This document shows, piece after piece, positions 1 to 64,000 of a stretch of 64,000 nt of DNA (within the stretch, counting starts at the first letter, position 1; the number at the start of each line of letters is the position of its first letter). Both the position numbers and the translations under genes were made by a program. The stretch is from positions 49,854 to 113,853 of the forward strand of contig CAZFTG010000001.1 in assembly GCA_964522205.1 (NCBI GenBank), in the 5' to 3' direction. The stretch comes from an uncultured Thermoproteales archaeon. GTDB taxonomy: Archaea > Thermoproteota > Thermoprotei > Thermofilales > B20-G17. Under the pieces are notes generated by a model. The model had not been told where the DNA came from, did not search any database, and worked only from the letters and a program-made list of their open reading frames with translations.

Positions 1-632
1 CCCAAGAATCCCACTCCAGCCTCAGCTAGAATAGCGTGTCTGGCTTCAAGAATGAACTGGACGGCTATCAGCGAATACAAGTGTGGTATTATGTGTTTTA
101 AAAGTATGTAATGGTCTCTAGCCCCAGTGACCTTTAGAATACTGATGAAATTTAAACACTTCAACTGCTTCACCATAGGCCTTAAAACCCTAGCTGTAAT
201 AGACCAGCCGAAGAATGATAAAATAAGCACGATATTCCAAATGGATGGTTTAACAATAGCGGATAAGACGATCAATAATGGTAGCCTGGGTATTACCATG
301 AATAAATCTATGATTCTAACTATAATTAGATCTAGTCGATCATAGTAGCAAAACAGGGCCACAGCCAATCCAGTGAAGGTTGAGATTAAGGCTGTTAGAA
401 AACCTATAATGAGAGAGATTCTTATACCATATACTAAATAAGTAAAGACATCATGGCCCACATCATCTGTTCCAAGAATATGTTCATTATTTGGTGGAGT
501 GAATGGCTTGTCCAAGCAATCTAACCCATGACGTGTAATTAGGGGTGCTAAAACATCCATTAAGATGAGAACTAGTACCACTATTAATCCAACTACACCC
601 TTCCTACTGAGCTCTAATCCTAGGATCTGCAA
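1..632 (-). CDS. ABC peptide/nickel transporter permease, DppC/OppC-like (3' part runs off the window)
   Basis: Not in the ORF track because it is open at the window edge. My minus-strand translation from ~599 reads GVVGLIVVLVLILMDVLAPLITRHGLDCLDKPFTPPNNEHILGTDDVGHDVFTYLVYGIR. That is an N-terminal TM helix plus the LGTD-x-G-x-D motif typical of DppC/OppC. It lies directly downstream of the DppB-like gene. The start is uncertain (TTG ~632 or ATG ~560). Confidence 0.7.
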   Translation of the reverse strand, partial: MQILGLELSRKGVVGLIVVLVLILMDVLAPLITRHGLDCLDKPFTPPNNEHILGTDDVGHDVFTYLVYGIRISLIIGFLTALISTFTGLAVALFCYYDRLDLIIVRIIDLFMVIPRLPLLIVLSAIVKPSIWNIVLILSFFGWSITARVLRPMVKQLKCLNFISILKVTGARDHYILLKHIIPHLYSLIAVQFILEARHAILAEAGVGFL

Positions 633-1560
633 TTACCATCACCAGATCGGCTATCATATTAGCAAGCACTATAACAGACATTAGTATCAAGAGTATTGCG
701 TGAAGTAGTGGGTAATCGTAGTTATCGTAAGCTATAGTGAGCAGAGTCATTATACCGGGATATGTGAAAACATATTCAACAAACATAGAGCTCATGAACG
801 AAAAACCTAGGAAAATAGATATTCTTGCAGAAATAGTTGGAAGCGCTACTCTAAACACATGCCTGAACATCAATATTTTATCCCTCAATCCCTTAGCCTT
901 CGCTAGTAATACGAACTCTTCTCCTATGACCTCTAAAACGGCATTCCTAACAAAGTAGTATATTCCACCTATCTCGCATAGTGCGAAGACCATTGAGGGT
1001 AAGAGAGCATAGTAGAGAACATCAATAAGCGATTCCTTATAAGCATAGCTTATTAACGGAAACACTTTGAGCTTATAAACGAATAGTAGCAGAAACATCA
1101 TGGCCACAAAAAAGGGAGGCATGGACTTCATAGTCACCATAGTGGATGTTAGAAAAGTGTCTATTTTTGAAGATCTCTTCCAAGCAGATAACACGCCTAA
1201 GGGGAGCGATATTGCAAGTGTAATAGCGAATCCCATAAGCACTAAGATAAGAGATCTCATTAAATAGGGGGGAATAATCACTGTGACCGGCTGAGCATAG
1301 TATATTGAATATCCTAAGTCTCCATGCAGAGCTCTAGCCAGGTAGTTGATGAACTGTACATGTAAGGGCTTATCTAAACCATAGTATGATAATAGTAGTG
1401 ACTTGATTTTATCGTTCATGAGAGGCGCCATAGCCTCGGGATTTTCACTTAAATAGTCTAAAGGACTACCTGGCATTATCCTTACCAGTACAAAATTTAG
1501 TATGAATACTATGAAAAATAATATCAGATATTGGACGACTAAGTGTAATAGCTTCTTCAA
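604..1560 (-). CDS. ABC peptide/nickel transporter permease, DppB/OppB-like
   Basis: 318-aa polytopic membrane ORF. The N-terminus RIMPGSPLDYL and the loop LLAKAKGLRDKILMFRHVFRVALPT are typical of binding-protein-dependent transport permeases. It overlaps the upstream SBP gene by 4 nt. Confidence 0.85.
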   Translation of the reverse strand: MKKLLHLVVQYLILFFIVFILNFVLVRIMPGSPLDYLSENPEAMAPLMNDKIKSLLLSYYGLDKPLHVQFINYLARALHGDLGYSIYYAQPVTVIIPPYLMRSLILVLMGFAITLAISLPLGVLSAWKRSSKIDTFLTSTMVTMKSMPPFFVAMMFLLLFVYKLKVFPLISYAYKESLIDVLYYALLPSMVFALCEIGGIYYFVRNAVLEVIGEEFVLLAKAKGLRDKILMFRHVFRVALPTISARISIFLGFSFMSSMFVEYVFTYPGIMTLLTIAYDNYDYPLLHAILLILMSVIVLANMIADLVMVIADPRIRAQ

Positions 1561-3254
1561 CTCCTTCTCAACCTCAGATATATAAGCAACGCTCCTACCA
1601 CTACTACTATAACAGCTACTGCTATACCGATATAGATCATAGTTAAGGGCTTATATTCCTCGCCAGTAGGCTTAGTTGGAGCCTGGGCAATAGCTTTAAT
1701 AAGAGCTAGTTTATTCCACCACATTGGAACGCCTCCTCCTATACCGTTCCACGTCCAGAACCATTTCACAGGTTTTTTGGAGTTATAGACGACATATGTT
1801 TTTGGATGGTATAATGTCAGTACTGGTAAGTCCTCAGCTATTATTCTCTGAATCCCATATCCATACTTCAGTCTCTCGCTCTCATTTAGTGTCGAATAAA
1901 ATAATTTCAGTAAACTATCGAGATGTTCATTAACATAAGTATGTGCAGGCCAGTCTACAGGAGTCCATGGTCTAAGAATTCCTCCATGTCCACTAATAGC
2001 TATGTCGAATTCTCCTTTATCTAGAAGAGAGTCAGCAATCTTCCACTCAACAACTTTAACCAAGAGGTCAATACCTATCCTGCTGAGCTGTATTTTCACA
2101 AGCTCTGCCTCTCTCTCGTAGCGTTTCACGCATAGCAGTTCAAAGCTTAACTTAGTGCCATTGGGAGTTTCCCTAATACCGTCGCCATCTCTGTCAATAA
2201 AGCCTAAACTATCAAGAAATCTTTTTGCCTCAGAAACATTATATGATAGTATCGGAAGATTGGGATTATACCATTTTGAGTCAGGATGTATTATTCCAAG
2301 ACTTGCAGGAATCCCACCTCCATGAAGTACTTTCTCTACTATTTCCTCTCTGTTAATAGCATAGGCTAAAGCTCTTCTAACGTTCTTATCAGATAATGGA
2401 TACTTTCTAGTATTAAATATTAGTTTAAGAACCCAGTAACTAGGCCCCTCTACTACCTCTAAACCCGTAATGTTAGTAAGGGTCTTCACAACATCAATCC
2501 CCTTACCGAAGAAAGATGCGGCATCCACGTCCCCTGTTCGGAGGGCTATTGCAGGATTGCTAACAGATTTAAGCATAAGTTTATCAACTACGGGTTTACC
2601 TAGAAAATACTTATCGTTAGCTTCAAGAACATAGTATGCACCTTTCTTGTAATCCTTAAGTCTAAAGGGACCTGTACCCACAAAAGCCTTTGGTTCAGTA
2701 TACTTTAGTGGATCAGTAATATTTTCCCATATGTGTCGGGGGATAATCTCTAATTGAACTATAAGGTGGTCTAAAAAGTCCGCATAAAGCTTCTTTAAGT
2801 ATACGGCAATAGTGTAATTATCTATAACTTCTACTCTATCCACGTAGTCAATGATCTCACTAGATCCCCAAGGATAAGGATATTTCTTCAAGTACTCAAA
2901 TGTAAATCTGACATCATCAGCTGTAAAAGAATAGCCATCATGCCATTTAACTCCTTCACGAAGCTTAAAAACCCACTTTAATCCATTATCTTCCACTTTC
3001 CACGACTTAGCTAGAAGAGGCACATACCCCTTTTGATCCTTCCATACAAGTGTGTCCCAAATAAATGACGTCAAGACATAACTTGGTCCTCGATGATGGT
3101 GAAAAGGTGTAGGTATACCCCAATCACCATAAGCAATACTATAGGTGCTCTTGTTAGCTAAAGTAGCAGACGAGACTATACTGTTCACCTGTAATATGGT
3201 GATGAAAGATAGCATTCCCACAATAACTTTTATTTCTATTACTGATAACTTCAT
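1557..3254 (-). CDS. ABC transporter substrate-binding protein, family 5 (DppA/OppA-like), membrane-anchored
   Basis: 565 aa with an N-terminal signal/anchor. The body has the family-5 SBP character (WKDQKGYVPLLAKSWKVEDNGLKWVFKLREGVKWHDG). A C-terminal hydrophobic anchor (IGIAVAVIVVVVGALLIYL) is common in archaeal SBPs. First gene of the permease operon. Confidence 0.8.
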   Translation of the reverse strand: MKLSVIEIKVIVGMLSFITILQVNSIVSSATLANKSTYSIAYGDWGIPTPFHHHRGPSYVLTSFIWDTLVWKDQKGYVPLLAKSWKVEDNGLKWVFKLREGVKWHDGYSFTADDVRFTFEYLKKYPYPWGSSEIIDYVDRVEVIDNYTIAVYLKKLYADFLDHLIVQLEIIPRHIWENITDPLKYTEPKAFVGTGPFRLKDYKKGAYYVLEANDKYFLGKPVVDKLMLKSVSNPAIALRTGDVDAASFFGKGIDVVKTLTNITGLEVVEGPSYWVLKLIFNTRKYPLSDKNVRRALAYAINREEIVEKVLHGGGIPASLGIIHPDSKWYNPNLPILSYNVSEAKRFLDSLGFIDRDGDGIRETPNGTKLSFELLCVKRYEREAELVKIQLSRIGIDLLVKVVEWKIADSLLDKGEFDIAISGHGGILRPWTPVDWPAHTYVNEHLDSLLKLFYSTLNESERLKYGYGIQRIIAEDLPVLTLYHPKTYVVYNSKKPVKWFWTWNGIGGGVPMWWNKLALIKAIAQAPTKPTGEEYKPLTMIYIGIAVAVIVVVVGALLIYLRLRRS

Positions 3255-3380
3255 GATACTACACCTAATTATAGTTTATACTTAACTATCCTATTTAAGT
3301 ACTACTCCTCAATTATACTAGTATTACTATAATCAACAATTCATCATTTTTACTTTGAGATAGGTATAAAACTTAGGATA

Positions 3381-3701
3381 TTATAAATGGGTTATTTCAA
3401 ACTCCCCGTCGTAGACATTGCCATCGCTCCCCCTTTTGTGAACTGAACTTTTTATCTCATATCCCGTAGCTCTCCTAAGAACTGATATGAGAGCTTTGTC
3501 TCTGGCGTTGTAGCATGCCTTTACCAACTTCCGAATACTGTCTCTAGTATGAAAAATAATGTACTCATTAGAAACAGGTCTAAACCTCTGTTTCCCAGTT
3601 CGTTCTTTGACCCTTTTCCCACACTCTAGTATCGTTGTTATAAGCCTTAGTCGTATGATGCACAACCCGAGAGTGTACGAAGGTAATTGGTCTCTCATCA
3701 A
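3381..3701 (-). pseudogene. Tyrosine-recombinase (integrase) fragment, degenerate
   Basis: 106-aa ORF containing ACYNARDKALISVLRRATGYEI. This resembles the RDRALILLL-x-TGLR-x-SE segment at the start of the tyrosine-recombinase catalytic domain, but the ORF is truncated and lacks the remaining catalytic motifs. It sits in a 2-kb stretch without intact genes next to tRNA-Leu. Confidence 0.35.
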
Positions 3702-4676
3702 CTTTAGTCACCTAGACATCAAGGCGAAATGCCAGAAAGACTCCATCTTCAGTAAAGGAGATAAATAGCGTAAAAATCTTAATCTTTTCTTCAACCATTC
3801 TGATTCTCCGCTACTTTCGTAATACTTGTTTCTTCTGTAATGGAGTCTTCATCATAGGTATGTATCTCCACGCTCCTACTACGGGGAACACATTTGCTAT
3901 GTCTCTACTTGAGCACTCTGCTCGGTACTCTCCTAATCGAAGTGTAGTTCATATAGGCTTATCCCCCTCATCTTCTTCATTAGGGTCAATTCCGATAAAC
4001 TCATCCTGAGGACTTATAGGTATCGTGATGAGATGAAACGATGCTATTGCACTACAAGGAGAGGGGTTAATAAGCTAATAATGCAACCTTCGCTCTGGAA
4101 GTGGGAGCTGTGAAGGTGAGACAACTATTGATGAACCGCTAGGCCCTGACATACTAGGAGTGAGAGTACCCTCACTCAAGTGAGAATGTGTCAAGGTCGT
4201 ATTTCCAACGTTTTTCACGACTTTGGCAACTCTGGTTACCGCTATAATCATGGCTTCTGTCCTCATATCCCTTGTATAGAATTGAATAGATCTATACAAC
4301 TGTCCTCTTTCACTTTTACCAGCATCAATGTGTATAGTGATAGATTTGACATCATACGAAGTGGAGTATCACAGTATCATTGTCAAATCCTCAGAAGCGA
4401 TGAAATAGTCCTTGGGATTTCTAGCTCAATCGCGAACTAATCACGCTTAACTCGTTTCACTATCTGTTGTTATATGGAGCTTAGAGAAGAGTAATTCATT
4501 TAGAAAGGAATGGCTGATAGTAAGCTCAAAATCAAATCAGTGGTGCCGGAGTACGCTAAGCTTTAATTATGATAACATGTATGCATGTTTAAAATATCAA
4601 AGTCCACTATCACCTGAATGGAGAGAAATAAACTTTACCAGCATAGGCCCTTATCGTATTTTAGAGATGAATCTTT

Positions 4677-5064
4677 ATGAGAAGCACAGAGGTTGAAGAG
4701 ATGTTCAAAGACGCTGAGAGATTTTATGAGGAGGCGTTATAAAGGATTTAAAGGCTGGTAGAATTAGAAAGACTGCGAGAATGCATGGTGTGCAACCTTA
4801 AGAGCTACGGATGCATTAATTTTAGCTAGAACCGGCGAGAATCCTGTCAGGAGCGATATTACAACTAAAAGACTTCATGAACTACGCTCCAAGGATCTAA
4901 GTATAGAGATCCTGATTGGGAGGTATCATATTAGAGCAGTTTTCCTGCATGGATTATGTTTTTACATAAGCATATGTGAACTCTATGAGGAAATAAAAAG
5001 AAGAATAGTTGAAACAAAGCAGTATATAGAGGATGCCAAGAGGTTTGCTAGCCTTACTCGTTAA
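4677..5064 (+). pseudogene. PaREP1/HEPN-like family gene, disrupted by stop/frameshift
   Basis: My translation gives MRSTEVEEMFKDAERFYEEAL*, then, after a frame change, AWCATLRATDALILARTGENPVRSDITTKRLHELRSKDLSIEILIGRYHIRAVFLHGLCFY...EEIKRRIVETKQYIEDAKRFA*. The pattern (AE-x-F-x-EA ... AW-x-A ... LH-x-x-FY) fits the crenarchaeal PaREP1 family. The reading frame is broken near 4740-4790. Confidence 0.5.
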
Positions 5065-5548
5065 ATAAAGAGTTTAATAGTTGTACGAAGACCGTGAATA
5101 TTGATGAGGTTTAAAAAGTGTTAAGTCACTATCTTACTCCCCTAACGACCTTAAACCTCCTATCTTTGGTCGAGAAATTTCAAGGATCTCTGCTATTTTC
5201 AGACTTGCAGTACTAGTCTCAGCTCATACACTTAACCATGCCGCTTTCGCTTAATCAGTACAAATATTCTCTAGCCTCGAATACGCCTTCTCAACATTCC
5301 TATCTCTAACAAACTGCCTGTCCATCTCCTAGCTAATGCTATTCTGAAGATATAAATAAAAGAGATCCTAATTTCACTCCTTGGAAAGTACACCTAAAGG
5401 CAGGAGTAGGAGGAACTTAAGAGGTATTAACCACCATTCCCTCCATTTTAGCATACATGAACTTGAGCTTATGGAGTACCCGGAAAGAAAGCCTAGAGAA
5501 GAACCAAAATCATAAAGGGATATGAAAGTAAAAAGTAAACGCACCAAA

Positions 5549-5666
5549 TGGTGCGGGGGGTGGGATTTGAACCCACGCAGGCCTTCGCCACGGGAGCTCT
5601 CCTCCAGCTCTCCCATCGAGCAAGATCCTGAGTCCCGCCCCTTTGTCCTGGCTCGGGCACCCCCGC
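5549..5666 (-). tRNA. tRNA-Leu (CAG) with ~30-nt anticodon-loop intron, encoded CCA
   Basis: Reverse complement: GCGGGGGTGCCCGAGCCAGGACAAAGGGG CGGGA CTCAGG[~30 nt]TCCCG TGGCGAAGGCCTGC GTGGGTTCAAATCCCAC CCCCCGC ACCA. It has a long variable arm and anticodon loop CUCAGG, giving anticodon CAG. Confidence 0.9.
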
Positions 5667-5781
5667 TCATCAGCTATAATATTACATTATACTTGCCTAC
5701 TTAACTCTCATAAACCTTACCGTTCATCTTTTATTTTTCACTCTGACAAGATTTATATCGCTGATCGGTATACGAAAACAT

Positions 5782-5867
5782 GCCGGGGTGGCCGAGTGGA
5801 CTAAGGCGCGGGCCTGGAGAGCCCGTGTCCCTTCAGGGACGCGTGGGTTCAAATCCCACCCCCGGCG
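5782..5867 (+). tRNA. tRNA-Ser (GGA)
   Basis: GCCGGGG TG GCCGAGTGGACTAAGGC G CGGGC CTGGAGA GCCCG TGTCCCTTCAGGGACGC GTGGG TTCAAAT CCCAC CCCCGGC G. Cloverleaf with a long variable arm. TATA-like ATTTATAT lies ~30 nt upstream. Confidence 0.92.
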
Positions 5868-5989
5868 CTACTGTTTCTATTAAACAACAGTTAGAGTATC
5901 ATTAGGTTAAGCCATTTAAAAGATATTAACCTTAGAATTTAAAAGACTAAAAGCATGACTTAAGTTGAAACATTATACCATCGGGAGGA

Positions 5990-7537
5990 ATGAGAAGAAT
6001 GAGACTGAAAGTGAAAAAACTAGATTTCTCCTCAGGTACACCCACTGTAGTTATTGATGACTCTGTAGCGCTTAGCCTAGGTGTCAGACCTCATGAGCGT
6101 GTGATCTTAAGGTACAATGGAAGAGAGTTAATAGCTCTAGTAAATGTAGGATGGCGTATACCGTACGATGTAGTACTAGTAAATAATGAGGTTATTGAGC
6201 TACTGAAAGTAAGAGAGGGAGAGGAGGTAGAGGTAAAACCATCTCCTCCACCAGAGTCCATAGAGTACATAAGGGATAGACTAAGAGGAGCAAGGTTAGG
6301 CTATAAGGAGATCAAGAGGATAGTAGAGGATATAGTACATAATAGACTCAGCGAGATAGAAATTGCCGCTCTAGTAACTACCATATACCAAACTGGAATG
6401 AGTACTGAGGAGGCATACTACTTTTCTCTTGCCATGGTAGAGACTGGAAATAGATTAGAATTGAATAGAACACCGATACTGGACAAGCATAGTATTGGAG
6501 GTGTTCCGGGAGATAAAACGACATTAATCCTAGTACCCATAATAGCCTCTCTTGGATATACTATACCTAAGACTAGTTCAAGAGCTATCACAAGTCCTGC
6601 GGGAACGGCTGATAGAGCTGAGGTTCTAATGCCAGTAAACTTATCACTAGAGGAGATGAAAGAAGTTGTCCAGAAGACAGGTGGATGTATCGTGTGGGGA
6701 GGGGCTCTCTATCTAGCCCCTGCTGATGATAAAATCATTAGGGTAGAATACCCACTATCAATAGACCCATTCCTAGTACCATCGATAATGGCTAAAAAGA
6801 AGGCTGTAGGATCTACACACTTAGTGATCGACATACCTGTAGGTAGAGGAGCAAAGATGAAGACGATAGGTGAAGCGCATTACTTGGCTAGGGAGATGAT
6901 TGAAGTGGGAAAAAGAATGGGAGTAACTGTAGCATGTGCACTAACTTTTGGCGAACAACCCATAGGCTACACTGCTGGACCAGCTCTAGAGGCTAGAGAG
7001 GCTCTACTCACTCTTATGGGTAAAGGTCCTGGAGATCTACTTGATAAGGCTACTAGTATAGCAGGACTGCTTCTAAGCTTGGTAGGTGTTGTAAAGGGTA
7101 AAGAAGTAGCTAAACATGCTGTATTAAAGGGTAAAGCTCTCACTAAGCTTAGAGAAATAATAGAAGCTCAAGGAGGAGATCCCAAAGTCTCCCCAGACGA
7201 CATCCCTATTGGAGATAAGAAGTTTACAATTCATGCGGAAAATAATGGAATAGTACTTTGGATAAATAACAAACTTATCGCTAATATAGCAAGACTTGCT
7301 GGTGCTCCAAAGGATAAGGGTGCAGGAGTACTATTACACGTGAAATTAGGAGATTACGTGAAGAAGGGAGACCCTCTTATCACAGTATTCTCCGAGTACT
7401 CAACTAAACTACAGACAGCAGAGAGAGTATTTGAAGAACAACCGGTTATAGGCGTGGGTAGACCTGAGGAGGAGATGCTAGTCGGTGTGATACCCGCTCC
7501 AAGACCCCATGAAAGGTTACCAATAATAGAAAGATGA
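5990..7537 (+). CDS. AMP phosphorylase (archaeal thymidine-phosphorylase family, DeoA-like)
   Basis: 515 aa. An ~80-aa N-terminal extra domain (MRLKVKKLDFSSGTPTVVI...) precedes a thymidine-phosphorylase-family core containing DKHSIGGVPGDKTTLILVPI. This size and architecture are typical of archaeal AMPpase. Confidence 0.85.
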   Translation: MRRMRLKVKKLDFSSGTPTVVIDDSVALSLGVRPHERVILRYNGRELIALVNVGWRIPYDVVLVNNEVIELLKVREGEEVEVKPSPPPESIEYIRDRLRGARLGYKEIKRIVEDIVHNRLSEIEIAALVTTIYQTGMSTEEAYYFSLAMVETGNRLELNRTPILDKHSIGGVPGDKTTLILVPIIASLGYTIPKTSSRAITSPAGTADRAEVLMPVNLSLEEMKEVVQKTGGCIVWGGALYLAPADDKIIRVEYPLSIDPFLVPSIMAKKKAVGSTHLVIDIPVGRGAKMKTIGEAHYLAREMIEVGKRMGVTVACALTFGEQPIGYTAGPALEAREALLTLMGKGPGDLLDKATSIAGLLLSLVGVVKGKEVAKHAVLKGKALTKLREIIEAQGGDPKVSPDDIPIGDKKFTIHAENNGIVLWINNKLIANIARLAGAPKDKGAGVLLHVKLGDYVKKGDPLITVFSEYSTKLQTAERVFEEQPVIGVGRPEEEMLVGVIPAPRPHERLPIIER

Positions 7538-7544
7538 TGAATTG

Positions 7545-8033
7545 TCAAGAACTACATACTAAGTATTTTTTATCCTTATCCACTTTATTTGGTGAGGGAA
7601 ATTCTATATCATGGCAACATTTATTAGGCAAGCCTAGGAGGATCCATAGTTTTTCGACTAACTCTCTGGGTACTCTACCCTGTACTTTTCTAGCCATGAA
7701 GCAGGATTCCTCAGCACTTAATCCTAGTCTATAAAAAGCTAGTTCAAGAACACCATGTCTCCAGAGTAGTTCGTAGACTATTTTTCTACCTCTTTGTGTT
7801 AATCTTACCCTTCCGCGATCTACATATTCTAAGAACCCCTTTTTAGCTAGCTTTTTAGTAGTTAATGATACCGTAGGTTTTGCTAAATTTAGTTCATTGG
7901 CGAGTTTACCAATTTTAACACTATTCTCATGGTCTTCTTCTAATTCAAATATTTTTAGTAAATAGTCTATACTCCTATCACTAAGCTTATTTATCTCCAT
8001 GTTTGTTTTATTTCCTATAAATTTTATAAGCAT
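7545..8033 (-). CDS. Metal-dependent transcriptional repressor, DtxR/MntR family
   Basis: N-terminal wHTH (DYLLKIFELEE...VKIGKLANELNLAKPTVSLTTKKLAKKGFLEY) plus a dimerisation/metal-binding region (RLTQRGRKIVYELLWRHGVLELAFY). It is adjacent to the metal ABC operon. The true start is possibly the internal MEINKL. Confidence 0.75.
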   Translation of the reverse strand: MLIKFIGNKTNMEINKLSDRSIDYLLKIFELEEDHENSVKIGKLANELNLAKPTVSLTTKKLAKKGFLEYVDRGRVRLTQRGRKIVYELLWRHGVLELAFYRLGLSAEESCFMARKVQGRVPRELVEKLWILLGLPNKCCHDIEFPSPNKVDKDKKYLVCSS

Positions 8034-8038
8034 TACTC

Positions 8039-8860
8039 TTAACCCCTTTGAGTCTTTAATTGAGCTACTAGTAAAAAGCCTGTAGCTACTACGCCAATAC
8101 CACTACTTGGTGGTAAGTGAATGACGTAGGCTATAATATAGCCTACTAGTGCTATTACTAAACTTAGCAATACGGAGTGGAACATACTCACTCTTTTACT
8201 CATAAGTTTCATAATGCTCACTCCTGGAGCAACCAGGACTATATGCGCTACGAAAACTCCCAGACTTATAGCTAATGTAGACGATATAATACCGCATAGC
8301 ACAAAGAGGAGTGCTCTGTAGAGTCTAACCCTAAGACCCAGGGCTCTAGCTCCATCTTCATCAAAAGCTATGTAGATGAGCTCTGTTTTAAATACCATGA
8401 CCACTGGAATCACTATAAGATTAATTAATAATAACGTTATTATATCCTTAAAACTAAATAATGTGGATAATCCCATTACATAACTCCATGCTGTACTAAC
8501 TGCTATGGGAGAGATTAGGGAGTCTAAGTATGCAAAGGTCACGGTTAAGGAAGTAGAAATAGCCGCTATTATACCTATTGTAGAATCTATGGAGAGCCCG
8601 TGTTCGATTATCTCTGATGCTATTAATGAAACAATAGCTGTGATGATTATGCTTATAGTTGTTACTGGTAGTGGTATATTATAATTATATGTTATGAATA
8701 TTCCTATCAAGCCTCCAGCTAAGACTGTGTGCAACAGTGCTAAACCTAGCATGATTATGCGTGAGATTGCCATTAGATAACTAGAAAATCCCGTAAGAAT
8801 AGCTGTCAATATCATTGCTAGAAGAGATCTTTGAAGTAGTATACTAGACATGATCTTCAC
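8039..8860 (-). CDS. Metal (Zn/Mn/Fe) ABC transporter permease, ABC-3 family
   Basis: 273-aa polytopic membrane protein in an operon with a ZnuC-like ATPase and a ZnuA/TroA-like SBP. The motif region AFDEDGARALGLRV is typical of ZnuB/MntB-type permeases. Confidence 0.8.
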   Translation of the reverse strand: MKIMSSILLQRSLLAMILTAILTGFSSYLMAISRIIMLGLALLHTVLAGGLIGIFITYNYNIPLPVTTISIIITAIVSLIASEIIEHGLSIDSTIGIIAAISTSLTVTFAYLDSLISPIAVSTAWSYVMGLSTLFSFKDIITLLLINLIVIPVVMVFKTELIYIAFDEDGARALGLRVRLYRALLFVLCGIISSTLAISLGVFVAHIVLVAPGVSIMKLMSKRVSMFHSVLLSLVIALVGYIIAYVIHLPPSSGIGVVATGFLLVAQLKTQRG

Positions 8861-9608
8861 TCGCTATCACTAGTTCTCTCAATTTAGTTATACCCGGATA
8901 AGTCTTTCTAAGGTTCACCTCCGTTAGAACCTCCTCCGCTTTCCCGATAGCATAGATCCTTTTATTGAGTAGTATTACTGTAGGATCGTATTGTATACAT
9001 GGACTGAGTTCATGTGAAGCTATAATTATACTCATTTTAAAATCTTTCATAAGCTTTATCATAGTGTCAGCAATTTCACTTTTAGATTCAATATCGAGCA
9101 TAGAGAATGGTTCATCTAATAGTAGTAGTCTAGGTCTTCTAACTAGTGCTCTAGCTATTAGGACTTTTTGTTTCTCTCCTCCACTTAATTCTCTAAAGGT
9201 TTTATCCACTAGATCTTCTATCTCTAGAAGTTCAAGGTACTCGTTGATCTTTTCTTCATCCCTTTTAAAGAGTATTCTAGGAGGTCGTCTTCTAGACAGT
9301 AACCCCATGGCTACTATTTCTTTTACTCTTAGTGGAACATTTTCATCCACATGGATCAGCTGTGGGACATATCCTACAATTCCCCTAATTTCATATGAAT
9401 TAGTGGAAGGATTTAAGCCAAAAACTGAGATCACACCTCTTTTAGGCTTAACTAGACCTAGTATAACCTTTAATAAAGTAGTCTTACCGGCACCATTCGG
9501 TCCTATAAGTATTGCTAAAAATGGGTGAGTTAGCTCGAAACTAATATCCAATAATGCAGGCGACGAATCATAGTACACGAATACGTGCTCAAATGATAAT
9601 ATATCCAA
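8844..9608 (-). CDS. Metal ABC transporter ATP-binding protein (ZnuC-like)
   Basis: Walker A GPNGAGKTT, signature LSGGEKQK and Walker B LLLLDEP are all present. Confidence 0.88.
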   Translation of the reverse strand: MDILSFEHVFVYYDSSPALLDISFELTHPFLAILIGPNGAGKTTLLKVILGLVKPKRGVISVFGLNPSTNSYEIRGIVGYVPQLIHVDENVPLRVKEIVAMGLLSRRRPPRILFKRDEEKINEYLELLEIEDLVDKTFRELSGGEKQKVLIARALVRRPRLLLLDEPFSMLDIESKSEIADTMIKLMKDFKMSIIIASHELSPCIQYDPTVILLNKRIYAIGKAEEVLTEVNLRKTYPGITKLRELVIASEDHV

Positions 9609-9614
9609 AGTCTT

Positions 9615-10619
9615 TCACCTCCTCTCTCTAGAAAGGAGTATGTACGAAAGGAGCACTACTAGAGCTAAATTTAATGTCACAGAGATCAATAATATATCTC
9701 CATTAAAGTCTTCTTTTGTTTCCACAGATCCTCCTTTAAAAGTAGTACTTAACGAGGTAGCTAGTATAATCGCTGAGTATTCAACTCCATTATTCATGAG
9801 ATCGGCTGAAGTAAGGGGAATTATAACATAGGGTATATTGTTTTCTTCAAATAGCTCTATGAGATCCTTATATTTTAGTGCTTCTCTACAATCCATCACA
9901 ACCATTTGTGAACCCCCCTTTTTAATTGAATTGATGAAATTTTCTACATCTTTTACAGAAGGAGATACTCCAAGCTCATAGACAAGTACATCAACAATTT
10001 CTATGCTTAGATCTTCAAGCAGATATTGGAGAAAAGGTGTTATTATATTCACTCGATATTTTCTTTTACCTAAAATATCTTTCGAGAGCTTTTCTATATT
10101 GTCAATCTTGTTCAGATATTCTTCGAGATTCCTATTGTAATAAGACGTATTCTCTGGGTTAATGATAGCTAAAGCCTTAGCTATGCTCTTAGAGATAGCC
10201 CTAATGCCTCTTAATGAAAGGAAATATCCATGAGGGTTAACTTTACCATTTGGTAATCTTAATAGACTAAGTCCTAATTTCGTGTAATTCCTATAATCTA
10301 CAATAACTTTTGAAAGCCCCCTTTCTCTTATGATTTTCTCTATCTTAGCCTCTACCGGTAGGTGAGCCGGACCGGTCAATACTATAATATCAGCCTTCTC
10401 AAGCTTATTTATATCGGCGGGTGTAAGTTCATAATAATGGGGATCAGCTCCTTGTGGAATCAGGCATTCTACTTCTACCATAACTCCTCCTATAGCTTTT
10501 ACAATAGGCACTAGGTAGGAAATTGTGGTTAGTATGTACGTTTTTTGAGGTTTAGCATCTATCTGACAGGTACTTATTAACAATGTGATGATCATGAAAT
10601 ACAATATCAGCTTACGCAT
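9615..10619 (-). CDS. Metal ABC transporter substrate-binding protein (ZnuA/TroA family), C-terminally anchored
   Basis: Signal sequence plus GADPHYYELTPADINKLEKADIIVLTG, characteristic of cluster-9 metal SBPs. There is a C-terminal TM anchor (ILLISVTLNLALVVLLSYILL). Confidence 0.8.
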   Translation of the reverse strand: MRKLILYFMIITLLISTCQIDAKPQKTYILTTISYLVPIVKAIGGVMVEVECLIPQGADPHYYELTPADINKLEKADIIVLTGPAHLPVEAKIEKIIRERGLSKVIVDYRNYTKLGLSLLRLPNGKVNPHGYFLSLRGIRAISKSIAKALAIINPENTSYYNRNLEEYLNKIDNIEKLSKDILGKRKYRVNIITPFLQYLLEDLSIEIVDVLVYELGVSPSVKDVENFINSIKKGGSQMVVMDCREALKYKDLIELFEENNIPYVIIPLTSADLMNNGVEYSAIILATSLSTTFKGGSVETKEDFNGDILLISVTLNLALVVLLSYILLSRERR

Positions 10620-10684
10620 CCGTATCCTGTAGTGATCATAAATAACACTAAATAAGTTTTATGGTATAAAACATTTAGTCCTTT

Positions 10685-11233
10685 TTATGTAGGCCTGTAT
10701 ACCTCGCTTGAGGTAGTAGTATACATATCTCCTCCTAAATGATAGAGTAATTTTACTTTATCGATACGATATATACCATTTACAAATACATCACTTCTAA
10801 CCCTAGCAGCAACTACATGTCCTATGAAGAGTTCGTGATCTCCAGCTTTTATCTCATTAAAGAGTTTACACTCCAGTATGGCTACCGCGTCTTCAATACC
10901 AGGAGTGGTTATCTTAGCGCTCTTCAGTAGACGAAGCCCCGTCTTCTTTATCTTATCTACTCTAGTCCCGCTAACAGTTCCACATATGTGCGCCTCTATC
11001 ATCTTATCGAGGGGCATTACATTAATTGTGAACTCCTTTTCTCTCTTAATCAGTTTATGTGTATACCTCTTTGGAGAGATACTAACAACAACGAGTGGAG
11101 GATCTACTGAGACAGGCATACACCATGCAGCTGTCATAGCATTAACTTTTTCACCATCTTTAGCCACCACAAGTACTACCAATTTTGGGTGAAGTAGTCT
11201 AGTTATCCTTCCCAAGTGGACGTTACGGAACAT
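10685..11233 (-). CDS. Flavin reductase-like FMN-binding (split-barrel) domain protein
   Basis: 182 aa. PKLVVLVVAKDGEKVNAMTAAWCMPVSVDPPLVVVSISPKRYTHKLI matches the flavin-reductase-like domain pattern. Confidence 0.65.
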   Translation of the reverse strand: MFRNVHLGRITRLLHPKLVVLVVAKDGEKVNAMTAAWCMPVSVDPPLVVVSISPKRYTHKLIKREKEFTINVMPLDKMIEAHICGTVSGTRVDKIKKTGLRLLKSAKITTPGIEDAVAILECKLFNEIKAGDHELFIGHVVAARVRSDVFVNGIYRIDKVKLLYHLGGDMYTTTSSEVYRPT

Positions 11234-11335
11234 ATATATCGTAAGTTAGCTTCACTTAAATACCCATCATCACACGAAAAAACGTAGGATTAAAAGAGTA
11301 TTAAAGCTTATATTTTAGACCTGAAGAGCTTTTAC

Positions 11336-12616
11336 ATGGGCTCTAAAACTGTGCCTATGATATCATGGGAGTTCATATGGACTATTATATATTTAACAAT
11401 AGCTGGAGTTATTCTCTCTATAATATATGCTATAATAGAATGGTTCTCTAGAGATAGGGTTATTAAAATGATCTCAGGAGAGAGAGCATTTGTATTCATA
11501 GGCTCTGAAGCCTACTATGGGAAGATCCATGTACCTCCGAGAAGTGGTGGAGGTTTTGAAATTCTATTCCCACCAGAAGGGATACTAAATCCCAAGACCC
11601 TACTAGCCTTTCTACTAGAGAACTACAAAGAGACCGGGGATAAGAAGTTCCTAGAGGAGGCTGAGGCACTTATAGAAGACCTGAAAAAGAAGGGAATAAT
11701 ATCGAAGGAAATCACACTAGAACAAATATCTATAGACCCTTGGGCACCCCCTTCTCTAGTCTCTAGAAAGATCACTACAGATGAGATTAAAAATATTCAT
11801 ATGATATGCATTTTCAAACATTTACTAACAGAGGAGGAAAGGAAAAAGAGATGGGAAGAGTTAAGGAAACTATATCATCCACTCTTCTTTAATAAAATTA
11901 AAAGAAAGATATACAATAGCCTAGCCTATGTAAAGGATAAAATAGCTAGTACGGCTACAAAGACTACATACACATTTATGACACCCTTACCCATGGAATT
12001 GAAAAAGGGAGTAGAAGATCTTGAGAAGAAGACTATTGGCGCTATAGGTTCCATATATGATGCACTATTAGAGAACAGTATAGGCAGACTTATCACTATA
12101 CAGGTACAAGATGTAGATGGTGAAACTAAACTTTATCAAGGAGTACTCCGTGAATACTCTAATAACTACATTTCAGTCTACGATATTGACTATAGAGTAC
12201 AGATGGTAGCTAAATATAGTGGAGAGAATATACTAAAGGGATACCCTAAGCCTATATTCAAGCTCTATGGAAAGATGTTCAGAGAACCTCAACACTTAGC
12301 TATAGAGAGCCTTAATTTTGATAATGAGAATAAAACTATTTCCTTTAAACTAAGAAATATTAGAGATGAGCTTATAAAAGTTGAAAAAATACAGCTAGCC
12401 TCAAATAGTGTAACAGTGAACAGAGTACTTAAACCTCATGAAGTTATAGATGTGGAAATGAATTCTGAATCCCCAACACCATTGATCGAAATCTTTTATG
12501 AGATATGCAGAGAAGCTGATGTAATATGGCCACGAGCTAAGGTTAAAGTAGTAGGACTAGGAGATTATCCATCAACATTGCTTAGAAGTATACTATCTCG
12601 AAAAGTCTTCAGATGA
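11336..12616 (+). CDS. Hypothetical membrane-anchored protein
   Basis: 426-aa ORF with an N-terminal TM helix (FIWTIIYLTIAGVILSIIYAII). I recognise no family motif. Coding is supported by length and the absence of a competing ORF. Confidence 0.55.
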   Translation: MGSKTVPMISWEFIWTIIYLTIAGVILSIIYAIIEWFSRDRVIKMISGERAFVFIGSEAYYGKIHVPPRSGGGFEILFPPEGILNPKTLLAFLLENYKETGDKKFLEEAEALIEDLKKKGIISKEITLEQISIDPWAPPSLVSRKITTDEIKNIHMICIFKHLLTEEERKKRWEELRKLYHPLFFNKIKRKIYNSLAYVKDKIASTATKTTYTFMTPLPMELKKGVEDLEKKTIGAIGSIYDALLENSIGRLITIQVQDVDGETKLYQGVLREYSNNYISVYDIDYRVQMVAKYSGENILKGYPKPIFKLYGKMFREPQHLAIESLNFDNENKTISFKLRNIRDELIKVEKIQLASNSVTVNRVLKPHEVIDVEMNSESPTPLIEIFYEICREADVIWPRAKVKVVGLGDYPSTLLRSILSRKVFR

Positions 12617-12662
12617 GGTCACTTAATCATCCCTCATCCGAAACACTCCCTCATCATCATAC
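12607..12662 (-). ncRNA. Candidate C/D-box sRNA
   Basis: Minus strand: AUGAUGA (C, 12657-12651) GGGAGUGUUU CGGA (D'-like) UGAGGG AUGAUUA (C'-like) AGUGACCUCAU CUGA (D, 12612-12609). The box order and ~11-nt guides fit archaeal sRNAs, but D' and C' are each one mismatch from consensus. It overlaps the stop codon of the convergent ORF 11336..12616. Confidence 0.4.
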
Positions 12663-12863
12663 TTTACTAAAACATCAACTTCTTAAAGCTAACTCCTATG
12701 GAGTTAATCCCAGGTGTACTTTACCCTAGTATCGCTCACTTCATACCCTAAAAATTTAAAAAGCTCTACCACACCCTTATCAATGGACTGGCAGTAATGT
12801 TATAACAAGGGTGCAAAAGATGGAGAGTGATAATATCCCTATTGGGTTGGTGGACAAACAGAT

Positions 12864-12942
12864 GCGGCGGTCGTCTAGCCTGGACTAGGACACCTGCCTG
12901 CCGAGCAGGTAATCCCGGGTTCAAATCCCGGCCGCCGCACCA
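12864..12942 (+). tRNA. tRNA-Gly (GCC), encoded CCA
   Basis: GCGGCGG TC GTCTAGCCTGGACTAGGAC A CCTGC CTGCCGA GCAGG TAATC CCGGG TTCAAAT CCCGG CCGCCGC A CCA. Confidence 0.93.
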
Positions 12943-13051
12943 TGTTGAACATCTATACTTATTATGGTGAAGTAACTATAGCCTTGAAAATAAAGAGAGA
13001 AGAACAATACTTGTTTAATCGCTAAATTCTGCAATTAATTAGTGTTTAAAT

Positions 13052-13140
13052 TGGCGCCGGGGGTGGGATTTGAACCCACGCGGGGGATTACCCCAGTGGG
13101 TTAGCAACCCACCGCCCTGACCAGACTAGGCGACCCCGGC
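13052..13140 (-). tRNA. tRNA-Ser (GCU), encoded CCA
   Basis: Reverse complement: GCCGGGG TC GCCTAGTCTGGTCAGGGC G GTGGG TTGCTAA CCCAC TGGGGTAATCCCCCGC GTGGG TTCAAAT CCCAC CCCCGGC G CCA. Long variable arm. Confidence 0.92.
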
Positions 13141-13407
13141 CTTTGCCTTAATTACCTCAGTTGTACTCTTAGATCTAGTTCTGGTATTTTTTACCGATTG
13201 TTTGTTTTAAACCTTACTCTCTTCCCTGCTAAGACTTCCGTGTCTAGGTACCTTAGCCTTTCCTATTAAAGAGGTTATAGAATTGAAGGCTGATGAGCTC
13301 TCTAACTTCATACGCTTGTAGTATTGTAGAGATCATTTAATTAATTGTGTGAAGACTGTAGCACTACACTGATTAATATGTGACACTAATTATAGAACAG
13401 GTGTAAG

Positions 13408-13797
13408 ATGACTCTAAAGGTGATGATAAGGTCAAGTAAGTATAGGCAAAAGTTTCAAGAACAAATGCTTAGTAACATACTTTCTATTATTATAAATGAA
13501 AGTATAAGACATGGTTTCAGACCCGTAGACAAGCTTACACTGGTTATAGTAGATGATTTGGATGAACATGAGGCCTTACTCTCATCTAAAGTACATCCCT
13601 TCGAAGGGGTAGTAGTAGACCCTACTTTAAGAGTGATAATAGTTGCCTTTTCTGAAATATTTCCCGTACTTGTTGAGAGACTACTGAGGGGAATCATAAC
13701 CTTAATTATTTTTAATGACCTGAGAGAGTATGATAATGACGTGATAAATGAGCTTGTCAGAAAAATGTACTTTAGAGTTGTTGTAAAATGCCTTTAA
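13408..13797 (+). CDS. Hypothetical protein
   Basis: 129-aa ORF whose 3' end overlaps the start of the THUMP methyltransferase gene by 10 nt, an operon-like arrangement. No recognisable motif. Confidence 0.4.
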   Translation: MTLKVMIRSSKYRQKFQEQMLSNILSIIINESIRHGFRPVDKLTLVIVDDLDEHEALLSSKVHPFEGVVVDPTLRVIIVAFSEIFPVLVERLLRGIITLIIFNDLREYDNDVINELVRKMYFRVVVKCL

Positions 13798-14852
13798 GTA
13801 GTCAATTGTATTTCCTATTAACGACAATCTCAGGATTAGAGGATATATTAATAGAGGAAATTGAAGAGGCTCTAAGAAAACACATTAGAGTAATAGAGAA
13901 GAGGAGAGGATGGATTATAGTGAATGTCGAAAACGAGGACCCCTATGACCTTGTCGAATATTTTACATGCTCGTTGAGGAGTATAGAGCGTATCTACGTC
14001 ATCCTCCTCAGAACAAATCTTGAAATGAACAGTATAAAAACCGCTATCGAGCATACCCCTATACACTCTCTGTTTACTCCATATACCAAGTTCTCAATAG
14101 AACTCGATAAGGAGAAAAATGTACAAGTAAGTTCATATCAACTAGTTAGATTATTAGGCGATCTCATATGTCGTACTGTAGAATCTAAAAAAGGTTACAG
14201 ACCTATAGTATCGTTAGATGATCCTGATGTTGAACTGTACTGTAAGGCATTTGATGATGAAATCTTACTTGCCCTTGATGTGACAGGACCTAAGGCACTA
14301 CATTTTAGAGATTGGCGAGTATATCTTCATCCCTCAACATTAAATGCTATAATAGCCTATTCTATGGCTCGAATTTCGAATGTTGAATCTGCTAATAGGG
14401 TTCTAGATCCTATGTGTGGATCCGGTACTATACTTATAGAGACAGGACTGGCTTACGAGAGGCCTATGCTATACGGAATGGATATAAATGCTAGACATAT
14501 AGAAGGGGCTCTTAGCAATATTAGAAAGGCAGGACTCGAAAGGAGGAGCTTTCTTAAAGTTGGAAATGCTCTATCCATTAAGGATTACTTCGACCTTTCC
14601 TTCGATAGGATAATGACTAATCCACCCTATGGTATTAGAGAGACCTACTACTGCTCCTCTCTGTATGAACTATACGAAGGCTTCATGAGATCAGCTCTCG
14701 AAGTACTGACAGGAGATGGTCTAATTACCATATTAACTCCGCGTAGGAGAGTTATGAAGAAGGTAATAAGGAAGTTTAAGCTAAAAATAGTTAGAAGAAA
14801 GGATATAGAACACGGTGGTATAAGGACGACATTATTTGTTCTAACAGGATAG
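13788..14852 (+). CDS. THUMP-domain RNA (tRNA guanine-N2) methyltransferase, Trm14/TrmN-like
   Basis: An N-terminal THUMP-like region is followed by a class-I SAM methyltransferase with DPMCGSGTILIE (SAM motif I) and MTNPPYG (the NPPY catalytic motif of N-methyltransferases). Confidence 0.75.
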   Translation: MPLSSQLYFLLTTISGLEDILIEEIEEALRKHIRVIEKRRGWIIVNVENEDPYDLVEYFTCSLRSIERIYVILLRTNLEMNSIKTAIEHTPIHSLFTPYTKFSIELDKEKNVQVSSYQLVRLLGDLICRTVESKKGYRPIVSLDDPDVELYCKAFDDEILLALDVTGPKALHFRDWRVYLHPSTLNAIIAYSMARISNVESANRVLDPMCGSGTILIETGLAYERPMLYGMDINARHIEGALSNIRKAGLERRSFLKVGNALSIKDYFDLSFDRIMTNPPYGIRETYYCSSLYELYEGFMRSALEVLTGDGLITILTPRRRVMKKVIRKFKLKIVRRKDIEHGGIRTTLFVLTG

Positions 14853-14861
14853 TATTTTTAC

Positions 14862-15578
14862 CTATTCGCTTAAGTCTACTCTTAACTCTATATCTTCTTT
14901 AGTACTCAGTACTTTGTTTACCTGATGCTCACTGCCTTTAAACACATTTACAGCTATATCTTTTATGAAGGAGTCAGATGGAGCACACTTCACAGCATTG
15001 AAGCGCATGCATAGTGAGTGCTTTAGTGCTTCTTTTTCTAATCTATCCTTTACCTTACCCTCTACTATGTTCTTGGCTAGCACTAGTGCTATGTAAAATC
15101 TCTTGAACATCTTGAACTTATATTCCAGTTTAGGAAGTTTTCTCTCAAACACATCAAGTATTTTTCTAAGGGTGTCTTCACTCTCCCAACCAAAGAGCAC
15201 TTTTGTCAGACATAATCTGAGGACCCTAAATACTATATCTTCACTGACTTTTCCGAAGTGCTTCTTTAGGACACGAGAGACGTCTTCACCTGAGAGTATT
15301 TCATCTATTGCACTCTCTATTTTCATCTCTTTCTTAAAGACGTCTGAATGTAGCTCACTGTTAAATATCCCTAGACCGTACTTACCTACTAAGTATAAGG
15401 TAATCATCTCTTTATCATATATTTTTATCTTAGTCTTCCCCCTAATGGGTTCTACTCCTCGCTTCTCGTAAACCGATTGTAGAAGCTTTACTACTGCTGT
15501 TCTACTAGTGCTATGCTTTTGCAAAATACTGCTCCAAATATCAATACACGCTTCTACTCTGTCTTTAAGTACCCTCAA
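14862..15578 (-). CDS. Hypothetical protein
   Basis: 238-aa ORF, soluble, with no motif I can assign. The antisense ORFs are shorter and low-complexity. Confidence 0.5.
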   Translation of the reverse strand: MRVLKDRVEACIDIWSSILQKHSTSRTAVVKLLQSVYEKRGVEPIRGKTKIKIYDKEMITLYLVGKYGLGIFNSELHSDVFKKEMKIESAIDEILSGEDVSRVLKKHFGKVSEDIVFRVLRLCLTKVLFGWESEDTLRKILDVFERKLPKLEYKFKMFKRFYIALVLAKNIVEGKVKDRLEKEALKHSLCMRFNAVKCAPSDSFIKDIAVNVFKGSEHQVNKVLSTKEDIELRVDLSE

Positions 15579-15593
15579 GGTTTCCTCATCCTA

Positions 15594-16103
15594 CTACTCT
15601 ACGATTATTCTACATGGTATAGGGATTTTAGATGCCGCTCTTCTCATAGCTTCTTTCGCTATGTTTATATTATCCTTGCTAACCCTTACGTACATAATGA
15701 GTTGATTTGCTCTGACGCGTGCAGCTCTACCTATCGGTGTTCCAAATGCTAATCTCATACCATCCTGAAGTCTATCTGCTCCTGCCATTGCCATCATCTT
15801 ATTCTCTCTTAGTATATGATGAGGGTATGTTAATATCTTGAAGTGATAATTTTCAGTACCTAGTTTCTTAGCTAGATATCTATTAGCTATCCTTCTAGCA
15901 GCTTCTATAGCATTAGCCCTTATCTGTCCTAGTTCTAGTGTTACTAATTTTACTACATTACTGAAGTCTCCTTTAGGGTTACCTAGATCGAACTTAGGTA
16001 TCTGTACTTGAGGTATACTCCTTACATACTCTTTTCTAGTATATGGTGGTGTATCAGGGTATCTATAGCATCGTCCTGGACGGAGAGGAGCCATACTCTT
16101 CAC
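15594..16103 (-). CDS. rpl10e: 50S ribosomal protein L10e (uL16)
   Basis: The N-terminus PLRPGRCYRYPDTPPYTRKEYVRSIPQVQIPKFDLGN and the rest align by eye with archaeal/eukaryotic L10e. Confidence 0.92.
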   Translation of the reverse strand: MKSMAPLRPGRCYRYPDTPPYTRKEYVRSIPQVQIPKFDLGNPKGDFSNVVKLVTLELGQIRANAIEAARRIANRYLAKKLGTENYHFKILTYPHHILRENKMMAMAGADRLQDGMRLAFGTPIGRAARVRANQLIMYVRVSKDNINIAKEAMRRAASKIPIPCRIIVE

Positions 16104-16233
16104 CCATATTAACTAATCTGTCTGATACTCTCCCATTAATTAATGTTTCCCTCTATTCCTAATTAGCTATCTAAGTCCTTTCGCTCTACTCATAGTAGTA
16201 CACCTGGTCTAATAGGCTCTTTTAGGCTAAAGA

Positions 16234-16968
16234 TCAGGAGGATTCTCTCTTCGTACGTAAGTAAATCCTTCGGAAAAAGCTCATAAGTATGTGTAGTTCT
16301 CCTCTGGTTACCATGTTTTTTCCAATAATTCTTCTAAAGACAAGTAGAACTTTCTTTTTCTTATGTTCCGGATAATCTATGTAATTGAGTAATTTTAGTA
16401 TATATTCTAGAAAAGCTTCTCTCTCATATTTTGAAGGTAGATCTACAGAGAAGGCTCTCTTTCCATGGAGAATTTCCTGAAGATAAATCTCGTATAATAT
16501 TACTGCTACTGCATGAGACAAATTGAGAACGGGATATTTGGGATTTGCGGGTACGGTTACCAATACATCGCATATAGAGAGCAGTTCATTTGTAAGTCCT
16601 ATATCCTCTCTTCCAAATAGTATAGCTATGTTTCCATGACATTGGGTTATAAGCTTAGCGAATTCTCTAGGCGTAAGGGGGGTTCTCAGGATATTTCGTC
16701 TACTACCAACTATCCCTGTAGTACCGACTACAAGATCGACATCCTGTAGTACCGTCTCTAGGGTTTCATGAATTTCTAGTCTCTCAATGATATCTATGGC
16801 ATGTTTAGCGAAAATTTTACACGTATTGCTGAGCTTGAACTTAGGAGCTACTAGGTGGAGGTTTGTAAAGCCGAAGTTCTTCATAACCCTAGCGATATAT
16901 CCTACATTCAGCTCATAGAGGGGTTCTACTAGTACTACTCTGTATCTTTTAAGCTTCTCTTTCACCAT
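16234..16968 (-). CDS. SpoU/TrmH-family RNA 2'-O-methyltransferase (TrmJ-like)
   Basis: RYRVVLVEPLYELNVGYIARVMKNFGFTNLHLVAP ... ILFGREDIGLTNE ... LNLSHAVAVILYE are the three SPOUT-class motifs. Confidence 0.75.
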   Translation of the reverse strand: MVKEKLKRYRVVLVEPLYELNVGYIARVMKNFGFTNLHLVAPKFKLSNTCKIFAKHAIDIIERLEIHETLETVLQDVDLVVGTTGIVGSRRNILRTPLTPREFAKLITQCHGNIAILFGREDIGLTNELLSICDVLVTVPANPKYPVLNLSHAVAVILYEIYLQEILHGKRAFSVDLPSKYEREAFLEYILKLLNYIDYPEHKKKKVLLVFRRIIGKNMVTRGELHILMSFFRRIYLRTKRESS

Positions 16969-17444
16969 TCTTTTTCATTGCCTCGTCTAAATCTCTTATA
17001 TTTTTCAATTTTTCGAAGATTATTCTTCAGTAAATCTCTTAAATCTTCGTATTCCTTGAGTATAAGTCTCATACTCTTTTTAGTCTTATCATCTATCGAT
17101 GACATGTTATCCTTTATGAAATTTATAGTAGGAGATAATTGTTTATTTATCAGTTCTCTTATGAAGTTTTCGAATACCTCGGTTATAGAGCCTGTAGCTG
17201 AGTACAGTTTTTTCCTTCCACTTTTCCTCACCATCATAACTAGGCCCAGGCTCTCTAGTAGTGCAAGACTAGTACTTATCAAACCAGTACTGTAACCTGT
17301 TAGTTTAGCTATCTCTTGTTGAGACAAGGGACTTCCTGCTAGAAGTAAAGTAGCCAAAATCTTGCCTACGGCATCTTTTAAACCCCATTTAGAGATGAGC
17401 CTCGATAATCTTATTACTAACTCTAGCTCTGTCTTATTTAGCAT
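16962..17444 (-). CDS. wHTH transcriptional regulator (GbsR/MarR-like)
   Basis: GKILATLLLAGSPLSQQEIAKLTGYSTGLISTSLALLESLGLVMMVRKSGRKKLY is a winged-helix DNA-binding domain. Overlaps the downstream SpoU gene by 7 nt. Confidence 0.65.
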   Translation of the reverse strand: MLNKTELELVIRLSRLISKWGLKDAVGKILATLLLAGSPLSQQEIAKLTGYSTGLISTSLALLESLGLVMMVRKSGRKKLYSATGSITEVFENFIRELINKQLSPTINFIKDNMSSIDDKTKKSMRLILKEYEDLRDLLKNNLRKIEKYKRFRRGNEKEW

Positions 17445-17453
17445 TATATCTAC

Positions 17454-19037
17454 CTATTTACCTATAGTCTTTAATGTTATTTTATGTATATCTCTTTTTA
17501 TAGAGTACTTAAGGTTATCCTCTATGTAACGTTCTACCTTTGAATCCACAATCTGTAGTACTCTAACGAGTAACTCTAGCAGTATCCTTGTACTAAAAGT
17601 ATTTCTTCTAGCATAACCCTTTACAAGATCGGGGAGCCATTTCATATCATGCCTCCATATGGCTCTATATAATTCCCAGTGATACCATTTAGCATCTTCT
17701 ATGATCCTCATAGATCTTCCTCCAGTAAAATCTACATACAATAATGGAACCATAAGACTTCTATAAGGTTTTAGGTTCTCTACTAGTTCAACTGTTTTCA
17801 CAATATCATCTTCTTCCTCTCCTGGTAGGTTAATTATGAGAGTTGCTGCTGGAACCAGTCCTAGATCGTGGCAGATAGCAAAGGCCTCTTCAACAACTTC
17901 TGGCCACTCTTTAGGCTTAAATGGATAGGGCTTTTTATCCATATGCATCTCCATAAGTCTAGGACTCCCTGTCTCTATACCCGTCTGAAAGCCCATCCAG
18001 TTGTCCTTATCTACGCCTAAGATTTCAGTCACATTCTTAACAAGATCGGGATAGGCAGCAATATTTGAAAGGGTCATGTGAGCAAAACTAGCTATCCTCG
18101 CCCCTGGAACATTTAATACAGCCTTAATGAGGTTGATAACTTTTTCAGGTCTAACTTCAAGAGGTCTAGCACCGTACTTAAGTACATCTTCCGCTCCCAG
18201 GCAGATGCTCTTCTGCCCATTTCTCACATTAACTTCTACATCTCTTACTATGTGTTCAATAGGTCTATGTCTTAGCGGCACCATAGTGGGTCTACAGAAC
18301 CTACATCCTCGACCACAGCCTCTCGATATCTCTACATAACCCCCTATAGTAGCTCCTCTTAGAGTGGGAATTTCTTCTGCTTTGGGATACCTAAGTATAG
18401 GTACATTAATTATAACTGGAGTCTTAATGTCATTCTTGAGTATTCTAGTGAATAGTTCAGGTGCGAATTTATCACACTCTCCACAAACTGTTATATCTAC
18501 TCCAAGTCTTAACATGTCTCCTATTTTCAACTGCCATGTTCCAGGTCCACCCACTACTACATATGCCCCTCTCTTTCTAGCTCCCTGTACTGCTCTGCTT
18601 AAAACTAGCTTTCTAAAAAAGTACGCGGTTATGGGTTCACTATGGATTACCCCAGTGGGTCCAGAGAAAGTGGTGGATGCCGGTCCTAGTCCCAATGGAT
18701 CTATCGTATAAACACCGATAATTCTAGTTCTCCTCCCTACCACTCTATCTAAGCTTTGAGAAGGGGCTACAATAATATCATCTTCATCTACTATTCCACT
18801 CTCTAATAATGCCGCTTCTACCCTTCTAAGCCCATGTGGTGCTAATATGGCCTCCCCTCTACTTCCTATGGGAACAGGCTTCAAGATGGACTTTTCAAGT
18901 ATTGGTAAGGGTATGAAGCCCTTGGTAGGTCCTGTACTCATAAATCCATAGAATAAGCCTCCCCCGTAAGTACTCATCACAGTTCTATCTCCAGTAAGTA
19001 CTATTCTATAACCTGACATCAGACAACCCTTTAGCAT
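17454..19037 (-). CDS. Radical SAM protein with N-terminal B12-binding-like domain
   Basis: The CxxxCxxC cluster motif sits in YVEISRGCGRGCRFCRP. About 230 aa of Rossmann-like sequence precede it (IVLTGDRTVMSTYGG...). The likely start is the internal MSGYRIV. Confidence 0.7.
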   Translation of the reverse strand: MLKGCLMSGYRIVLTGDRTVMSTYGGGLFYGFMSTGPTKGFIPLPILEKSILKPVPIGSRGEAILAPHGLRRVEAALLESGIVDEDDIIVAPSQSLDRVVGRRTRIIGVYTIDPLGLGPASTTFSGPTGVIHSEPITAYFFRKLVLSRAVQGARKRGAYVVVGGPGTWQLKIGDMLRLGVDITVCGECDKFAPELFTRILKNDIKTPVIINVPILRYPKAEEIPTLRGATIGGYVEISRGCGRGCRFCRPTMVPLRHRPIEHIVRDVEVNVRNGQKSICLGAEDVLKYGARPLEVRPEKVINLIKAVLNVPGARIASFAHMTLSNIAAYPDLVKNVTEILGVDKDNWMGFQTGIETGSPRLMEMHMDKKPYPFKPKEWPEVVEEAFAICHDLGLVPAATLIINLPGEEEDDIVKTVELVENLKPYRSLMVPLLYVDFTGGRSMRIIEDAKWYHWELYRAIWRHDMKWLPDLVKGYARRNTFSTRILLELLVRVLQIVDSKVERYIEDNLKYSIKRDIHKITLKTIGK

Positions 19038-19140
19038 CTTCTAAAAATTTAGAATTTATAAATCTTACCCCGTACGGTACATTAGAAAGAGTTGTAGGTG
19101 CGGTCTACTAAAGACTTAAAAGCACACCTCTATAAATCTC

Positions 19141-19208
19141 TATGATGATGAGTTTGCCGAGTGCTTAGCCGCCATAGAGGCTATGAAGAGTGGTAGACCT
19201 CTCTGAGT
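19141..19208 (+). ncRNA. Candidate C/D-box sRNA
   Basis: AUGAUGA (C, 19145-19151) GUUUGCCGAGUG (12 nt) CUUA (D'-like) GCCGCCAUAGAGGCU AUGAAGA (C', 19183-19189) GUGGUAGACCUCU CUGA (D, 19203-19206). It lies in the intergenic gap between the radical-SAM and MTAP genes. The D' guide is complementary to CACUCGGCAAAC, which as I recall resembles the conserved LSU rRNA stretch AACUCGGCAAA. Confidence 0.5.
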
Positions 19209-19239
19209 GGTCTAGTATTAAAAAAGTACTACTGGGCAC

Positions 19240-20028
19240 TTATAGAAAAGCTGTCTTCAGTACTTCTTTGCACTTACATGTCCTTTTCTCAGGGAGTATT
19301 GGAATAAGTGCATACAGTAGTTTCTTAGCCTTTTCTACATTCTCCTTCATTACTCTGACGACTTCCTCTGCTGTAACTATTCTCTCAGCCCATATGTCGT
19401 AATCTGTCACCATAGCTATTAGACAATAGCACATTCCAAGCTCTCTAGCTAAGTTTATCTCAGGAACGAGTGTCATACCTATGATATCACATTTAAATAC
19501 TTCCTTCCATATTACAGACTCAGCCTTAGTACTAAATCTTGGTCCTTCTATACATATATACGTCCCCTTATCATGGATAGTTATACCCTGCTCTTTGGCT
19601 ACTTTTAGTACTAGTTCCCTTACTTCTGGACAGAAGGGTTCTAGTCCTATCTGTATGTGTGCTACCTTAGGGCCATCGTAAAATGTGTATACCCTATTCT
19701 TGGTCATATCTATGAACTGATCTGGTAGTACAAAGTCTCCCGGTCGATAGTCCTCTCTTAAGCTGCCGACGGCTGAGACAGCCACTATTCTTTCCACCCC
19801 GAGACTATGAAGAGCCCATATGTTAGCCCTATAGTTTATAGCATGAGGAGGTAATCTATGTCCTCTTCCATGTCTAGGTAGAAAAGCTACTTCCACTCCA
19901 TTAACTTTTCCCACCATTATGTTATCAGATGGAGCACCGTAGGGAGTATGGATTTTCCTCTCTTCTACTTCTTTAAAGATTCCAGGATCATAAAGTCCGC
20001 TTCCTCCTATTATACCTATTCTAACCAT
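19240..20028 (-). CDS. mtnP: S-methyl-5'-thioadenosine phosphorylase (MTAP)
   Basis: [17 protein letters not shown] ... [34 protein letters not shown] ... GMTLVPE is the characteristic MTAP/PNP-family-2 sequence. Confidence 0.88.
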
Positions 20029-20109
20029 AGTCTCACTCGACCTAATTTAGTGTAGATGGATTTTAAGTCTATCTAACCTATCGGTTAATACATAGATGAT
20101 GAACCAATC

Positions 20110-22476
20110 ATGCATTTAAATTACCAAGAGTTAAGTATAAAAGTACTCCTATCTACCGCAACTGAGTCGAGATCTATGAAAAGCTTTTATGTAAAGAATG
20201 GGTGTTTCTATTACAAGGATAGACCGTTCATTAAGACCTCAGCCTACCACGGAGGAGATTATATAATAACACTTCCTGAAGAACTAGTCACTACAGACAA
20301 GAATCTCTACCTTAGAGCTGGATTTACCTCAGCCGATTTCTTTGCTCCTTGGAAAAGGGTACATCCATCTGAAGATGAGTGGAGACTAGAACCTTTAAGA
20401 TTATTGCTTAGAAGAGCTAGGAAAATGGGTATAACGGTCTTTATCCACTTCTATCCTAACCCACCTAGGTGGATGGTTGAAAAGTACAATTGGCACTGGA
20501 TTACTGAAACCGGTAAAAAAGTTCCGATGGATATAGCAGGAGGATATGCTTTCGATGAAAACTATCTTAGGGAAATGGATGAGTACATTAGGAGACTGAT
20601 AGAAGTTGGTATGGAGTATGAGGACGCCCTTGGCGACTACTGGTTATGTAGTGAAAATTGGCCTTTCCTGCCTAGTTTTAAGGAGAAGAAAATTATGGGT
20701 ACTAGAGAAGACGCTAGCTATGACAATTATACAGTATCCAGGTTCAGAAAATGGCTTAAAGAACAGTTTTCTCTAGACGAATTAGGCATTCGCTGGAACT
20801 TAAACGAAAATACTTATAGTTCGTGGGATGAGGTATATCCGCCGGTGAGTTTCAGAGAAGCAGACTTTATAGGAAGGAACTTAAAGAAATGGAGAGTGGC
20901 AAGATGGGACTGGTACCGTTTCAAGCAGTACATATCAGTGGATACACTAGTAAAGTTCTGTAACACAGTACATAAATACGATCCCTATAGACCTATCTCA
21001 CTTGAAATGAATATGGATCTTCCTGGATGGAGTGGTTATCAGAGGTGGTATAAAGTGTGTTCTAGGGCTAAGAATGCTCATGCTGGTGTTCAGGATTTTG
21101 AGGCTTCTTTCGTTAGGGCTCTGTACTATCTTGCTATTGCTAGGGGTTCTTCAAGTCCACCCCATCAGGTTAATGAGATGTCTGGCTTCCAGGACTACAG
21201 GTGGTGTATTAGGAATGCATGGTTCATACAGGCAATGGGAGGAACAGGAATGACCTTCTGGGACTTCAAATCAGAATACTGGGGACTAGTGACTAGTAAA
21301 AGCTATGAATATAATCCTAGAGAAAAACCACAATTCAAGGAATCATTCATGGCCGTTATGGAATTGAATAAAATATTTAAAAGGCTCTCCCACATTCTCG
21401 GTAGTTCACCACCATTGAAGCCCTCTATTGGCATCCTAATCTTAGATGAGGATAGTTTTCACGAGAGCGGAGTCTCTATACCCCCTACTATGAAATTCCT
21501 TTCATTACTACTTAAACTCGGATTCGGTGCAGAGACCGCAATAATCAATGAAGAATACCTCTTAGATGGAAGGATCAATGAATATAAACTTGTAATAGCA
21601 CCTCACATAAAATACATTTCACGTTCAGAGGCTGAGGGTCTTAGAAGATATGTAGAGAGAGGAGGAGTTCTCCTGATGAATCCCTTCTGTGGAGAGTTTG
21701 ATGAAACAGGCGAGCCTTATCCAGAAGTACCCTGTGAACCCCTAAGAGAGATTACAGGCATTAAAGCAACTATAGATACTAATAGAGAGCTTCTAGTGCA
21801 TCTACATAGGGTTCATGGATATCTTCAAGAGAGAGTAAAAGCAGGAAATTGGCTACTCGAGACCTTTACACCATTTCAATCCAATAAGATGTTATTGACT
21901 ATAGACCGTACATTTGCACTAGATTATATTCGTGATATGGTTGTAGATAGGTCAGGCTACGCTAAGATAAATAGCAACTTTTACGACCTTATAAAGGGTA
22001 GTACTTACTGGTGCCTCCCAGCACAAGATGCAACAGTTACCACGGGTACTGCTAAGGTTATTGCCGAGTGCAATGGTAAACCCGTAATAATCACGAATAA
22101 GTATGGTAAAGGATACTGTATCTATCTAGCTGCTGACTTCGAAGATAGAGCTTTAGAGCTCATACTGAAGAGTGCTCTAAGTGCCTCTGGTCTTGAGCCC
22201 TTTGCACAGATCGCACCTGATAATCTAAGGGAGGAAGTATTAGTAGGTGTTAGACATAGTAAGGATGGTTATCTAGTGTTCTTGATAGAAATTGGAGATA
22301 AAGAGCATAGAGTAATCCTCAAAATGAGTAGAGATAGAATGGGGCTTAAGGATAAAGAATATGAGATAACAGAACTACTTAAAGAGAGAAAAATCAAGAT
22401 CTCTGGAAGTAAACCTGAACTAGATGTCAGACTTGGAGTATGTGATGTAAAAATATTCCATGTACCGCTGATATAA
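20110..22476 (+). CDS. Glycoside hydrolase, GH42-like (beta-galactosidase family) protein
   Basis: 788 aa. A TIM-barrel-like N-terminal half is followed by KLVIAPHIKYISRSEAEGLRRYVERGGVLLMNPFCG, which resembles the GH42 trimerisation (GATase1-like) domain. The architecture parallels 34669..36897. The likely true start is ATG 20176 (MKSFYVKNG). Confidence 0.5.
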   Translation: MHLNYQELSIKVLLSTATESRSMKSFYVKNGCFYYKDRPFIKTSAYHGGDYIITLPEELVTTDKNLYLRAGFTSADFFAPWKRVHPSEDEWRLEPLRLLLRRARKMGITVFIHFYPNPPRWMVEKYNWHWITETGKKVPMDIAGGYAFDENYLREMDEYIRRLIEVGMEYEDALGDYWLCSENWPFLPSFKEKKIMGTREDASYDNYTVSRFRKWLKEQFSLDELGIRWNLNENTYSSWDEVYPPVSFREADFIGRNLKKWRVARWDWYRFKQYISVDTLVKFCNTVHKYDPYRPISLEMNMDLPGWSGYQRWYKVCSRAKNAHAGVQDFEASFVRALYYLAIARGSSSPPHQVNEMSGFQDYRWCIRNAWFIQAMGGTGMTFWDFKSEYWGLVTSKSYEYNPREKPQFKESFMAVMELNKIFKRLSHILGSSPPLKPSIGILILDEDSFHESGVSIPPTMKFLSLLLKLGFGAETAIINEEYLLDGRINEYKLVIAPHIKYISRSEAEGLRRYVERGGVLLMNPFCGEFDETGEPYPEVPCEPLREITGIKATIDTNRELLVHLHRVHGYLQERVKAGNWLLETFTPFQSNKMLLTIDRTFALDYIRDMVVDRSGYAKINSNFYDLIKGSTYWCLPAQDATVTTGTAKVIAECNGKPVIITNKYGKGYCIYLAADFEDRALELILKSALSASGLEPFAQIAPDNLREEVLVGVRHSKDGYLVFLIEIGDKEHRVILKMSRDRMGLKDKEYEITELLKERKIKISGSKPELDVRLGVCDVKIFHVPLI

Positions 22477-22529
22477 TGAAAAGATATATAAAGTTTTTTA
22501 GGATATTATTTTTAAGAGAAGAAAGCGAA

Positions 22530-23438
22530 TCAGTTTGATCTACTTCTTAGGTACCTATATGCAGAGAGCGCCGCTATAGCTCCCTGTCCAGCAGCTATTA
22601 CGGCTTGCTTAAAGGGTATGTCCGTTATGTCGCCTGCTGCGAACACTCCTTTTCTGGACGTTTCACAGTATTTATCAATTACTACTTCTCCTCTACTATT
22701 GAGTTCAACGAAATTCCTCAGTATGTCTGTAGCGGTAGTATAGCCTAGCTCTACAAATAACATATCCACCTTGAACACTATTTCCCTTCCCTTCCTTTCC
22801 AATACTATATTCTCAAGTCTATATTTACCATTAATTTCCTTAATTTTAACACTATCTATTACATTTATTCCCTGAGAGACTAGTTGCCTAAGTTCTTCTT
22901 CTGAGAGACCAGCATTGGATTTAGGAGATAATAAATACACCTCTGACGCATACTCCTTCAAAAGCTTTAGGGAGTTTATTGTATATCGTCCATAGCCTAC
23001 TAAAGCTACTTTTCTATTTCTAGCTAAAGGTGCATCACAGAGTATGCAATATGAGATGCCCTTTCCTACAAGTTCCTCCTCACCCGGAACTCCTAATTTT
23101 CTCGGCCTCTTTCCAATAGCTAGTATTAGAGCTCTGGAGGTGAGCTTTTCCCCACTCTTAGTGAGCACGTAAAACCCTCCATTTTCTTCTCCTAATCTAA
23201 TAACCTCGTCTATCAATATCTCTACTCCTAGCCTCTGCACTATGTCCAGTACATCCTTTACTAATTTAATCCCCTCCACTCCATCAAATCCAGGGTAATT
23301 GCTTAGTTTACTAACACTTTTAAGCTGTCCTCCTAGGTCTATGCTTATAACTAGGACATCGACTTTAAGCCTAGCTAGGTACATTGATGCCGTTAACCCA
23401 GCTATTCCACCACCAACAACTATAACTTCATAATCCAT
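22530..23438 (-). CDS. trxB: Thioredoxin reductase-like FAD/NAD(P)-dependent oxidoreductase
   Basis: The FAD motif VIVVGGGIAGLTAS, redox-active CILC in ISYCILCDA, the second dinucleotide motif VALVGYG and the C-terminal GVFAAGD are all present. Confidence 0.8.
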   Translation of the reverse strand: MDYEVIVVGGGIAGLTASMYLARLKVDVLVISIDLGGQLKSVSKLSNYPGFDGVEGIKLVKDVLDIVQRLGVEILIDEVIRLGEENGGFYVLTKSGEKLTSRALILAIGKRPRKLGVPGEEELVGKGISYCILCDAPLARNRKVALVGYGRYTINSLKLLKEYASEVYLLSPKSNAGLSEEELRQLVSQGINVIDSVKIKEINGKYRLENIVLERKGREIVFKVDMLFVELGYTTATDILRNFVELNSRGEVVIDKYCETSRKGVFAAGDITDIPFKQAVIAAGQGAIAALSAYRYLRSRSN

Positions 23439-23592
23439 GCTCCAACCCTATTATAGGCAAAAGGTATTTTTATTATATTAATTGCCTGCTGAGACAGCCC
23501 CAATTTCATTTTTAATTAAAATTGATCTTCACACAATATTAGATAGAAAATAAATATCAACAAACATTATTATACCATCTTACATATTTAAA

Positions 23593-25119
23593 TTGAGACC
23601 TATGAGAGCGGATGTATACAATATCATAATTTTAGGCGTACTACTAGCAACACTCTTAGTAATCCCTCTATCCATAATCATGGCCACATTAAACTCATCC
23701 CCAGAGTTTACTCAATTGGAGATAGTACTCGATATACAGAGAGATGGAAGCGTTATAGTGACTCATATAGTAAACGTGACCGTACAATGCGTATACATCG
23801 ATATTCCAGCAATCTCTAAACCTCTAGAACCTGTATTTGCTGTGGGTAAGGAAGTATACGATACTAGTGTAGAGGTCTCAGATAAAAAGTATATAATTAG
23901 AGTATATGCACCTGATAGAGGGGTCGTTAATGTAACCTACTTAACAGATACTTTAGTTTATAGGAAACCCCCTAATATATGGAGTTTGAATGTAACTATT
24001 CCTTGCACTACAAAGATAATACTACCCGAGAATTCCATACCACTGGACATACCCGAGGGGTTCATAGATCTATACGAGGTAGATAAGAGATATGTCCTAC
24101 TCTTACCTCCTGGAGATTATGTGGTGAAATGGTTATTAAGAGTATATCCACCAGTACTCATTCCAAAGGCGAAGATAATAAGTGTAAAGTATCCCAGTGA
24201 AGTTCAAAGTAACTCTAAGTTCGCTCTAAATATAAAGCTGACTAACTCGGGAAATAGAAGTGGCAATCTCTTCATTAAAATCTATGATACCTTTAGGGGT
24301 ATTACAATTAATACTACAATTCTGTATCTTGAGGTTCGTAAAGAAGTAATTATGCACTTCAATCTAACCTCTCCTAAGGTCTCCAGAAATACTACGTATA
24401 CTCTAGATATAATATGTGGTCATGATGATATAATAGATGATAAGAAATCTATAGATATTAAAGTATTTGTAAAACACAAACTCATTCCAAAGATTAAAAT
24501 ACTGAAAATCTACATTAAAGATAAGGTATCATCAGGAGAAGAATATTCAATTAGAGTGGCAGTAGTTAATGAAGGAAATAAGTCAGCTACAGTATTCATA
24601 AGATTATATGATAAATTAAAGGGTATTAAACTCTCCGATAAAAAAACCTTAAAACCCGATGAGAAAGCATATTTAGAAATTAAACTTAAAGCACCATCAG
24701 TGGATAAAGAGACTGAAATAAAACTACTATTAGAATGTGGATACGACGAAAAGATAATCGAGACGAGAAGCTTAATACTTAGAGTCCTTCCGAGACAACC
24801 TACCAATATGGTATTTGTCTTAATTGGAGTTCTGGTAGCGATATTAAGCGTTTTAATATCATTTGTCGTACTTCGCGCTAAAAGACAACGGGAATACTCA
24901 GAGTTAAGGTACATATTAACGGATATCGATGTACAGATAATAAGACTACTCAAGTCCAGATCGGGGGAAATGCTACAAAGAGATATAGTATCGGCTCTAA
25001 GAATACCGAAGACTACAGCCCATAGACACTTGAAAAAGTTGGAGAAGTACGGTATAGTCAAAATAGAGAGAATAGGAATGGTAAATGTAGTTAAGTTAAT
25101 TAAAAAGTTAAGGGTCTGA
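23593..25119 (+). CDS. Single-pass membrane protein: extracytoplasmic repeat (CARDB-like) domains + cytoplasmic wHTH
   Basis: It has an N-terminal anchor and two internal repeats (SVKYPSEVQSNSKFALNIKLTNSGNRSGNLFIKIYD / IKDKVSSGEEYSIRVAVVNEGNKSATVFIRLYD). These are followed by a TM helix (MVFVLIGVLVAILSVLISFVVL) and a C-terminal wHTH (VQIIRLLKSRSGEMLQRDIVSALRIPKTTAHRHLKKLEKYGIV). Confidence 0.65.
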   Translation: MRPMRADVYNIIILGVLLATLLVIPLSIIMATLNSSPEFTQLEIVLDIQRDGSVIVTHIVNVTVQCVYIDIPAISKPLEPVFAVGKEVYDTSVEVSDKKYIIRVYAPDRGVVNVTYLTDTLVYRKPPNIWSLNVTIPCTTKIILPENSIPLDIPEGFIDLYEVDKRYVLLLPPGDYVVKWLLRVYPPVLIPKAKIISVKYPSEVQSNSKFALNIKLTNSGNRSGNLFIKIYDTFRGITINTTILYLEVRKEVIMHFNLTSPKVSRNTTYTLDIICGHDDIIDDKKSIDIKVFVKHKLIPKIKILKIYIKDKVSSGEEYSIRVAVVNEGNKSATVFIRLYDKLKGIKLSDKKTLKPDEKAYLEIKLKAPSVDKETEIKLLLECGYDEKIIETRSLILRVLPRQPTNMVFVLIGVLVAILSVLISFVVLRAKRQREYSELRYILTDIDVQIIRLLKSRSGEMLQRDIVSALRIPKTTAHRHLKKLEKYGIVKIERIGMVNVVKLIKKLRV

Positions 25120-25215
25120 ATTACAAATAGGATGCTATCTTTACTCAAGATACTTCAGAATATTGAGTATTAGATAAATAGTAGAGGTTATATTTGAGGT
25201 CCACTCTACTCAAAT

Positions 25216-25878
25216 ATGCTTCCTGAAGACTTTATAGAGTGGGCTTACTTTGGACGAGTTAAAGTACTTAAGAAACTATTGAGTGGAGACATAGATTCAA
25301 GCAAATTTATTATCGAAATGACAAGACATACTCCAGTACTATGTACTGCGCGAGTACTTAAAGATGGAAGTGTATTCGTAAACGCTAAAGTTGTGGGAGC
25401 TGGCTTTGTGCCAAAGTACCATTTACTTAGGGATGTGATAATGAAGTTGAGAACCTATATTGCTCGCTCATCGAATACTAGTATTGAAGAGTATAGAAAA
25501 GAGGGATTAAAGTTACTATTGGATACTATATATTTTGATGATAGGGAGAGAGCATACGAAAATATCGACTTCGAAAAGATAGCTATGTTAGAGATTGCCA
25601 GTAAAGTCCCGTGGTCATCTAAACATACATGGAAAAACCTGCAGGAGAATAAGAGAGTATGTCTTCTATACTATATGCCACCTACTATAAGCTTTGAACT
25701 TCATGGTACTGTAGAAATATATACTAATGGCCCCTACTACGAATATGTAAACCTAGTTCATGATATCTACCACAACCCCAAAAGTAAAAGAAGTAGTTAT
25801 CCGTGCCTCATAATGAGAGTAGAGGAAGTATACGACAATAGCCCTAGCTCCAAGGGATTCGGTAAAAGATTATCTTAG
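25216..25878 (+). CDS. Hypothetical protein
   Basis: 220-aa ORF. The C-terminal half is faintly reminiscent of FMN-binding split-barrel proteins, but I cannot support that. Its 3' end overlaps the convergent ORF by 4 nt. Confidence 0.45.
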   Translation: MLPEDFIEWAYFGRVKVLKKLLSGDIDSSKFIIEMTRHTPVLCTARVLKDGSVFVNAKVVGAGFVPKYHLLRDVIMKLRTYIARSSNTSIEEYRKEGLKLLLDTIYFDDRERAYENIDFEKIAMLEIASKVPWSSKHTWKNLQENKRVCLLYYMPPTISFELHGTVEIYTNGPYYEYVNLVHDIYHNPKSKRSSYPCLIMRVEEVYDNSPSSKGFGKRLS

Positions 25879-26528
25879 TATATATAATCTATCATTTTAG
25901 TATTTATTCTTACTAAAACTAAAGGTGTTCGCTTAGAAGATATCATCTTCACCCTGTCCAATGCCCTATTCAATAAGTGTATTGGATTTTCCTGTAAGTA
26001 TTTTATGGTAGAGTCTGCATTTCCTAGTTTTTTAAATATATTATTAACTTCTATTCTGAGGATATTCTCTGATACTATATCTGTAAAGCAGATTTCTCCC
26101 TTTTCTATCAGAGCTCCCACTACAAAATCCTTAAGCTCCCTCCAAAAACCCAGATTCCTCACAATTGAGTTGATCTCTTCATCCAGTACAAGCTTCTGTT
26201 TTTTAACATCTTCTTCTGATAGTACTACTTTCACCCTCTCTTTCCACTTCTGTAGCCACACTTCAGTCCATTCTTTAAGTTCTCTATCATATCTCTTCGG
26301 CTCCATTAGCATATTCTCCATTTCCATCACAACCGAGTGCTCTGTGATCTCATATCTAGAGAGCTTTAACTTACTTCTTAAGTAATTCTTGAAATCCTGA
26401 AATGCTATTCTAGCCATAAAGCTAGCTTCACGAGCAGAGGTATCTGGAAGCATATACTTGATTATATTATAAAACCACCTTGTGAATATCTCTGCAGTAC
26501 TAGTAATAGTACTCCTTAAATATCTCAT
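25875..26528 (-). CDS. Hypothetical protein
   Basis: 217-aa ORF with predicted helical/charged composition and no assignable motif. It lies downstream of the 83-aa ORF on the same strand. Confidence 0.45.
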   Translation of the reverse strand: MRYLRSTITSTAEIFTRWFYNIIKYMLPDTSAREASFMARIAFQDFKNYLRSKLKLSRYEITEHSVVMEMENMLMEPKRYDRELKEWTEVWLQKWKERVKVVLSEEDVKKQKLVLDEEINSIVRNLGFWRELKDFVVGALIEKGEICFTDIVSENILRIEVNNIFKKLGNADSTIKYLQENPIHLLNRALDRVKMISSKRTPLVLVRINTKMIDYIY

Positions 26529-26565
26529 ACTGCTATCCCTATGCGCTGTTATTATTAAATCTTCC

Positions 26566-26817
26566 CTAGCCTCTGAGATTCTTATGCTTCTCTCTACGTA
26601 CTACATCTAGTATATCGTATATCCTACCTTTTAATACCATATCCCTATATATCCTCCATATCCTCTTCACGTTCACAAAAGTGGTATCAAAGCCTCTCTC
26701 TTCTAGATCTTCAAAAACTATCGACGGTAGCTCATCTGGATGCATAACCAATGCCTGTGAAAGTGCTCTCAGTACCGATACTTCAATATCCTTATTACGT
26801 GGGTACTTCCTCTTCAC
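26566..26817 (-). CDS. Hypothetical small protein
   Basis: 83-aa ORF, apparently the first gene of a two-gene unit with 25875..26528. No motif recognised. Confidence 0.4.
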   Translation of the reverse strand: MKRKYPRNKDIEVSVLRALSQALVMHPDELPSIVFEDLEERGFDTTFVNVKRIWRIYRDMVLKGRIYDILDVVRREKHKNLRG

Positions 26818-26904
26818 GAGGGTATACTATAATATTGACTTTTAAAAGTACCTTCTCGAACTTTTGAGGATTAATTTTAATAAGTAGAGTAATATCTTAC
26901 CTTA

Positions 26905-26963
26905 CTGAGTGATGAAGAATCAACCACATGATGTGTGATGATTATAAGGAGGTGAGCTGACAG
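26905..26963 (+). ncRNA. Candidate C/D-box sRNA with anti-SD-complementary guide
   Basis: GUGAUGA (C, 26909-26915) AGAAUCAACCAC AUGA (D'-like) UGU GUGAUGA / AUGAUUA (C', 26935-26944) ..UAAGGAGGUGAG CUGA (D, 26957-26960). CUG/CAG flank it as a possible terminal stem. The C'-to-D spacing is 12 nt if C' is AUGAUUA and 15 nt if C' is GUGAUGA. Confidence 0.4.
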
Positions 26964-27123
26964 CAGAATGGAGAGGGGCTAGAGCCTGAGCCGTTGCAAT
27001 GAAGAAATAGAACCCGGTCTGACATGGATCAGATTACTAAACCCATAGTATTCACTCACTAATCTACGACCTTAAGCTGGGATACACTTTTACCAGCAAA
27101 CGTATAATATTTCAGGGATATCG

Positions 27124-28071
27124 ATGAACTCTATAAGAAGTCTAGTGAAAGTGGGTAACTCTTTGTACATATCGCTACCTAAGAATTGGATTAAATCTAC
27201 AGGCTTAGATAGGGGATCTAAGGTCGAACTAGTAATTAGAGAGGATAATGTCCTAGAAATAATCCCTATCTTACGAAGAGTAACCTTACCCAAGAGAACG
27301 AGCATAGTATACGATAGGATGTTCAAGCATAAATTAATGGCTTCGTACTTAGCTGGGTATGAGGTGATCGAAGTAAAAGTACTTGATGGTGTGTCTCCTA
27401 AGATTATCGAAAAAATAAACGATATGCTTAGGCTTCTAGTGGGTGTGGAGATAGTGGAGGAAAGTGAAGAAAGTATCGTACTTCAGTGTTTTACCAGAGA
27501 CGATTATGATATAGTTCAGGTACTAAGTATGATGGATAGGATTACGAGGAATATGTATACTAGTGCTCTTAAATGTCTATTCGATAGAGACATTAAGGGA
27601 TTAGAATCTATAATAGAAAGGGACGATAGAGTAGATAGACTATACTTCCTTTCAGTAAGGTTGATAAGATCCCTAATAAGAAACCCCATAGTACCTTCAG
27701 AAAGAAAAGTATATTTAATGGATATGAGATTGCTTGCTAGAGATCTTGAGGAGATAGGAGATTTATCTGAGGAAATAGCTAGGCATGCAATAACCATATT
27801 GAAAAGAGGACAGGTATCAATACCTTCCAAAGATATATTGAATATAGGCCTAGAGACAGCTACTCTACAGTCCGAGGTCATGACGACACTCCTTAAAAGT
27901 TCAAAACTGAAAGTTGATATCTTTGAAAGTCTCGAAAGCTTAAAGCATAGGGTGAGAGCGTATATTAAGAAACTATCTGTAACTCACAATCTTAATATGT
28001 TTAGCGAAATAGCCTACTTGATGGAGGACATCATAAATAGAGTGGAGGACATGAGTGATCTAATACTATGA
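27124..28071 (+). CDS. PhoU-family phosphate-uptake regulator with N-terminal AbrB/SpoVT domain
   Basis: The N-terminus VKVGNSLYISLPKNWIKSTGLDRGSKVELVIREDNVLEIIP is a SpoVT/AbrB swapped-hairpin domain. The remainder carries PhoU-like helical repeats (DDRVDRLYFLSVR..., EEIGDLSEEIARH). This is the common archaeal architecture. Confidence 0.75.
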   Translation: MNSIRSLVKVGNSLYISLPKNWIKSTGLDRGSKVELVIREDNVLEIIPILRRVTLPKRTSIVYDRMFKHKLMASYLAGYEVIEVKVLDGVSPKIIEKINDMLRLLVGVEIVEESEESIVLQCFTRDDYDIVQVLSMMDRITRNMYTSALKCLFDRDIKGLESIIERDDRVDRLYFLSVRLIRSLIRNPIVPSERKVYLMDMRLLARDLEEIGDLSEEIARHAITILKRGQVSIPSKDILNIGLETATLQSEVMTTLLKSSKLKVDIFESLESLKHRVRAYIKKLSVTHNLNMFSEIAYLMEDIINRVEDMSDLIL

Positions 28072-28077
28072 CTTTAA

Positions 28078-28641
28078 CTATATTCTCCTAAGAGAGTACT
28101 TACAAGATGGTAGATCTAGTATTGCATAGTACCCCCAACTAAGCGGCCCCGGATTAAGTATAAGTGTTTTATCTATCTGATCTACACCCCTAGCTTCGTG
28201 TACATGTCCGCAGAGACATGCTATAGGTTTAAGCTTCTCAATAACATTTCTAACAGTATAAGAACCTATGTGCTCACCAGTAAAGGCTATATCCACTTTT
28301 GTTCCGTAAGGCGGATAATGCGATACTATTATTAATTTTTCGTCGAGTTCCTTTTCTTCGATTGACACTTCTTCTCTACCTATACCCATGAATACGTAAT
28401 CTCCTACTCTCTTTACATCATTTTCTATTGAAATACCGCTCTCCTGTAATTTTGCTATAATATTAAAATAATCCATGTTCCCACTCACAGCTAGGGTTCT
28501 CTTACTTGCCAAGATATCAACGGCTTGGGGGCAATCAAAATCTCCACAGACTACTATGAGATCGTACCCTTTAACCGAGTTCAACAAATCCCTTAGTTTA
28601 TGATGGTTACAGTGAATGTCGGATATCACTAAGATCCTCAT
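28078..28641 (-). CDS. Metallophosphoesterase (YfcE/MJ0936-like)
   Basis: The calcineurin-like motifs are present: ISDIHCN, VCGDFD, SGNMD, SHYPPYG and CGHVHEARG. Confidence 0.8.
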   Translation of the reverse strand: MRILVISDIHCNHHKLRDLLNSVKGYDLIVVCGDFDCPQAVDILASKRTLAVSGNMDYFNIIAKLQESGISIENDVKRVGDYVFMGIGREEVSIEEKELDEKLIIVSHYPPYGTKVDIAFTGEHIGSYTVRNVIEKLKPIACLCGHVHEARGVDQIDKTLILNPGPLSWGYYAILDLPSCKYSLRRI

Positions 28642-28933
28642 GATACCACCTTACCTTCGAAAGAGACTACATGCTCACAGAGCGCCATATATATAAATAT
28701 TATTCATTCTATTATTATCCATTTTATGGATAGGATTTTGAAATAATTGAAGTTATAGTTAAAAGATATGCAGAGGTTTTTCCTATGTATTCTCGCTAAT
28801 AGCTATACTCTAGTAGATTTTAATGTAACTATTAGTCAATATAATGAGGTGAGGTAATAAATATTATAATAGTAAGAACTTGTTTTACCTGAAGATAATC
28901 TTAATATTAATACCTTGAAATTCTACTATAGAG

Positions 28934-29215
28934 ATGAAAGAACGAGCTTGGAAATTGGGATTTAGATCTCCCATGAATAGACAAAGATTACACTACCTCT
29001 TAAAGCAGAGTGGTTTCTACTCTAGAATGCATGCATATGAGTATTTGATAGGCTTTAAGGGTTCTATAATTGGAGTTATGATAGTAAGTCCTGAAAGAGA
29101 TACTGCTACTCTATATACACATGTAGAACTAGAGCCACAAATAATTGAAAAACTGAAGAACTGTATTGAGGCTGTAGGTGGTACTAATCTACTGGTCAAG
29201 CACGTGGAGGTGTAG
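28934..29215 (+). CDS. Trm5 N-terminal (D1-like) segment, ends at an in-frame TAG
   Basis: 93-aa ORF in the same reading frame as the Trm5 catalytic region immediately downstream; both starts are congruent mod 3. Its position and size match the D1 domain of archaeal Trm5, and the sequence is only loosely similar (RQRLHYLLKQSGFYS...). Confidence 0.45.
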   Translation: MKERAWKLGFRSPMNRQRLHYLLKQSGFYSRMHAYEYLIGFKGSIIGVMIVSPERDTATLYTHVELEPQIIEKLKNCIEAVGGTNLLVKHVEV

Positions 29216-30070
29216 TTCCTGAAGCTAAGAGACGCACTGAAAGGTATAATACCTTCAGAAAAACTTGATCTAGTACCTAGAAGCTTTGATATAGTAGGTT
29301 CTAAAGAAGGAGCTGTCGCTATAATAGAAATACCCTCAGAAATCGAAGATTACAAGTACAAAATAGCTGAAACTATTGCTAAAATACACAAAAATGTGAG
29401 AACTGTGCTAAGAAAGTCTTCACCAAGGTATAGTACATATAGAGTTAGGAATTTCGAACTATTATATGGGAATACCAATACTGAAGTCCTACATAAGGAA
29501 TATGGATACATAATAAAAGTAGATCCTACTAAGGTATACTTTTCTCCTAGAGAGTCTTATGAGAGAGTAAGAATAGCTAAGCAGATTAGAGAGAACGAGT
29601 TTATAATGTTAATGTTTGCTGGAGTAGGTCCCTACGCACTAGCTATATTAAAATTTCAGCCTAACGTGAAGAAAATAATAGCTATTGAAATCTCTCCCAT
29701 AGCCTTCAAGTATTTACTAGAGAACATAGAGCTAAATAAGGCTGTAGGCAAGATACTGGCAGTACTAGGAGATGTAAAGGAGGTATGCAATACATGGTAT
29801 GGCATGTGTGATAGAGTGATTATGCCACTACCTAAAGGAGCCTATAGATATCTCGATATAGCCGTACGATGTCTAAAGCCTGAAGGAGGTATTATACACT
29901 TTTACCACTGGTCAAAAGAAGAGGATCTCTTTTCCGAAGCTGAAGAACTACTAAGAAAAGCAGGAGAAGATCACGGCTTTAAGACTAAGATATTAGAGAG
30001 GAGAGTGGTCTCTCCTTATGCACCAAGAGTATATAAGATAGTGATTGATGCGTTACTCACTCATGAATAG
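29216..30070 (+). CDS. trm5: tRNA (guanine37-N1)-methyltransferase Trm5, D2-D3 (catalytic) region; start codon unresolved
   Basis: Translation from the codon after the TAG reads FLKLRDALKGIIPSEKLDLVPRSFDIVGSKEGAVAIIEI...VRTVLRK...EYGYIIKVDPTKVYFSPRESYERVRIA...MFAGVGPYALA...VIMPLPKGA. It aligns by eye along its length with archaeal Trm5 (Met-10+ family). There is no in-frame ATG/GTG/TTG between 29216 and GTG 29396, and starting at 29396 would delete conserved D2 sequence. Confidence 0.8.
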   Translation, partial: FLKLRDALKGIIPSEKLDLVPRSFDIVGSKEGAVAIIEIPSEIEDYKYKIAETIAKIHKNVRTVLRKSSPRYSTYRVRNFELLYGNTNTEVLHKEYGYIIKVDPTKVYFSPRESYERVRIAKQIRENEFIMLMFAGVGPYALAILKFQPNVKKIIAIEISPIAFKYLLENIELNKAVGKILAVLGDVKEVCNTWYGMCDRVIMPLPKGAYRYLDIAVRCLKPEGGIIHFYHWSKEEDLFSEAEELLRKAGEDHGFKTKILERRVVSPYAPRVYKIVIDALLTHE

Positions 30071-30076
30071 ACTTAT

Positions 30077-30730
30077 TTATTCATTACCTATCTTCAAACT
30101 AAAGGTTTTCCTTAAGTACTCTTTCCACCCCATTTTCTCCACATTCTCAAGTAGTTTAATCCAGTCTATTTTGAGTACAAGTACAATCAACACTATAAGT
30201 AAGATTATAGAGAGTACAGTAGAGATTATACCCTGCTCAAGTCCTAAGTAATATTTCATGAACTCACTAAAGAGCCTTCCCGAGTATGCCGTGAGTACAC
30301 TTATCACAATCTTCCCTGCAGTGCATGATAATAGAAACTTCTTCACATCATATCCTAGTATTCCTAGTAATATTATGATGACATCATCAGGAGAGGGAGT
30401 GGCAGCAAAGATGAAAACAGCTACAGCACCATAATTTCCTATTAACTCTCTAAGAGCCCATAACCTCTTTAGTTGTTCAGGTTTCATTAAAGTACTAGCA
30501 CCCCTAGAGATGTAGTATGTAACTAGTTTTCCTATACCCCCTCCTACGCCACTTACTATACCGAGGAGTAGTGGATCTAGCTCTGGCACATTTGAAGCTA
30601 TTAGGAATATAACCGCTAAATACGGGATAGGGATAAAGGGTATGAAATTTCCTAGTATTGATACTATTAGTGCACCCAAATATCCCCACTTTACTGTAAG
30701 TCTGTAGAGCAATTCTGCTATATTCCACAT
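30077..30730 (-). CDS. DedA/VTT-domain membrane protein
   Basis: 217-aa polytopic protein. GYLGALIVSILGNFIPFIPIPYLAVIFL is typical of the DedA/SNARE-associated family. Confidence 0.65.
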   Translation of the reverse strand: MWNIAELLYRLTVKWGYLGALIVSILGNFIPFIPIPYLAVIFLIASNVPELDPLLLGIVSGVGGGIGKLVTYYISRGASTLMKPEQLKRLWALRELIGNYGAVAVFIFAATPSPDDVIIILLGILGYDVKKFLLSCTAGKIVISVLTAYSGRLFSEFMKYYLGLEQGIISTVLSIILLIVLIVLVLKIDWIKLLENVEKMGWKEYLRKTFSLKIGNE

Positions 30731-30753
30731 TATCCCAAGAAAAGTTATTGAGC

Positions 30754-31293
30754 TTAGTGATAAATTTTTTGTAAACGATGCGTGTATTCTACAAGTACTT
30801 TAGAGGTTAATACTGTTAGAATAGCGTGGAGTACATTGAATATAGCTACATGGATAATGTAAAACGTTAGCCCATAAATACGCAGTAGGCCTGGTAGTAT
30901 AAAGGTTATGACTAGTATATTAGCTAACTCCATGATCATCACTCTAATGGAGATAGGAACCAGTATTACTAAGTAGGATATAGCTCCTTTTTTTCTAAGG
31001 TGCTTACGCACTAGATAAAGTCCTATTACTGTTGAAAGTACTGCTAGTAGCTTCATGAGAGGACCTATGGGTGCGAAAGAGCTTCTAGAGTTTAGGAATA
31101 TGAAGTGTATTATGGCTACGATTATAGCTGAATAGAGATTCAGTGTTAAAAGGGCCACAGCAGAGGGGATTTCGGCTAAATCAAACTTAAGGAACTCTAC
31201 TGGAAAATATGGTATCTCGAGTTTTGTGAGAGTGAAGAGTATAGCTAGTGAGGCTAATATCGAGGTCATTACAAGTTCATATTTCCTAGACAT
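30754..31293 (-). CDS. ECF-transporter S-component-like membrane protein (RibU-like)
   Basis: 179 aa with ~6 TM helices. LEIPYFPVEFLKFDLAEIPSAVALL resembles the conserved loop-1 region of ECF S components. Substrate unknown. Confidence 0.5.
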   Translation of the reverse strand: MSRKYELVMTSILASLAILFTLTKLEIPYFPVEFLKFDLAEIPSAVALLTLNLYSAIIVAIIHFIFLNSRSSFAPIGPLMKLLAVLSTVIGLYLVRKHLRKKGAISYLVILVPISIRVMIMELANILVITFILPGLLRIYGLTFYIIHVAIFNVLHAILTVLTSKVLVEYTHRLQKIYH

Positions 31294-31433
31294 CGAAGTA
31301 ACTGCATAATTACACTATAAAAGCGTTTTTTTAATTTATGAAATGATTGCCTGTATTACTTCATAGAGAGATGCGAACATTTAAATATCGACAGAAGCTG
31401 AATAGTTAATAAGCTAATGTCGAAGGGGAAAAG

Positions 31434-32348
31434 ATGCCCTTTGAGATTACCAGTGCTGAAAAAGCGATGGTAATTAGAGCCAGGGGTATATTTAGTAGAG
31501 GGAATGTCCTAGACTTATATTCATATGTGGCAAGTAATGTAATTTCCCTAAATAGCCTAAATGCGTTAGCTATAGAGATAAGAGGGGGGTTATTAGAACT
31601 TCAAGCACTAGACGAAGGTTTCATCTCCGTCGCAGGGTACGGAGACGTGCTTGTAAACGGAGAACTTTGCGAAAATTGGACTACAATACCAGTAAGACCA
31701 CAAGATAACATAACTATCCGTTCTAAGAATGACTCAGTAGTATACGTCAACATTATTGGTGGAATTCCAAGTGGCTTAGAAGGAGTAGAACTGAGACATG
31801 GAACTAAACTAAGTGAAGCAAGATCTTATGATAGCGAAGAGATTTGTAGAATACTGAGTGCTCTTCGAGTTCCAGAAACTATACGACCTACTACTCAAAA
31901 GGTAATTTGCGTGGCTACACCTAAAATGAGAAAACAACATGATAATACTGTAAAAGCAGTACTGTTTAAGAAAAGAGAATACTACTTGCTCAAGATGGAG
32001 AGAACTCCACCATCTGATGAAACCATAGTGGATGCAGAACCTCCAGTACTAAGATCAGATGGAGGTATCCTAATTCCCATCCTTCACTATAAGCACGATG
32101 ACAATGTATGTGGTTGGATCCCCTCAGATGATCTGGATAGTCTAGCCAGATTAGAGAGCCTGCACCTAGTAGATGTGAAGTACTGCTCTGAGAGTTATGC
32201 TATGGAAAAATGTTCAAAGTATATGGAAAAGCTACTCTGGCTTAAGAGAACTATTGAAACCTCTATAGAAGCTGTCAAAAGGGGAGCTAAAGCTCTCAGA
32301 GTAAAGGTTAACGGAAGGACTTATATAGCTTGGATAGAATCCCTCTAG
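31434..32348 (+). CDS. Hypothetical protein with possible PxpC/KipA (AHS2, cyclophilin-like) N-terminal domain
   Basis: 304 aa. The N-terminal ~130 aa (RGIFSRGNVLDLYSYVASNVISLNSLNALAIEIRGGLLELQALDEGFISVAGYGDVLVNGELCENWTTIPVRPQDNITI...VYVNIIGGI) follows the spacing of the AHS2/PxpC pattern (G..D..a...aN...gN...aalE...G..l.f......a.aG......g....W....v..g..l). This is similarity by eye only. Confidence 0.4.
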   Translation: MPFEITSAEKAMVIRARGIFSRGNVLDLYSYVASNVISLNSLNALAIEIRGGLLELQALDEGFISVAGYGDVLVNGELCENWTTIPVRPQDNITIRSKNDSVVYVNIIGGIPSGLEGVELRHGTKLSEARSYDSEEICRILSALRVPETIRPTTQKVICVATPKMRKQHDNTVKAVLFKKREYYLLKMERTPPSDETIVDAEPPVLRSDGGILIPILHYKHDDNVCGWIPSDDLDSLARLESLHLVDVKYCSESYAMEKCSKYMEKLLWLKRTIETSIEAVKRGAKALRVKVNGRTYIAWIESL

Positions 32349-32366
32349 GAACACTGGTGTACCCTT

Positions 32367-33917
32367 ATGAGAAGAGAGATAGAAGAACTTAGGAAAATTA
32401 GAGAGAGGCTTAAGGAAGGGGGTGGTTTAGAGAAGATCGAGGCACAACATAGAAAGGGCAAGCTTACTGCTAGAGAGAGATTAGAACTAATATTAGATGA
32501 AGACTCAATAGTAGAGTTTAACGAATTTGTAACCCATCGATGTACACTCTTTGGAATGGATAAGAGGAAGGTCTTAGGAGATGGTGTAGTAACAGTTTTT
32601 GGAACTATAGATGGGCGCCCAGTACTAGTATATGCTCAAGACTTCACCTTTATGGGAGGAAGTGTAGGTGAAATGCATGCTAAGAAGATTGCTGAAGTCT
32701 ATAGACTAGCCTTAAAAATAGGAGTACCAGTCATAGGGCTAATAGACTCTGGTGGTGCTAGAATACAGGAAGGAGTCGACTCCCTAAAAGGGTATGGTGA
32801 AATCTTCTACTTGAATGTACTAGCATCTGGAGTTATCCCACAGATCAGCGCAATAGTAGGTCCCGCTGCTGGAGGTGCTGTGTACTCACCAGCACTACAG
32901 GACTTCATATTCATGGTAAGAGGTATAAGCTACATGTTCCTAACCGGTCCCAAAGTAGTTAAAGCTGCACTAGGCGAGACTGTAACATTTCAAGAACTAG
33001 GTGGTGCGGATATACACGGTAGTAAGAGTGGTGTTGCTCACTTTGTAGTGGATAGTGAAAAAGAGCTATATAGTGAGATCAGAAAACTCCTAAGCTATCT
33101 CCCTCTGAACAATATGGATTATCCTCCAGTTATCGAGAGTGATGATGATCCTGAGAGAAGAGAGACCTACCTAGATACAATAGTACCAACTGAGCCCCTA
33201 GAGCCCTACAATATATATGAGGTTATAGAAGGAATATTCGATCTAGGTTCTTTCATGGAAGTACACAAAGACTTTGCTCCTAATGCTGTAGTAGGCTTCG
33301 CTAGACTCGATGGAATACCCGTAGGTGTAGTAGCAAATCAACCTACAGTATACGCAGGCTGTCTCGATATAGACTCCTCCGATAAGATAGCTCGATTCGT
33401 AATGTTCTGTAACGCCTTTAATATTCCAATAGTGACCCTAGTAGACGTTCCAGGCTTTCTACCTGGGACACATCAAGAACATGGAGGAGTAATAAGACAT
33501 GGTGCTAAGATAGTGTATGCCTACTCTATAGCTACAGTACCCAAACTTACAGTTATCCTTAGAAAGGCATACGGAGGCGGTTACATAGCTATGTGCAGCT
33601 CTCACTTAGGTGCAGATATAGTCCTCGCTTGGCCAACCGCAGAAATAGCTGTAATGGGTCCAGAAGGCGCGGCCGAAATAATATATAAAAGAGAACTAAA
33701 GGAGAGCAAGGATAAAGCCTCACTTCTTGAAAAACTAATAAGAGAGTACAGAGATGAGATAGCTAATCCATACGTAGCTGCCAGTAGAGGTTATGTAAAC
33801 TCAATAATAGAACCTAGTGAAACGAGGCCTACTCTAATAAGGCTATTGAAATTCCTAATGAATAAACGAGAGCCCCTGAGAAGACCTCCCAAGAAGCATG
33901 GAATACCCCCTCTATGA
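32367..33917 (+). CDS. Acyl-CoA carboxyltransferase subunit (propionyl-CoA carboxylase beta / methylmalonyl-CoA decarboxylase alpha family)
   Basis: 516 aa. IEAQHRKGKLTARERLELILDEDSIVEFNEFV ... GVVTVFGTIDGRPVLVYAQDFTFMGGSVGEMHAKKI ... VPGFLPGTHQEHGGVIRHGAKIVYAY is the canonical carboxyl_transferase family sequence. Confidence 0.9.
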   Translation: MRREIEELRKIRERLKEGGGLEKIEAQHRKGKLTARERLELILDEDSIVEFNEFVTHRCTLFGMDKRKVLGDGVVTVFGTIDGRPVLVYAQDFTFMGGSVGEMHAKKIAEVYRLALKIGVPVIGLIDSGGARIQEGVDSLKGYGEIFYLNVLASGVIPQISAIVGPAAGGAVYSPALQDFIFMVRGISYMFLTGPKVVKAALGETVTFQELGGADIHGSKSGVAHFVVDSEKELYSEIRKLLSYLPLNNMDYPPVIESDDDPERRETYLDTIVPTEPLEPYNIYEVIEGIFDLGSFMEVHKDFAPNAVVGFARLDGIPVGVVANQPTVYAGCLDIDSSDKIARFVMFCNAFNIPIVTLVDVPGFLPGTHQEHGGVIRHGAKIVYAYSIATVPKLTVILRKAYGGGYIAMCSSHLGADIVLAWPTAEIAVMGPEGAAEIIYKRELKESKDKASLLEKLIREYRDEIANPYVAASRGYVNSIIEPSETRPTLIRLLKFLMNKREPLRRPPKKHGIPPL

Positions 33918-33965
33918 TATCAACTATGTAAATATTTAATAGCACTAATGAAGTGTAAATGATAG

Positions 33966-34151
33966 ATGACGAATAAAGACGATAACCTGGACGAGGAGTA
34001 TGCAAAGATAGCTTTGATAACAGCCATAGTATATACAGAGCTTGAAAAGGTTAAGAGAAGACCAAACAAGCATAAGTACTCATATAAACCTAAAAACCTT
34101 TGGACTCTTGCCTCAAGACTAGATATAATCTTCAATAGGTGTAGTCAATGA
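33966..34151 (+). CDS. Small protein, possible accessory subunit of the biotin-dependent (de)carboxylase
   Basis: 61-aa ORF between the carboxyltransferase and BCCP genes. Its stop overlaps the BCCP start (ATGA at 34148), implying translational coupling. The DEEYAKIALITAIVY motif resembles small epsilon/delta-type subunits. The assignment is positional. Confidence 0.45.
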   Translation: MTNKDDNLDEEYAKIALITAIVYTELEKVKRRPNKHKYSYKPKNLWTLASRLDIIFNRCSQ

Positions 34152-34495
34152 GAAGAAGATTTAGAATAATAATAGATGGAAGAACTTATGAAGTGGAAGT
34201 AGAGCCTCTGAAGACCCCATTAATAGGAAGGAAAAGTCCTAGAGTCAGGCTTATTAGAGACCTAACTAGACCTATCGCTAGAGACGAGATTTTATCTCCT
34301 ATAGCTGGAACCGTCGTAGAGGTTAGAGTGAATACAGGTGATATGGTTAAGAAAGGAGATGTGATAGTCATATTAGAGTCTATGAAGACCCTAGTGGAGA
34401 TCAGAGCCGGTAGAAGCGGTATAGTCAAAGACATCATGGTTAAAGAAGGACAGTTTGTCAACAAAGACCAACCTATAGCTGTAATCAAGAGTTAG
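34148..34495 (+). CDS. Biotin carboxyl carrier protein (biotinyl domain; decarboxylase gamma-chain-like)
   Basis: The N-terminus RRFRIIIDGRTYEVEVEPL and the biotinyl domain ILSPIAGTVVEVRVNTGDMVKKGDVIVILESMKTLVEIRA carry the (E)xMK biotinylation motif. Confidence 0.85.
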   Translation: MRRRFRIIIDGRTYEVEVEPLKTPLIGRKSPRVRLIRDLTRPIARDEILSPIAGTVVEVRVNTGDMVKKGDVIVILESMKTLVEIRAGRSGIVKDIMVKEGQFVNKDQPIAVIKS

Positions 34496-34668
34496 CTGAG
34501 TACTAGTATAAGATTTCCTCATCTTTAAGATCACTAACAAATTAACCACTCTTTTAACAAACCTGTAGTTATAGTATCCATGGAGATTACCTGATAGGGT
34601 CCAGTTTAAAAGAGATGGAGGACGAAGGTATTTTTAAGTGGTCGAGTTAACTCTACTGGTAGTACGAA

Positions 34669-36897
34669 ATGTCAACTAATGCTAAAAGTGAGATTAAGTG
34701 TATATTTCCCGTAGGAGCACAGTTCTACTTCGAACCCTCCAGACCTGTAGACGAACTTCTACATGACATGAGAATTATTAAACATCTAGGTCTCAACACA
34801 CTTAGATTCCAAGAACACTGGTGTATAGATGAAAGTGTAGAAGGTAAGATAACTCTAGACAAAATAGAGTTCCTAATAGAAGAGGCTGAGAGGCTAGGAT
34901 TATATGTATATTTTGTAGTAACCCTAGAACAAGCTCCAGCATGGCTCTACAAGAAGTATCCAGACTGCTGTATGGTCTATAGTACTGGAGAAAGACATTA
35001 TGATCCAACTCAGTATAGGCTTCCTTATGATGGTAAACCCGGACCTTGTTGGGATCATCCAGGAGCACGTAGAGCAGCAATGAACTTTTTGAGTAAGCTA
35101 GTCCAGAGACTTAGTCACTACGATAATATCATAGAGTGGAACATCAATCAGGAAATCGGAATCTGGCCCTTGCATAAAGAGATGGTAATACCCTCAGCCA
35201 CTTTAGGCTTCTGCTATTGCAAGTACACCCTAGCTCGCTTCAGAGCGTGGTTGCGTAAAAAGTACGGTAGCTTAGAAGAGCTTAATAGAGCATGGCGTAC
35301 CGGTTATGGTGACTGGGAGGAAGTTGAACCGCCTAGACTCTACCGAAGAGTTCCATCATACATCGACTGGAGATATTTTATGTACGACATATATATACCT
35401 AGTCAACTTCGTTGGAAGGTGAGTACAGTTAAAGCTAATGATCCTAAAAAACGCCCAGTATCAGCGCATGTTGGCGGAATCCAACCAGGACGAGGTTATG
35501 ATTGGCGTTGGGCAAAAGAAGTAGACATCTACGGAAGTTCATGCTATCCAACAGGTACTTTTCACGAATGGGATGCTGGATATCCACCTCCTGGTATGCC
35601 AGTCTCTTGTGAAAGGTGTATTCTTGAAGAGGTTCTAACTATAGCACTCAGATACGACTATATTAGATGTGCTGCAGGTCCCAATCGTAAGATTGCGGCA
35701 GCGGAATTCCAAGGAGGGCCTAAAGGAGGGTGGGATAGAGTTCCAACATCCGAGGACATAAGACGTTGGGTATTAACAGCTCTCTCCTCAGGTATTCAAG
35801 AGCTACTCTTCTGGAATGTTAGATCTGAGATCTTCTGGACAGAAGCATACGGTTTCGGATTACTAGACTTTCGGAGGGACACTACACCTAGAGCTGAAGA
35901 GGCTGGACGACTGAGCAGAGCACTAAACGAATACCCAGAGCTCTTCAATGAAGGCACAGTTCCTCGAGCAGAGGTAGCTATACTAATTAACGAGGATCTT
36001 TGGCACTTTATGCAGGCTAGAGGATTCTATGAACGGGATCTAGATAAACACCTATCCTACACTATTCGAGGTATCTATAAAATGCTCTGGGACTCTGGGA
36101 TTTGGGTAGATTTCATAGAATCTTATGAAACGGATTTTAATCAATTGAGTAAGTACAAAGCAATAATACTCCCATTTCCTCTAGCTGTAGACGATGAGGT
36201 ATTCAAATTACTCAGAGACTACGTAGCTTCAGGCGGGACTCTTATCTCTGAGGCCTGTCCCGGACGTCATGATCGATTTGGATTTGCTAGATCTGGAAGC
36301 ATATCTCCTATAGCTGAAGAACTCTTTAGTGTAGAGCATTATCAGGTTCGCAGGATACATGAGCCCCAAATACCCCCTAAGTGGACTCCTAGAGAGCTCT
36401 CCTATGGTAGAATATTACCATTTAAGTCTCTTAGGGGCATAGGTCAATTTGAGGGATATCAAATATCACCGAGTTTTTGTGTGGAAATCTACAAGGTCAA
36501 GGAAAGCACTCCAATACTACTATATGGAGATAGCGTAGTAGGAGTGGTTAATAAATTTGGTAAGGGGTTAGCGTACCTTATTGGAACTCTACTTGGGCAT
36601 GCGTATACTGCATTTGACGATTCTAGTAATCAAAGATTCTTATTGAAAATTCTTGAGAATGCAAATGTCATGCCAGAGAAGTGCGGTGGACTTAATAGAA
36701 GAAGGCGTATTAGTAAGGATCTTCAAGCATGGTTCATATTCAATATGACTTCTGAAAGTGTGACAGAAATAATCGACTTAGGAGAGTATACACTAGTTGG
36801 AGAGCTTCTTCAAAGAGATTTATCTGTTGATTCAAATAAATTAAGAATTAAAGTATATCCCTTTGACATACTATGCCCTATATTGAGCACAGGGTAG
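34669..36897 (+). CDS. Glycoside hydrolase, GH42-like (beta-galactosidase family)
   Basis: 742 aa with a TIM-barrel region (LNTLRFQEHW..., IIEWNINQEIG). The central YKAIILPFPLAVDDEVFKLLRDYVASGGTLISEACPG matches the GH42 trimerisation-domain pattern. Confidence 0.6.
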   Translation: MSTNAKSEIKCIFPVGAQFYFEPSRPVDELLHDMRIIKHLGLNTLRFQEHWCIDESVEGKITLDKIEFLIEEAERLGLYVYFVVTLEQAPAWLYKKYPDCCMVYSTGERHYDPTQYRLPYDGKPGPCWDHPGARRAAMNFLSKLVQRLSHYDNIIEWNINQEIGIWPLHKEMVIPSATLGFCYCKYTLARFRAWLRKKYGSLEELNRAWRTGYGDWEEVEPPRLYRRVPSYIDWRYFMYDIYIPSQLRWKVSTVKANDPKKRPVSAHVGGIQPGRGYDWRWAKEVDIYGSSCYPTGTFHEWDAGYPPPGMPVSCERCILEEVLTIALRYDYIRCAAGPNRKIAAAEFQGGPKGGWDRVPTSEDIRRWVLTALSSGIQELLFWNVRSEIFWTEAYGFGLLDFRRDTTPRAEEAGRLSRALNEYPELFNEGTVPRAEVAILINEDLWHFMQARGFYERDLDKHLSYTIRGIYKMLWDSGIWVDFIESYETDFNQLSKYKAIILPFPLAVDDEVFKLLRDYVASGGTLISEACPGRHDRFGFARSGSISPIAEELFSVEHYQVRRIHEPQIPPKWTPRELSYGRILPFKSLRGIGQFEGYQISPSFCVEIYKVKESTPILLYGDSVVGVVNKFGKGLAYLIGTLLGHAYTAFDDSSNQRFLLKILENANVMPEKCGGLNRRRRISKDLQAWFIFNMTSESVTEIIDLGEYTLVGELLQRDLSVDSNKLRIKVYPFDILCPILSTG

Positions 36898-37361
36898 TTT
36901 AACAACAAGAGTTATACTGGTCTGGAGTAGATCTCTTGAACCTCTGTCTTCTTTGGAGTTTATGAGGACTTTTCTTCTCTTATTCTCCTTTCCATAATCT
37001 AATCTTAGAGGACTAGTATGTTAATTTATTGCCTTATATATTCCAAATTAGTTTAGATATCTCTTCAGTAATGTGATATTATTGTGTATCATAGTGGTTC
37101 ATAATGGTGATCTAGGTTTACTCAGACTATAGGTGAGCTCGCCCTTTGTTTCCTCACTGAATTATCCTTTAGACATGACTATACTCCGTCTTTTTCCTAG
37201 TTTTGTAAAGAGCCCTTAGAGCCGTTCTAGGCAAAGGTACATAGGTATAGAAGTGAAAGTTAACAGCAGAGAGTACCCAAAAAGTTAATTTATATTAACT
37301 ACTCTATATACTCCGAAATTGGTTTAAGTACTCTCTACAGTAATTATGAAGGGTATGGAAT

Positions 37362-38342
37362 ATGGTATCAGAACAGAGATGGAAAGAGCTGAAATATAGT
37401 GTTCTAAAACTGCTAATGGTGGAGATAGCATCAGAGGAGGAGATAGCTGAGAGACTAAGATTAAATCCTACACTTACGAGACGATTACTCTCAGCTCTTA
37501 AAGATGATGGATTTTACATAGGAGAATTAGAGAATGGAAAATTGGAGTTAAGGCTGGATAAGCTAGATCTATCAGAGATCAATAATAGATTGAGGACTAA
37601 GCTCATAGGAAAGAGATTGATCTTTAAGGAAATTGTCGACTCTACTATGAATATTGCTCGACAGAATGCGGGTTATGAAGGTCTAGTAGTTATAGCAGAG
37701 AAACAGACAGCAGGTAGAGGAAGAAGTAGAAAGAGGTGGATTTCACCAGGAGGCGGCCTCTGGTTTTCTGTAGTATTCAAACCCAGAACAGCTCCTCAAT
37801 CTATACCTCTTGTGGGGATATTTTCGGCTATATCGATTGCCAAGGCTATAGAGGCATGTGTAGATCTACACCCTAGATTAAAATGGCCCAATGACATCCT
37901 GATCGATAATAAAAAAGTATGTGGAGTATCTACAGAGGCTATATTCGAGGCTGGTGAAACACGCTCAGTAATAGTAGGTGCTGGATTAAACAATAACTTC
38001 TCCCTAGAAGAACTCCCAGAAGAGATAAGAAACAGAGCTACTACACTCATGGAAGAGGTAGGTCATCCCGTAGAACCTATACCTCTACTCTGTAAGATAT
38101 TTGAGAACATGGAACATTACTATGAGACCTTCAAGCGTGGTAATACTGGTAGAATAATAAGTGATTGGGAAACTCTCTCTATGATGAAAGGAGCTGAAAT
38201 ATCAATAAGGTCTAGAATAGGAGAGTTCAGAGGTAAGGTCATAAGTATAGATGAATGTGGTAGATTAATAATCGAGGATGAAAACGGAATTGAACGACGA
38301 CTGAGTACTGGAGTTGTAGAGACCATCGAAATACTGGGGTGA
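37362..38342 (+). CDS. birA: Bifunctional biotin--[acetyl-CoA-carboxylase] ligase / biotin-operon repressor BirA
   Basis: An N-terminal wHTH (EEIAERLRLNPTLTRRLLSALKDDG) is followed by the BirA signature QTAGRGRSRKRWISPGGGLWFSV and KWPNDIL. Confidence 0.9.
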   Translation: MVSEQRWKELKYSVLKLLMVEIASEEEIAERLRLNPTLTRRLLSALKDDGFYIGELENGKLELRLDKLDLSEINNRLRTKLIGKRLIFKEIVDSTMNIARQNAGYEGLVVIAEKQTAGRGRSRKRWISPGGGLWFSVVFKPRTAPQSIPLVGIFSAISIAKAIEACVDLHPRLKWPNDILIDNKKVCGVSTEAIFEAGETRSVIVGAGLNNNFSLEELPEEIRNRATTLMEEVGHPVEPIPLLCKIFENMEHYYETFKRGNTGRIISDWETLSMMKGAEISIRSRIGEFRGKVISIDECGRLIIEDENGIERRLSTGVVETIEILG

Positions 38343-39485
38343 GTGAAGATAAGTAGAGTAGGAATAGCAGACCTTCCACTCCACCGTGGAGGAGTACCGA
38401 AATGGCTAATAGACAGAATGATAAAATTAGGTAGTGAAATAACTCATCTGATCGTAGAGGAATATGGTCGAAAAGAACTCCTTCTTAGACTATCTAACCC
38501 CTTCTGGTTTCAAGCATTGGGATGTGTTCTTGGTTTCGATTGGCACTCCTCGGGTCTGACAACAGTAGTTACTGCTATCCTCAAGACTGTGATTAATAGA
38601 GAGGAAATGGGCATTATAGTAGTGGGAGGAAAGGGCAAGAGAGCACTAAAAACCCCTAAGGAAATAAGTATCTATGGAGAGCGAATTGGAATCTCATCGG
38701 ATAAAATTGAATTTCTGAAAAAAATAAGTAGACTTACTGCTAAAGTGGATAACTGCGCTATTCAAGACGGATATAACATTTATCACCACTCTATGCTGAT
38801 AACTAATGAAGGACATTGGACTGTGATCCAACAGGGGATGAATTTAGAAAATAGGTACGCTAGAAGATACCACTGGTTCAGTGAGAGTATAAGAGATCCT
38901 GTCGAAGAGCCACACTCGGGAATAATCAGTGAAAGAATAGAACCCCTAGTATTAGACATGACTTCCAGAATTAGTAGAGACGCTCGTAAGACCTCAGTGG
39001 ATATAGTAAATGAGGGGGCTAAGCATATCAAAAGACTTATTTATCAGCTTAGATCTACAGTTCGATCTGAAAGTATTATAAAGTGGTTAAATCCTAATGG
39101 TTACCGACCTACTCCTCGTCCTAAGGTGATTTACTTGTCTATGCCTAAGAACATAAATTGGAATGCCATAGAAAGAGCTTATGAACTATCTCCTAAGAAT
39201 TACGAAGAGCTTCTATTAGTAGAGGGAATAGGTCCCTCAACTATAAGAGCACTTGCACTCATCTCAGAGCTCATATATGGAGATGAGGTAAGTTGGAAAG
39301 ACCCTGCAAAGTACTCCTTCGCCTTTGGAGGCAAAGATGGTGTTCCCTACCCTGTCAATACTAGGTGTATGGATGAAGCTATTCAATTCCTAAGAGATGT
39401 AGTGATAGCTTTAAGAACAGATGAAAAGAATAAACGTCAAGCTTTAAATAGACTAAGAATCCTTCAATCGAGACTACGGAACTAG
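38343..39485 (+). CDS. DUF763-family protein
   Basis: 380 aa with a GTG start abutting the birA stop. ADLPLHRGGVPKWLIDRMIKLG...LSNPFWFQALGCVLGFDWHSSGLTTVV matches what I recall of the archaeal/bacterial DUF763 family. Confidence 0.55.
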   Translation: MKISRVGIADLPLHRGGVPKWLIDRMIKLGSEITHLIVEEYGRKELLLRLSNPFWFQALGCVLGFDWHSSGLTTVVTAILKTVINREEMGIIVVGGKGKRALKTPKEISIYGERIGISSDKIEFLKKISRLTAKVDNCAIQDGYNIYHHSMLITNEGHWTVIQQGMNLENRYARRYHWFSESIRDPVEEPHSGIISERIEPLVLDMTSRISRDARKTSVDIVNEGAKHIKRLIYQLRSTVRSESIIKWLNPNGYRPTPRPKVIYLSMPKNINWNAIERAYELSPKNYEELLLVEGIGPSTIRALALISELIYGDEVSWKDPAKYSFAFGGKDGVPYPVNTRCMDEAIQFLRDVVIALRTDEKNKRQALNRLRILQSRLRN

Positions 39486-39546
39486 TCGTACCTAGCTCTT
39501 AAGCATACCGATAATTTATTTAATTCGAGTATTACTCTGAACGTGA

Positions 39547-39659
<113 letters not shown>

Positions 39660-39921
39660 ATTTTTAAAAGGAAATCTAGGCTTGAGAGGGGCCTATTATA
39701 CTTAACTTAATAATCCTACTTTTCTTAGGTATCAATGGATACTAGTGAATTTTTCAGTATTCTAGGATCATTTAATCTTATTTCTCTACTGAAAAATCAT
39801 ACTAATTAACGAAAAAGCTCATACTAAGGATATATGAAGAAAATACAATAGTAAATGTATAAATAATTTTATATATTTTTGCTGAAAGATTTTTTATGAC
39901 GAGAGTGAAATTTATACGTCA

Positions 39922-40530
39922 GTGGGGTCAAATGAGGTTAAGATAACGGTTGAGGAGAAAAAGTGCATAATTGCTACTGTGACTTTTGGATCTGAGCTCT
40001 CTCCTGAAGTCAACTTCTTAAGGTCTTTCAGGGATAACCTAATTCCTAAAACACATTCTGGTAGACAGTTCTACATAGCCGATGAATTTTACTACTCCTG
40101 GAGCACACCTGTGGCTAATCTCATAGCATCAAATCAAGTTCTGAAAACCCTAGTTAAGCTACTCATATACCCGCTACTGGGCATACTTAAATTGACCGCT
40201 ATGGCCACCACTGGCCTATTCCAGTTTAACTCCGAAGCAGCTGCTATACTTGCAGGATTTACAGCATCCTCACTTATAGGAGTGGTTTACATCTTACCGA
40301 TCCTACTGGTACTTTCGTTGATAGCTAGAAGAGTGGGCAGAAAACCCAATCCCTCCACTAGATGGATCAAAACTAGCTGGATAGTAGTCCTTATCTCTAT
40401 AGTATTCATAGTTCTCGGCTTGATGATTGGAAGCGATCCTCTGTTAACTGTTTCAACCTCAGTATATGTCTTAGCCAGCATAGCCTCCGCAACTATGTCC
40501 ACATTCAGTCTACTGGCTAGGAGACTCTGA
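39922..40530 (+). CDS. Membrane protein carrying a Cys-motif anchor module (C-IIATVTFGSELSPEVNFLRSFRDN + TM helices)
   Basis: 202 aa with a GTG start. The KCIIATVTFGSELSPEVNFLRSFRDNLI...YYSWSTPVANLIA motif is one I recall at the C-terminal ends of large archaeal surface proteins, whereas here it stands alone. Three to four TM helices follow. Confidence 0.5.
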   Translation: MGSNEVKITVEEKKCIIATVTFGSELSPEVNFLRSFRDNLIPKTHSGRQFYIADEFYYSWSTPVANLIASNQVLKTLVKLLIYPLLGILKLTAMATTGLFQFNSEAAAILAGFTASSLIGVVYILPILLVLSLIARRVGRKPNPSTRWIKTSWIVVLISIVFIVLGLMIGSDPLLTVSTSVYVLASIASATMSTFSLLARRL

Positions 40531-40747
40531 AGACAGGACAACACCCATAGTCCTAAGCCTTATATGTTTTCTTTACTCATATAAGTTATTTGAAATTATC
40601 TTTAGTGATATTCTAGAATGAATTCTTTATGGATAAGAAATTCTTTCGAACATTATTTAGCTTTATAGATGCGATAAAAAATGCTCAGACGAATTACTTC
40701 AGAAGTTTGAAGTTGATGGAGAGGTTATAGTAGTCTATAGGAGATGA

Positions 40748-40822
40748 CGGGCCCGGGGGGATTCGAACCCCCGACCTGCGGCTTAGGAGGCCGCCGCGCT
40801 ATCCTGGCTACGCTACGGGCCC
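40748..40822 (-). tRNA. tRNA-Arg (CCU)
   Basis: Reverse complement: GGGCCCG TA GCGT AGCCAGGATAGCGC G GCGGC CTCCTAA GCCGC AGGTC GGGGG TTCGAAT CCCCC CGGGCCC G. No encoded CCA. Confidence 0.93.
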
Positions 40823-40901
40823 ACTTATATGCTATTCCTATAGTAATATAGCAACTTAGCCTAGTATAAATTGCACTCTATAATTAAAAATCTAGCCTTG
40901 G

Positions 40902-41053
40902 AAAAGTGGAGCCTCCCTTTAAGGCGAGAGTGAACTGTTGTCTTAGCGAAGGTCATAGGATTTCTGCCCTCGCTGTAAAAAACCCTGGATAGCATTTTTA
41001 TTTCTGTGACCGTCGGTGAGCCTTAATGAGTTTTCGGTCTCCTCGGGAGGTCC
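40902..41053 (-). ncRNA. Unclassified structured RNA candidate, copy A (paralog of 63775..63926)
   Basis: The closing helix pairs 41045-41053 with 40908-40917. An inner helix pairs 40924-40930 with 40967-40973. On the minus strand it is preceded by CGTAAAGTTTATAAG, with the first T of the TATA exactly 30 nt upstream of the helix start, and is followed by UUUUCC. Strand was assigned from the promoter, the terminator and a G.U pair that would be A.C on the plus strand. Confidence 0.5.
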
Positions 41054-41075
41054 GATTATTATAGTGAATTAACCC

Positions 41076-41090
41076 CTTATAAACTTTACG
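41076..41090 (-). promoter_or_regulatory. BRE/TATA-like promoter of RNA candidate copy A
   Basis: Minus strand reads CGTAAAG TTTATAAG. The same 13-nt core and the same 30-nt spacing to the transcript's first helix are conserved at copy B (63949-63963), while the sequence in between differs. Confidence 0.5.
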
Positions 41091-41194
41091 TTGGTTTTGC
41101 TTCTAGAACATCTACTGATGGATTACGACAATTCAGATAAAAAATACTGTTTCATCGATTTTAGAAAAGGTTTCACTCCTGATACCTATTAAAG

Positions 41195-41839
41195 TTAGAG
41201 CCTCTGGGATACTGTAATAAGGACTTTATCATCTTCCTTTTCTATATCAGACACCTGTATGTTCTTGATATACGAGATATCTACTCTATCTATCCTTCCA
41301 AAACCTGATGACATTCTCGCATAGAGGTTCTTCACTAATCTAACAAAATATGACTCATCAGCTATATCAGAACATAGAATCACAAAATCTCTCTCGCAAA
41401 CGCAATAATTTACGTATAGGAGAAGTCCACATATACTTACATGAAAATTACCTATCTCCTTTCTTAGATCCTCGGATAATTGACTAAGGACCAGTGATCG
41501 AAGTTCTACTATAGCCTTAAGAGCAAGCTTCTCAACATCCTGTAGGGAGAGAGGGATACTGGATTTCCTGATCTCAGGAACTCGCTCTATGATATCGATT
41601 AAGACCCCTCTTATCATGCAGTCACCAAATGCTCGATAGACCCCATTAAGAGTATGCCTCACTAATGATCTATTTGCAGGAGTGTATATGTGAACCTCAG
41701 GTTGGAAAATAGGCTCCTCAAGATCCTTCAGAGCGATAGTAATCTCCAGGTTCTTACCGCGGTATTTCACAGTAGAGATCTCTTGTAGTATACTCTCCTC
41801 CAGCTCCTTCCATACTGGAAGCGCATGTTCATCAATCAT
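41195..41839 (-). CDS. Hypothetical protein
   Basis: 214-aa ORF with no recognisable motif. Its start is overlapped (ATGA) by a 31-codon upstream ORF ending FYEKIGFISYKK, which looks like a GNAT C-terminal remnant. Confidence 0.45.
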   Translation of the reverse strand: MIDEHALPVWKELEESILQEISTVKYRGKNLEITIALKDLEEPIFQPEVHIYTPANRSLVRHTLNGVYRAFGDCMIRGVLIDIIERVPEIRKSSIPLSLQDVEKLALKAIVELRSLVLSQLSEDLRKEIGNFHVSICGLLLYVNYCVCERDFVILCSDIADESYFVRLVKNLYARMSSGFGRIDRVDISYIKNIQVSDIEKEDDKVLITVSQRL

Positions 41840-42281
41840 AGTACTCCCTTCCTCCTGAGTATCTCCTCGAGCTTATCCTTTTTGTAGCTAATAAATCCTA
41901 TCTTCTCGTAAAAGATCACAAATGACTTCAAATCCCTAATTTTTAGTTGAAAGCTGATCAAAAGAATGTACTCTTAGGAAAAGCTTTATGATAGTTAAGG
42001 TTAAGAATCCTCTCAAGAGAAGGGGTTAGAATAGTTTCGCTAGAGTCTGAGAAAGATTTGACTTTAACCAAACACGTAATTAGTGGTACAGTATAACGCT
42101 CCTAATGGACCTGTCGGCCCTATATGATGGAGTAGAGAGCTGTACGGAGATGAAAACCTAATGCATACCCCCGACCCCCAGAACTTGAATTAATAATAAA
42201 GTACTCTTAATCCACAAAGACTTCATTCATATAGCTTTTCGGCAAAGAATCTAGATTAGCCTAACTTGTTCAAAAAAGTGG

Positions 42282-42383
42282 TAGCCCCGCCGGGATTCGA
42301 ACCCGGGATCTGGGGGTTTCCTCCCCCTAGGGCACCCCTAGGAGTCCAAAGCCCCCCATGCTTGACCGCTACACCACGGGGCT
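42282..42383 (-). tRNA. tRNA-Gln (UUG) with ~28-nt anticodon-loop intron
   Basis: Reverse complement: AGCCCCG TG GTGT AGCGGTCAAGCAT G GGGGG CTTTGG[~28 nt]A CCCCC AGATC CCGGG TTCGAAT CCCGG CGGGGCT A. The A1:U72 pair is typical of archaeal tRNA-Gln. Confidence 0.9.
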
Positions 42384-42427
42384 TCTCTTTAAATTTTGAA
42401 CTATGGTGAGTCTTAAATCTTACTCGG

Positions 42428-42721
42428 TTACTTGGCTGGCTTTACTAGTTTTGCTATTCTCCTAGCTCTTCTCCACAGTGTATACTCGTATATGGCTATG
42501 GTGATTATAGTTATCAGGATTATGATGCCCATGAGGTATCCTACTATTGTGGCTAGTGGTACTCCGAATATCCTACTTGTCGAAATGTGTATTACTGCTT
42601 CCTCTCCTGGTTTTACTACTACTTCTTCTTGTCCTGCTAGAAGCTCTAGTTTTGATGGTACTACTATCATCGTTAGGGCTATGGCTATTAGGGATAGGAT
42701 AAATAATACCTTCAGATTCAC
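42428..42721 (-). CDS. Small secreted/membrane protein, hypothetical
   Basis: 97 aa comprising a signal-like N-terminus, a short ectodomain, a TM helix (LATIVGYLMGIIILITIITIAIY) and a basic tail (RRARRIAKLVKPAK). This is more protein-like than the equally long mirror ORF on the plus strand. Confidence 0.45.
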   Translation of the reverse strand: MNLKVLFILSLIAIALTMIVVPSKLELLAGQEEVVVKPGEEAVIHISTSRIFGVPLATIVGYLMGIIILITIITIAIYEYTLWRRARRIAKLVKPAK

Positions 42722-42856
42722 ATGATCACCGGTGTTATAGTTATATTTTCATACTAATATAAGTTGTTCCTCTATGTTCACTAGTATTTTTCATAATTAA
42801 AATTTATATGTTGCTTATTAGGGTTAAACTTTTTATTCACATTCTTTGATGTATTT

Positions 42857-42913
42857 AGGAGTGATGATTACACACCAAGCTGAGTATTGATGAACCTTTA
42901 GCGGACTGACCAG
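42857..42913 (+). ncRNA. C/D-box sRNA
   Basis: All four boxes are at consensus with canonical spacing: GUGAUGA (C, 42861-42867), 12-nt guide UUACACACCAAG, CUGA (D', 42880-42883), GUAU, UGAUGA (C', 42888-42893), 12-nt guide ACCUUUAGCGGA, CUGA (D, 42906-42909). The location is intergenic. Confidence 0.75.
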
Positions 42914-43285
42914 GGTAATGAAGAAATTCTATCTAAATCCCCCTCTTTATCTAGAAGTAACAAGGCATCACATACAGAGTACAATTAGAGCACTGTTGAA
43001 GAGTGAAAAGGAATCGAGAGAGGGGTTAAGGTATACCAATTCTAAGATCACTGTACTCCAAGCGTTTAGTTAAGGGATTAAGTGAATTTTAAAGGGTTAG
43101 GGTCAGGTCAACTATACAATTGATACCATATGTAGTAGCGCCTGGACGCCTTTGTTTCTTTGTTGTTTTGTTGTATAGTACTTTCATTTTTATGTTCCAT
43201 TTAAGTTTCTTTGAGTATACTATAAATTATAAGGACGAGAACAAATTGAAAGCGGTAATGTTGATACTTATGAATTGTGCTATTA

Positions 43286-43515
43286 CTATAAGAGTTTTAA
43301 CTTCATTGAATAGTTAATCCTCTTAGCTACATCACTTATGTATTTAAAGTCCTGATTGTGAGTAACTAACTCCTCATCTCTATTAAGAGCTATTGCAGCC
43401 ACTAGTAAGTCCTATGTTAAGCTCCTCCCTAAGTTCTTCAATACTAATCCTACCACTCAATCTAGCAATAACCTCCTTAACGATTCTTCTAACTTCCTCT
43501 TCGGAAAGTACTACT
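43286..43515 (-). pseudogene. Remnant of a toxin-antitoxin pair: antitoxin-like N-part fused by deletion/frameshift to a PIN-domain (VapC) C-terminus
   Basis: My minus-strand translation gives (no start codon) GVVLSEEEVRRIVKEVIARLSGRISIEELREELNIGLTSGCNSS*. In the +1 frame it gives DLLVAAIALNRDEELVTHNQDFKYISDVAKRIN..., the characteristic C-terminal strand/helix of PIN-domain toxins (D-x-lIAA-x-Al...LvT-x-d-x-dF). Confidence 0.45.
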
Positions 43516-43779
43516 CCATAAAACTACTCAGAATTAAGGTACAATTTAGTATTTTTTAGGTGTCAAGTCTCTAGCTAGTATTTTAAATATATATCGTCTA
43601 AGAAATATACGAAACCTTGAATTACCAGAAACGCGGCCCTATCAAGTAAGGACTATAGTACTGCTCTATAATTCGTAAGTATAGAATCCAGCTCTTCATG
43701 TGTTAGTGATAGTTCTCTTATTGAACAGTTTGAGCCCTAATGCTTAAAAAGAAGAGAGAAGAGGAGAAATAGAGGATTT

Positions 43780-44076
43780 ATGAGTGGAAGGAGTACCTAT
43801 ACTTGGACACTTATGTTCGTACTAGCTCTCCTTAACGATGGTTTAGACCTTCTAGGTATGCGAAGTCCCATTATAGAGCTAGTACTCGATATAATTATCG
43901 TCATAGCCATATTTCTATTGAGGAGGAAGATAGATCCTTGGATATTGATAATAGCACTATTTGATTTAATACCAGGAATAGATATAGCACCTATTTGGAC
44001 ACTCTACATGTTATACCTCTATTTGACCGAAATGAGTAGGGGCGCTCCTCGAAGAGTAAAGGTAAAGGTAGAGTAG
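43780..44076 (+). CDS. Small membrane protein, hypothetical
   Basis: 98 aa with three hydrophobic helices and a basic C-terminal tail. No family recognised. Confidence 0.4.
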   Translation: MSGRSTYTWTLMFVLALLNDGLDLLGMRSPIIELVLDIIIVIAIFLLRRKIDPWILIIALFDLIPGIDIAPIWTLYMLYLYLTEMSRGAPRRVKVKVE

Positions 44077-44115
44077 AGCTTAAAAATACTTCGAATTGAA
44101 ATAGCTTGTGAAACC

Positions 44116-45162
44116 ATGCCTAGGGAGCTTATAGCTATAGCCCCTAGAAAGCTTATGTTGAGAGAGTATGAAGAAAGACCGCTCAAGCCTAATGAAGTAA
44201 GAGTGAAGAGTATCCTTTCAAGTGAAAAGCATGGTACCGGTCTCCTGATATATCGAGGAGTAACTCCATTTCACGAGAAAAAGTACGACTCTAAAACTGG
44301 TTTATTCCTTCCCCTAAAACCAGGAGAAGCTCCACCAGAAAGATATCCAAGACCGCTAGGAAACATGACTGTCGGTATAGTGACAGAGGTAGGAGATAAA
44401 GTTGAGAGGTTTAGAGTAGGAGATAGAGTTTATGGATATCTACCGATAAGAGAGACACATACAGTACCTGAAACCAGTATTGAGCTTGCACCTTCTGAAC
44501 TGAGTAATGAAGAACTTGTCTGTATTGATCCTGCTGTGGTAGCATTAATGGCGGTAAGAGAGGGACATATAAGACTAGGTGATAAGGTAGCAGTATTTGG
44601 TCTCGGCGCCATAGGACTTATGACCATACAGATGGCTAGGCTCTCGGGTGCGATACTCGTAATAGGTGTAGAGCCTATTGAAAAGAGGAGGAAGCTTGCA
44701 CTTCGCTACGGTGCTGATATAGTACTAGATCCTAGGAAGTATGATGTAGGACTTGAGATCCGTAAATTGACTAATGGAAGAGGAGTGGATGTAACGTTAG
44801 AGTGCAGTGGATCATATAGAGCACTTCACGAGGCTATAAGATCGACTAGATATGGTGGAACCATAGTTCCAGTCTCATGGTATCATGGGGAGGCTAGAGG
44901 ATTGTACTTAGGTGAGGAATGGCACTTCAATAGGCAGGTAATGATCTCTGGCGCTAGAGTTGAGAGTGAGCCATACAGGGAATATCCGGGATGGGATAGA
45001 AGAAGAGTGTACGATACAGTGATAGAACTCTTTAAGAGGAGAAGACTGACAGTTGAAGGTATGTTAGACCCGATAGTCAAGTTTGAAGAGGTTATTGAAG
45101 GTTACAGGTTAATAGATGAGAGACCTGAAGAGACAGTAAAACTAGGAGTAGTATACGACTAG
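44116..45162 (+). CDS. Zinc-type alcohol/sorbitol dehydrogenase family (MDR) oxidoreductase
   Basis: 348 aa with a GroES-like N-domain (GDRVYGY) and the Rossmann motif VAVFGLGAIGLMTIQMARLSGA. It has the overall MDR layout. Confidence 0.75.
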   Translation: MPRELIAIAPRKLMLREYEERPLKPNEVRVKSILSSEKHGTGLLIYRGVTPFHEKKYDSKTGLFLPLKPGEAPPERYPRPLGNMTVGIVTEVGDKVERFRVGDRVYGYLPIRETHTVPETSIELAPSELSNEELVCIDPAVVALMAVREGHIRLGDKVAVFGLGAIGLMTIQMARLSGAILVIGVEPIEKRRKLALRYGADIVLDPRKYDVGLEIRKLTNGRGVDVTLECSGSYRALHEAIRSTRYGGTIVPVSWYHGEARGLYLGEEWHFNRQVMISGARVESEPYREYPGWDRRRVYDTVIELFKRRRLTVEGMLDPIVKFEEVIEGYRLIDERPEETVKLGVVYD

Positions 45163-46589
45163 AGCTCTACCTCATAACCGTATTTTCTCCCTATATTTTT
45201 AACTAGCTCACTTAGACTCCTCTCCACATCGGGATCTAGATAAATTGGCTCCGCCTTCTTTAGTAGTTCCATAACCCGCTCATGTGCTATCTCTAAAATA
45301 CTGGGTCTCCCTCTAGCGTACCATGTCGATTTAAAGTACCTATTGAATACTTTAGGAAAGTAGTGTTCGAATCTGAAAGTTTTCAATGTATGCCTATGTG
45401 ATAGAAAGGTCTTTCCTTTATTGACTACATGTTCTATTACATCCATACTTTCTAAGTCTAGATTGAAGCCTCTAGAGTATCTTAATGCATATCCACACAC
45501 ATCGTTATCCAAGACTAGTTTTTCTAGGCTTTGAACACTCTCAGTTTCTATCATACCAGGTCCCGATACCACGTTGATTTTGCGAAGAGTTGCTACTAGT
45601 GCGCCTATACTACTCTCTACTCCAGCCTGGAAATCGATAAGTCTAGTGTCGCTTAGACACATATAGGTATGGGTGGGTAGAGAGAGATGTTTAGCCAGTT
45701 CCACATATGCTGTGGCTACTAGTAGGGTTTCAGGTGTCGTGATAAGTAGAGAGCCATACCTCATATCTAAGATACAGGGAGAACCACCATATATTATAGG
45801 AGAACCTGGATTTACTAATTGTGCTATGGTTATGCCGGATAGGGCTTCTGCATGATGTTGTATTAAAGCCCCTCCTATTGTTGCTGGAGCTGTAGCACCA
45901 AGCTGTGGCATAGGTATTATCTCAATGGGAATACTCCTCCTAGCACAGTCGACTAGATTGCTTACAGTGATCCTACTCCACTTCAGAGGAGGAGAAGGAC
46001 ATACATCAAATACTGCAAGAGGCTTCCTACCAGGGTCGCCTATGACGACTTCCAGTATTTTCAGCATATCAATAACTCCATCAATTGTAAAGGCTCCGGT
46101 GATTATAGGCTTTCTAGAGACCTTTAATATGGGATATAGTCTAATCCTATCTCTTAGCTCTACTGGAACATCGTGTGGAATAAGAGCTGTGCTCTGAAGA
46201 TGTATATTCTCTAGGTGTTCTACTATTAGGGAGAACTTAAATAGGTCCTCTAGTACGGGTTCTCTTGGATCTGTAGATTTGTAGTCTAGTATTCCATTAG
46301 CTGCTGATCCTGGATTAAATAGTACGGTATCCCCAGAGAGGGTAGCATAGGGCTTTCCCTCCCTGGAATAGAGAGTTACTTCCTTGGGTGTTCTCTTCAA
46401 AGCCCACTCAACTACATCTCGGGGGAACTTTACCCTCCCCTTCTCATAACTCAAACCAGCACTCTTCAGTATGTTTAAGGTCCTCTGATCGTTTATCGCT
46501 ACTCCTACGTTTTCTAATAATATTAAAGCCTTTTCATGTAGGATTTCCTTCTCATCTCTACTCAGTAGACTTAAGGTAGGTCTAGGCAT
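45159..46589 (-). CDS. MttB-superfamily (trimethylamine-type) methyltransferase homolog, non-pyrrolysine
   Basis: 476 aa, uninterrupted. The N-terminus LSLLSRDEKEILHEKALILLENVGVAINDQRTLNILKSAGLSYEKGRVKFPRDVVEWALKRTPKEVTLYSR follows the MttB-family consensus closely. Confidence 0.7.
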   Translation of the reverse strand: MPRPTLSLLSRDEKEILHEKALILLENVGVAINDQRTLNILKSAGLSYEKGRVKFPRDVVEWALKRTPKEVTLYSREGKPYATLSGDTVLFNPGSAANGILDYKSTDPREPVLEDLFKFSLIVEHLENIHLQSTALIPHDVPVELRDRIRLYPILKVSRKPIITGAFTIDGVIDMLKILEVVIGDPGRKPLAVFDVCPSPPLKWSRITVSNLVDCARRSIPIEIIPMPQLGATAPATIGGALIQHHAEALSGITIAQLVNPGSPIIYGGSPCILDMRYGSLLITTPETLLVATAYVELAKHLSLPTHTYMCLSDTRLIDFQAGVESSIGALVATLRKINVVSGPGMIETESVQSLEKLVLDNDVCGYALRYSRGFNLDLESMDVIEHVVNKGKTFLSHRHTLKTFRFEHYFPKVFNRYFKSTWYARGRPSILEIAHERVMELLKKAEPIYLDPDVERSLSELVKNIGRKYGYEVEL

Positions 46590-46906
46590 TAGATCACACC
46601 TACTCTGACCTACTGTTAGTGCAAGTATAAGTTATATCTATTGTTAAGACTGATTGAATGCCGATCACTAGGCACTTATTTCATTCTAGAGCCTCTACTG
46701 TTGTTTCTATGCTATGATAGATACCTATTAAGTATTGAAATGGACAACTAATTAGCTCTTTTAGAAAGATGTGTCTGTGGAAACTGCTCTGAGAAAACCG
46801 AAGGTAGAACTGGAGTATAGCGGAAAGTTTATAGCATGTAGTAAACATCTACTTATTAAGAGCATAGAGGAAAATCTATATTAGGAGTATATATTTAGGA
46901 TAAAAC

Positions 46907-46998
46907 GCCCCGGTGGTGTAGCCCGGCAAGCATAGGCCTGTGTGGGGTGCAACGGCCTCTCGAGCCGCAGATCCCGGGTTCAAATCCCGGCCGGGGCA
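46907..46998 (+). tRNA. tRNA-Glu (CUC) with ~17-nt intron at a non-canonical position (5' side of the anticodon stem)
   Basis: GCCCCGG TG GTGT AGCCCGGCAAGCAT A G[GCCTGTGTGGGGTGCAA]CGGC CTCTCGA GCCGC AGATC CCGGG TTCAAAT CCCGG CCGGGGC A. Removing ~17 nt restores a 5-bp anticodon stem (GCGGC/GCCGC). The exact exon borders are ambiguous by 1-2 nt. Confidence 0.85.
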
Positions 46999-47093
46999 CT
47001 ACTTCCTATGGTGTTCTACTCTATAGATTGATAAATTACTCTAGTAAACTATTAAATTGATTATTCTTAGTACAAGGTTTATACATTCATTCG

Positions 47094-48413
47094 CTAATTA
47101 TGCGTCTCTGTATCTTTATGCACTCTACTGCCTTGCTTGCGTAGGAAATAGCCTATAACCACTCCAATAAAGAGGAGAAGGATTGGGAGTACAAATGTTA
47201 AATTCCTGTAGAGTATAACTTCACTATTAAGCCTAGTAATCTCGCTATTCGCTTCTTCGAGTTCATTACTTAATCTAGTCACCTCACTTTTAGTCTCTTC
47301 TAGTAGGCTTTCCAGCTCTTTGGTTTTATTGTGTGCTTCCTTAAGTTTTCTTTCCAACTCCTCGGCTCGCTCATTTGCTTTTTTAAGATTCTTTTCAAGC
47401 TCTTCTATTCTTGATTTTGCAGCTTCAAGTTCTCTAGTTAGCTCTTCTACTTCTTGTTTTAATCTCTGCTCTTCCTCACTTACTAATTTAAACATAGGTG
47501 GGCGTTCAGTCTCCGCATATGATAAGGTTTCAGTACCTGGGAAGGTGGCCTTGAACATGAGCCATCCACTCACTGTCGTATTGAGATCTATCCTGAAGCA
47601 CCCTTCTTTATCTGTAGTTGTATTACACATGAGCAACCATGTTTTGCCACCATCTAGACTGACGTAGATAAAGACTGTAACATAAGCTACTGGAGGGTTA
47701 ATGCTACCAGTAATAGTGAACTGTCTGGGTCCTGCAGGTAGGACGGAGATTTCGATTATTGCTAGTTGTTTTACGCGAAGTTCTATAGTATTGCTTCTAG
47801 AAGACTTATACTTCTCATTTCCTGCGAATATAGCATATATCTTCCATACGCCTATAGTATCTACTCGAAATTCATATGAGAATGAGCCATTTTTCATTGT
47901 TTGTATACTCGTCTTTAGTTTAGTTCCATTAGGACTAGTGATTACTATATCGATATTGACCTTCATAGCGGGTTTTATCGTCCCATATACCTCGACCAGA
48001 TCACCTACAATGTACTCGTCCTTTGGAGTTTGTAGAGTAAGTGTTGTCTTTTCTTTAGGAGGAGGGGGTGGTGGAGAAGGTTTCTTAAGGTGTACGTCGA
48101 TTTGAACGACACCTTCAACACCAGACTTAGATGCCGATCCTTTGTACTCGCCTTTCTTTGCTGTAACCTTTACGGTTACTGGGACAGATGCGACTGTTAA
48201 ATCGACCTTGTATTTGCCACTAGAGTCTGTCGTTGTAGACTTGCTAATCCCTCCCGCTACTACCGTGACTGAGGCTCCAACAGCTTTCGATCCATCTGGC
48301 ATGTATACGTAGCCCCATACAGTTATAGGAACCTGAGCACTAATCTGCTCTACACATACTATCAAGATGCCTAAGATCATGATTGTTTCTACTAAAAGAA
48401 GTCTTTTTCTCAT
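47094..48413 (-). CDS. Surface protein: signal peptide, CarboxypepD_reg-like + Ig-like domains, coiled-coil stalk, C-terminal TM anchor
   Basis: 439 aa. VWGYVYMPDGSKAVGASVTVVAGG is a carboxypeptidase-regulatory-like fold motif. There is a PSPPPPPPKE linker and ~90 aa of heptad-rich sequence (EEEQRLKQEVEELTRELEAAKSRIEELEKNLKKANERAEELERKLKEA...). A TM helix (LTFVLPILLLFIGVVIGYFL) follows. The start overlaps the stop of the upstream 1184-aa gene by 4 nt. Confidence 0.65.
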   Translation of the reverse strand: MRKRLLLVETIMILGILIVCVEQISAQVPITVWGYVYMPDGSKAVGASVTVVAGGISKSTTTDSSGKYKVDLTVASVPVTVKVTAKKGEYKGSASKSGVEGVVQIDVHLKKPSPPPPPPKEKTTLTLQTPKDEYIVGDLVEVYGTIKPAMKVNIDIVITSPNGTKLKTSIQTMKNGSFSYEFRVDTIGVWKIYAIFAGNEKYKSSRSNTIELRVKQLAIIEISVLPAGPRQFTITGSINPPVAYVTVFIYVSLDGGKTWLLMCNTTTDKEGCFRIDLNTTVSGWLMFKATFPGTETLSYAETERPPMFKLVSEEEQRLKQEVEELTRELEAAKSRIEELEKNLKKANERAEELERKLKEAHNKTKELESLLEETKSEVTRLSNELEEANSEITRLNSEVILYRNLTFVLPILLLFIGVVIGYFLRKQGSRVHKDTETHN

Positions 48414-51400
48414 AGCCCCACCTCTACCATTCTGGCTGAATTACTCAAGTATACGAAGTACCCGTACCCGGGTTCTATGGGAAAGTCTTCTTCAGGATCA
48501 CTTACACCCGGTACATACCCTTCAAACTCTTGTTTGTCTGTACGCCATCTCCACACCCCCTTTAAACTCGATCCTATAGCTCTTGCTAAATCGGATGCTT
48601 TAAGTTGTTTTAGGGGTTTTAGGGTTAGTGATATCAGGTTATACCTTGCCTGTAGCTCCCTAATCATTAGCTTATACGTTATCCAATCGGACTCAAAGCC
48701 ACCTTCAGCATGAGCTTTCACATACAAAGTATGTTCTCCGGTAGAGTACAGGTCTGTGTTTAACTCTATGTGTACGCTTTCTGTACTCTCATCGTAGGCC
48801 CCATCAATGGGATTAGTAATGTTAACTAGATTTTCACAGTCTACACAGTACTGAACCATAGTTATTATCAATCCAACGTTACTTGATATCGTAAGGTTAA
48901 GTGATACTTTACCTTCAGTAATATCCACATCCTCTACTGTAATAGTAAATGCAGTCTGCAATCTCTCGACTTCGAATGTAGTCTCCTCATAAATAGTAGT
49001 ATAACTAGGTATATCAGCACATACTTCAACATTATACTGACCCAATGGTGCTGTTGCAGGAATTTCATATAGCGCTGTATAATTGCCATCTCCAGCAGTA
49101 TCATCTCCATTACTTCCATCATCTACCATTTGAAGTCTTTTAGCTAAAGTGCCATTGGGATAATGTATGTCTACAGCAACAGGTATTCCTGTTAGTGGTT
49201 TACTCCCATTCATAAGACTAGCTATAATCTTAACTGTCGATCCTAAAGTGTAAGTGTGTTTATCTGTATGTACCTTTAGGACATAGGATGTAGTGAGCCA
49301 TCTTATCGAATTTTCAATAAGAGTATTTCTATCAGTAGATGCTAAATAGTGTAGTGGAAAGGCTACATATATTACTCTTCCTCCAGAACCCCGGTATAAA
49401 CCATCATATACGATTATAGCTGAATAATTAGTATCGATATACTGTGCAACCTCAATCCCTCCATTAACGGGCTTTACACCATCCGGATAGGGTGGCTGTA
49501 CCTCGAACAGTGTCTTTGAGAGATTAAAGATTACGGGATGTTTAGCTGTAGCCCTAATACCACTTGCATTAGTATCATCTATCGAGAATATAGCATGTGC
49601 AACTTTCCTCATAAGGTCATCGTCTTGATGTTCAAGACCTATATCCTCACCCTCTAGTAGGAGTCTACCTCCATTTTCGATAAACTCTATAAGTGTCTGT
49701 GCATCTAGCTCATCTACTGCGTACTTCCAGTAAGTACCCACATGCCATACAACTGCTGTTACATTCTCATCGAGAAGAACTTTTAGAGATGGTCTACCAA
49801 GCCCACTCTCATTCCATACGTAAACATTAAAGCCGAGTGACTCTATAACGCTTTTTATCTCATCAGGCCAAACTCCTCTATCAACATAGCACTCACCATC
49901 ATCATCAACTACGATAAGAGTAGTATTAGGTGGGAACTTTGGTGGTGAGTGCAGAGTAACATTAACTTCGAGCACAACTCGAGGATAATAAAGATCAATA
50001 CTCTTATTAGTATATCCTTCTGCACGGATTTCCATTCTATATGTTCCATAGCTTATGTTCACAAATTCATAGTAACCATTTAACGCATTATATGAGTATA
50101 GAAGCGCTCCAGTATCATAATCGTAGAGCTCGACAGTGGCATTTTGTATGAGCCTTCCCCTATCATCGAGTATATACCCGCACAATTTTGGTATAGGCGG
50201 TGGTGGAGGAGGATCACCTATACCCGTTAAAGCTAGGGATGGATCTCCTAGAAGTGTACCATACTCGACAATCGTGAACCAATCATATAGATAACTTCGA
50301 CCGTGAGCTGATAAGTACTCTATTATTGTTAATACATGCATAGTACCAGGAGTAGGTATAGATCCTTGATTCTCGATTTCTTTAAACGCAGCTAGGAACC
50401 GCCAGTCTACCTCACCTGCCAGACCGTATGTTATCCAGTAACCAGTATATGCGACAGCTATCTCTGTAGCACCTAGGTATGCAATACCTCCACCGTTATG
50501 TAATAGAAAGGCCTCTCCGATACAGATATCAGTATCTCCATAGTCTCCTGTCAAGCACGCCATGGTTGCTATTACCGAGGTATTGTACCCATTCATCAGG
50601 CTATATACATCGTTCGTTGTGAAGACTCCACCTTCGCCAAAGGACCATACGTTTTCTCCACCATGTCCTGCAAAATTCACGAATCCGTATGACTTATTCA
50701 TCTCAGCTTTAACGAGATCAGGAGTTAGGTTATTTAGTCCTTCATATAATTTCTTCCAGTAGAAATCTGCGGAGAGATTGTAGGTCTCTATGAAATCCTT
50801 TATAATCTCACCCTCAGGATAGAGTTCATTTTCAAAAGTAATGGTTCCTAGTAATAAAATACGTCTAAACCATTCATTATAGGGAGTGTAGTTTAAAAGT
50901 TTATTCACAATTGCATATGCTTCGATTAAATTGCTTGCAGGTAATCTACCTATTATGACATCTGGATAGCCATCGATATCGTCTTCAATCTCACCATAGT
51001 AATCATCATTATCTGTATCCCATGTACCATCGAGGTCAGCATAATAAAGATCTGTCTCCGTTAGATTGTTAGGATTTCGAGGAGAAAAGAATAGTTGAGA
51101 AAAATACACCCACCTGACGGGTACAACATCAGCATCTCCTAGGATTATTACGAATGTAGTACCGTAGTTGTTTACTGTATAATTAATAAAGTTCCTGATC
51201 TTCTCTGGAGGATCTTTGCCAGGATAATTAGATGTTATCCACTCTACTGTGTATACCTTGGCTTTAAAACCAGTATTATTCTTCCAGTGAGCTAGGTCAG
51301 TTGCAGCAGGCTTCAGTTCTTCTGATGTTATTACGATCAGATCAATGGTCTGTGTGGGATAGTGACCGTTTTTAGGAATCTCATACTCTACACTTATATC

Positions 51401-51964
51401 TATACGTCTAGTATAGAGAATTCTCTTCTCTTGCGGAATGAACTGTACTGGAAAAATTCTAATCACAAGATATACTACTCTGGTTAGGGTTATAGGGTCA
51501 ATGCCCCTCTTAACTTCATACTCTACATTCTTCTCCGGATAGGGCTCTCTCGATCTATATATTTCTGGATTTTCGATATACTCACTAGTCCTAGGCGGCT
51601 GTAATGGTTTCGGTTTTGGAGCCGGAAGCAGTACGTACCTACCATTTATCTCCATAGTATCCGTGTCTACATCTATATTTTTGATTATACTACCGTAGGG
51701 TAGTTTAAGTGTTACAACCTTCACCGGAACTATAGGCGCACCTGGGACCAGATGAGGTCTGGTTCCCGGAACTTTTATAAGAACATATCCTTTTATAGGA
51801 GCTTCAAGTATTTGTGGCATCTTAAACGTGATAGTCAGGTGAGTATTTCCATTTTCTTCTTCTAAGCTTCCAAGTATTGGACAGAACACTGTAATCAAAA
51901 TTAAAGTAATTATAAGGACTAGAGGTAAGTAAGTCAGTTTTTTCGTAACTAGAATTCTAATCAT
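48410..51964 (-). CDS. Large secreted multidomain protein with peptidase C25 (gingipain-like) domain
   Basis: 1184 aa with an N-terminal anchor/signal. The C25-like core contains FVIILGDADVVPVRW, TDLYYADLDG, YPDVIIGRLPA, a His motif NFAGHGGENVW and a Cys motif ATMACLTGDYG. Beyond that lie a PPPPPP linker, a CarboxypepD_reg-like domain (CGYILDDRGRLIQNATVELYD), a GATase1-like region, Ig-like domains and a distinct C-terminal ~90-aa domain. Confidence 0.7.
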   Translation of the reverse strand: MIRILVTKKLTYLPLVLIITLILITVFCPILGSLEEENGNTHLTITFKMPQILEAPIKGYVLIKVPGTRPHLVPGAPIVPVKVVTLKLPYGSIIKNIDVDTDTMEINGRYVLLPAPKPKPLQPPRTSEYIENPEIYRSREPYPEKNVEYEVKRGIDPITLTRVVYLVIRIFPVQFIPQEKRILYTRRIDISVEYEIPKNGHYPTQTIDLIVITSEELKPAATDLAHWKNNTGFKAKVYTVEWITSNYPGKDPPEKIRNFINYTVNNYGTTFVIILGDADVVPVRWVYFSQLFFSPRNPNNLTETDLYYADLDGTWDTDNDDYYGEIEDDIDGYPDVIIGRLPASNLIEAYAIVNKLLNYTPYNEWFRRILLLGTITFENELYPEGEIIKDFIETYNLSADFYWKKLYEGLNNLTPDLVKAEMNKSYGFVNFAGHGGENVWSFGEGGVFTTNDVYSLMNGYNTSVIATMACLTGDYGDTDICIGEAFLLHNGGGIAYLGATEIAVAYTGYWITYGLAGEVDWRFLAAFKEIENQGSIPTPGTMHVLTIIEYLSAHGRSYLYDWFTIVEYGTLLGDPSLALTGIGDPPPPPPIPKLCGYILDDRGRLIQNATVELYDYDTGALLYSYNALNGYYEFVNISYGTYRMEIRAEGYTNKSIDLYYPRVVLEVNVTLHSPPKFPPNTTLIVVDDDGECYVDRGVWPDEIKSVIESLGFNVYVWNESGLGRPSLKVLLDENVTAVVWHVGTYWKYAVDELDAQTLIEFIENGGRLLLEGEDIGLEHQDDDLMRKVAHAIFSIDDTNASGIRATAKHPVIFNLSKTLFEVQPPYPDGVKPVNGGIEVAQYIDTNYSAIIVYDGLYRGSGGRVIYVAFPLHYLASTDRNTLIENSIRWLTTSYVLKVHTDKHTYTLGSTVKIIASLMNGSKPLTGIPVAVDIHYPNGTLAKRLQMVDDGSNGDDTAGDGNYTALYEIPATAPLGQYNVEVCADIPSYTTIYEETTFEVERLQTAFTITVEDVDITEGKVSLNLTISSNVGLIITMVQYCVDCENLVNITNPIDGAYDESTESVHIELNTDLYSTGEHTLYVKAHAEGGFESDWITYKLMIRELQARYNLISLTLKPLKQLKASDLARAIGSSLKGVWRWRTDKQEFEGYVPGVSDPEEDFPIEPGYGYFVYLSNSARMVEVGL

Positions 51965-52221
51965 ATGAATATGCTAAGTAAGTATCTGATAAATATTACG
52001 CTAATAAATGTTTATAATTAAACTAGGTTGTTGATTCTATGAAGATAAGTACGATTAGATAATACCTTAAAGAGTCTAGAGGTTCTCCTTTCGAAGAAAC
52101 TAATCGATACAATAAACCAGCTCAAATTATTAAGTCCCTCTTAACTATGATAATGTTATTAGTTAAATGCTCATTTTACTGTATGAAGATAAGTGTTTTA
52201 ACTATCTAAGTCCCTATATAC

Positions 52222-52653
52222 GTGATGAACGGGAAGAGAGATCTTGAGGAGGACATAATTCTTAGAAAAACCATGTGGAGGCTAATGAGGAGGAGTACCA
52301 CAAAACTTAAGCTCCCTCCTCCAGGTGTTGTAGAGCTATCAGCTGACGAACTGGAAAGGGCTTTGAATACTTATAAAATAGTAGTAGTGGATCTCTACAC
52401 ATCCTGGTGTCCTCCTTGCCAAGTGTATAAGGGAATATTCGAACAAGTAGCTCGTGATAATAAAGGCATAGCCCTCTTCTCTAGGGTTAACCTGGATGAA
52501 AATCCAGAAGTAGCTGTTAAGTATGATGTTACTAGTGTACCTACTACTCTTATATTTGTAGGAGGAAAACTCGTTAGAAAACTCATAGGTTTACTACCTA
52601 GACACGTACTGAATAGAGAGTTAAGGAATGTGATAGGTTATACTAGAAGATGA
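52222..52653 (+). CDS. Thioredoxin
   Basis: The WCPPC active site lies in VVVDLYTSWCPPCQVY, with the thioredoxin fold pattern (VPTTLIFVGGKLV). An ~45-aa N-terminal extension is present. The start may be ATG 52225. Confidence 0.8.
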   Translation: MMNGKRDLEEDIILRKTMWRLMRRSTTKLKLPPPGVVELSADELERALNTYKIVVVDLYTSWCPPCQVYKGIFEQVARDNKGIALFSRVNLDENPEVAVKYDVTSVPTTLIFVGGKLVRKLIGLLPRHVLNRELRNVIGYTRR

Positions 52654-52846
52654 ATATGGGAGGATATTCTAGAAAGCTGTTATGAGTGATATGGATAGAG
52701 TGTTCTCTTTAGGATTTTAGTAGAAATTACCTAAAGATCTCATTAATTATTGCGAACAATCCCATCTACTGTTAGTAAGAACCTGGGGTTTTAGGATATC
52801 ACTCGAAGTGAGATTTAAGTGAGTATAAGTCAGCTTCTCAATTTTC

Positions 52847-53062
52847 CTAGCTACAATGCGTAAATGTCCGCCGAAGCATAGCCCCCTTTGGATCGGGTGT
52901 GTACTTGAAGTAATCTTGAATTCTTTCGATTATAAATGGAAGAGCCTTATTAAAGTCATCCTCGATCGATCTGAATAGTTCTTCTAACTCTCTCTTCATT
53001 TGAAGTACGGTATCACTTAAGGCATGCTCTCCTGTGTAACTCTCGTAATTCATTCTACTCAT
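52847..53062 (-). CDS. Hypothetical small protein
   Basis: 71-aa ORF with no motif. Weak support only. Confidence 0.3.
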   Translation of the reverse strand: MSRMNYESYTGEHALSDTVLQMKRELEELFRSIEDDFNKALPFIIERIQDYFKYTPDPKGAMLRRTFTHCS

Positions 53063-53126
53063 AGCCCTTATTCCATGCTACATTTCAATTTATAATTTGT
53101 TACACTATTAGATTAGTGGGAGTAAC

Positions 53127-54608
53127 TTGAAGTACCTAATCGGCTTAGACCTAGGAACGAGTAGTTGCAAAGCCATTGCGATAGACTTAAATGGAAATAT
53201 CGTAGCTGAAGCTAGCGAGAGTTACGGGTTAAAGATTCGTGGAGAATATATCGAACAGAGTCCTGAAGATTGGTGGGCTTCAACAATTAACTGTCTTTTA
53301 AAGATTATAAGACATTTGAGATCTGGCATTGTGGCAATAGGAATTTCAAGTCAAGCTAATACATTACTTACTGTTAACAAGGATAACATACCATTAATGG
53401 ACGCGATCTCATGGTTAGACCAGAGAAGTAGAGAGGAACTCCATGAGATTACCCAAACTATAGGGTATGAGAATATTCATAACAGTACTGGTATGATACC
53501 CAATGCTGGATTTACAACACCCAAAGTACTGTGGTTGAGAAGAAGACGAAAGCAACTATTTTCGAGGTCAACTAAACTGCTCTTCTCCCCTCAGAGCTAC
53601 ATAGTCTCTAAGCTGACTGGAAGATACGTAGTGGATAGAACCTTAGCATCGTTTAGTATGCTGTATAATATTAGAAAAGGGCGCTGGTGGAGTGATATGA
53701 TAGAGCTACTGGAATTAGATGAGGATATGTTACCAGAGGTGGTTGAGTCACACCAAGAGATAGGAGAATTGAAGAGCGATATTTCAAAAAGATTAGGTTT
53801 AGAGTATCCTGTCAGTATAGTAATAGGAGCCCATGACCAATGTTGTGCCGCATTAGGCGCAGGACTTACAGATGCTAGTACGATAGTGGACTCTACGGGT
53901 ACTGCTAGTGCTATTGTGAGTATGATAGAGAAATTACCCTCTAAGATCCCTAAAGATCTACTATGTTACCACTATGTAATTCCAAATTCATGGACAATCC
54001 TAGGAACTATTTCCGCATCTGGAGCACTAATAGACTGGTTTCTTAAGCTTATGGGACTAACTAAATCTTATAAGAGTATAGAGAAGCTAGCGGAAAAAAT
54101 AGGTATAGGTTCTAATGGTATTACAGTCCTACCCTACTTCTCCGGTGGTTTTAGGTCTAATGTTCCATGGAGATCTCGAGGAGCCATCATAGGCCTTACA
54201 CTAGTCCATGAAGCACAACATATATATAGAGCCATAATGGAGTCCCTAGCCTTTGAATGCAAGTATTTCCTAGACACTATTAGATCCCTTAATCCTTCTG
54301 TAAAAAGAGTAGTATTAGTAGGCGGAGGTACGAAGAGTAGATTATGGATGAGAATTAAAACAAATGTCTACAATTTAAAAGTCCTAGTACCAACTGTAAC
54401 TGACACAGCTCCATTAGGTGCGGCTATTATAGCAGGCGTAGGTACTGGTATCTTTAAAGATTATCATAGTGCTACATCTAAGCTTATCCAATTTAGAGAA
54501 AGCATTACCCCTAATGAGAACTATGTCAAGGCCTACGAGGGGCTCTATAGGAGGTATATGGCTCTTTCTACAGAGCTCAGTAATGTACTAAACTCTATGA
54601 CTATGTAA
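53127..54608 (+). CDS. FGGY-family carbohydrate kinase (xylulokinase/glycerol-kinase-like)
   Basis: YLIGLDLGTSSCKAIAIDLNG (the N-terminal ATPase motif) and the C-terminal VVLVGGGTKSRLWMRIKTNV and GAAIIAGVGTG are present. TTG start per the ORF track. Confidence 0.85.
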   Translation: MKYLIGLDLGTSSCKAIAIDLNGNIVAEASESYGLKIRGEYIEQSPEDWWASTINCLLKIIRHLRSGIVAIGISSQANTLLTVNKDNIPLMDAISWLDQRSREELHEITQTIGYENIHNSTGMIPNAGFTTPKVLWLRRRRKQLFSRSTKLLFSPQSYIVSKLTGRYVVDRTLASFSMLYNIRKGRWWSDMIELLELDEDMLPEVVESHQEIGELKSDISKRLGLEYPVSIVIGAHDQCCAALGAGLTDASTIVDSTGTASAIVSMIEKLPSKIPKDLLCYHYVIPNSWTILGTISASGALIDWFLKLMGLTKSYKSIEKLAEKIGIGSNGITVLPYFSGGFRSNVPWRSRGAIIGLTLVHEAQHIYRAIMESLAFECKYFLDTIRSLNPSVKRVVLVGGGTKSRLWMRIKTNVYNLKVLVPTVTDTAPLGAAIIAGVGTGIFKDYHSATSKLIQFRESITPNENYVKAYEGLYRRYMALSTELSNVLNSMTM

Positions 54609-55929
54609 TTACACATCCTATTTCCAGTAAATCACATACGTCTCTTAGGAGCTGCCTTAAATCGCCGTAGGCTAGAGCATAGTGCTGACTTTTGATGTTT
54701 TCTATGAACATTCTCACATCTCCATATAGTTCTATCTCAGCTGCAGGAAAGAGTCCCTGTCTGAGCTTAGTATCTACTATTTCTCCTCTAGCTATATGCA
54801 TTTCATACCTCCCTTTACCATGTCCTAGTCTAGCTAGTGTAACTTCTCCCTTTTTTAGAACTATACCACTTCTCAGACCCTCGAAGAAGAATTTATGCTT
54901 TCCTATACCCATAGTGAATGAGCTGGCCAGCGATAAGGGGGCGAAGCCACAGCTGGATAGGTAAACTCTATTCTCCCTTATATCGATAATATCGCCGTAG
55001 AATATAGGCTGTAGTGTTAGATAGTGAAGTAACATCATAGTGATAGTAAGAGGGATATCCCCTTCACATGAACATACCACTCCTTCATCTGCCAGTATAG
55101 AAAGGGGTACACACGGTACGAATCCTAGTTCCTTAGAGAATTCATACTGACACTTTATACTTATAGCCTCAAGATGGTGCTCTTCAATGAGTTTTTTAAG
55201 TGCTAAGTACATTTTCGCTGCTATAATTAAATCTCTTTGATGGACATCCTCTTCAATAAAGTATCTATTCTTCCAGGATTTGCACACTTCTAGTGCATTA
55301 CTGTCCTCTATTCTAGCCATCTCTCCGAATATTGTTGAAGAATCTATATGAAATATTTCAAGTCCTAACTTCTTTCTTATAAATATATGATCAAATGTAG
55401 CTGTATACATTCCCATGGAGGCATATCCTACTAGTCCTATTCTAGAATTACGGATCTTATGGACAACATTAGATACCATACAGTACCTATAGACCTCTTC
55501 TATTACAGACTCCTCAGTAGGTAATCCTACTATAAACTTGATTTTATAGCCCATAGCCTCTAGACTACCCTTAAGAACGCAGGCCCCCGGAAGAGACCCC
55601 GTACTCTCTCTTCTTCCCTTTTCATAGTACATTCTAAGTCCCCATACTATTAATGGTATGCGCGGTAGTGCCATGACTATGTCCACAGCTTTTGGAGCTT
55701 CTATCCAAGTGGACACGAATAGTATGACAACATCAGGATCATGATGTACTATCTCCTTAACCACTTCATCCACTTTAGATAGCTCATTTACACCCTCTGT
55801 AGTAAGCACGTCAAGGCCTTTATCCTCAAGCTTTCTAGCGGCTAGTTTAGCAAATTTCATACCCATATTAGAGGGATAGTCTGTATGATAGAGAGGGACT
55901 AATGCAACCCTATAGCTCACCCTGATCAC
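54601..55929 (-). CDS. L-fucose/L-arabinose isomerase-family sugar isomerase
   Basis: 442 aa. An N-terminal flavodoxin-like part is followed by IKCQYEF...VPCVPLSILADEGVVCSCEGDIPLTITMMLLHYLT...YLSSCGF, matching the FucI/AraA-superfamily core pattern (C...s.l...G...acEgD). Confidence 0.6.
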   Translation of the reverse strand: MIRVSYRVALVPLYHTDYPSNMGMKFAKLAARKLEDKGLDVLTTEGVNELSKVDEVVKEIVHHDPDVVILFVSTWIEAPKAVDIVMALPRIPLIVWGLRMYYEKGRRESTGSLPGACVLKGSLEAMGYKIKFIVGLPTEESVIEEVYRYCMVSNVVHKIRNSRIGLVGYASMGMYTATFDHIFIRKKLGLEIFHIDSSTIFGEMARIEDSNALEVCKSWKNRYFIEEDVHQRDLIIAAKMYLALKKLIEEHHLEAISIKCQYEFSKELGFVPCVPLSILADEGVVCSCEGDIPLTITMMLLHYLTLQPIFYGDIIDIRENRVYLSSCGFAPLSLASSFTMGIGKHKFFFEGLRSGIVLKKGEVTLARLGHGKGRYEMHIARGEIVDTKLRQGLFPAAEIELYGDVRMFIENIKSQHYALAYGDLRQLLRDVCDLLEIGCVIT

Positions 55930-56701
55930 CTCTTAATACTTCAATCGCCTTATCGAACTCTGCATCTCTTCTAACAATCTCTATTATAGCTTTTAGAACA
56001 CGCTCAGGATTCTTATGTTGAAAGACATTTCTCCCAATACATACGCCACTTGCTCCCTCATCCATAGCTCTTCTAACCATCTTGAGGACTTTTAAAGTAT
56101 CCATTTTCTCACCACCAGCTATGAGTATAGGTACTGGACAGGTACTCACGACCTCTCTAAAGGGATCTACGAATACGGTCTTTATGACATCTGCACCTAA
56201 CTCAGCTCCTATCCTAGCTGAAAGCTTTACACTCTCAAGTGCGATCCCTATCCTAGAGCTTGGGATAAACTCACCTATTACAGGGATACCCCAATAATCG
56301 CTCTCATCTACTAATATTCCGAATAACCTTATTGCTTCATTATAATCATCTCCTCCCACGTATACTGTAAATGCAACTCCATCAGCACCAAGAACTACAG
56401 CCTCCTCTACCGATGATACTAATGTTTCAAATTCCTTGCCTCCTGCTAACATACCAGACACCCTAAGAACTATTCCCACCTTCCTAGAGCTTTTAGCTAT
56501 CTTCTCCGCATATAACTTCAATACACCTTTATTCACAAGTATAGAGTCCACTCCACTTTTAATGGCAATCTCTAGAATATTCCATATAGACTCTATACCT
56601 TTAATAGGTCCCATGTAGGCTCCATGATCTACAGGAAGCACTACACTCCTTCCAGTGGAACCTAGTATCCTACTTAGACGTATACTTTTTCCCCAGCTCA
56701 T
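55910..56701 (-). CDS. Class I aldolase, DhnA/FbaB/LsrF family
   Basis: VVLPVDHGAYMGP..., ADGVAFTVYVGG, GADVIKTVF (the Schiff-base Lys region) and VPILIAGGEK...GASGVCIGRNVFQ together give the DeoC/FbaB-type TIM-barrel aldolase signature. Confidence 0.75.
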   Translation of the reverse strand: MSWGKSIRLSRILGSTGRSVVLPVDHGAYMGPIKGIESIWNILEIAIKSGVDSILVNKGVLKLYAEKIAKSSRKVGIVLRVSGMLAGGKEFETLVSSVEEAVVLGADGVAFTVYVGGDDYNEAIRLFGILVDESDYWGIPVIGEFIPSSRIGIALESVKLSARIGAELGADVIKTVFVDPFREVVSTCPVPILIAGGEKMDTLKVLKMVRRAMDEGASGVCIGRNVFQHKNPERVLKAIIEIVRRDAEFDKAIEVLRGDQGEL

Positions 56702-56755
56702 GTAGTTTAAAAAACAGTCGAGGTATTTATTAGTAAGGGCAGATCCGGTGAGAAA

Positions 56756-57559
56756 ATGAAAGAGATACTACTATCTAAGATGACATGGGAGGACGTAAAG
56801 AAGTGTATTGCAGAGAAGAGTATTGTCCTAGTACCTGTCGGCTCAATTGAAGAACATGGTCCACACCTACCCCTATCAACAGACTCTATAATTGCCGAGG
56901 AAGTAGCTAAGGAAACTGCTAGGAGAGTTATCAAAGAGGGCATTCCTATCTTAGTAGCGCCCACTATACCCTTCGGCTACAATTCAAAAAACGTCATGAA
57001 ATTTCCAGGAACTATAGCATTAGGGATAAATACGTTTATAGACCTCGTATCCGATTACCTCAACAGCTTGATTTCTCATGGCTTTAGAAGAATACTTGTC
57101 GTAAACGCTCATGGACAGAACTGTGGAGCTCTAAGAGTAGTTGCTAGAAAGATCTATGAGAAGACCTCAGTTCCTATAGCTATAGTACCCCTATGCATGT
57201 CACTCGCTAAAGAGACAATAACAAAGCACAGAAGATCTGATCTTGGAGGAGTAATGCACGCAGGAGAGGTTGAGACTTCGATAATACTCTACCTCAATAA
57301 GGATCTTGTAAAGTTAGAGAAAGCCTCTAAGGAGGTCACAATACCTCCTTCACCTATTCTAGGGGGTGATGTTACGCTCACACGTAAAATCTTCCTGACC
57401 ACATGGAGCTACTGGAGGAGTGAAAAGGGCGTCCTAGGAGATCCTACAGTCGCTCATGAGGAATTTGGAAAAATATTATTCGATAGTATTGTAGAGGAGC
57501 TGGTAAGTATAGTTAAAGAACTCTACTTCAAGGTATTTCCAACAATCGAGAAAGCATGA
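56756..57559 (+). CDS. Creatininase-family amidohydrolase
   Basis: VLVPVGSIEEHGPHLPLSTDSIIAEEVA, VVNAHGQN and HAGEVETS are the creatininase/ArfB/MftE-family metal-binding motifs. Confidence 0.8.
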   Translation: MKEILLSKMTWEDVKKCIAEKSIVLVPVGSIEEHGPHLPLSTDSIIAEEVAKETARRVIKEGIPILVAPTIPFGYNSKNVMKFPGTIALGINTFIDLVSDYLNSLISHGFRRILVVNAHGQNCGALRVVARKIYEKTSVPIAIVPLCMSLAKETITKHRRSDLGGVMHAGEVETSIILYLNKDLVKLEKASKEVTIPPSPILGGDVTLTRKIFLTTWSYWRSEKGVLGDPTVAHEEFGKILFDSIVEELVSIVKELYFKVFPTIEKA

Positions 57560-57686
57560 TGTACGCCAGGTTAAAGTTCAAGTATCGTAGAACTACCATG
57601 TTCAACAATAAACATGAAGATGCTAAGACTAGCCCTATAGGTCGATAAGTTTAAAACCTGCCTTTTCGCTATTACAGGGATAGTAT

Positions 57687-58787
57687 ATGAAAAGCGGATC
57701 CCACTACAAGGTAATTCCACATGCAGGTCGCCATGAGCCGTATAGGAAGCATGAGGAGTATTACAGGGGAAGACTTGTAGTCTCATTGTTGCTTGCACTT
57801 CCATTAGTTTTACTAGTGAATCCTCTAGTAGAGGCTTTACTAGAGCTTATACCTTCTCGTACATTAATCCCTGGATTAACTTTACTTCTGATGTCAATTA
57901 TGTACTTTTATGGAGGATGATCTTTCCTCAAGGGGATGTATGAGGAGGCTACTCGTAAAAGACCCGGCATGATGACTCTGGTCTCTTTGGACATTACAGC
58001 TTCGCTAGTCTATGGTTTTATTATCGCTTGTCCACATGCCCTAGGCATCAGAACATCCAATAGCCCAAGCGATAATAGAATACGCCGAAAACTTAGGTAT
58101 AAAAGCGAGGTCATGTGAAGAATTTCAAGCTATATCAGGAGTAGGAGTTCGAGGTATAGTTGATGGAGTCGAAGTATTCGTGGGAGGACCGGTAGAAGGG
58201 ACTGTAGTCTATGTAGTAGCCGATAAAAAGCTTCTCGGAAAGCTAGCCCTGGATGACGTAATTAGAAAGGAGTCTAGTGAAGCAATTAATAAACTGATGA
58301 AAAGAGGACTGGAGATTGTCATGCTGACAGGTGATAATGGAAAGACAGCTGAAAGAGTAGCTAGAGAGCTAGGGATAGATAAGTTCTTTGCTGAATTAAC
58401 TCCTAGAGATAAAGTTGAGATTATAGAGAGATTGAAGAAAGAGGGCATATAGTGACTATGGTAGGAGATGGAGTGAATGATGCTCCTGCTCTAGTAACTG
58501 CAGACCTCGGAGTAGCTATAGGAGCGGGTACACAAGTAGTTATAGAATCAGCTGATGTCATATTAGTGAGAAAGGACCCTAGGGGTGCTATCGAGGTACT
58601 GACCTTCTCGAGAGATATGAGGAGGAAGATGCTTCTGAATACAGCATGGACCCTTGGTTACGATACTATGATTATCACTCTGGCTACAGGGTTACTATTA
58701 AAGTTTGGTTTGATACTGACTCCCACTTTAGGGGCTATCGCTATAGCACTTAGCGATATCGTAGCTGTAATGATATCTGTACACTAG
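57687..58787 (+). pseudogene. CopB-type (P1B) heavy-metal P-type ATPase, degraded (internal deletions, frameshifts, stop)
   Basis: The fragments appear in successive frames. First a His-rich N-terminus plus TM (…LLMSIMYFYGG*SFLKGMYEEATRKRPGMMTLVSLDITASLVYGF). Then IIACPHALG, the CPH metal motif of TM6, joins directly after TM2. Then an N-domain piece (AQAIIEYAENLGIKARSCEEFQAISGVGVRGIVDGVEVFVGG), then VMLTGDNGKTAERVARELGIDKFFAELTPRDKVEIIERLKKEG*, then VTMVGDGVNDAPAL...ESADVILV. The actuator domain and the DKTGT site are missing. Confidence 0.85.
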
Positions 58788-58932
58788 ATCTCATAATAAA
58801 ATTGTATCCTCCAACAATTAACCCCTTAGTTAACTATTTCGATGGAAAACTAGTATCTCTCGAAACTCTCAAAGTAATCTATTATATTAAACTTTTGTCA
58901 CTAAGTTTAGGCTTTCTTCCATAAATTGAGAA

Positions 58933-59059
58933 TGGTCCCCCGGGCCGGATTTGAACCGGCGACCATCCGGTTTCGGCTGACCTCCATTCATGCTAGGGCC
59001 TGTGCCCCCTCATGGAGGCCTCTACAGCCGGACGCTCTTCCAGGCTGAGCTACCGGGGG
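58933..59059 (-). tRNA. tRNA-Tyr (GUA) with ~50-nt anticodon-loop intron, encoded CCA
   Basis: Reverse complement: CCCCCGG TA GCTC AGCCTGGAAGAGC G TCCGG CTGTAG[50 nt]A CCGGA TGGTC GCCGG TTCAAAT CCGGC CCGGGGG A CCA. The C1:G72 pair is the archaeal Tyr identity pair. Confidence 0.88.
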
Positions 59060-59397
59060 GTCTTCATCCACTATCACTTCATGAGGCGTAGTTTTAAGGA
59101 CTTCCCTTTAGTCCCAGAGATCTGTCTTTTTCTTGATATCGCTATTTCCATCCACGCATATAAAGGTAACGATATCAGTCCTCTCACCTCTATCTTAGGG
59201 CTTCTAGTAGTCTCTTATCCACTTTGGTGAAGGTGAATTCTGAGTAACAGGAGTAAAGAGATTACTATCCTAAAATTGTTCTAAGTTACCTATGGATTAA
59301 TGCAGTGCGTCATCTATTAGACTTATAGAGAATAAGAGAGCAGAGTATATTATGATAGTTACGTAGTTGGAAAAATGCTTACTCGCTACTTTGAAGT

Positions 59398-60786
59398 TTA
59401 GCGTTGGAAATCTTTCTCACCCCTTGGTTTAACTTTCCAAGCAGACTCTCCGCTTAGTTGCCAGTTAAGTAGCTCGGGAACCTTTAGTGGATCTGGCTTA
59501 CCCCATTTGCGCACATATCCACTCACTACCTTCTCTAGAAGCTTATGCAACTTAGAGCATAGATCCCTCTCTTCCATAGCTAGATTATTAAGCTCATAAG
59601 GGTCTTCGGTTAACTTGTAAAGTTCAGTGTCAGATCGACTGTAGACTATATACTTCCATCCTTCAGTAATCATTGAGCGAGCTGTGAAGCTCCCTGAAAC
59701 ATAGGTCCCTATCACTAAATTCCTTCCTCTTCCACTGTTAACCATAGTTAGAAGGCTCGTACCATCTATTTGGAAGTCTATCTTAACTCCTGCAACCTCT
59801 AGTATTGTTGGAAATATATCGAAGCTCTGGACAAGTCCATGAAACTTTTTACCTTTGAATTCTTGGTTTGGAAGCTTGAGAATAAGTGGGACATGTAAGA
59901 CCTCATTATAGAGCATCCCGTGACCGAACTCTATCCTCTCCCTAGAGAAACCCGGATGATTCTCAAACATTACCTCTCCGTGATCTGATGTCAGGACTAT
60001 CAGGGTTTCATCGTAAACTCCCATATCCTTAAGTTTCTCAAGTAAAATTCCTACTTGAGCATCCACATAGCGTATCTCGCAGTCGTAAAGTCTGACGAAC
60101 TCCTTCCTTTCGGGTGTTAGGTCGGAAACTTTACCCCACCCTGGAATGTACTCCACATCTCCTGAAAGTTTAACTTTAGGAGGTCTCGTGTAAAACTCGT
60201 CTAAGAACATCTTGCTATAGTCCTCAGGTACGTTGATATACGGTGTGTGGGGATCCCAATAGTGGATGAACATGAAGAAGCTCTTATCACCGTGTGTTTC
60301 AAGCCACTTTAGAGCATGGTAGTTAACCTCCTCAGCTGGAACCATATCCGTGTTCTTAACTATGTCGTCGTAGAGCCTATCATCTGTCGAGAAGGGTGGT
60401 CTTGGACGTGGATTTATGTAGTATTGATAGCCCCTCACGAACCACTTGGGATGGTATCCGAAGTTCACCATGTTATCAACAGCTACAGTAGTATAACCAC
60501 TGTGGAACAGAAGCTCTGCTAGAGTCGGTATCTTATCGTCGAGTACTATGTACCTCTCATTAAGCTTCCTCCACGCGTTTGTAATAACACTGGTGCCCAC
60601 TCCGCATATGCCTGTAATGAGGGAGGTAAAGGATGGGAGTGTGTATGGAAACTCGCTATAACAGTTTAGGAGCAATATACCATCCTCAGCCAGCCTGTCA
60701 ATATTAGGACTTGTCTCCCTGAAATATCCGTAACAACTCAAGTGATCGGCTCTCAATGTATCAATGACTATATACAATATGTTCAT
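59398..60786 (-). CDS. Sulfatase-fold (alkaline-phosphatase superfamily) hydrolase lacking the Cys/Ser-x-Pro-x-Arg motif
   Basis: MNILYIVIDTLRADHLSCYGY (the metal-binding N-terminus) and LTSDHGE are sulfatase-family hallmarks. At the nucleophile position the sequence is FPYTLPSFTSLITG instead of C/S-x-P-S-R-x-S-L-x-T-G. Confidence 0.7.
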   Translation of the reverse strand: MNILYIVIDTLRADHLSCYGYFRETSPNIDRLAEDGILLLNCYSEFPYTLPSFTSLITGICGVGTSVITNAWRKLNERYIVLDDKIPTLAELLFHSGYTTVAVDNMVNFGYHPKWFVRGYQYYINPRPRPPFSTDDRLYDDIVKNTDMVPAEEVNYHALKWLETHGDKSFFMFIHYWDPHTPYINVPEDYSKMFLDEFYTRPPKVKLSGDVEYIPGWGKVSDLTPERKEFVRLYDCEIRYVDAQVGILLEKLKDMGVYDETLIVLTSDHGEVMFENHPGFSRERIEFGHGMLYNEVLHVPLILKLPNQEFKGKKFHGLVQSFDIFPTILEVAGVKIDFQIDGTSLLTMVNSGRGRNLVIGTYVSGSFTARSMITEGWKYIVYSRSDTELYKLTEDPYELNNLAMEERDLCSKLHKLLEKVVSGYVRKWGKPDPLKVPELLNWQLSGESAWKVKPRGEKDFQR

Positions 60787-60927
60787 GTTGAAATAGTGAT
60801 GATTAAGACTAATAAGCCTTATGAAATTAGAGCAATTTAAGCTTAACTACCGACAGCCTATGAAAATGCTCTAGAAGTCGGGAGTACTATTGTCTTAAAT
60901 TTCATAGTAGAGGACATGAAGCTGTCA

Positions 60928-62010
60928 TTATGATACCTTTAATATACTCTTGAGCCTATCTATGTAATACACATAGTGTTGGAAGGGCACATCTGCGGGA
61001 ACACAGTGATCTACACTGGGTATGTAGCCCCCCTCTTCAATGAGTGGTTTGATTCTCGTGAGTTCTCTATCGATATACTTAGGTCCAGCAGCTAAAGCCA
61101 TTTTATCGATATTTCCTATGAGCAGTAATCTTCTACCAAATTTCTCTCTAAGCTTTACAGCATCTAACCCACACACGAACTCTAGAGGGTATAGGCAGTT
61201 TACTCCCCCCTCCATGAATAGGTCGGTTATAGGCTCGTGATTACCATCAGTATCCACCATAACTATATCCACACCCTTACTTCTAATGAGGTTAGTCACC
61301 TTCTTGTAGTTGGGTAGCATGAACTCCTCAAAAAGTTTAGGAGATATTAGGGGGCCATTTTTATAGCACATATCCTCCCATATGGTGACATAGTCTGGTC
61401 TCACTTTGTCCAGAACTTTACTCAGTATTCTAACTAGGAATTCACTCCAGAAGTCCATTATATCAGCCACTAGATCAGGTTTTCTGTAGAAGTACATCAA
61501 TAATCTCTTTAAGCCTAAGATGTTCCTAGCATATCCAAAGAAACCAGTAACACTTAGCATGACAACTCTATCGGTAGTAGCATAGTACTCGAATAGTTCA
61601 TCACTCCACGTTAATGGAAGCCTTCTGAGATCATCTGGATCGAATCTTTCCTTCATTTTCTCCCAATCCTTCCAGTTCTTAACTGGGTGCTCAATGAAGA
61701 GTGGCATTGATGTTCCAGTCTTAAGTCTCTTCATAACTATGCCACTATAATCTCTATACACCTCGTATTTATCCGTCTCCTCGATGGTCTTCCTCACGAA
61801 CTGGGGTATAGGACCTAGGTTTAGAGGAATACTTTCCCTCTTATCGAAGTTGAAGTAATCGTAGACATCGATCCCTGAGGGGAGTCCTTCGGAGTGCCAT
61901 CTATCTAGAGTCTCTCTCCAATAACCTAGCCATTCATAGTAAGGTATCCTATCAACACTTTTGTAGTGCATCCATGCCTGAAAACGCTCACGGTAACTCA
62001 TCATAGTCAA
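60928..62010 (-). CDS. Uroporphyrinogen-decarboxylase (URO-D) family protein, MtaA/CmuA-like
   Basis: 360 aa. The N-terminus SYRERFQAWMHYKSVDRIPYYEW and the C-terminus EEGGYIPSVDHCVPADVPFQHYVYYIDRLK fit the URO-D-like TIM-barrel family as seen in methylcobamide methyltransferase homologs. This is by-eye similarity. Confidence 0.55.
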   Translation of the reverse strand: MTMMSYRERFQAWMHYKSVDRIPYYEWLGYWRETLDRWHSEGLPSGIDVYDYFNFDKRESIPLNLGPIPQFVRKTIEETDKYEVYRDYSGIVMKRLKTGTSMPLFIEHPVKNWKDWEKMKERFDPDDLRRLPLTWSDELFEYYATTDRVVMLSVTGFFGYARNILGLKRLLMYFYRKPDLVADIMDFWSEFLVRILSKVLDKVRPDYVTIWEDMCYKNGPLISPKLFEEFMLPNYKKVTNLIRSKGVDIVMVDTDGNHEPITDLFMEGGVNCLYPLEFVCGLDAVKLREKFGRRLLLIGNIDKMALAAGPKYIDRELTRIKPLIEEGGYIPSVDHCVPADVPFQHYVYYIDRLKSILKVS

Positions 62011-62385
62011 GTCTACTCCACGATAATTCTCATATTAGAGTTAATTAGGCTTACCTCGAATTCTCTGGACTGCATCTCGAGGAATTAGATCAAGTATAAG
62101 AAATTCGAAGAGCATGGACTTCGCTCAGCAGATCCAACATATCTAAAGATTTTAATTGAAAGAGATTTCGAAGTGAACTAGATCCGGAGAATTATACAAG
62201 GTCAGGATTCATAATCATCGGAGAGATGTACATGTCGTATGAGAAGATAGAAGAGGTCGATATTCTTGATCTCCTCATTCATGACTTTAATATAGTACTT
62301 AAGTTCGATATTTCAGATCCGAGAATAGCATTAGAAACCTTAAGAGAGCTCGAAAGGTTAAAGTACTCGATATGAGCTAATAAAA

Positions 62386-62732
62386 GGGGCCCGGGGAAAA
62401 GCCCTGGGGGGCTACCCCTCCCCTACCTCGGTACATACCGAGGTCCGTAAACGGGGGATATGACGGGGGGCGTTAACCCCACATCAAGGCTCTCCTCTTC
62501 ACCGAGCAGGTGGAGGGCCTCTGTGAGGGTGAACCTCGGTCCCACGGGGTTCCGGAGGCAGGGATGCCACTCGTAGGAGTGGCTAAACTGCCTTGCCGTC
62601 CGAACCGGGTTAGGCCCGGGAGGGAGCGGCCCTAAGGACGGACGGGACGTTCGTGGGAGTGCCGAGGATGACTCACATGCTCTCCCCCTCTCGGTGAATG
62701 AGAGTCGAGATGTGGGGGATGCCCGGGCCCCC
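62386..62732 (+). ncRNA. Signal recognition particle (7S/SRP) RNA
   Basis: A ~350-nt GC-rich island whose 5' GGGGCCCGGGG pairs with the 3' CCCGGGCCCC. It contains GUUAGGCCCGGGAGGGAGCGGCCCUAAGGACGGACGGGACG, which aligns with the universally conserved helix-8 core (GUCAGGUCCGGAAGGAAGCAGCCAAGGCAGAUGACG of E. coli 4.5S). The ends are +/-10 nt. Confidence 0.85.
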
Positions 62733-62773
62733 TTAAGTCAAAGAGTTATATAGTCACGGTCGTTCTAGATTCT

Positions 62774-63595
62774 ATGGATAGGAAGACTCGTATACCCCTA
62801 TTATATGGACATCCCTCTCATAAGAGTATAATAGAGCCTATCGATTGGCTAGAGCATGTGTGTAGTATCAGAAAGATCGCTCTTCCCAGGCTACCTAAAT
62901 ACTGTATTTTATCATTTAAGTATACTAGGGCTATGGAATACCTCGAGGAGTACGAACCAAGTATTGTAGAGCCTTTCACCGATGACTATGAAGTATGTAC
63001 CTTCGACTATGAGGGAGTTCCTATGTGTTTTGCATATTTGGGTGTAGGTACTCCATTAGCAGGAGCTAGATTTGAGGAAGTAATAGCTCTTGGAGTAGAG
63101 TATGCTATTCTTATAGGAGGTGTAGGCTCTCTTAAACCCGAAATTGAACAATGGAGATTGATAGTTCCTGTGAGGGCTATAAGGGACGAAGGCACCTCAT
63201 ATCACTATGCTATTCCCTCTACCTACTCCTATCCTAGCTCTCTAATGCTTAAGGTGATCGAAGATACACTCAAAGAGGAGGGGGTCGAGTATCTCAAAGG
63301 AACTGTGTGGACTACAGACGCTCCTTATAGGGAGACTATTGAGAAACGTAGGGAGTCCATGAGGCTGGGGGCTATATGTGTTGATATGGAGGCTTCAGCT
63401 CTCTTCGCAATAGCCAATTTCAGAGGAGTTCATCTAGGGGCAATATTCTATGCTTCAGATCTAGTGAGTGAGGAGGGATGGAGTGCTAGAGTATACCCTG
63501 ATCATAAGACTAGGTTTGAGGACACTATTAAAAAGCTATTAAGGTGCTCGATGAGTATACTTCATCGAGTACATCAGAAGAGATCGTACTCTTGA
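62774..63595 (+). CDS. Nucleoside phosphorylase, PNP/UDP family 1 (uridine-phosphorylase-like)
   Basis: 273 aa. GVGTPLAGARFEEVIALGVEYAILIGGVGSL ... IRDEGTSYHY ... VWTTDAPYRET ... CVDMEASALFAIA follows the PNP_UDP_1 pattern. Confidence 0.7.
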   Translation: MDRKTRIPLLYGHPSHKSIIEPIDWLEHVCSIRKIALPRLPKYCILSFKYTRAMEYLEEYEPSIVEPFTDDYEVCTFDYEGVPMCFAYLGVGTPLAGARFEEVIALGVEYAILIGGVGSLKPEIEQWRLIVPVRAIRDEGTSYHYAIPSTYSYPSSLMLKVIEDTLKEEGVEYLKGTVWTTDAPYRETIEKRRESMRLGAICVDMEASALFAIANFRGVHLGAIFYASDLVSEEGWSARVYPDHKTRFEDTIKKLLRCSMSILHRVHQKRSYS

Positions 63596-63774
63596 TTTAA
63601 CAATGAGGGGGAATGGAGATGATGCCTCATGAGATCAACTTCAAGATACATCAGAGGAACATCGAATAGTCGATAAAAGTACTCTACTAAGTATCTTAAG
63701 GTTGTACACGGGACATTAATACTCTAAACAGCAGTCTTACTAGTTAGTATAATTGCATCCAGTTCTAGGGTTGG

Positions 63775-63926
63775 AAAATGGAGCTCCCCTTTGAGGCAAG
63801 GGTATTCATGTCCTCAGTTGAACTCATGAAATCGTCGTCCCTTGCTGTAAAAAATACTGTTATAGCGCTTACACGTCAATGATTATCAGTGGGTCTTGGT
63901 GAGCTTTAGTCTCCTCGGGGAGCTCC
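63775..63926 (-). ncRNA. Unclassified structured RNA candidate, copy B (paralog of 40902..41053)
   Basis: A perfect 10-bp closing helix pairs 63917-63926 (GGGGAGCTCC) with 63780-63789 (GGAGCTCCCC). An inner 7-bp helix pairs 63796-63802 with 63839-63845. On the minus strand CGTAAAGTTTATATA lies at 63949-63963, with the first TATA T 30 nt before the helix start. It is followed by UUUUCC (63771-63778). Confidence 0.5.
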
Positions 63927-63948
63927 AATTTAATTATAGAATCTCTTA

Positions 63949-63963
63949 TATATAAACTTTACG
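63949..63963 (-). promoter_or_regulatory. BRE/TATA-like promoter of RNA candidate copy B
   Basis: Minus strand reads CGTAAAG TTTATATA. The sequence and spacing are conserved with 41076-41090. Confidence 0.5.
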
Positions 63964-64000
63964 TTGGGATTTCATTAGGACTAGTAGAAACTCTTAAGTC

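Follow-up and report, generated by a model that had tools for sequence, protein, structure and literature searches.

The two loci described here, RNA A and RNA B, lie in one window (the whole 64-kb stretch of archaeal DNA that was analysed) and form a credible but as yet unclassified, lineage-restricted pair of structured RNA genes, at present a well-supported candidate. On the evidence of sequence comparison, our best explanation is that this is an orphan gene in two long-separated paralogous copies, which would be transcribed from the minus strand to give a stable structured small RNA of about 147-154 nt; we give this a probability of roughly 0.55. The evidence fits the more general description of a non-coding element that is conserved, constrained in its structure, and equipped with an archaeal promoter. 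The original prediction of an independently transcribed structured RNA gains from compensatory changes, low divergence, stop codons in every frame, and promoter spacing identical to that of a tRNA gene in the window, while two of its elements, a U4 terminator and a small hairpin, do not hold.

Two colinear copies

The original prediction described two intergenic regions, 40861-41100 and 63744-63975, that align in conserved blocks, and proposed a gene of about 150 nt with a paralog 23 kb away. Both regions are present, with a mean column identity of 78% when flanks are included. The cores are colinear, both lie on the minus strand, and both are exactly 154 nt long; their alignment contains only four single-base indels. 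A and B are about 65-78% alike, and their similarity exceeds chance. With flanks, the conserved unit extends to about 235 bp in each copy. The coordinates are as follows.

40900-41053, minus strand: RNA A, 154 nt, covariance model score 174 bits
40907-41053, minus strand: body of RNA A
40900-40906, minus strand: 3' tail of RNA A, CUUUUCC
63773-63926, minus strand: RNA B, 154 nt, covariance model score 164 bits
63780-63926, minus strand: body of RNA B, followed by the tail UUUUCC

A covariance model, of the kind that the original prediction had proposed, was built from the five haplotypes available and run on the 64-kb window with filters off. It returned A and B at the scores listed, and nothing in the rest of the window exceeded 12 bits. 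Results from nhmmer agree, finding A and B alone, and searches with the 3'-end motif returned the same two sites only, where 0.01 would be expected by chance. The GC content of the RNAs, 47-49%, falls at about the 95th percentile of the window, which has 39% GC overall. Copy A adjoins a gene for tRNA-Arg. Elsewhere the window contains tRNA genes rich in introns and, at 62389-62728, a canonical archaeal SRP RNA (115 bits).

Core helices and compensatory changes

Three helices make up the proposed core. Pair counts given below use the alignment after correction of a 1-nt register shift in the 5' arm of the outer helix.

P1, GC-rich closing helix: 10 pairs (9-10 bp), with a bulged C in A where B has a G-C pair
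P1b: 3 pairs (3-4 bp), GAG/CUY, beside a conserved AAA bulge
P3, stem of the inner hairpin: 7 pairs
41045-41053, minus strand: P1 5' arm of A, GGACCUCCC, partner of 40908-40917, with C 40909 bulged
40908-40917, minus strand: P1 3' arm of A, GGGAGGCUCC, followed by A 40907 at the RNA end ...CUCCA
41042-41044, minus strand: P1b 5' arm of A, GAG
40918-40920 and 40921-40923, minus strand: AAA bulge and P1b 3' arm CUU of A, kept in five haplotypes
40967-40973, minus strand: P3 5' arm of A, GCGAGGG, with a local competing partner at RNA positions 103-110
40924-40930, minus strand: P3 3' arm of A, CUCUCGC
63917-63926, minus strand: P1 5' arm of B, GGAGCUCCCC
63780-63789, minus strand: P1 3' arm of B, GGGGAGCUCC, followed by A 63779
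63790-63792 and 63793-63795, minus strand: AAA bulge and P1b 3' arm CUC of B, the latter paired with GAG at 63914-63916
63839-63845, minus strand: P3 5' arm of B, GCAAGGG
63796-63802, minus strand: P3 3' arm of B, CCCUUGC

All 20 of the 20 core pairs are standard in every one of the five haplotypes. Three pairs differ between A and B by double-sided changes: one lies in P3, and the other two are neighbours in P1. At a further two pairs, one in P1b and the other at 40929/40968 in P3, G.U of A corresponds to G-C of B; the P3 pair is the single imperfect pair of the original prediction, and it reads A.C on the plus strand, as had been said. The contrast drawn there for the outer helix, CCUCCC/GGGAGG in A against CUCCCC/GGGGAG in B, corresponds after the register correction to the two double-sided changes in P1, with one bulged C in A. 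For the inner helix, the proposed swap of G-C in A for A-U in B is found at one pair. In copy A a closer segment, CCUUCGCU, which is missing from B, offers the P3 5' arm a more stable partner. By reading of the sequence, G 41041 in A extends P1b to a possible 4-bp helix, GAGG/CCUU.

When the 3' partners were slid by one to three columns, pairing fell from 97% to 42-65%, in a run that included eight tentative pairs of a helix P2. In folds computed at 65 and 80 C, P1 and P3 survive. For each molecule as a whole the folding z-score is modest (A, -1.6; B, -3.7). Taken together, the data for P1, P1b and P3 are good evidence for a constrained RNA structure, all of it drawn from the comparison of A with B. 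Because all of the variation comes from that one comparison, the compensatory events number no more than three, of which two are adjacent; covariation is limited in this way because no homologue was retrieved outside the genus.

The claim of compensatory differences thus stands for the outer and inner helices, within that count, and fails for the small hairpin. As originally drawn, the hairpin reads GAGaCC-13 nt-GGcUC for copy A and, for copy B, GAGaC-4 nt-GCUC. This homology depends on how the copies are aligned, and the two are not homologous in the colinear alignment, which is almost free of gaps: there, GCUC of B falls opposite ACUC of A and not opposite GGCUC. Neither folds nor pair counts found a structure common to A and B in the 5' domain. 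Both copies are able to form a 5' hairpin, CUCC-(C)CGA-GGAG, as read from the sequence, and domain 2 of the alignment can be read as three loose repeats of 10-11 nt, CNCAYYRA. A long-range pairing of UCA in domain 2 with UGA in the P3 loop covaries in part yet is broken in L023, and was rejected.

Promoter, 3' end, and strand

Blocks outside the RNA bodies are conserved on both sides.

41078-41094, minus strand: promoter block of copy A, CCAACGTAAAGTTTATA (BRE + TATA), invariant in A, L019, L023, and L033
63951-63967, minus strand: promoter block of copy B, CCAACGTAAAGTTTATA, with the same 30-nt spacing
40862-40875, no strand assigned: flanking block of A, TGCAATTTATACTA in the minus-strand reading, TATA-like whichever strand is read, and about 50 nt upstream of tRNA-Arg
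63745-63757, no strand assigned: flanking block of B, TGCAATTATACTA in the minus-strand reading, identical in the sister strain

The BRE+TATA-like sequence CGTAAAGTTTATA, reported for both copies by the original prediction, proves to lie within a longer block of 17 nt, identical at 17 of 17 positions in A, B and all haplotypes. Also exact in both copies is the predicted distance of 30 nt from the first T of TTTATA to the first helix nucleotide, a G in P1 that we number RNA position 1. The gene for tRNA-Ser at 5782 likewise has TTTATA 30 nt before its first nucleotide, and in the other tRNA genes here the distance is 32-34 nt.

At the other end, RNA A finishes in CUCCACUUUUCC and RNA B in CUCCAUUUUCC, in each case ...CUCCA followed by a pyrimidine tract. 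Six of the nine tRNA genes in the window encode CCA and then a T-rich tract, as in CCACTTTTTTG, CCAATTTTTAA, and CCATTCTCAATTT; the two RNAs are therefore laid out like the local tRNA genes. UUUUCC is not a conserved tail, contrary to what was first proposed. The tails of both copies are altered in the sister strain, to UUCUCC in A and UUCUCU in B (CUCCACUUCUCC and CUCCAUUCUCU), with loss of the U4, and resemble the 3' end of tRNA-Tyr in this window, CCAUUCUCAAUUU. Judged as candidate independent small RNA genes, for which a BRE/TATA at about -27 to -30 is expected, A and B have a BRE/TATA consensus and a spacing that are both present and invariant, and a terminator tract that is weak and variable. 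A scan for promoters and terminators of bacterial type was uninformative, the host being an archaeon.

Transcription is probably from the minus strand. Both of the core G.U pairs, found in copy A, would be A.C mismatches on the plus strand, which weakly favours minus. As the original prediction pointed out, a TATA-like sequence also lies about 30 nt from the other end: TATAATT occurs on the plus strand at 40879 in A and 63748 in B, 29 and 32 nt upstream of helices that start at 40908 and 63780, so the minus-strand assignment is probable and not proven. A functional transcript of the plus strand, or a convergent sense/antisense pair, would account for these boxes. Identical helices form on that strand, where B has a fold z-score of -3.1, and boxes of TATAAT type are found at tRNA genes here; the box of A derives from an insertion of 9-10 nt absent in B, keeping a TATA-like box at promoter distance. 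The internal run would be read as A6 and pose no problem of termination, and avoidance of T6 disfavours a full-length minus-strand RNA. We nevertheless consider a plus-strand product quite unlikely. In addition to the two mismatches, its boxes occupy non-homologous positions, the conserved flanking block of A carries two substitutions in the sister strain, one of them in the TATA-like core, and no conserved T-tract follows the helix, while the promoter block of the minus strand is far better conserved.

An invariant internal U6

Between the 5' domain and P3, both copies contain the same uninterrupted run of U.

40974-40982, minus strand: invariant U6 + ACA of A, UUUUUUACA, joining the 5' domain to P3
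63846-63854, minus strand: invariant U6 + ACA of B

The A-runs at 40977-40982 and 63849-63854 of the plus strand, flagged by the original prediction as a difficulty, are there. An internal U6 is expected to terminate archaeal transcription. Across 44 kb of presumed sense strands, runs of at least six T occur twice and runs of at least six A occur 20 times, and the SRP RNA of the window has no T4 run at all. The invariant internal U6 of A and B is a real anomaly.

It could mean that the unit is split, giving mostly an RNA of about 79 nt, with the 3' half made by read-through and P1 formed in a minority isoform or as part of a switch. The invariance of U6 and the depletion of oligo-T in sense strands suit such a scheme, and the 5' arm of P1 has an alternative in the local CUCC/GGAG hairpin possible in both copies. 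In the A lineage, moreover, RNAalifold prefers GGGUUUUU as partner of GAAAACYC, which pairs it with the U-run, and a change from U.G to C-G in sister strains strengthens this helix. The same helix is poor in copy B, however, and no part of copy A is better conserved than its 3' half, where not one of 69 nt has changed. That half also bears the compensatory partners of the 5' end, an arrangement that is sensible only if both halves share one molecule. Division at U6 is, in our judgement, very unlikely.

Divergence from a sister strain

A sister strain with an overall identity of 95-98%, represented by Ga0190311_1000007 and others, holds both copies at orthologous positions. Its divergence from the window differs by class of sequence.

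tRNA-Arg: 0%
SRP RNA: 0.9%
Nearby ORFs: 1.2-3.4%
RNA B body: 2.0%
RNA A body: 2.7%
Flanking intergenic DNA: 4.7-9% (about 6.5% in neighbouring intergenic DNA)

The RNA bodies show seven substitutions in 294 nt, none of them in P1, P1b, or P3. The unchanged 3' half of A includes the 36-nt loop of P3, which is the same across three strains. Loops in general differ between the paralogues and are conserved between strains. By this comparison of sequences, both copies are under purifying selection in the sister strain.

These observations bear on whether A and B could be a decaying mobile element, either a MITE or the remnant of an integrated element, or a DNA-level repeat that makes no functional RNA. 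There are two dispersed units of about 235 bp with conserved blocks on both flanks, and the neighbour of copy A, a tRNA gene, is a common target of integration. Yet the ends of the units show neither terminal inverted repeats nor target-site duplications, only two copies exist in the window, about 65-78% alike and with differences in the helices that preserve pairing, and both are held at orthologous sites under selection. The RNAs had no match among IMG/VR viral contigs, phage records, or plasmids. The features that the original prediction had named as signs of a MITE are thus missing, and an origin of this kind, lacking a functional RNA, is highly improbable.

Restriction to one lineage

Within the genomes and metagenomes searched, the RNA pair appears to be confined to one narrow lineage, a single genus. 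A scan of metagenomes with a three-block pattern recovered only orthologues of A and B from the same species or the sister strain, plus chance matches. A scan of a genome collection, among whose representatives the source species is apparently not included, with the pattern TTTTTACAGC..AAAGGGNNGCTCC gave 15 chance matches in bacteria. In the neighbourhood of V4R homologues that are 56-62% identical (L035-L044), neither nhmmer nor the covariance model detected a copy. For the adjoining gene of 214 aa, no homologue below 94% identity was found. Nearest relatives by marker proteins are about 55-62% identical, apart from one at 81%. The sole closer relative, L045 from ERZ584659, with 81% nucleotide identity, is syntenic with 28958-39661 of the window; copy A would lie 1.2 kb beyond the end of its contig. 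Proteins of the window recur on an NCBI contig of 117 kb and in several hot-spring metagenomes. Springs that harbour the organism are represented by JGI 3300014887, 3300022170, and 3300005099, ENA ERZ27248455 and ERZ27227318, and SRR7517634.

Comparison with known families

Neither locus matched any of the 4227 models of Rfam 15 at gathering thresholds. Copy A had no match at E<=10, and copy B gave noise only (E 2.5-6.9, 9-17 bits against thresholds of 37-74). This is the outcome of the Rfam search by which the original prediction proposed to look for a known family, and its statement that the element cannot be matched to tRNA, SRP, RNase P, C/D, or H/ACA architecture is borne out by Rfam, by ARAGORN, and by a K-turn scan, all of them negative.

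Individual classes were considered in turn. A protein-coding reading was rejected, as stops occur in all six frames of both copies. ARAGORN, run with introns allowed, identified nine tRNAs in the window and none at these loci, so that intron-containing, split, and permuted tRNAs were set aside; the Rfam tRNA model is silent, and inspection finds no T-arm. B can be drawn as 7 bp + U + CCA after removal of 'GGA', and A cannot. Readings as tRNA-Sec or tRNA-Pyl and as a tmRNA-like molecule lack the defining motifs on inspection. The same holds for type T RNase P RNA, 5S rRNA, and the ORB element of replication origins, for which the comparison was partly with consensus sequences. Rfam models for RNase P RNA, SRP RNA, and 5S rRNA are silent at A and B. 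The box C/D class was rejected because RUGAUGA is absent from both copies and the matches to sR3, sR39, and SNORD24 are noise. Rejection of the H/ACA class rests on the position of the conserved ACA, 5' of P3, on the absence of a K-turn, and on the interior of P3 in B, which has only 2 nt on its 3' side. The K-turn scan returned no conserved L7Ae-type candidate compatible with the helices. Searches for antisense targets within the window gave 11-mers at chance level only.

A possible circular product

The closing stem resembles a substrate of the archaeal splicing endonuclease. The relaxed form of the bulge-helix-bulge motif, hBH, is defined by a central 4-bp helix, at least one flanking 3-nt bulge, and an outer helix [PMC4731332]. 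P1, AAA, and GAGG/CCUY would correspond to these elements, so that a circular product is possible: cuts after AG in ...GAGG-AGA..., at G16, and after AA in ...CCUY-AAA..., at A136 in A or A137 in B, would allow endonuclease and RtcB to circularise an interior of about 120 nt. BHB-flanked RNAs that are circularised include tRNA introns, pre-rRNA processing stems, and the permuted SRP RNA of Thermoproteus, and the most relaxed substrate recognition belongs to the heterotetrameric endonucleases of Crenarchaeota [PMC4731332].

Several features of the window agree with this. Its tRNA genes contain several introns, some of them placed non-canonically, and are as long as 113 nt (tRNA-Ala) and 105 nt (tRNA-Pro), which implies an endonuclease of relaxed specificity; in a host that splices so many introns, the A/B transcript might be cut and circularised as well. 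In the tRNA-Tyr intron, as read from the sequence, an imperfect 4-bp helix is likewise flanked by bulges of AGA and AAA. The motif and its surroundings are invariant in all haplotypes while P1 covaries, as would be expected of a processing stem, and circularisation would explain why a fast-evolving tail is of no consequence.

P1, the AAA bulge, and GAGG/CCUY are all present and invariant. Set against this, there is only one true 3-nt bulge; in place of a second, the site would fall in a junction strand of 69 nt. For its fourth pair (G14-C), the central helix must compete with the pair that closes P3. The interior by itself folds weakly, with -12 to -19 kcal/mol at 37 C; as a circle it would be unfolded at 70 C, so that P1 looks like part of the mature structure. 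The interior also contains no T-arm, box C/D, or other known motif. A circular product is unlikely. If true, it would add a further non-tRNA substrate of the splicing machinery and would represent a circular archaeal RNA of a new class, or else a known RNA in a permuted and so far unrecognisable form.

A working model and its significance

Under our preferred reading, a linear RNA from the minus strand, the position of BRE/TATA would direct transcription to begin with the initial G of the closing helix, and the RNA would end directly after that helix, in ...CUCCA plus a pyrimidine or U tract. The molecule would fold as a three-way junction, for which the compensatory changes speak. P1, the AAA bulge, and P1b would form a GC-rich stem closing the ends, the 3' hairpin P3 would stack under it, and the invariant UUUUUUACA would attach the 5' domain, which is AU-rich and about 65 nt long.

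From here on the model is more speculative. The RNA may act in trans, bound to protein, with its closing stem perhaps protecting the ends at high temperature. The invariant junctions (CCCGAGGAGAC, U6ACA, and GCCUYAAAGGG) are putative sites of protein contact, and U6 could conceivably be a site for an Sm-like protein. Paralogue-specific loops might give each RNA a specificity of its own.

If real and expressed, the pair would represent a new family of structured RNA from a deep-branching, uncultured lineage of thermophilic archaea. To our knowledge, few archaeal non-coding RNAs have known roles beyond tRNA, rRNA, SRP, RNase P, and guide RNAs. A diverged pair of paralogues, with a fixed scaffold and variable loops, would offer a handle on protein partners or targets.

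Relationship to known RNA systems

SRP RNA, 5S rRNA, and RNase P RNA have a GC-rich helix that closes the ends (helix 1, helix I, and P1, respectively) and a BRE/TATA promoter of their own, as A and B appear to have. Raised GC content in an AT-rich thermophile is another shared feature, and the genes for A and B lie among those for tRNA and SRP RNA. Unlike SRP and RNase P RNA, A and B are much smaller, and they match neither these nor 5S rRNA in sequence or structure. They differ from all three in being two diverged paralogues, with an internal U6 and a weakly structured 5' domain.

With the CCA-encoding tRNA genes of the same genome, A and B share a TATA box 30-34 nt from the terminal helix and an end in ...CCA plus a T or pyrimidine tract. 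They have no cloverleaf, T-arm (GGUUCRAAUCC), U8, or anticodon arm, and the CC of their CCA is base-paired.

The H/ACA and C/D sRNAs are also small, and A and B resemble them in paralogue-specific loops, an ACA trinucleotide, AUGA...CUNAG in the P3 loop, and, as a candidate feature, independent transcription. In contrast to C/D sRNAs, they have no pairs of RUGAUGA/CUGA boxes and no conserved K-turn. In contrast to H/ACA sRNAs, their ACA precedes the hairpin, and no two-sided pseudouridylation pocket can be drawn for B.

Compared at the level of sequence with circularised RNAs of the BHB type, A and B likewise have a helix joining leader and trailer, a 3-nt bulge, and a 4-bp helix, in a host whose tRNAs carry multiple introns; they differ in having only one canonical bulge and, in the interior, no recognisable permuted form of a known RNA.

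Repeats in the RNAs and a match outside them

In each of the two paralogous RNAs, a loosely conserved motif of 10-11 nt and of the form CNCAYYRA occurs three times in tandem at RNA positions of about 18-59, within the AU-rich 5' domain that precedes inner helix P3.

40995-41036: repeats of RNA A, CUCAUUAA, CUCACCGA and GUCACAGA
63866-63909: repeats of RNA B, CUCACCAA, CCCACUGA and AUCAUUGA

Judged by sequence, the repeats could represent an internal duplication or a repeated protein-binding motif. U6 is the invariant internal U-run of both RNAs; its region in copy B is matched elsewhere in the window, directly downstream of the 214-aa gene.

41138-41151, plus strand: TAAAAAATACTGTT, exact 14-nt match to the U6 region of copy B (minus strand, AACAGUAUUUUUUA)

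This stretch looks like a T6 terminator of the 214-aa gene; its T-run is interrupted in the sister strain, to TTTTCTA. The match to copy B could be due to chance, or could be a trace of shared origin.

Neighboring genes in related genomes

The genes for PNP and V4R are still adjacent in a relative, where the homologs are 67% and 59% identical, respectively, to those of the window.

L037 8109-10777: PNP and V4R gene neighborhood of the relative

The orientation of PNP is inverted there, and the RNA is absent from the 740-nt gap between the two genes, which contains a small unannotated ORF. Comparison with the sister strain shows a deletion of about 2 kb in the window genome, at about 39900-39920. 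The ORF adjoining tRNA-Arg is the C-terminal remnant of a repeat-rich surface protein that the sister strain keeps intact.

39922-40530: 202-aa ORF, window
L023 828-3518: intact 896-aa counterpart, sister strain

tRNA genes and a distant promoter-like block

Several tRNA genes of the window are 93-127 nt long, and six of its nine tRNA genes encode CCA.

39547-39659, 42279-42383, 5549-5666, 58933-59059 and 46907-46999: tRNA genes

For tRNA-Ala (113 nt) and tRNA-Pro (105 nt), the single called intron does not account for the full gene length, which implies second, non-canonical introns. The identity of tRNA 46907-46999 is ambiguous: ARAGORN reports His(GTG) without introns, whereas its intron-permitting mode gives Cys(GCA) and places an intron of 8 nt in the gene. 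Upstream of this gene lies a near-copy of the 17-nt BRE/TATA block that precedes both RNAs.

46819-46833, plus strand: AGCGGAAAGTTTATA, near-copy of the RNA promoter block

Its distance from the tRNA, about 75 nt, exceeds the usual spacing of 30-34 nt. Use of the block as a promoter would imply that the tRNA has a long leader or that a small transcript, so far unannotated, starts there.

Follow-up and report, generated by a model that had tools for sequence, protein, structure and literature searches.

Two paralogous loci that may encode a small structured RNA in an uncultured heat-loving archaeon

The stretch of DNA analysed here (64,000 nt, referred to as the window) derives from an uncultured, Thermoproteota-like, heat-loving archaeon. 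It is chromosomal DNA and carries the archaeal SRP RNA (62389-62728, 114.6 bits), ten tRNA genes, several of which have introns, and a gene for AMP phosphorylase. The window has a G+C content of 39%, compared with 63-75% for its tRNAs and SRP RNA, and this difference is a signature of a thermophile. Exact matches to proteins of the window were found in metagenome assemblies only. For the DUF763 protein encoded nearby, relatives were found at 99% and 81% identity and then none above 56%; the best named matches are in genome bins assigned to Bathyarchaeia, Thermofilum and Thermoproteales. The element under study, here called copy B, is an intergenic stretch of about 150 bases close to the end of the window. 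A second and diverged copy, copy A, is found further upstream. The G+C content of the element is 48%, against the 63-75% of the tRNAs and SRP RNA given above.

Both copies stand as separate units on the minus strand. Copy B is convergent with the nucleoside phosphorylase gene (62774-63595), whose 3' end it faces, and copy A is found between an orphan 214-aa ORF and the gene for tRNA-Arg, which lies 79 nt downstream on the same strand. The sequence-only reading of this DNA had placed copy A upstream of tRNA-Arg on the same strand; this is correct for the minus strand, but not for the plus strand on which that reading had drawn the helices. The region beyond position 64000, where the sequence-only reading had to stop, could be inspected on a metagenome contig (L001) that is identical to the window and extends past its end. 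The next gene is on the plus strand and encodes a V4R/ACT-domain protein; its start is at window-equivalent position 64113, 186 nt past copy B. Since this gene has its own TATA box (TTTAAATA) and its own ribosome-binding site (GGTGA, Shine-Dalgarno), copy B is not its leader. Copy A is followed by no gene on the plus strand, and copy B faces a convergent gene on the minus strand; the arrangement is thus not that of a cis-regulatory leader. There is no tRNA or Rfam match beside copy B, in agreement with the earlier view that the element is not the leader of a tRNA. The features of the element, as they read on the minus strand, are the following.

63951-63967, minus strand: putative promoter block CCAACGTAAAG-TTTATA, a BRE-like CGTAAAG followed by a TATA box
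63917-63926, minus strand: 5' strand of helix P1, GGAGCUCCCC, pairing perfectly with 63780-63789; predicted transcription start at 63926
63913-63916, minus strand: 5' strand of helix P2, GAGG, within the invariant 8-mer GAGGAGAC
63846-63912, minus strand: J region, A/C-rich and weakly structured, about 68 nt, containing T6
63849-63854, minus strand: internal T6, part of TTTTTTACAGC, at +73 to +78 from the predicted start
63796-63845, minus strand: P3 hairpin, with the stem GCAAGGG/CCCUUGC (6-7 bp shared with copy A) and a 36-nt apical region
63790-63792, minus strand: AAA bulge or internal loop at the P1/P2 junction, invariant in all sequences
63780-63789, minus strand: 3' strand of P1, GGGGAGCUCC, the partner of 63917-63926
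63775-63779, minus strand: 3' tail AUUUU, a T4 run directly after P1; copy A has ACUUUU
63745-63757, strand not assigned: TAGTATAATTGCA block, homologous to 40862-40877
40902-41094, minus strand: copy A including its promoter, with the RNA predicted from 41053 to 40902 and T6 at 40977-40982

Copy B can form a perfect terminal helix of 10 bp (63780-63789, GGAGCTCCCC, with 63917-63926, GGGGAGCTCC) and an inner helix of 7 bp (63796-63802, GCAAGGG, with 63839-63845, CCCTTGC). Both are read directly from the sequence, and both lie exactly where the sequence-only reading had put them. A further hairpin of 6 bp described in the same reading (63805-63810, TTCATG, with 63825-63830, CATGAA) is indeed present in copy B, but it is not conserved, as it is missing from copy A; in the nearest strain (L003) the UUCAUG hairpin is weakened by a U-to-C change. 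The partner of the P2 strand is CCUC (63793-63796), for which copy A has CCUU, giving a G-U pair on the minus strand only. In the alifold consensus the AAA faces GAG, and an alternative view is that of an AAA bulge next to a P2 of 4 bp (GAGG/CCUY). RNAalifold adds a possible helix between an A-tract and a U-tract, which would form a three-way junction. The J region contains two to three tandem units of about 10 nt with the form RA..YCAYY (RCYCAYY motifs). A and C make up 81-85 of the 147 nt on the minus strand, which is unusual for a structured RNA.

The folding of copy B is far from random on either strand. The minimum free energy is -48.0 kcal/mol for the minus strand (z -4.85) and -53.5 kcal/mol for the plus strand (z -4.57), and in both cases none of 200 dinucleotide shuffles folded equally well. 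For copy A the comparison with shuffled sequences is weaker, with z scores of -2.4 and -2.0 for the two strands. The fold of copy A that contains P1, P2 and P3 is 8 kcal/mol above its minimum-energy fold, from which the inner helix is absent.

Sequence comparison indicates that copy A is a true paralogue of copy B. The two are aligned by blastn over 213 nt with 69% identity (E 1e-9; 64-69% overall), and a covariance model built from copy B alone recovers copy A with 67.5 bits (E 4e-14). The 17-mer CCAACGTAAAGTTTATA is the same in both copies and is found nowhere else in the window; the two copies also hold the sole occurrences of CTGTAAAAAA, for which 0.12 would be expected. The data bear out the earlier proposal of a duplicated module of about 235 bp whose copies have drifted apart to roughly two-thirds identity without losing the pairing of the terminal and inner helices; 20 of 20 pairs are kept. 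Homology between the copies runs past the terminal repeats on both sides, as had also been noted, and does so by 25-45 nt. Downstream of the predicted RNA it includes the TAGTATAATTGCA block, probably what remains of the tRNA-Arg promoter after its duplication along with copy A; a similar AGAGTGAAATTTATAC precedes the ORF at 39922. The TAGTATAATTGCA region is poorly conserved between strains (92%). The body of the RNA is 97% identical between strains and the flanks 91-97%, so that the excess is only modest.

The divergence between the paralogues, about 36% in the putatively transcribed part, is unevenly distributed. Identity is 77.5% in the helices, 67% in J (in an ungapped alignment) and 40% in the apical region of P3; the 5' part is about 70% and the 3' part about 57% identical. 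The length from the first G to the U-run is exactly 152 nt in both predicted RNAs, and the covariance-model alignment is nearly free of gaps. Equally exact is the conservation of P2 (4 bp), of the AAA bulge and of the 41-nt spacing across P3. Each of the 20 pairs in P1, P2 and P3 is present in all of the 5 distinct sequences available, compared with 41-59% in controls in which the 3' partners were slid by 1-3 columns. Three of the 20 pairs have changed on both sides and two are G-C/G-U switches; because the 5 sequences make up only two independent lineages (A-type and B-type), this covariation represents a single A/B divergence. P1 is retained in copy A by an indel-shifted C-G/U-A swap, and the P3 stem of copy A has one compensatory change (A-U to G-C) and one change from G-C to G-U. 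None of the 9 substitutions seen at the strain level falls within P1-P3. Compared with column shuffles, the consensus fold has z scores of -3.3 (37 C) and -4.3 (65 C) for the minus strand, and of -2.8 and -2.7 for the plus strand. The consensus structure of the minus strand is unchanged at 37, 60, 65 and 75 C.

Archaeal promoters have a purine-rich BRE and a TATA box that is centred near -26. The promoter block of copy B has an identical counterpart at 41078-41094 in copy A; between strains, conservation of the block reaches 100% for copy A and 95% for copy B. The distance from the start of the TATA box to the first G of the terminal helix is 30 nt in both copies. The spacing of the CCAACGTAAAGTTTATA block puts the predicted start of minus-strand transcription at the base that opens the terminal helix. 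The core of this promoter, AAAGTTTATA, is also found upstream of tRNA-His, and the SRP RNA is preceded by a similar CGAAAGG-TTAAAGTA. At the other end of the element, the T4 tail is mutated to UUCUC in sister strains. Copy B thus has the promoter geometry, the oligo-T runs (T6 and T4) and the lack of coding signal that are expected of a stand-alone archaeal sRNA gene.

The sequence-only reading had drawn the helices on the plus strand. Judged by the promoter, its spacing and the T-run, the minus strand is indicated instead, and we regard it as roughly twice as likely as the plus strand to carry the RNA gene. Two G-U pairs of copy A would become A-C mismatches on the plus strand. Thermodynamics and covariation are divided, in that each strand scores on some measures (the z score for minus, the covariation term for plus). 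A functional RNA on the plus strand, rich in G+U (56-58%) and with the same terminal helix but a different interior, is an alternative, although in our view a rather unlikely one. Its interior would consist of a hairpin at 63791-63818 and of pairings between 63819-63831 and 63894-63909 and between 63841-63847 and 63887-63893. Single sequences fold with lower energies than those of the minus strand, and RNAalifold predicts 45 pairs, of which 7 have changed on both sides (covariation term -3.5, against -0.8 for minus). Every one of the five sequences can form S3 (12 bp) and S4 (7 bp). These two helices include G-U pairs for which the minus strand would have mismatches, and three strain-level substitutions in the S-helices maintain or improve the pairing. 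On the plus strand the internal run reads as a harmless A6, whereas the T6 opposite is a terminator-type signal, and each copy has a TATA-like sequence about 27 nt before the helix. However, these TATA-like elements are not homologous between the copies (owing to a 9-nt indel) and lack a purine-rich BRE, and the helix is not followed by a T-run. Copy A has a T5 on the plus strand. Relative to the minimum-energy fold, the S-helices cost 19 kcal/mol in copy B and 8 kcal/mol in copy A; at 70 C they are barely stable, and the predicted structure varies with alignment and temperature. Transcription from the plus strand also leaves the perfectly conserved and precisely spaced promoter on the minus strand unexplained.

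A minus-strand gene has to accommodate the internal T6. It is part of an 11-mer, TTTTTTACAGC, that does not vary between the paralogues or among the 5 sequence variants. T6 is strongly depleted in the coding sequences of the window, with 2 runs on the sense strand compared with 24 runs of A6, and intergenic T6 is found just 3' of tRNA-Arg, of the tRNA at 42282-42383 and of the 214-aa ORF. As T6 is avoided within coding sequences and found downstream of genes, it should terminate transcription, at about 78 nt in this case. Taken alone, these 5' 78 nt have no conserved fold (z +1.0). The T6 is either a terminator-type signal or a U-tract that is required in the RNA. In the first case, the main product might be an RNA of about 78 nt, and P1 and P3 would form only in read-through transcripts; in the second, U6 might be needed inside an RNA of 147-152 nt, where it would pair with the A-tract or bind a protein. 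The invariant internal T6, as a terminator-type signal, casts doubt on the full-length folded RNA as the principal product.

Taken together, we consider it somewhat better than an even chance that copy B is one of two paralogous, stand-alone genes for a small non-coding RNA, encoded on the minus strand. The duplication, the conservation of the helices, the geometry of promoter and T-runs, and the absence of both a coding signal and matches to known families are observed, and the strand, the ends of the transcript and the function are inferred. Archaeal RNA polymerase would start at G63926 from the BRE/TATA promoter at 63951-63967. The first 78 nt or so of the transcript would be A/C-rich and nearly unstructured, would hold GAGGAGAC and the tandem RCYCAYY motifs, and would end in the invariant U6. 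Read-through past U6 would add P3 and a 3' segment that folds back on the 5' end (P1, AAA bulge, P2), so that a closed and heat-stable RNA of 147-152 nt with a short U-run at its end would result. The most likely role of such an RNA might be that of a trans-acting regulatory or protein-bound RNA. Its working surface would be the single-stranded J region together with the U-tract, acting either by base pairing, for example to ribosome-binding sites of the GGUGA type, or by binding an Sm-like or other RNA-binding protein, and the P1 clamp would control stability at high temperature or gate access to the 5' region. The J region contains CUCACC, the complement of which (GGUGAG) resembles ribosome-binding sites of the AGGUG(A) type that are found before about 7-9 of 44 ORFs. 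A search for targets by complementarity found 11-mer complements in the window at chance level.

To our knowledge, almost no regulatory RNAs are known from this uncultured, thermophilic lineage of archaea. If transcribed as predicted, the element would give a barely studied lineage an unclassified small RNA in two paralogous forms, and it would offer a simple case of transcript-length-dependent RNA folding in archaea. Its design is unusual, in that a strong promoter of the kind used for stable RNAs appears to be combined with an invariant, terminator-like U6 inside the RNA and with a 3' extension that would clamp the 5' end.

There would be little consequence if the element were only a relic of duplication. 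Here, no fold would be under selection; a segmental duplication would have left behind a strong promoter, a short spacer or unstructured RNA leading up to T6, and the tRNA-Arg promoter, and the inverted repeat would be incidental or have a role at the DNA level. With the T6 lying 78 nt from the promoter, the two make up a minimal archaeal transcription unit that is complete in itself; the paralogues are more alike in their 5' part (about 70%) than in their 3' part (about 57%), and the downstream block resembles a copied tRNA promoter. Conservation of the flanks between strains is modest, and no homologues were found outside one clade. However, retention of 20 of 20 pairs, with compensatory and wobble changes, at a divergence of about 36% is very unlikely unless there is selection on pairing. 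The slid controls (41-59% paired) and the column shuffles (z -3.3 to -4.3) also argue against a relic, as does the exact preservation of the 152-nt length, the 4-bp P2, the AAA bulge and the 41-nt spacing of P3. We therefore judge a relic to be unlikely, and the small-RNA genes on the minus strand are preferred.

A bolder version of the small-RNA reading is that the two copies represent a new family of structured archaeal RNAs. The clamp, viewed as a relaxed bulge-helix-loop, might then mark the RNA for cutting and circularisation by the tRNA-splicing machinery, or serve as a platform for protein binding, and U6 might act as a leaky terminator that switches between a short linear form and a closed stable form. 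This is speculative, and we hold it to be quite doubtful.

The distribution of the element was examined in the window and well beyond it. There are exactly two copies in the 64 kb, as determined by searching with a covariance model of the two paralogues with filters off, and the element is thus not a dispersed repeat, which the sequence-only reading had named as the finding that would speak against an RNA gene. A potential third copy at 4997-5134 scored only 13 bits (E 0.22); inspection showed that it lacks the terminal helix, and it was dismissed as a chance match. A scan for the exact three-block pattern in one genome each of 185,579 species gave a single chance match, in Bacteroidales. In metagenomes, 6 true loci were found alongside 15 chance matches; all 6 match copy A or copy B with an identity of 96% or more and occupy orthologous positions, and two of them share one contig of 90 kb with the same relative arrangement as in the window. 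No homologue was detected by blastn, nhmmer or the covariance model (filters off) at loci encoding nucleoside phosphorylase or DUF763 proteins that are 81-55% identical to those of the window, nor were there matches in collections of viral, phage and plasmid sequences. So far, the element thus appears to be confined to one species-level clade.

The same data bear on whether the element is a MITE or another mobile repeat, of which the terminal helix would represent the terminal inverted repeats. Its size (147 bp), the 10-bp terminal inverted repeats, an interior that is richer in AT, and the presence of two copies would suit such an origin. On the other hand, a MITE should not be limited to two copies in 64 kb that are 64-69% identical rather than near-identical, homology passes both repeats by 25-45 nt, and copy A has no target-site duplication. 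Both copies are at orthologous positions in sister strains, including on the one 90-kb contig, and the collections of viral, phage and plasmid sequences have no matches. A MITE is accordingly very improbable, and this reading is close to refuted.

It is just as hard to sustain that the element encodes a small protein. The candidate is a leaderless plus-strand ORF at 63778-63882 (copy B, 34 aa, MELPFEARV...) with a 28-aa counterpart in copy A. In its favour, neither copy interrupts the frame, residues at the N and C termini are shared, 6 of the codon differences are synonymous, and the start codon is preceded by a TATA-like element at a distance of about 27 nt. Against it, there are 15 non-synonymous differences to set beside the 6 synonymous ones (other frames reach 4-5 synonymous), the differences by codon position (11, 11, 16) display no third-position bias, and the ten codons in the middle of one copy bear no relation to those of the other. 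Each of the 3 strain-level changes within the copy B ORF is non-synonymous, copy A would need a leaderless GTG start, and neither peptide is found among some 15 billion predicted proteins. No coding signature was found for small ORFs on either strand.

The element was also compared with known classes of RNA. At the gathering threshold, Rfam 15 identified only the SRP RNA and tRNAs in the whole window, and permissive Rfam scans of 63600-64000 and 40700-41200 gave E values of 3.4-9.2 with scores far under threshold. A tRNA or tRNA-like RNA (leader, permuted or split) was rejected, as both ARAGORN and the Rfam tRNA model were empty in both copies and there is no shared T-loop. On inspection, none of the features of RNase P, H/ACA, C/D, K-turn, hammerhead core or 5S RNAs fits. 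The closest resemblance to RNase P is with the minimal type T RNA of Thermoproteaceae, from a related phylum of archaea, which is likewise shorter than 200 nt, with a terminal P1 and a GAGGA... segment just past the 5' helices. The order of helices, the existence of two diverged copies and the low G+C set the element apart from type T, and by inspection the segment after ACAG pairs locally (P3) and not with the 5' GAGGAGAC segment. RNase P RNAs of types A, M and T were rejected, because no model matched at E<=10 and there is no P4 or CR-I/CR-V consensus.

The element also resembles H/ACA and C/D sRNAs in its size range, in being organised as stand-alone genes with their own putative promoters, and in its hairpins with internal loops. 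An H/ACA RNA was rejected, since there is no ACA after the terminal stem (which reads CCA(C)UUUU) and the loops, at 68 nt vs 0-3 nt, are too asymmetric for a pseudouridylation pocket; furthermore, the AUGA...CURA segment of P3 forms no K-turn with a supporting stem in both copies. As to C/D box RNAs, no RUGAUGA/CUGA pair is conserved in both copies, and the Rfam C/D matches have E values of 5-9 only.

Like Sm-class and Y-type RNAs, the element would have a bulged closing stem formed from its two ends, a single-stranded U6 between helices and a U-run at the 3' end. The U6 resembles an Sm site by analogy only, as there is no sequence homology to Sm-class or Y-type RNAs. The consensus of the Sm site, AAUUUUUGG, is cited in PMC5587771. 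The binding motif of SmAP2 from the literature, GGAUGGAUAUUAGGAAAUG, is absent from the RNA. Neither copy has a linked SmAP or Ro gene.

RNAs with a bulge-helix-bulge (BHB) are substrates of the archaeal splicing endonuclease, and include the introns of tRNA and rRNA, the permuted tRNAs of Thermofilum and the circularised SRP RNA of Thermoproteus. With these the element shares a long helix formed from its ends, an invariant 3-nt bulge (AAA) and a helix of exactly 4 bp (GAGG/CCUY), which is the spacing that the endonuclease uses; also, as in hosts of BHB RNAs, the genome is rich in tRNA introns. However, the second, opposite 3-nt bulge is missing and replaced by a loop of about 68 nt, which rules out the full BHB motif and leaves at best a relaxed bulge-helix-loop. 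Unlike BHB RNAs, copy B has no tRNA, rRNA or SRP content inside.

Trans-acting sRNAs of archaea have been described from the transcriptomes of Sulfolobus, Haloferax, Methanosarcina and Pyrobaculum. Like their genes, the element is intergenic, has what appears to be its own BRE/TATA promoter with a predicted start some 26 nt past the TATA-box centre, an oligo-T end, a length within 80-150 nt, no coding signal and a narrow phylogenetic range. It differs from curated sRNA families in having no match to them in sequence or structure, in its two paralogues that are 64% identical, and in a terminal clamp that encloses a conserved T6. Because the evidence comes from one clade and two lineages, we describe it as a candidate and not as a discovery. 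To judge from its sequence, the element is real, non-random and duplicated, and it is best read as a lineage-restricted, orphan small-RNA gene, a candidate for an unclassified RNA family within a known general kind, the stand-alone archaeal sRNA.

The arrangement of promoter-like sequences around the two copies of the candidate RNA gene bears on their history. A 16-mer, AGAGTG[A/C]AATTTATAC, is near-identical at 39899-39914 (+), where it precedes the ORF 39922-40530, and at 40862-40877 (-), where it precedes the tRNA-Arg gene found downstream of copy A. Copy B is likewise followed by a weaker version, GCAATTATAC, but here no gene comes next, which suggests that the copy A locus was duplicated to give copy B. 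A second short sequence, the 14-mer AACAGTATTTTTTA (minus strand), is identical at 41138-41151 and 63848-63861, i.e. in the terminator region of the gene adjoining copy A and in the interior of copy B, respectively. This match may be due to chance (E 0.16) or may be a trace of the duplication history. The adjoining gene is:

41195-41839, minus strand, 214-aa orphan ORF directly upstream of copy A

No Pfam match was found for this ORF, and only two clusters, 94-95% identical, are present among 5.8 billion proteins; its distribution is thus narrow, like that of the candidate RNA.

Apart from the candidate RNA copies, AAAGTTTATA, the core of their shared promoter, has a single exact match in the window, at 46824-46833 (+), with tRNA-His located ~80 nt downstream. 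Judged by its position, this core would imply either a leader of ~50 nt on tRNA-His or an unannotated short transcript preceding it. Rfam detects 10 tRNA genes in the window versus 5 for ARAGORN. Among the tRNA genes of the window are:

5552-5666, minus strand, tRNA gene
39547-39656, plus strand, tRNA gene
42282-42383, minus strand, tRNA gene
46907-46999, plus strand, tRNA gene
58936-59059, minus strand, tRNA gene

Several tRNA genes of the window are 100-124 nt long and evidently contain at least one intron each, and in most the 3' CCA is encoded by the gene.

Within coding sequences across the window (44 ORFs), T runs on the sense strand are strongly depleted (T6, 2 versus 24 for A6; T5, 18 versus 86 for A5), which is consistent with oligo-T being an efficient terminator in this archaeon.

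The stretch that separates copy B from the nucleoside phosphorylase gene contains, at 63644-63694 (-), a weak match to the C/D-box-like Rfam family SNORD77 (E 5.4). Inspection revealed no convincing C and D boxes there, and this region shows the lowest conservation between strains (92%). In a genus-level relative, the C-box-like sequence GTATGATGAGGTGATG is present between the V4R and phosphorylase genes (positions 7110-7150 of locus L004), in sequence that has no homology to the candidate RNA.

A known RNA gene is located ~1 kb from copy B:

62389-62728, plus strand, archaeal SRP (7S) RNA gene (114.6 bits, 65% G+C)

Its promoter, CGAAAGG-TTAAAGTA, is similar to that of the candidate RNA.
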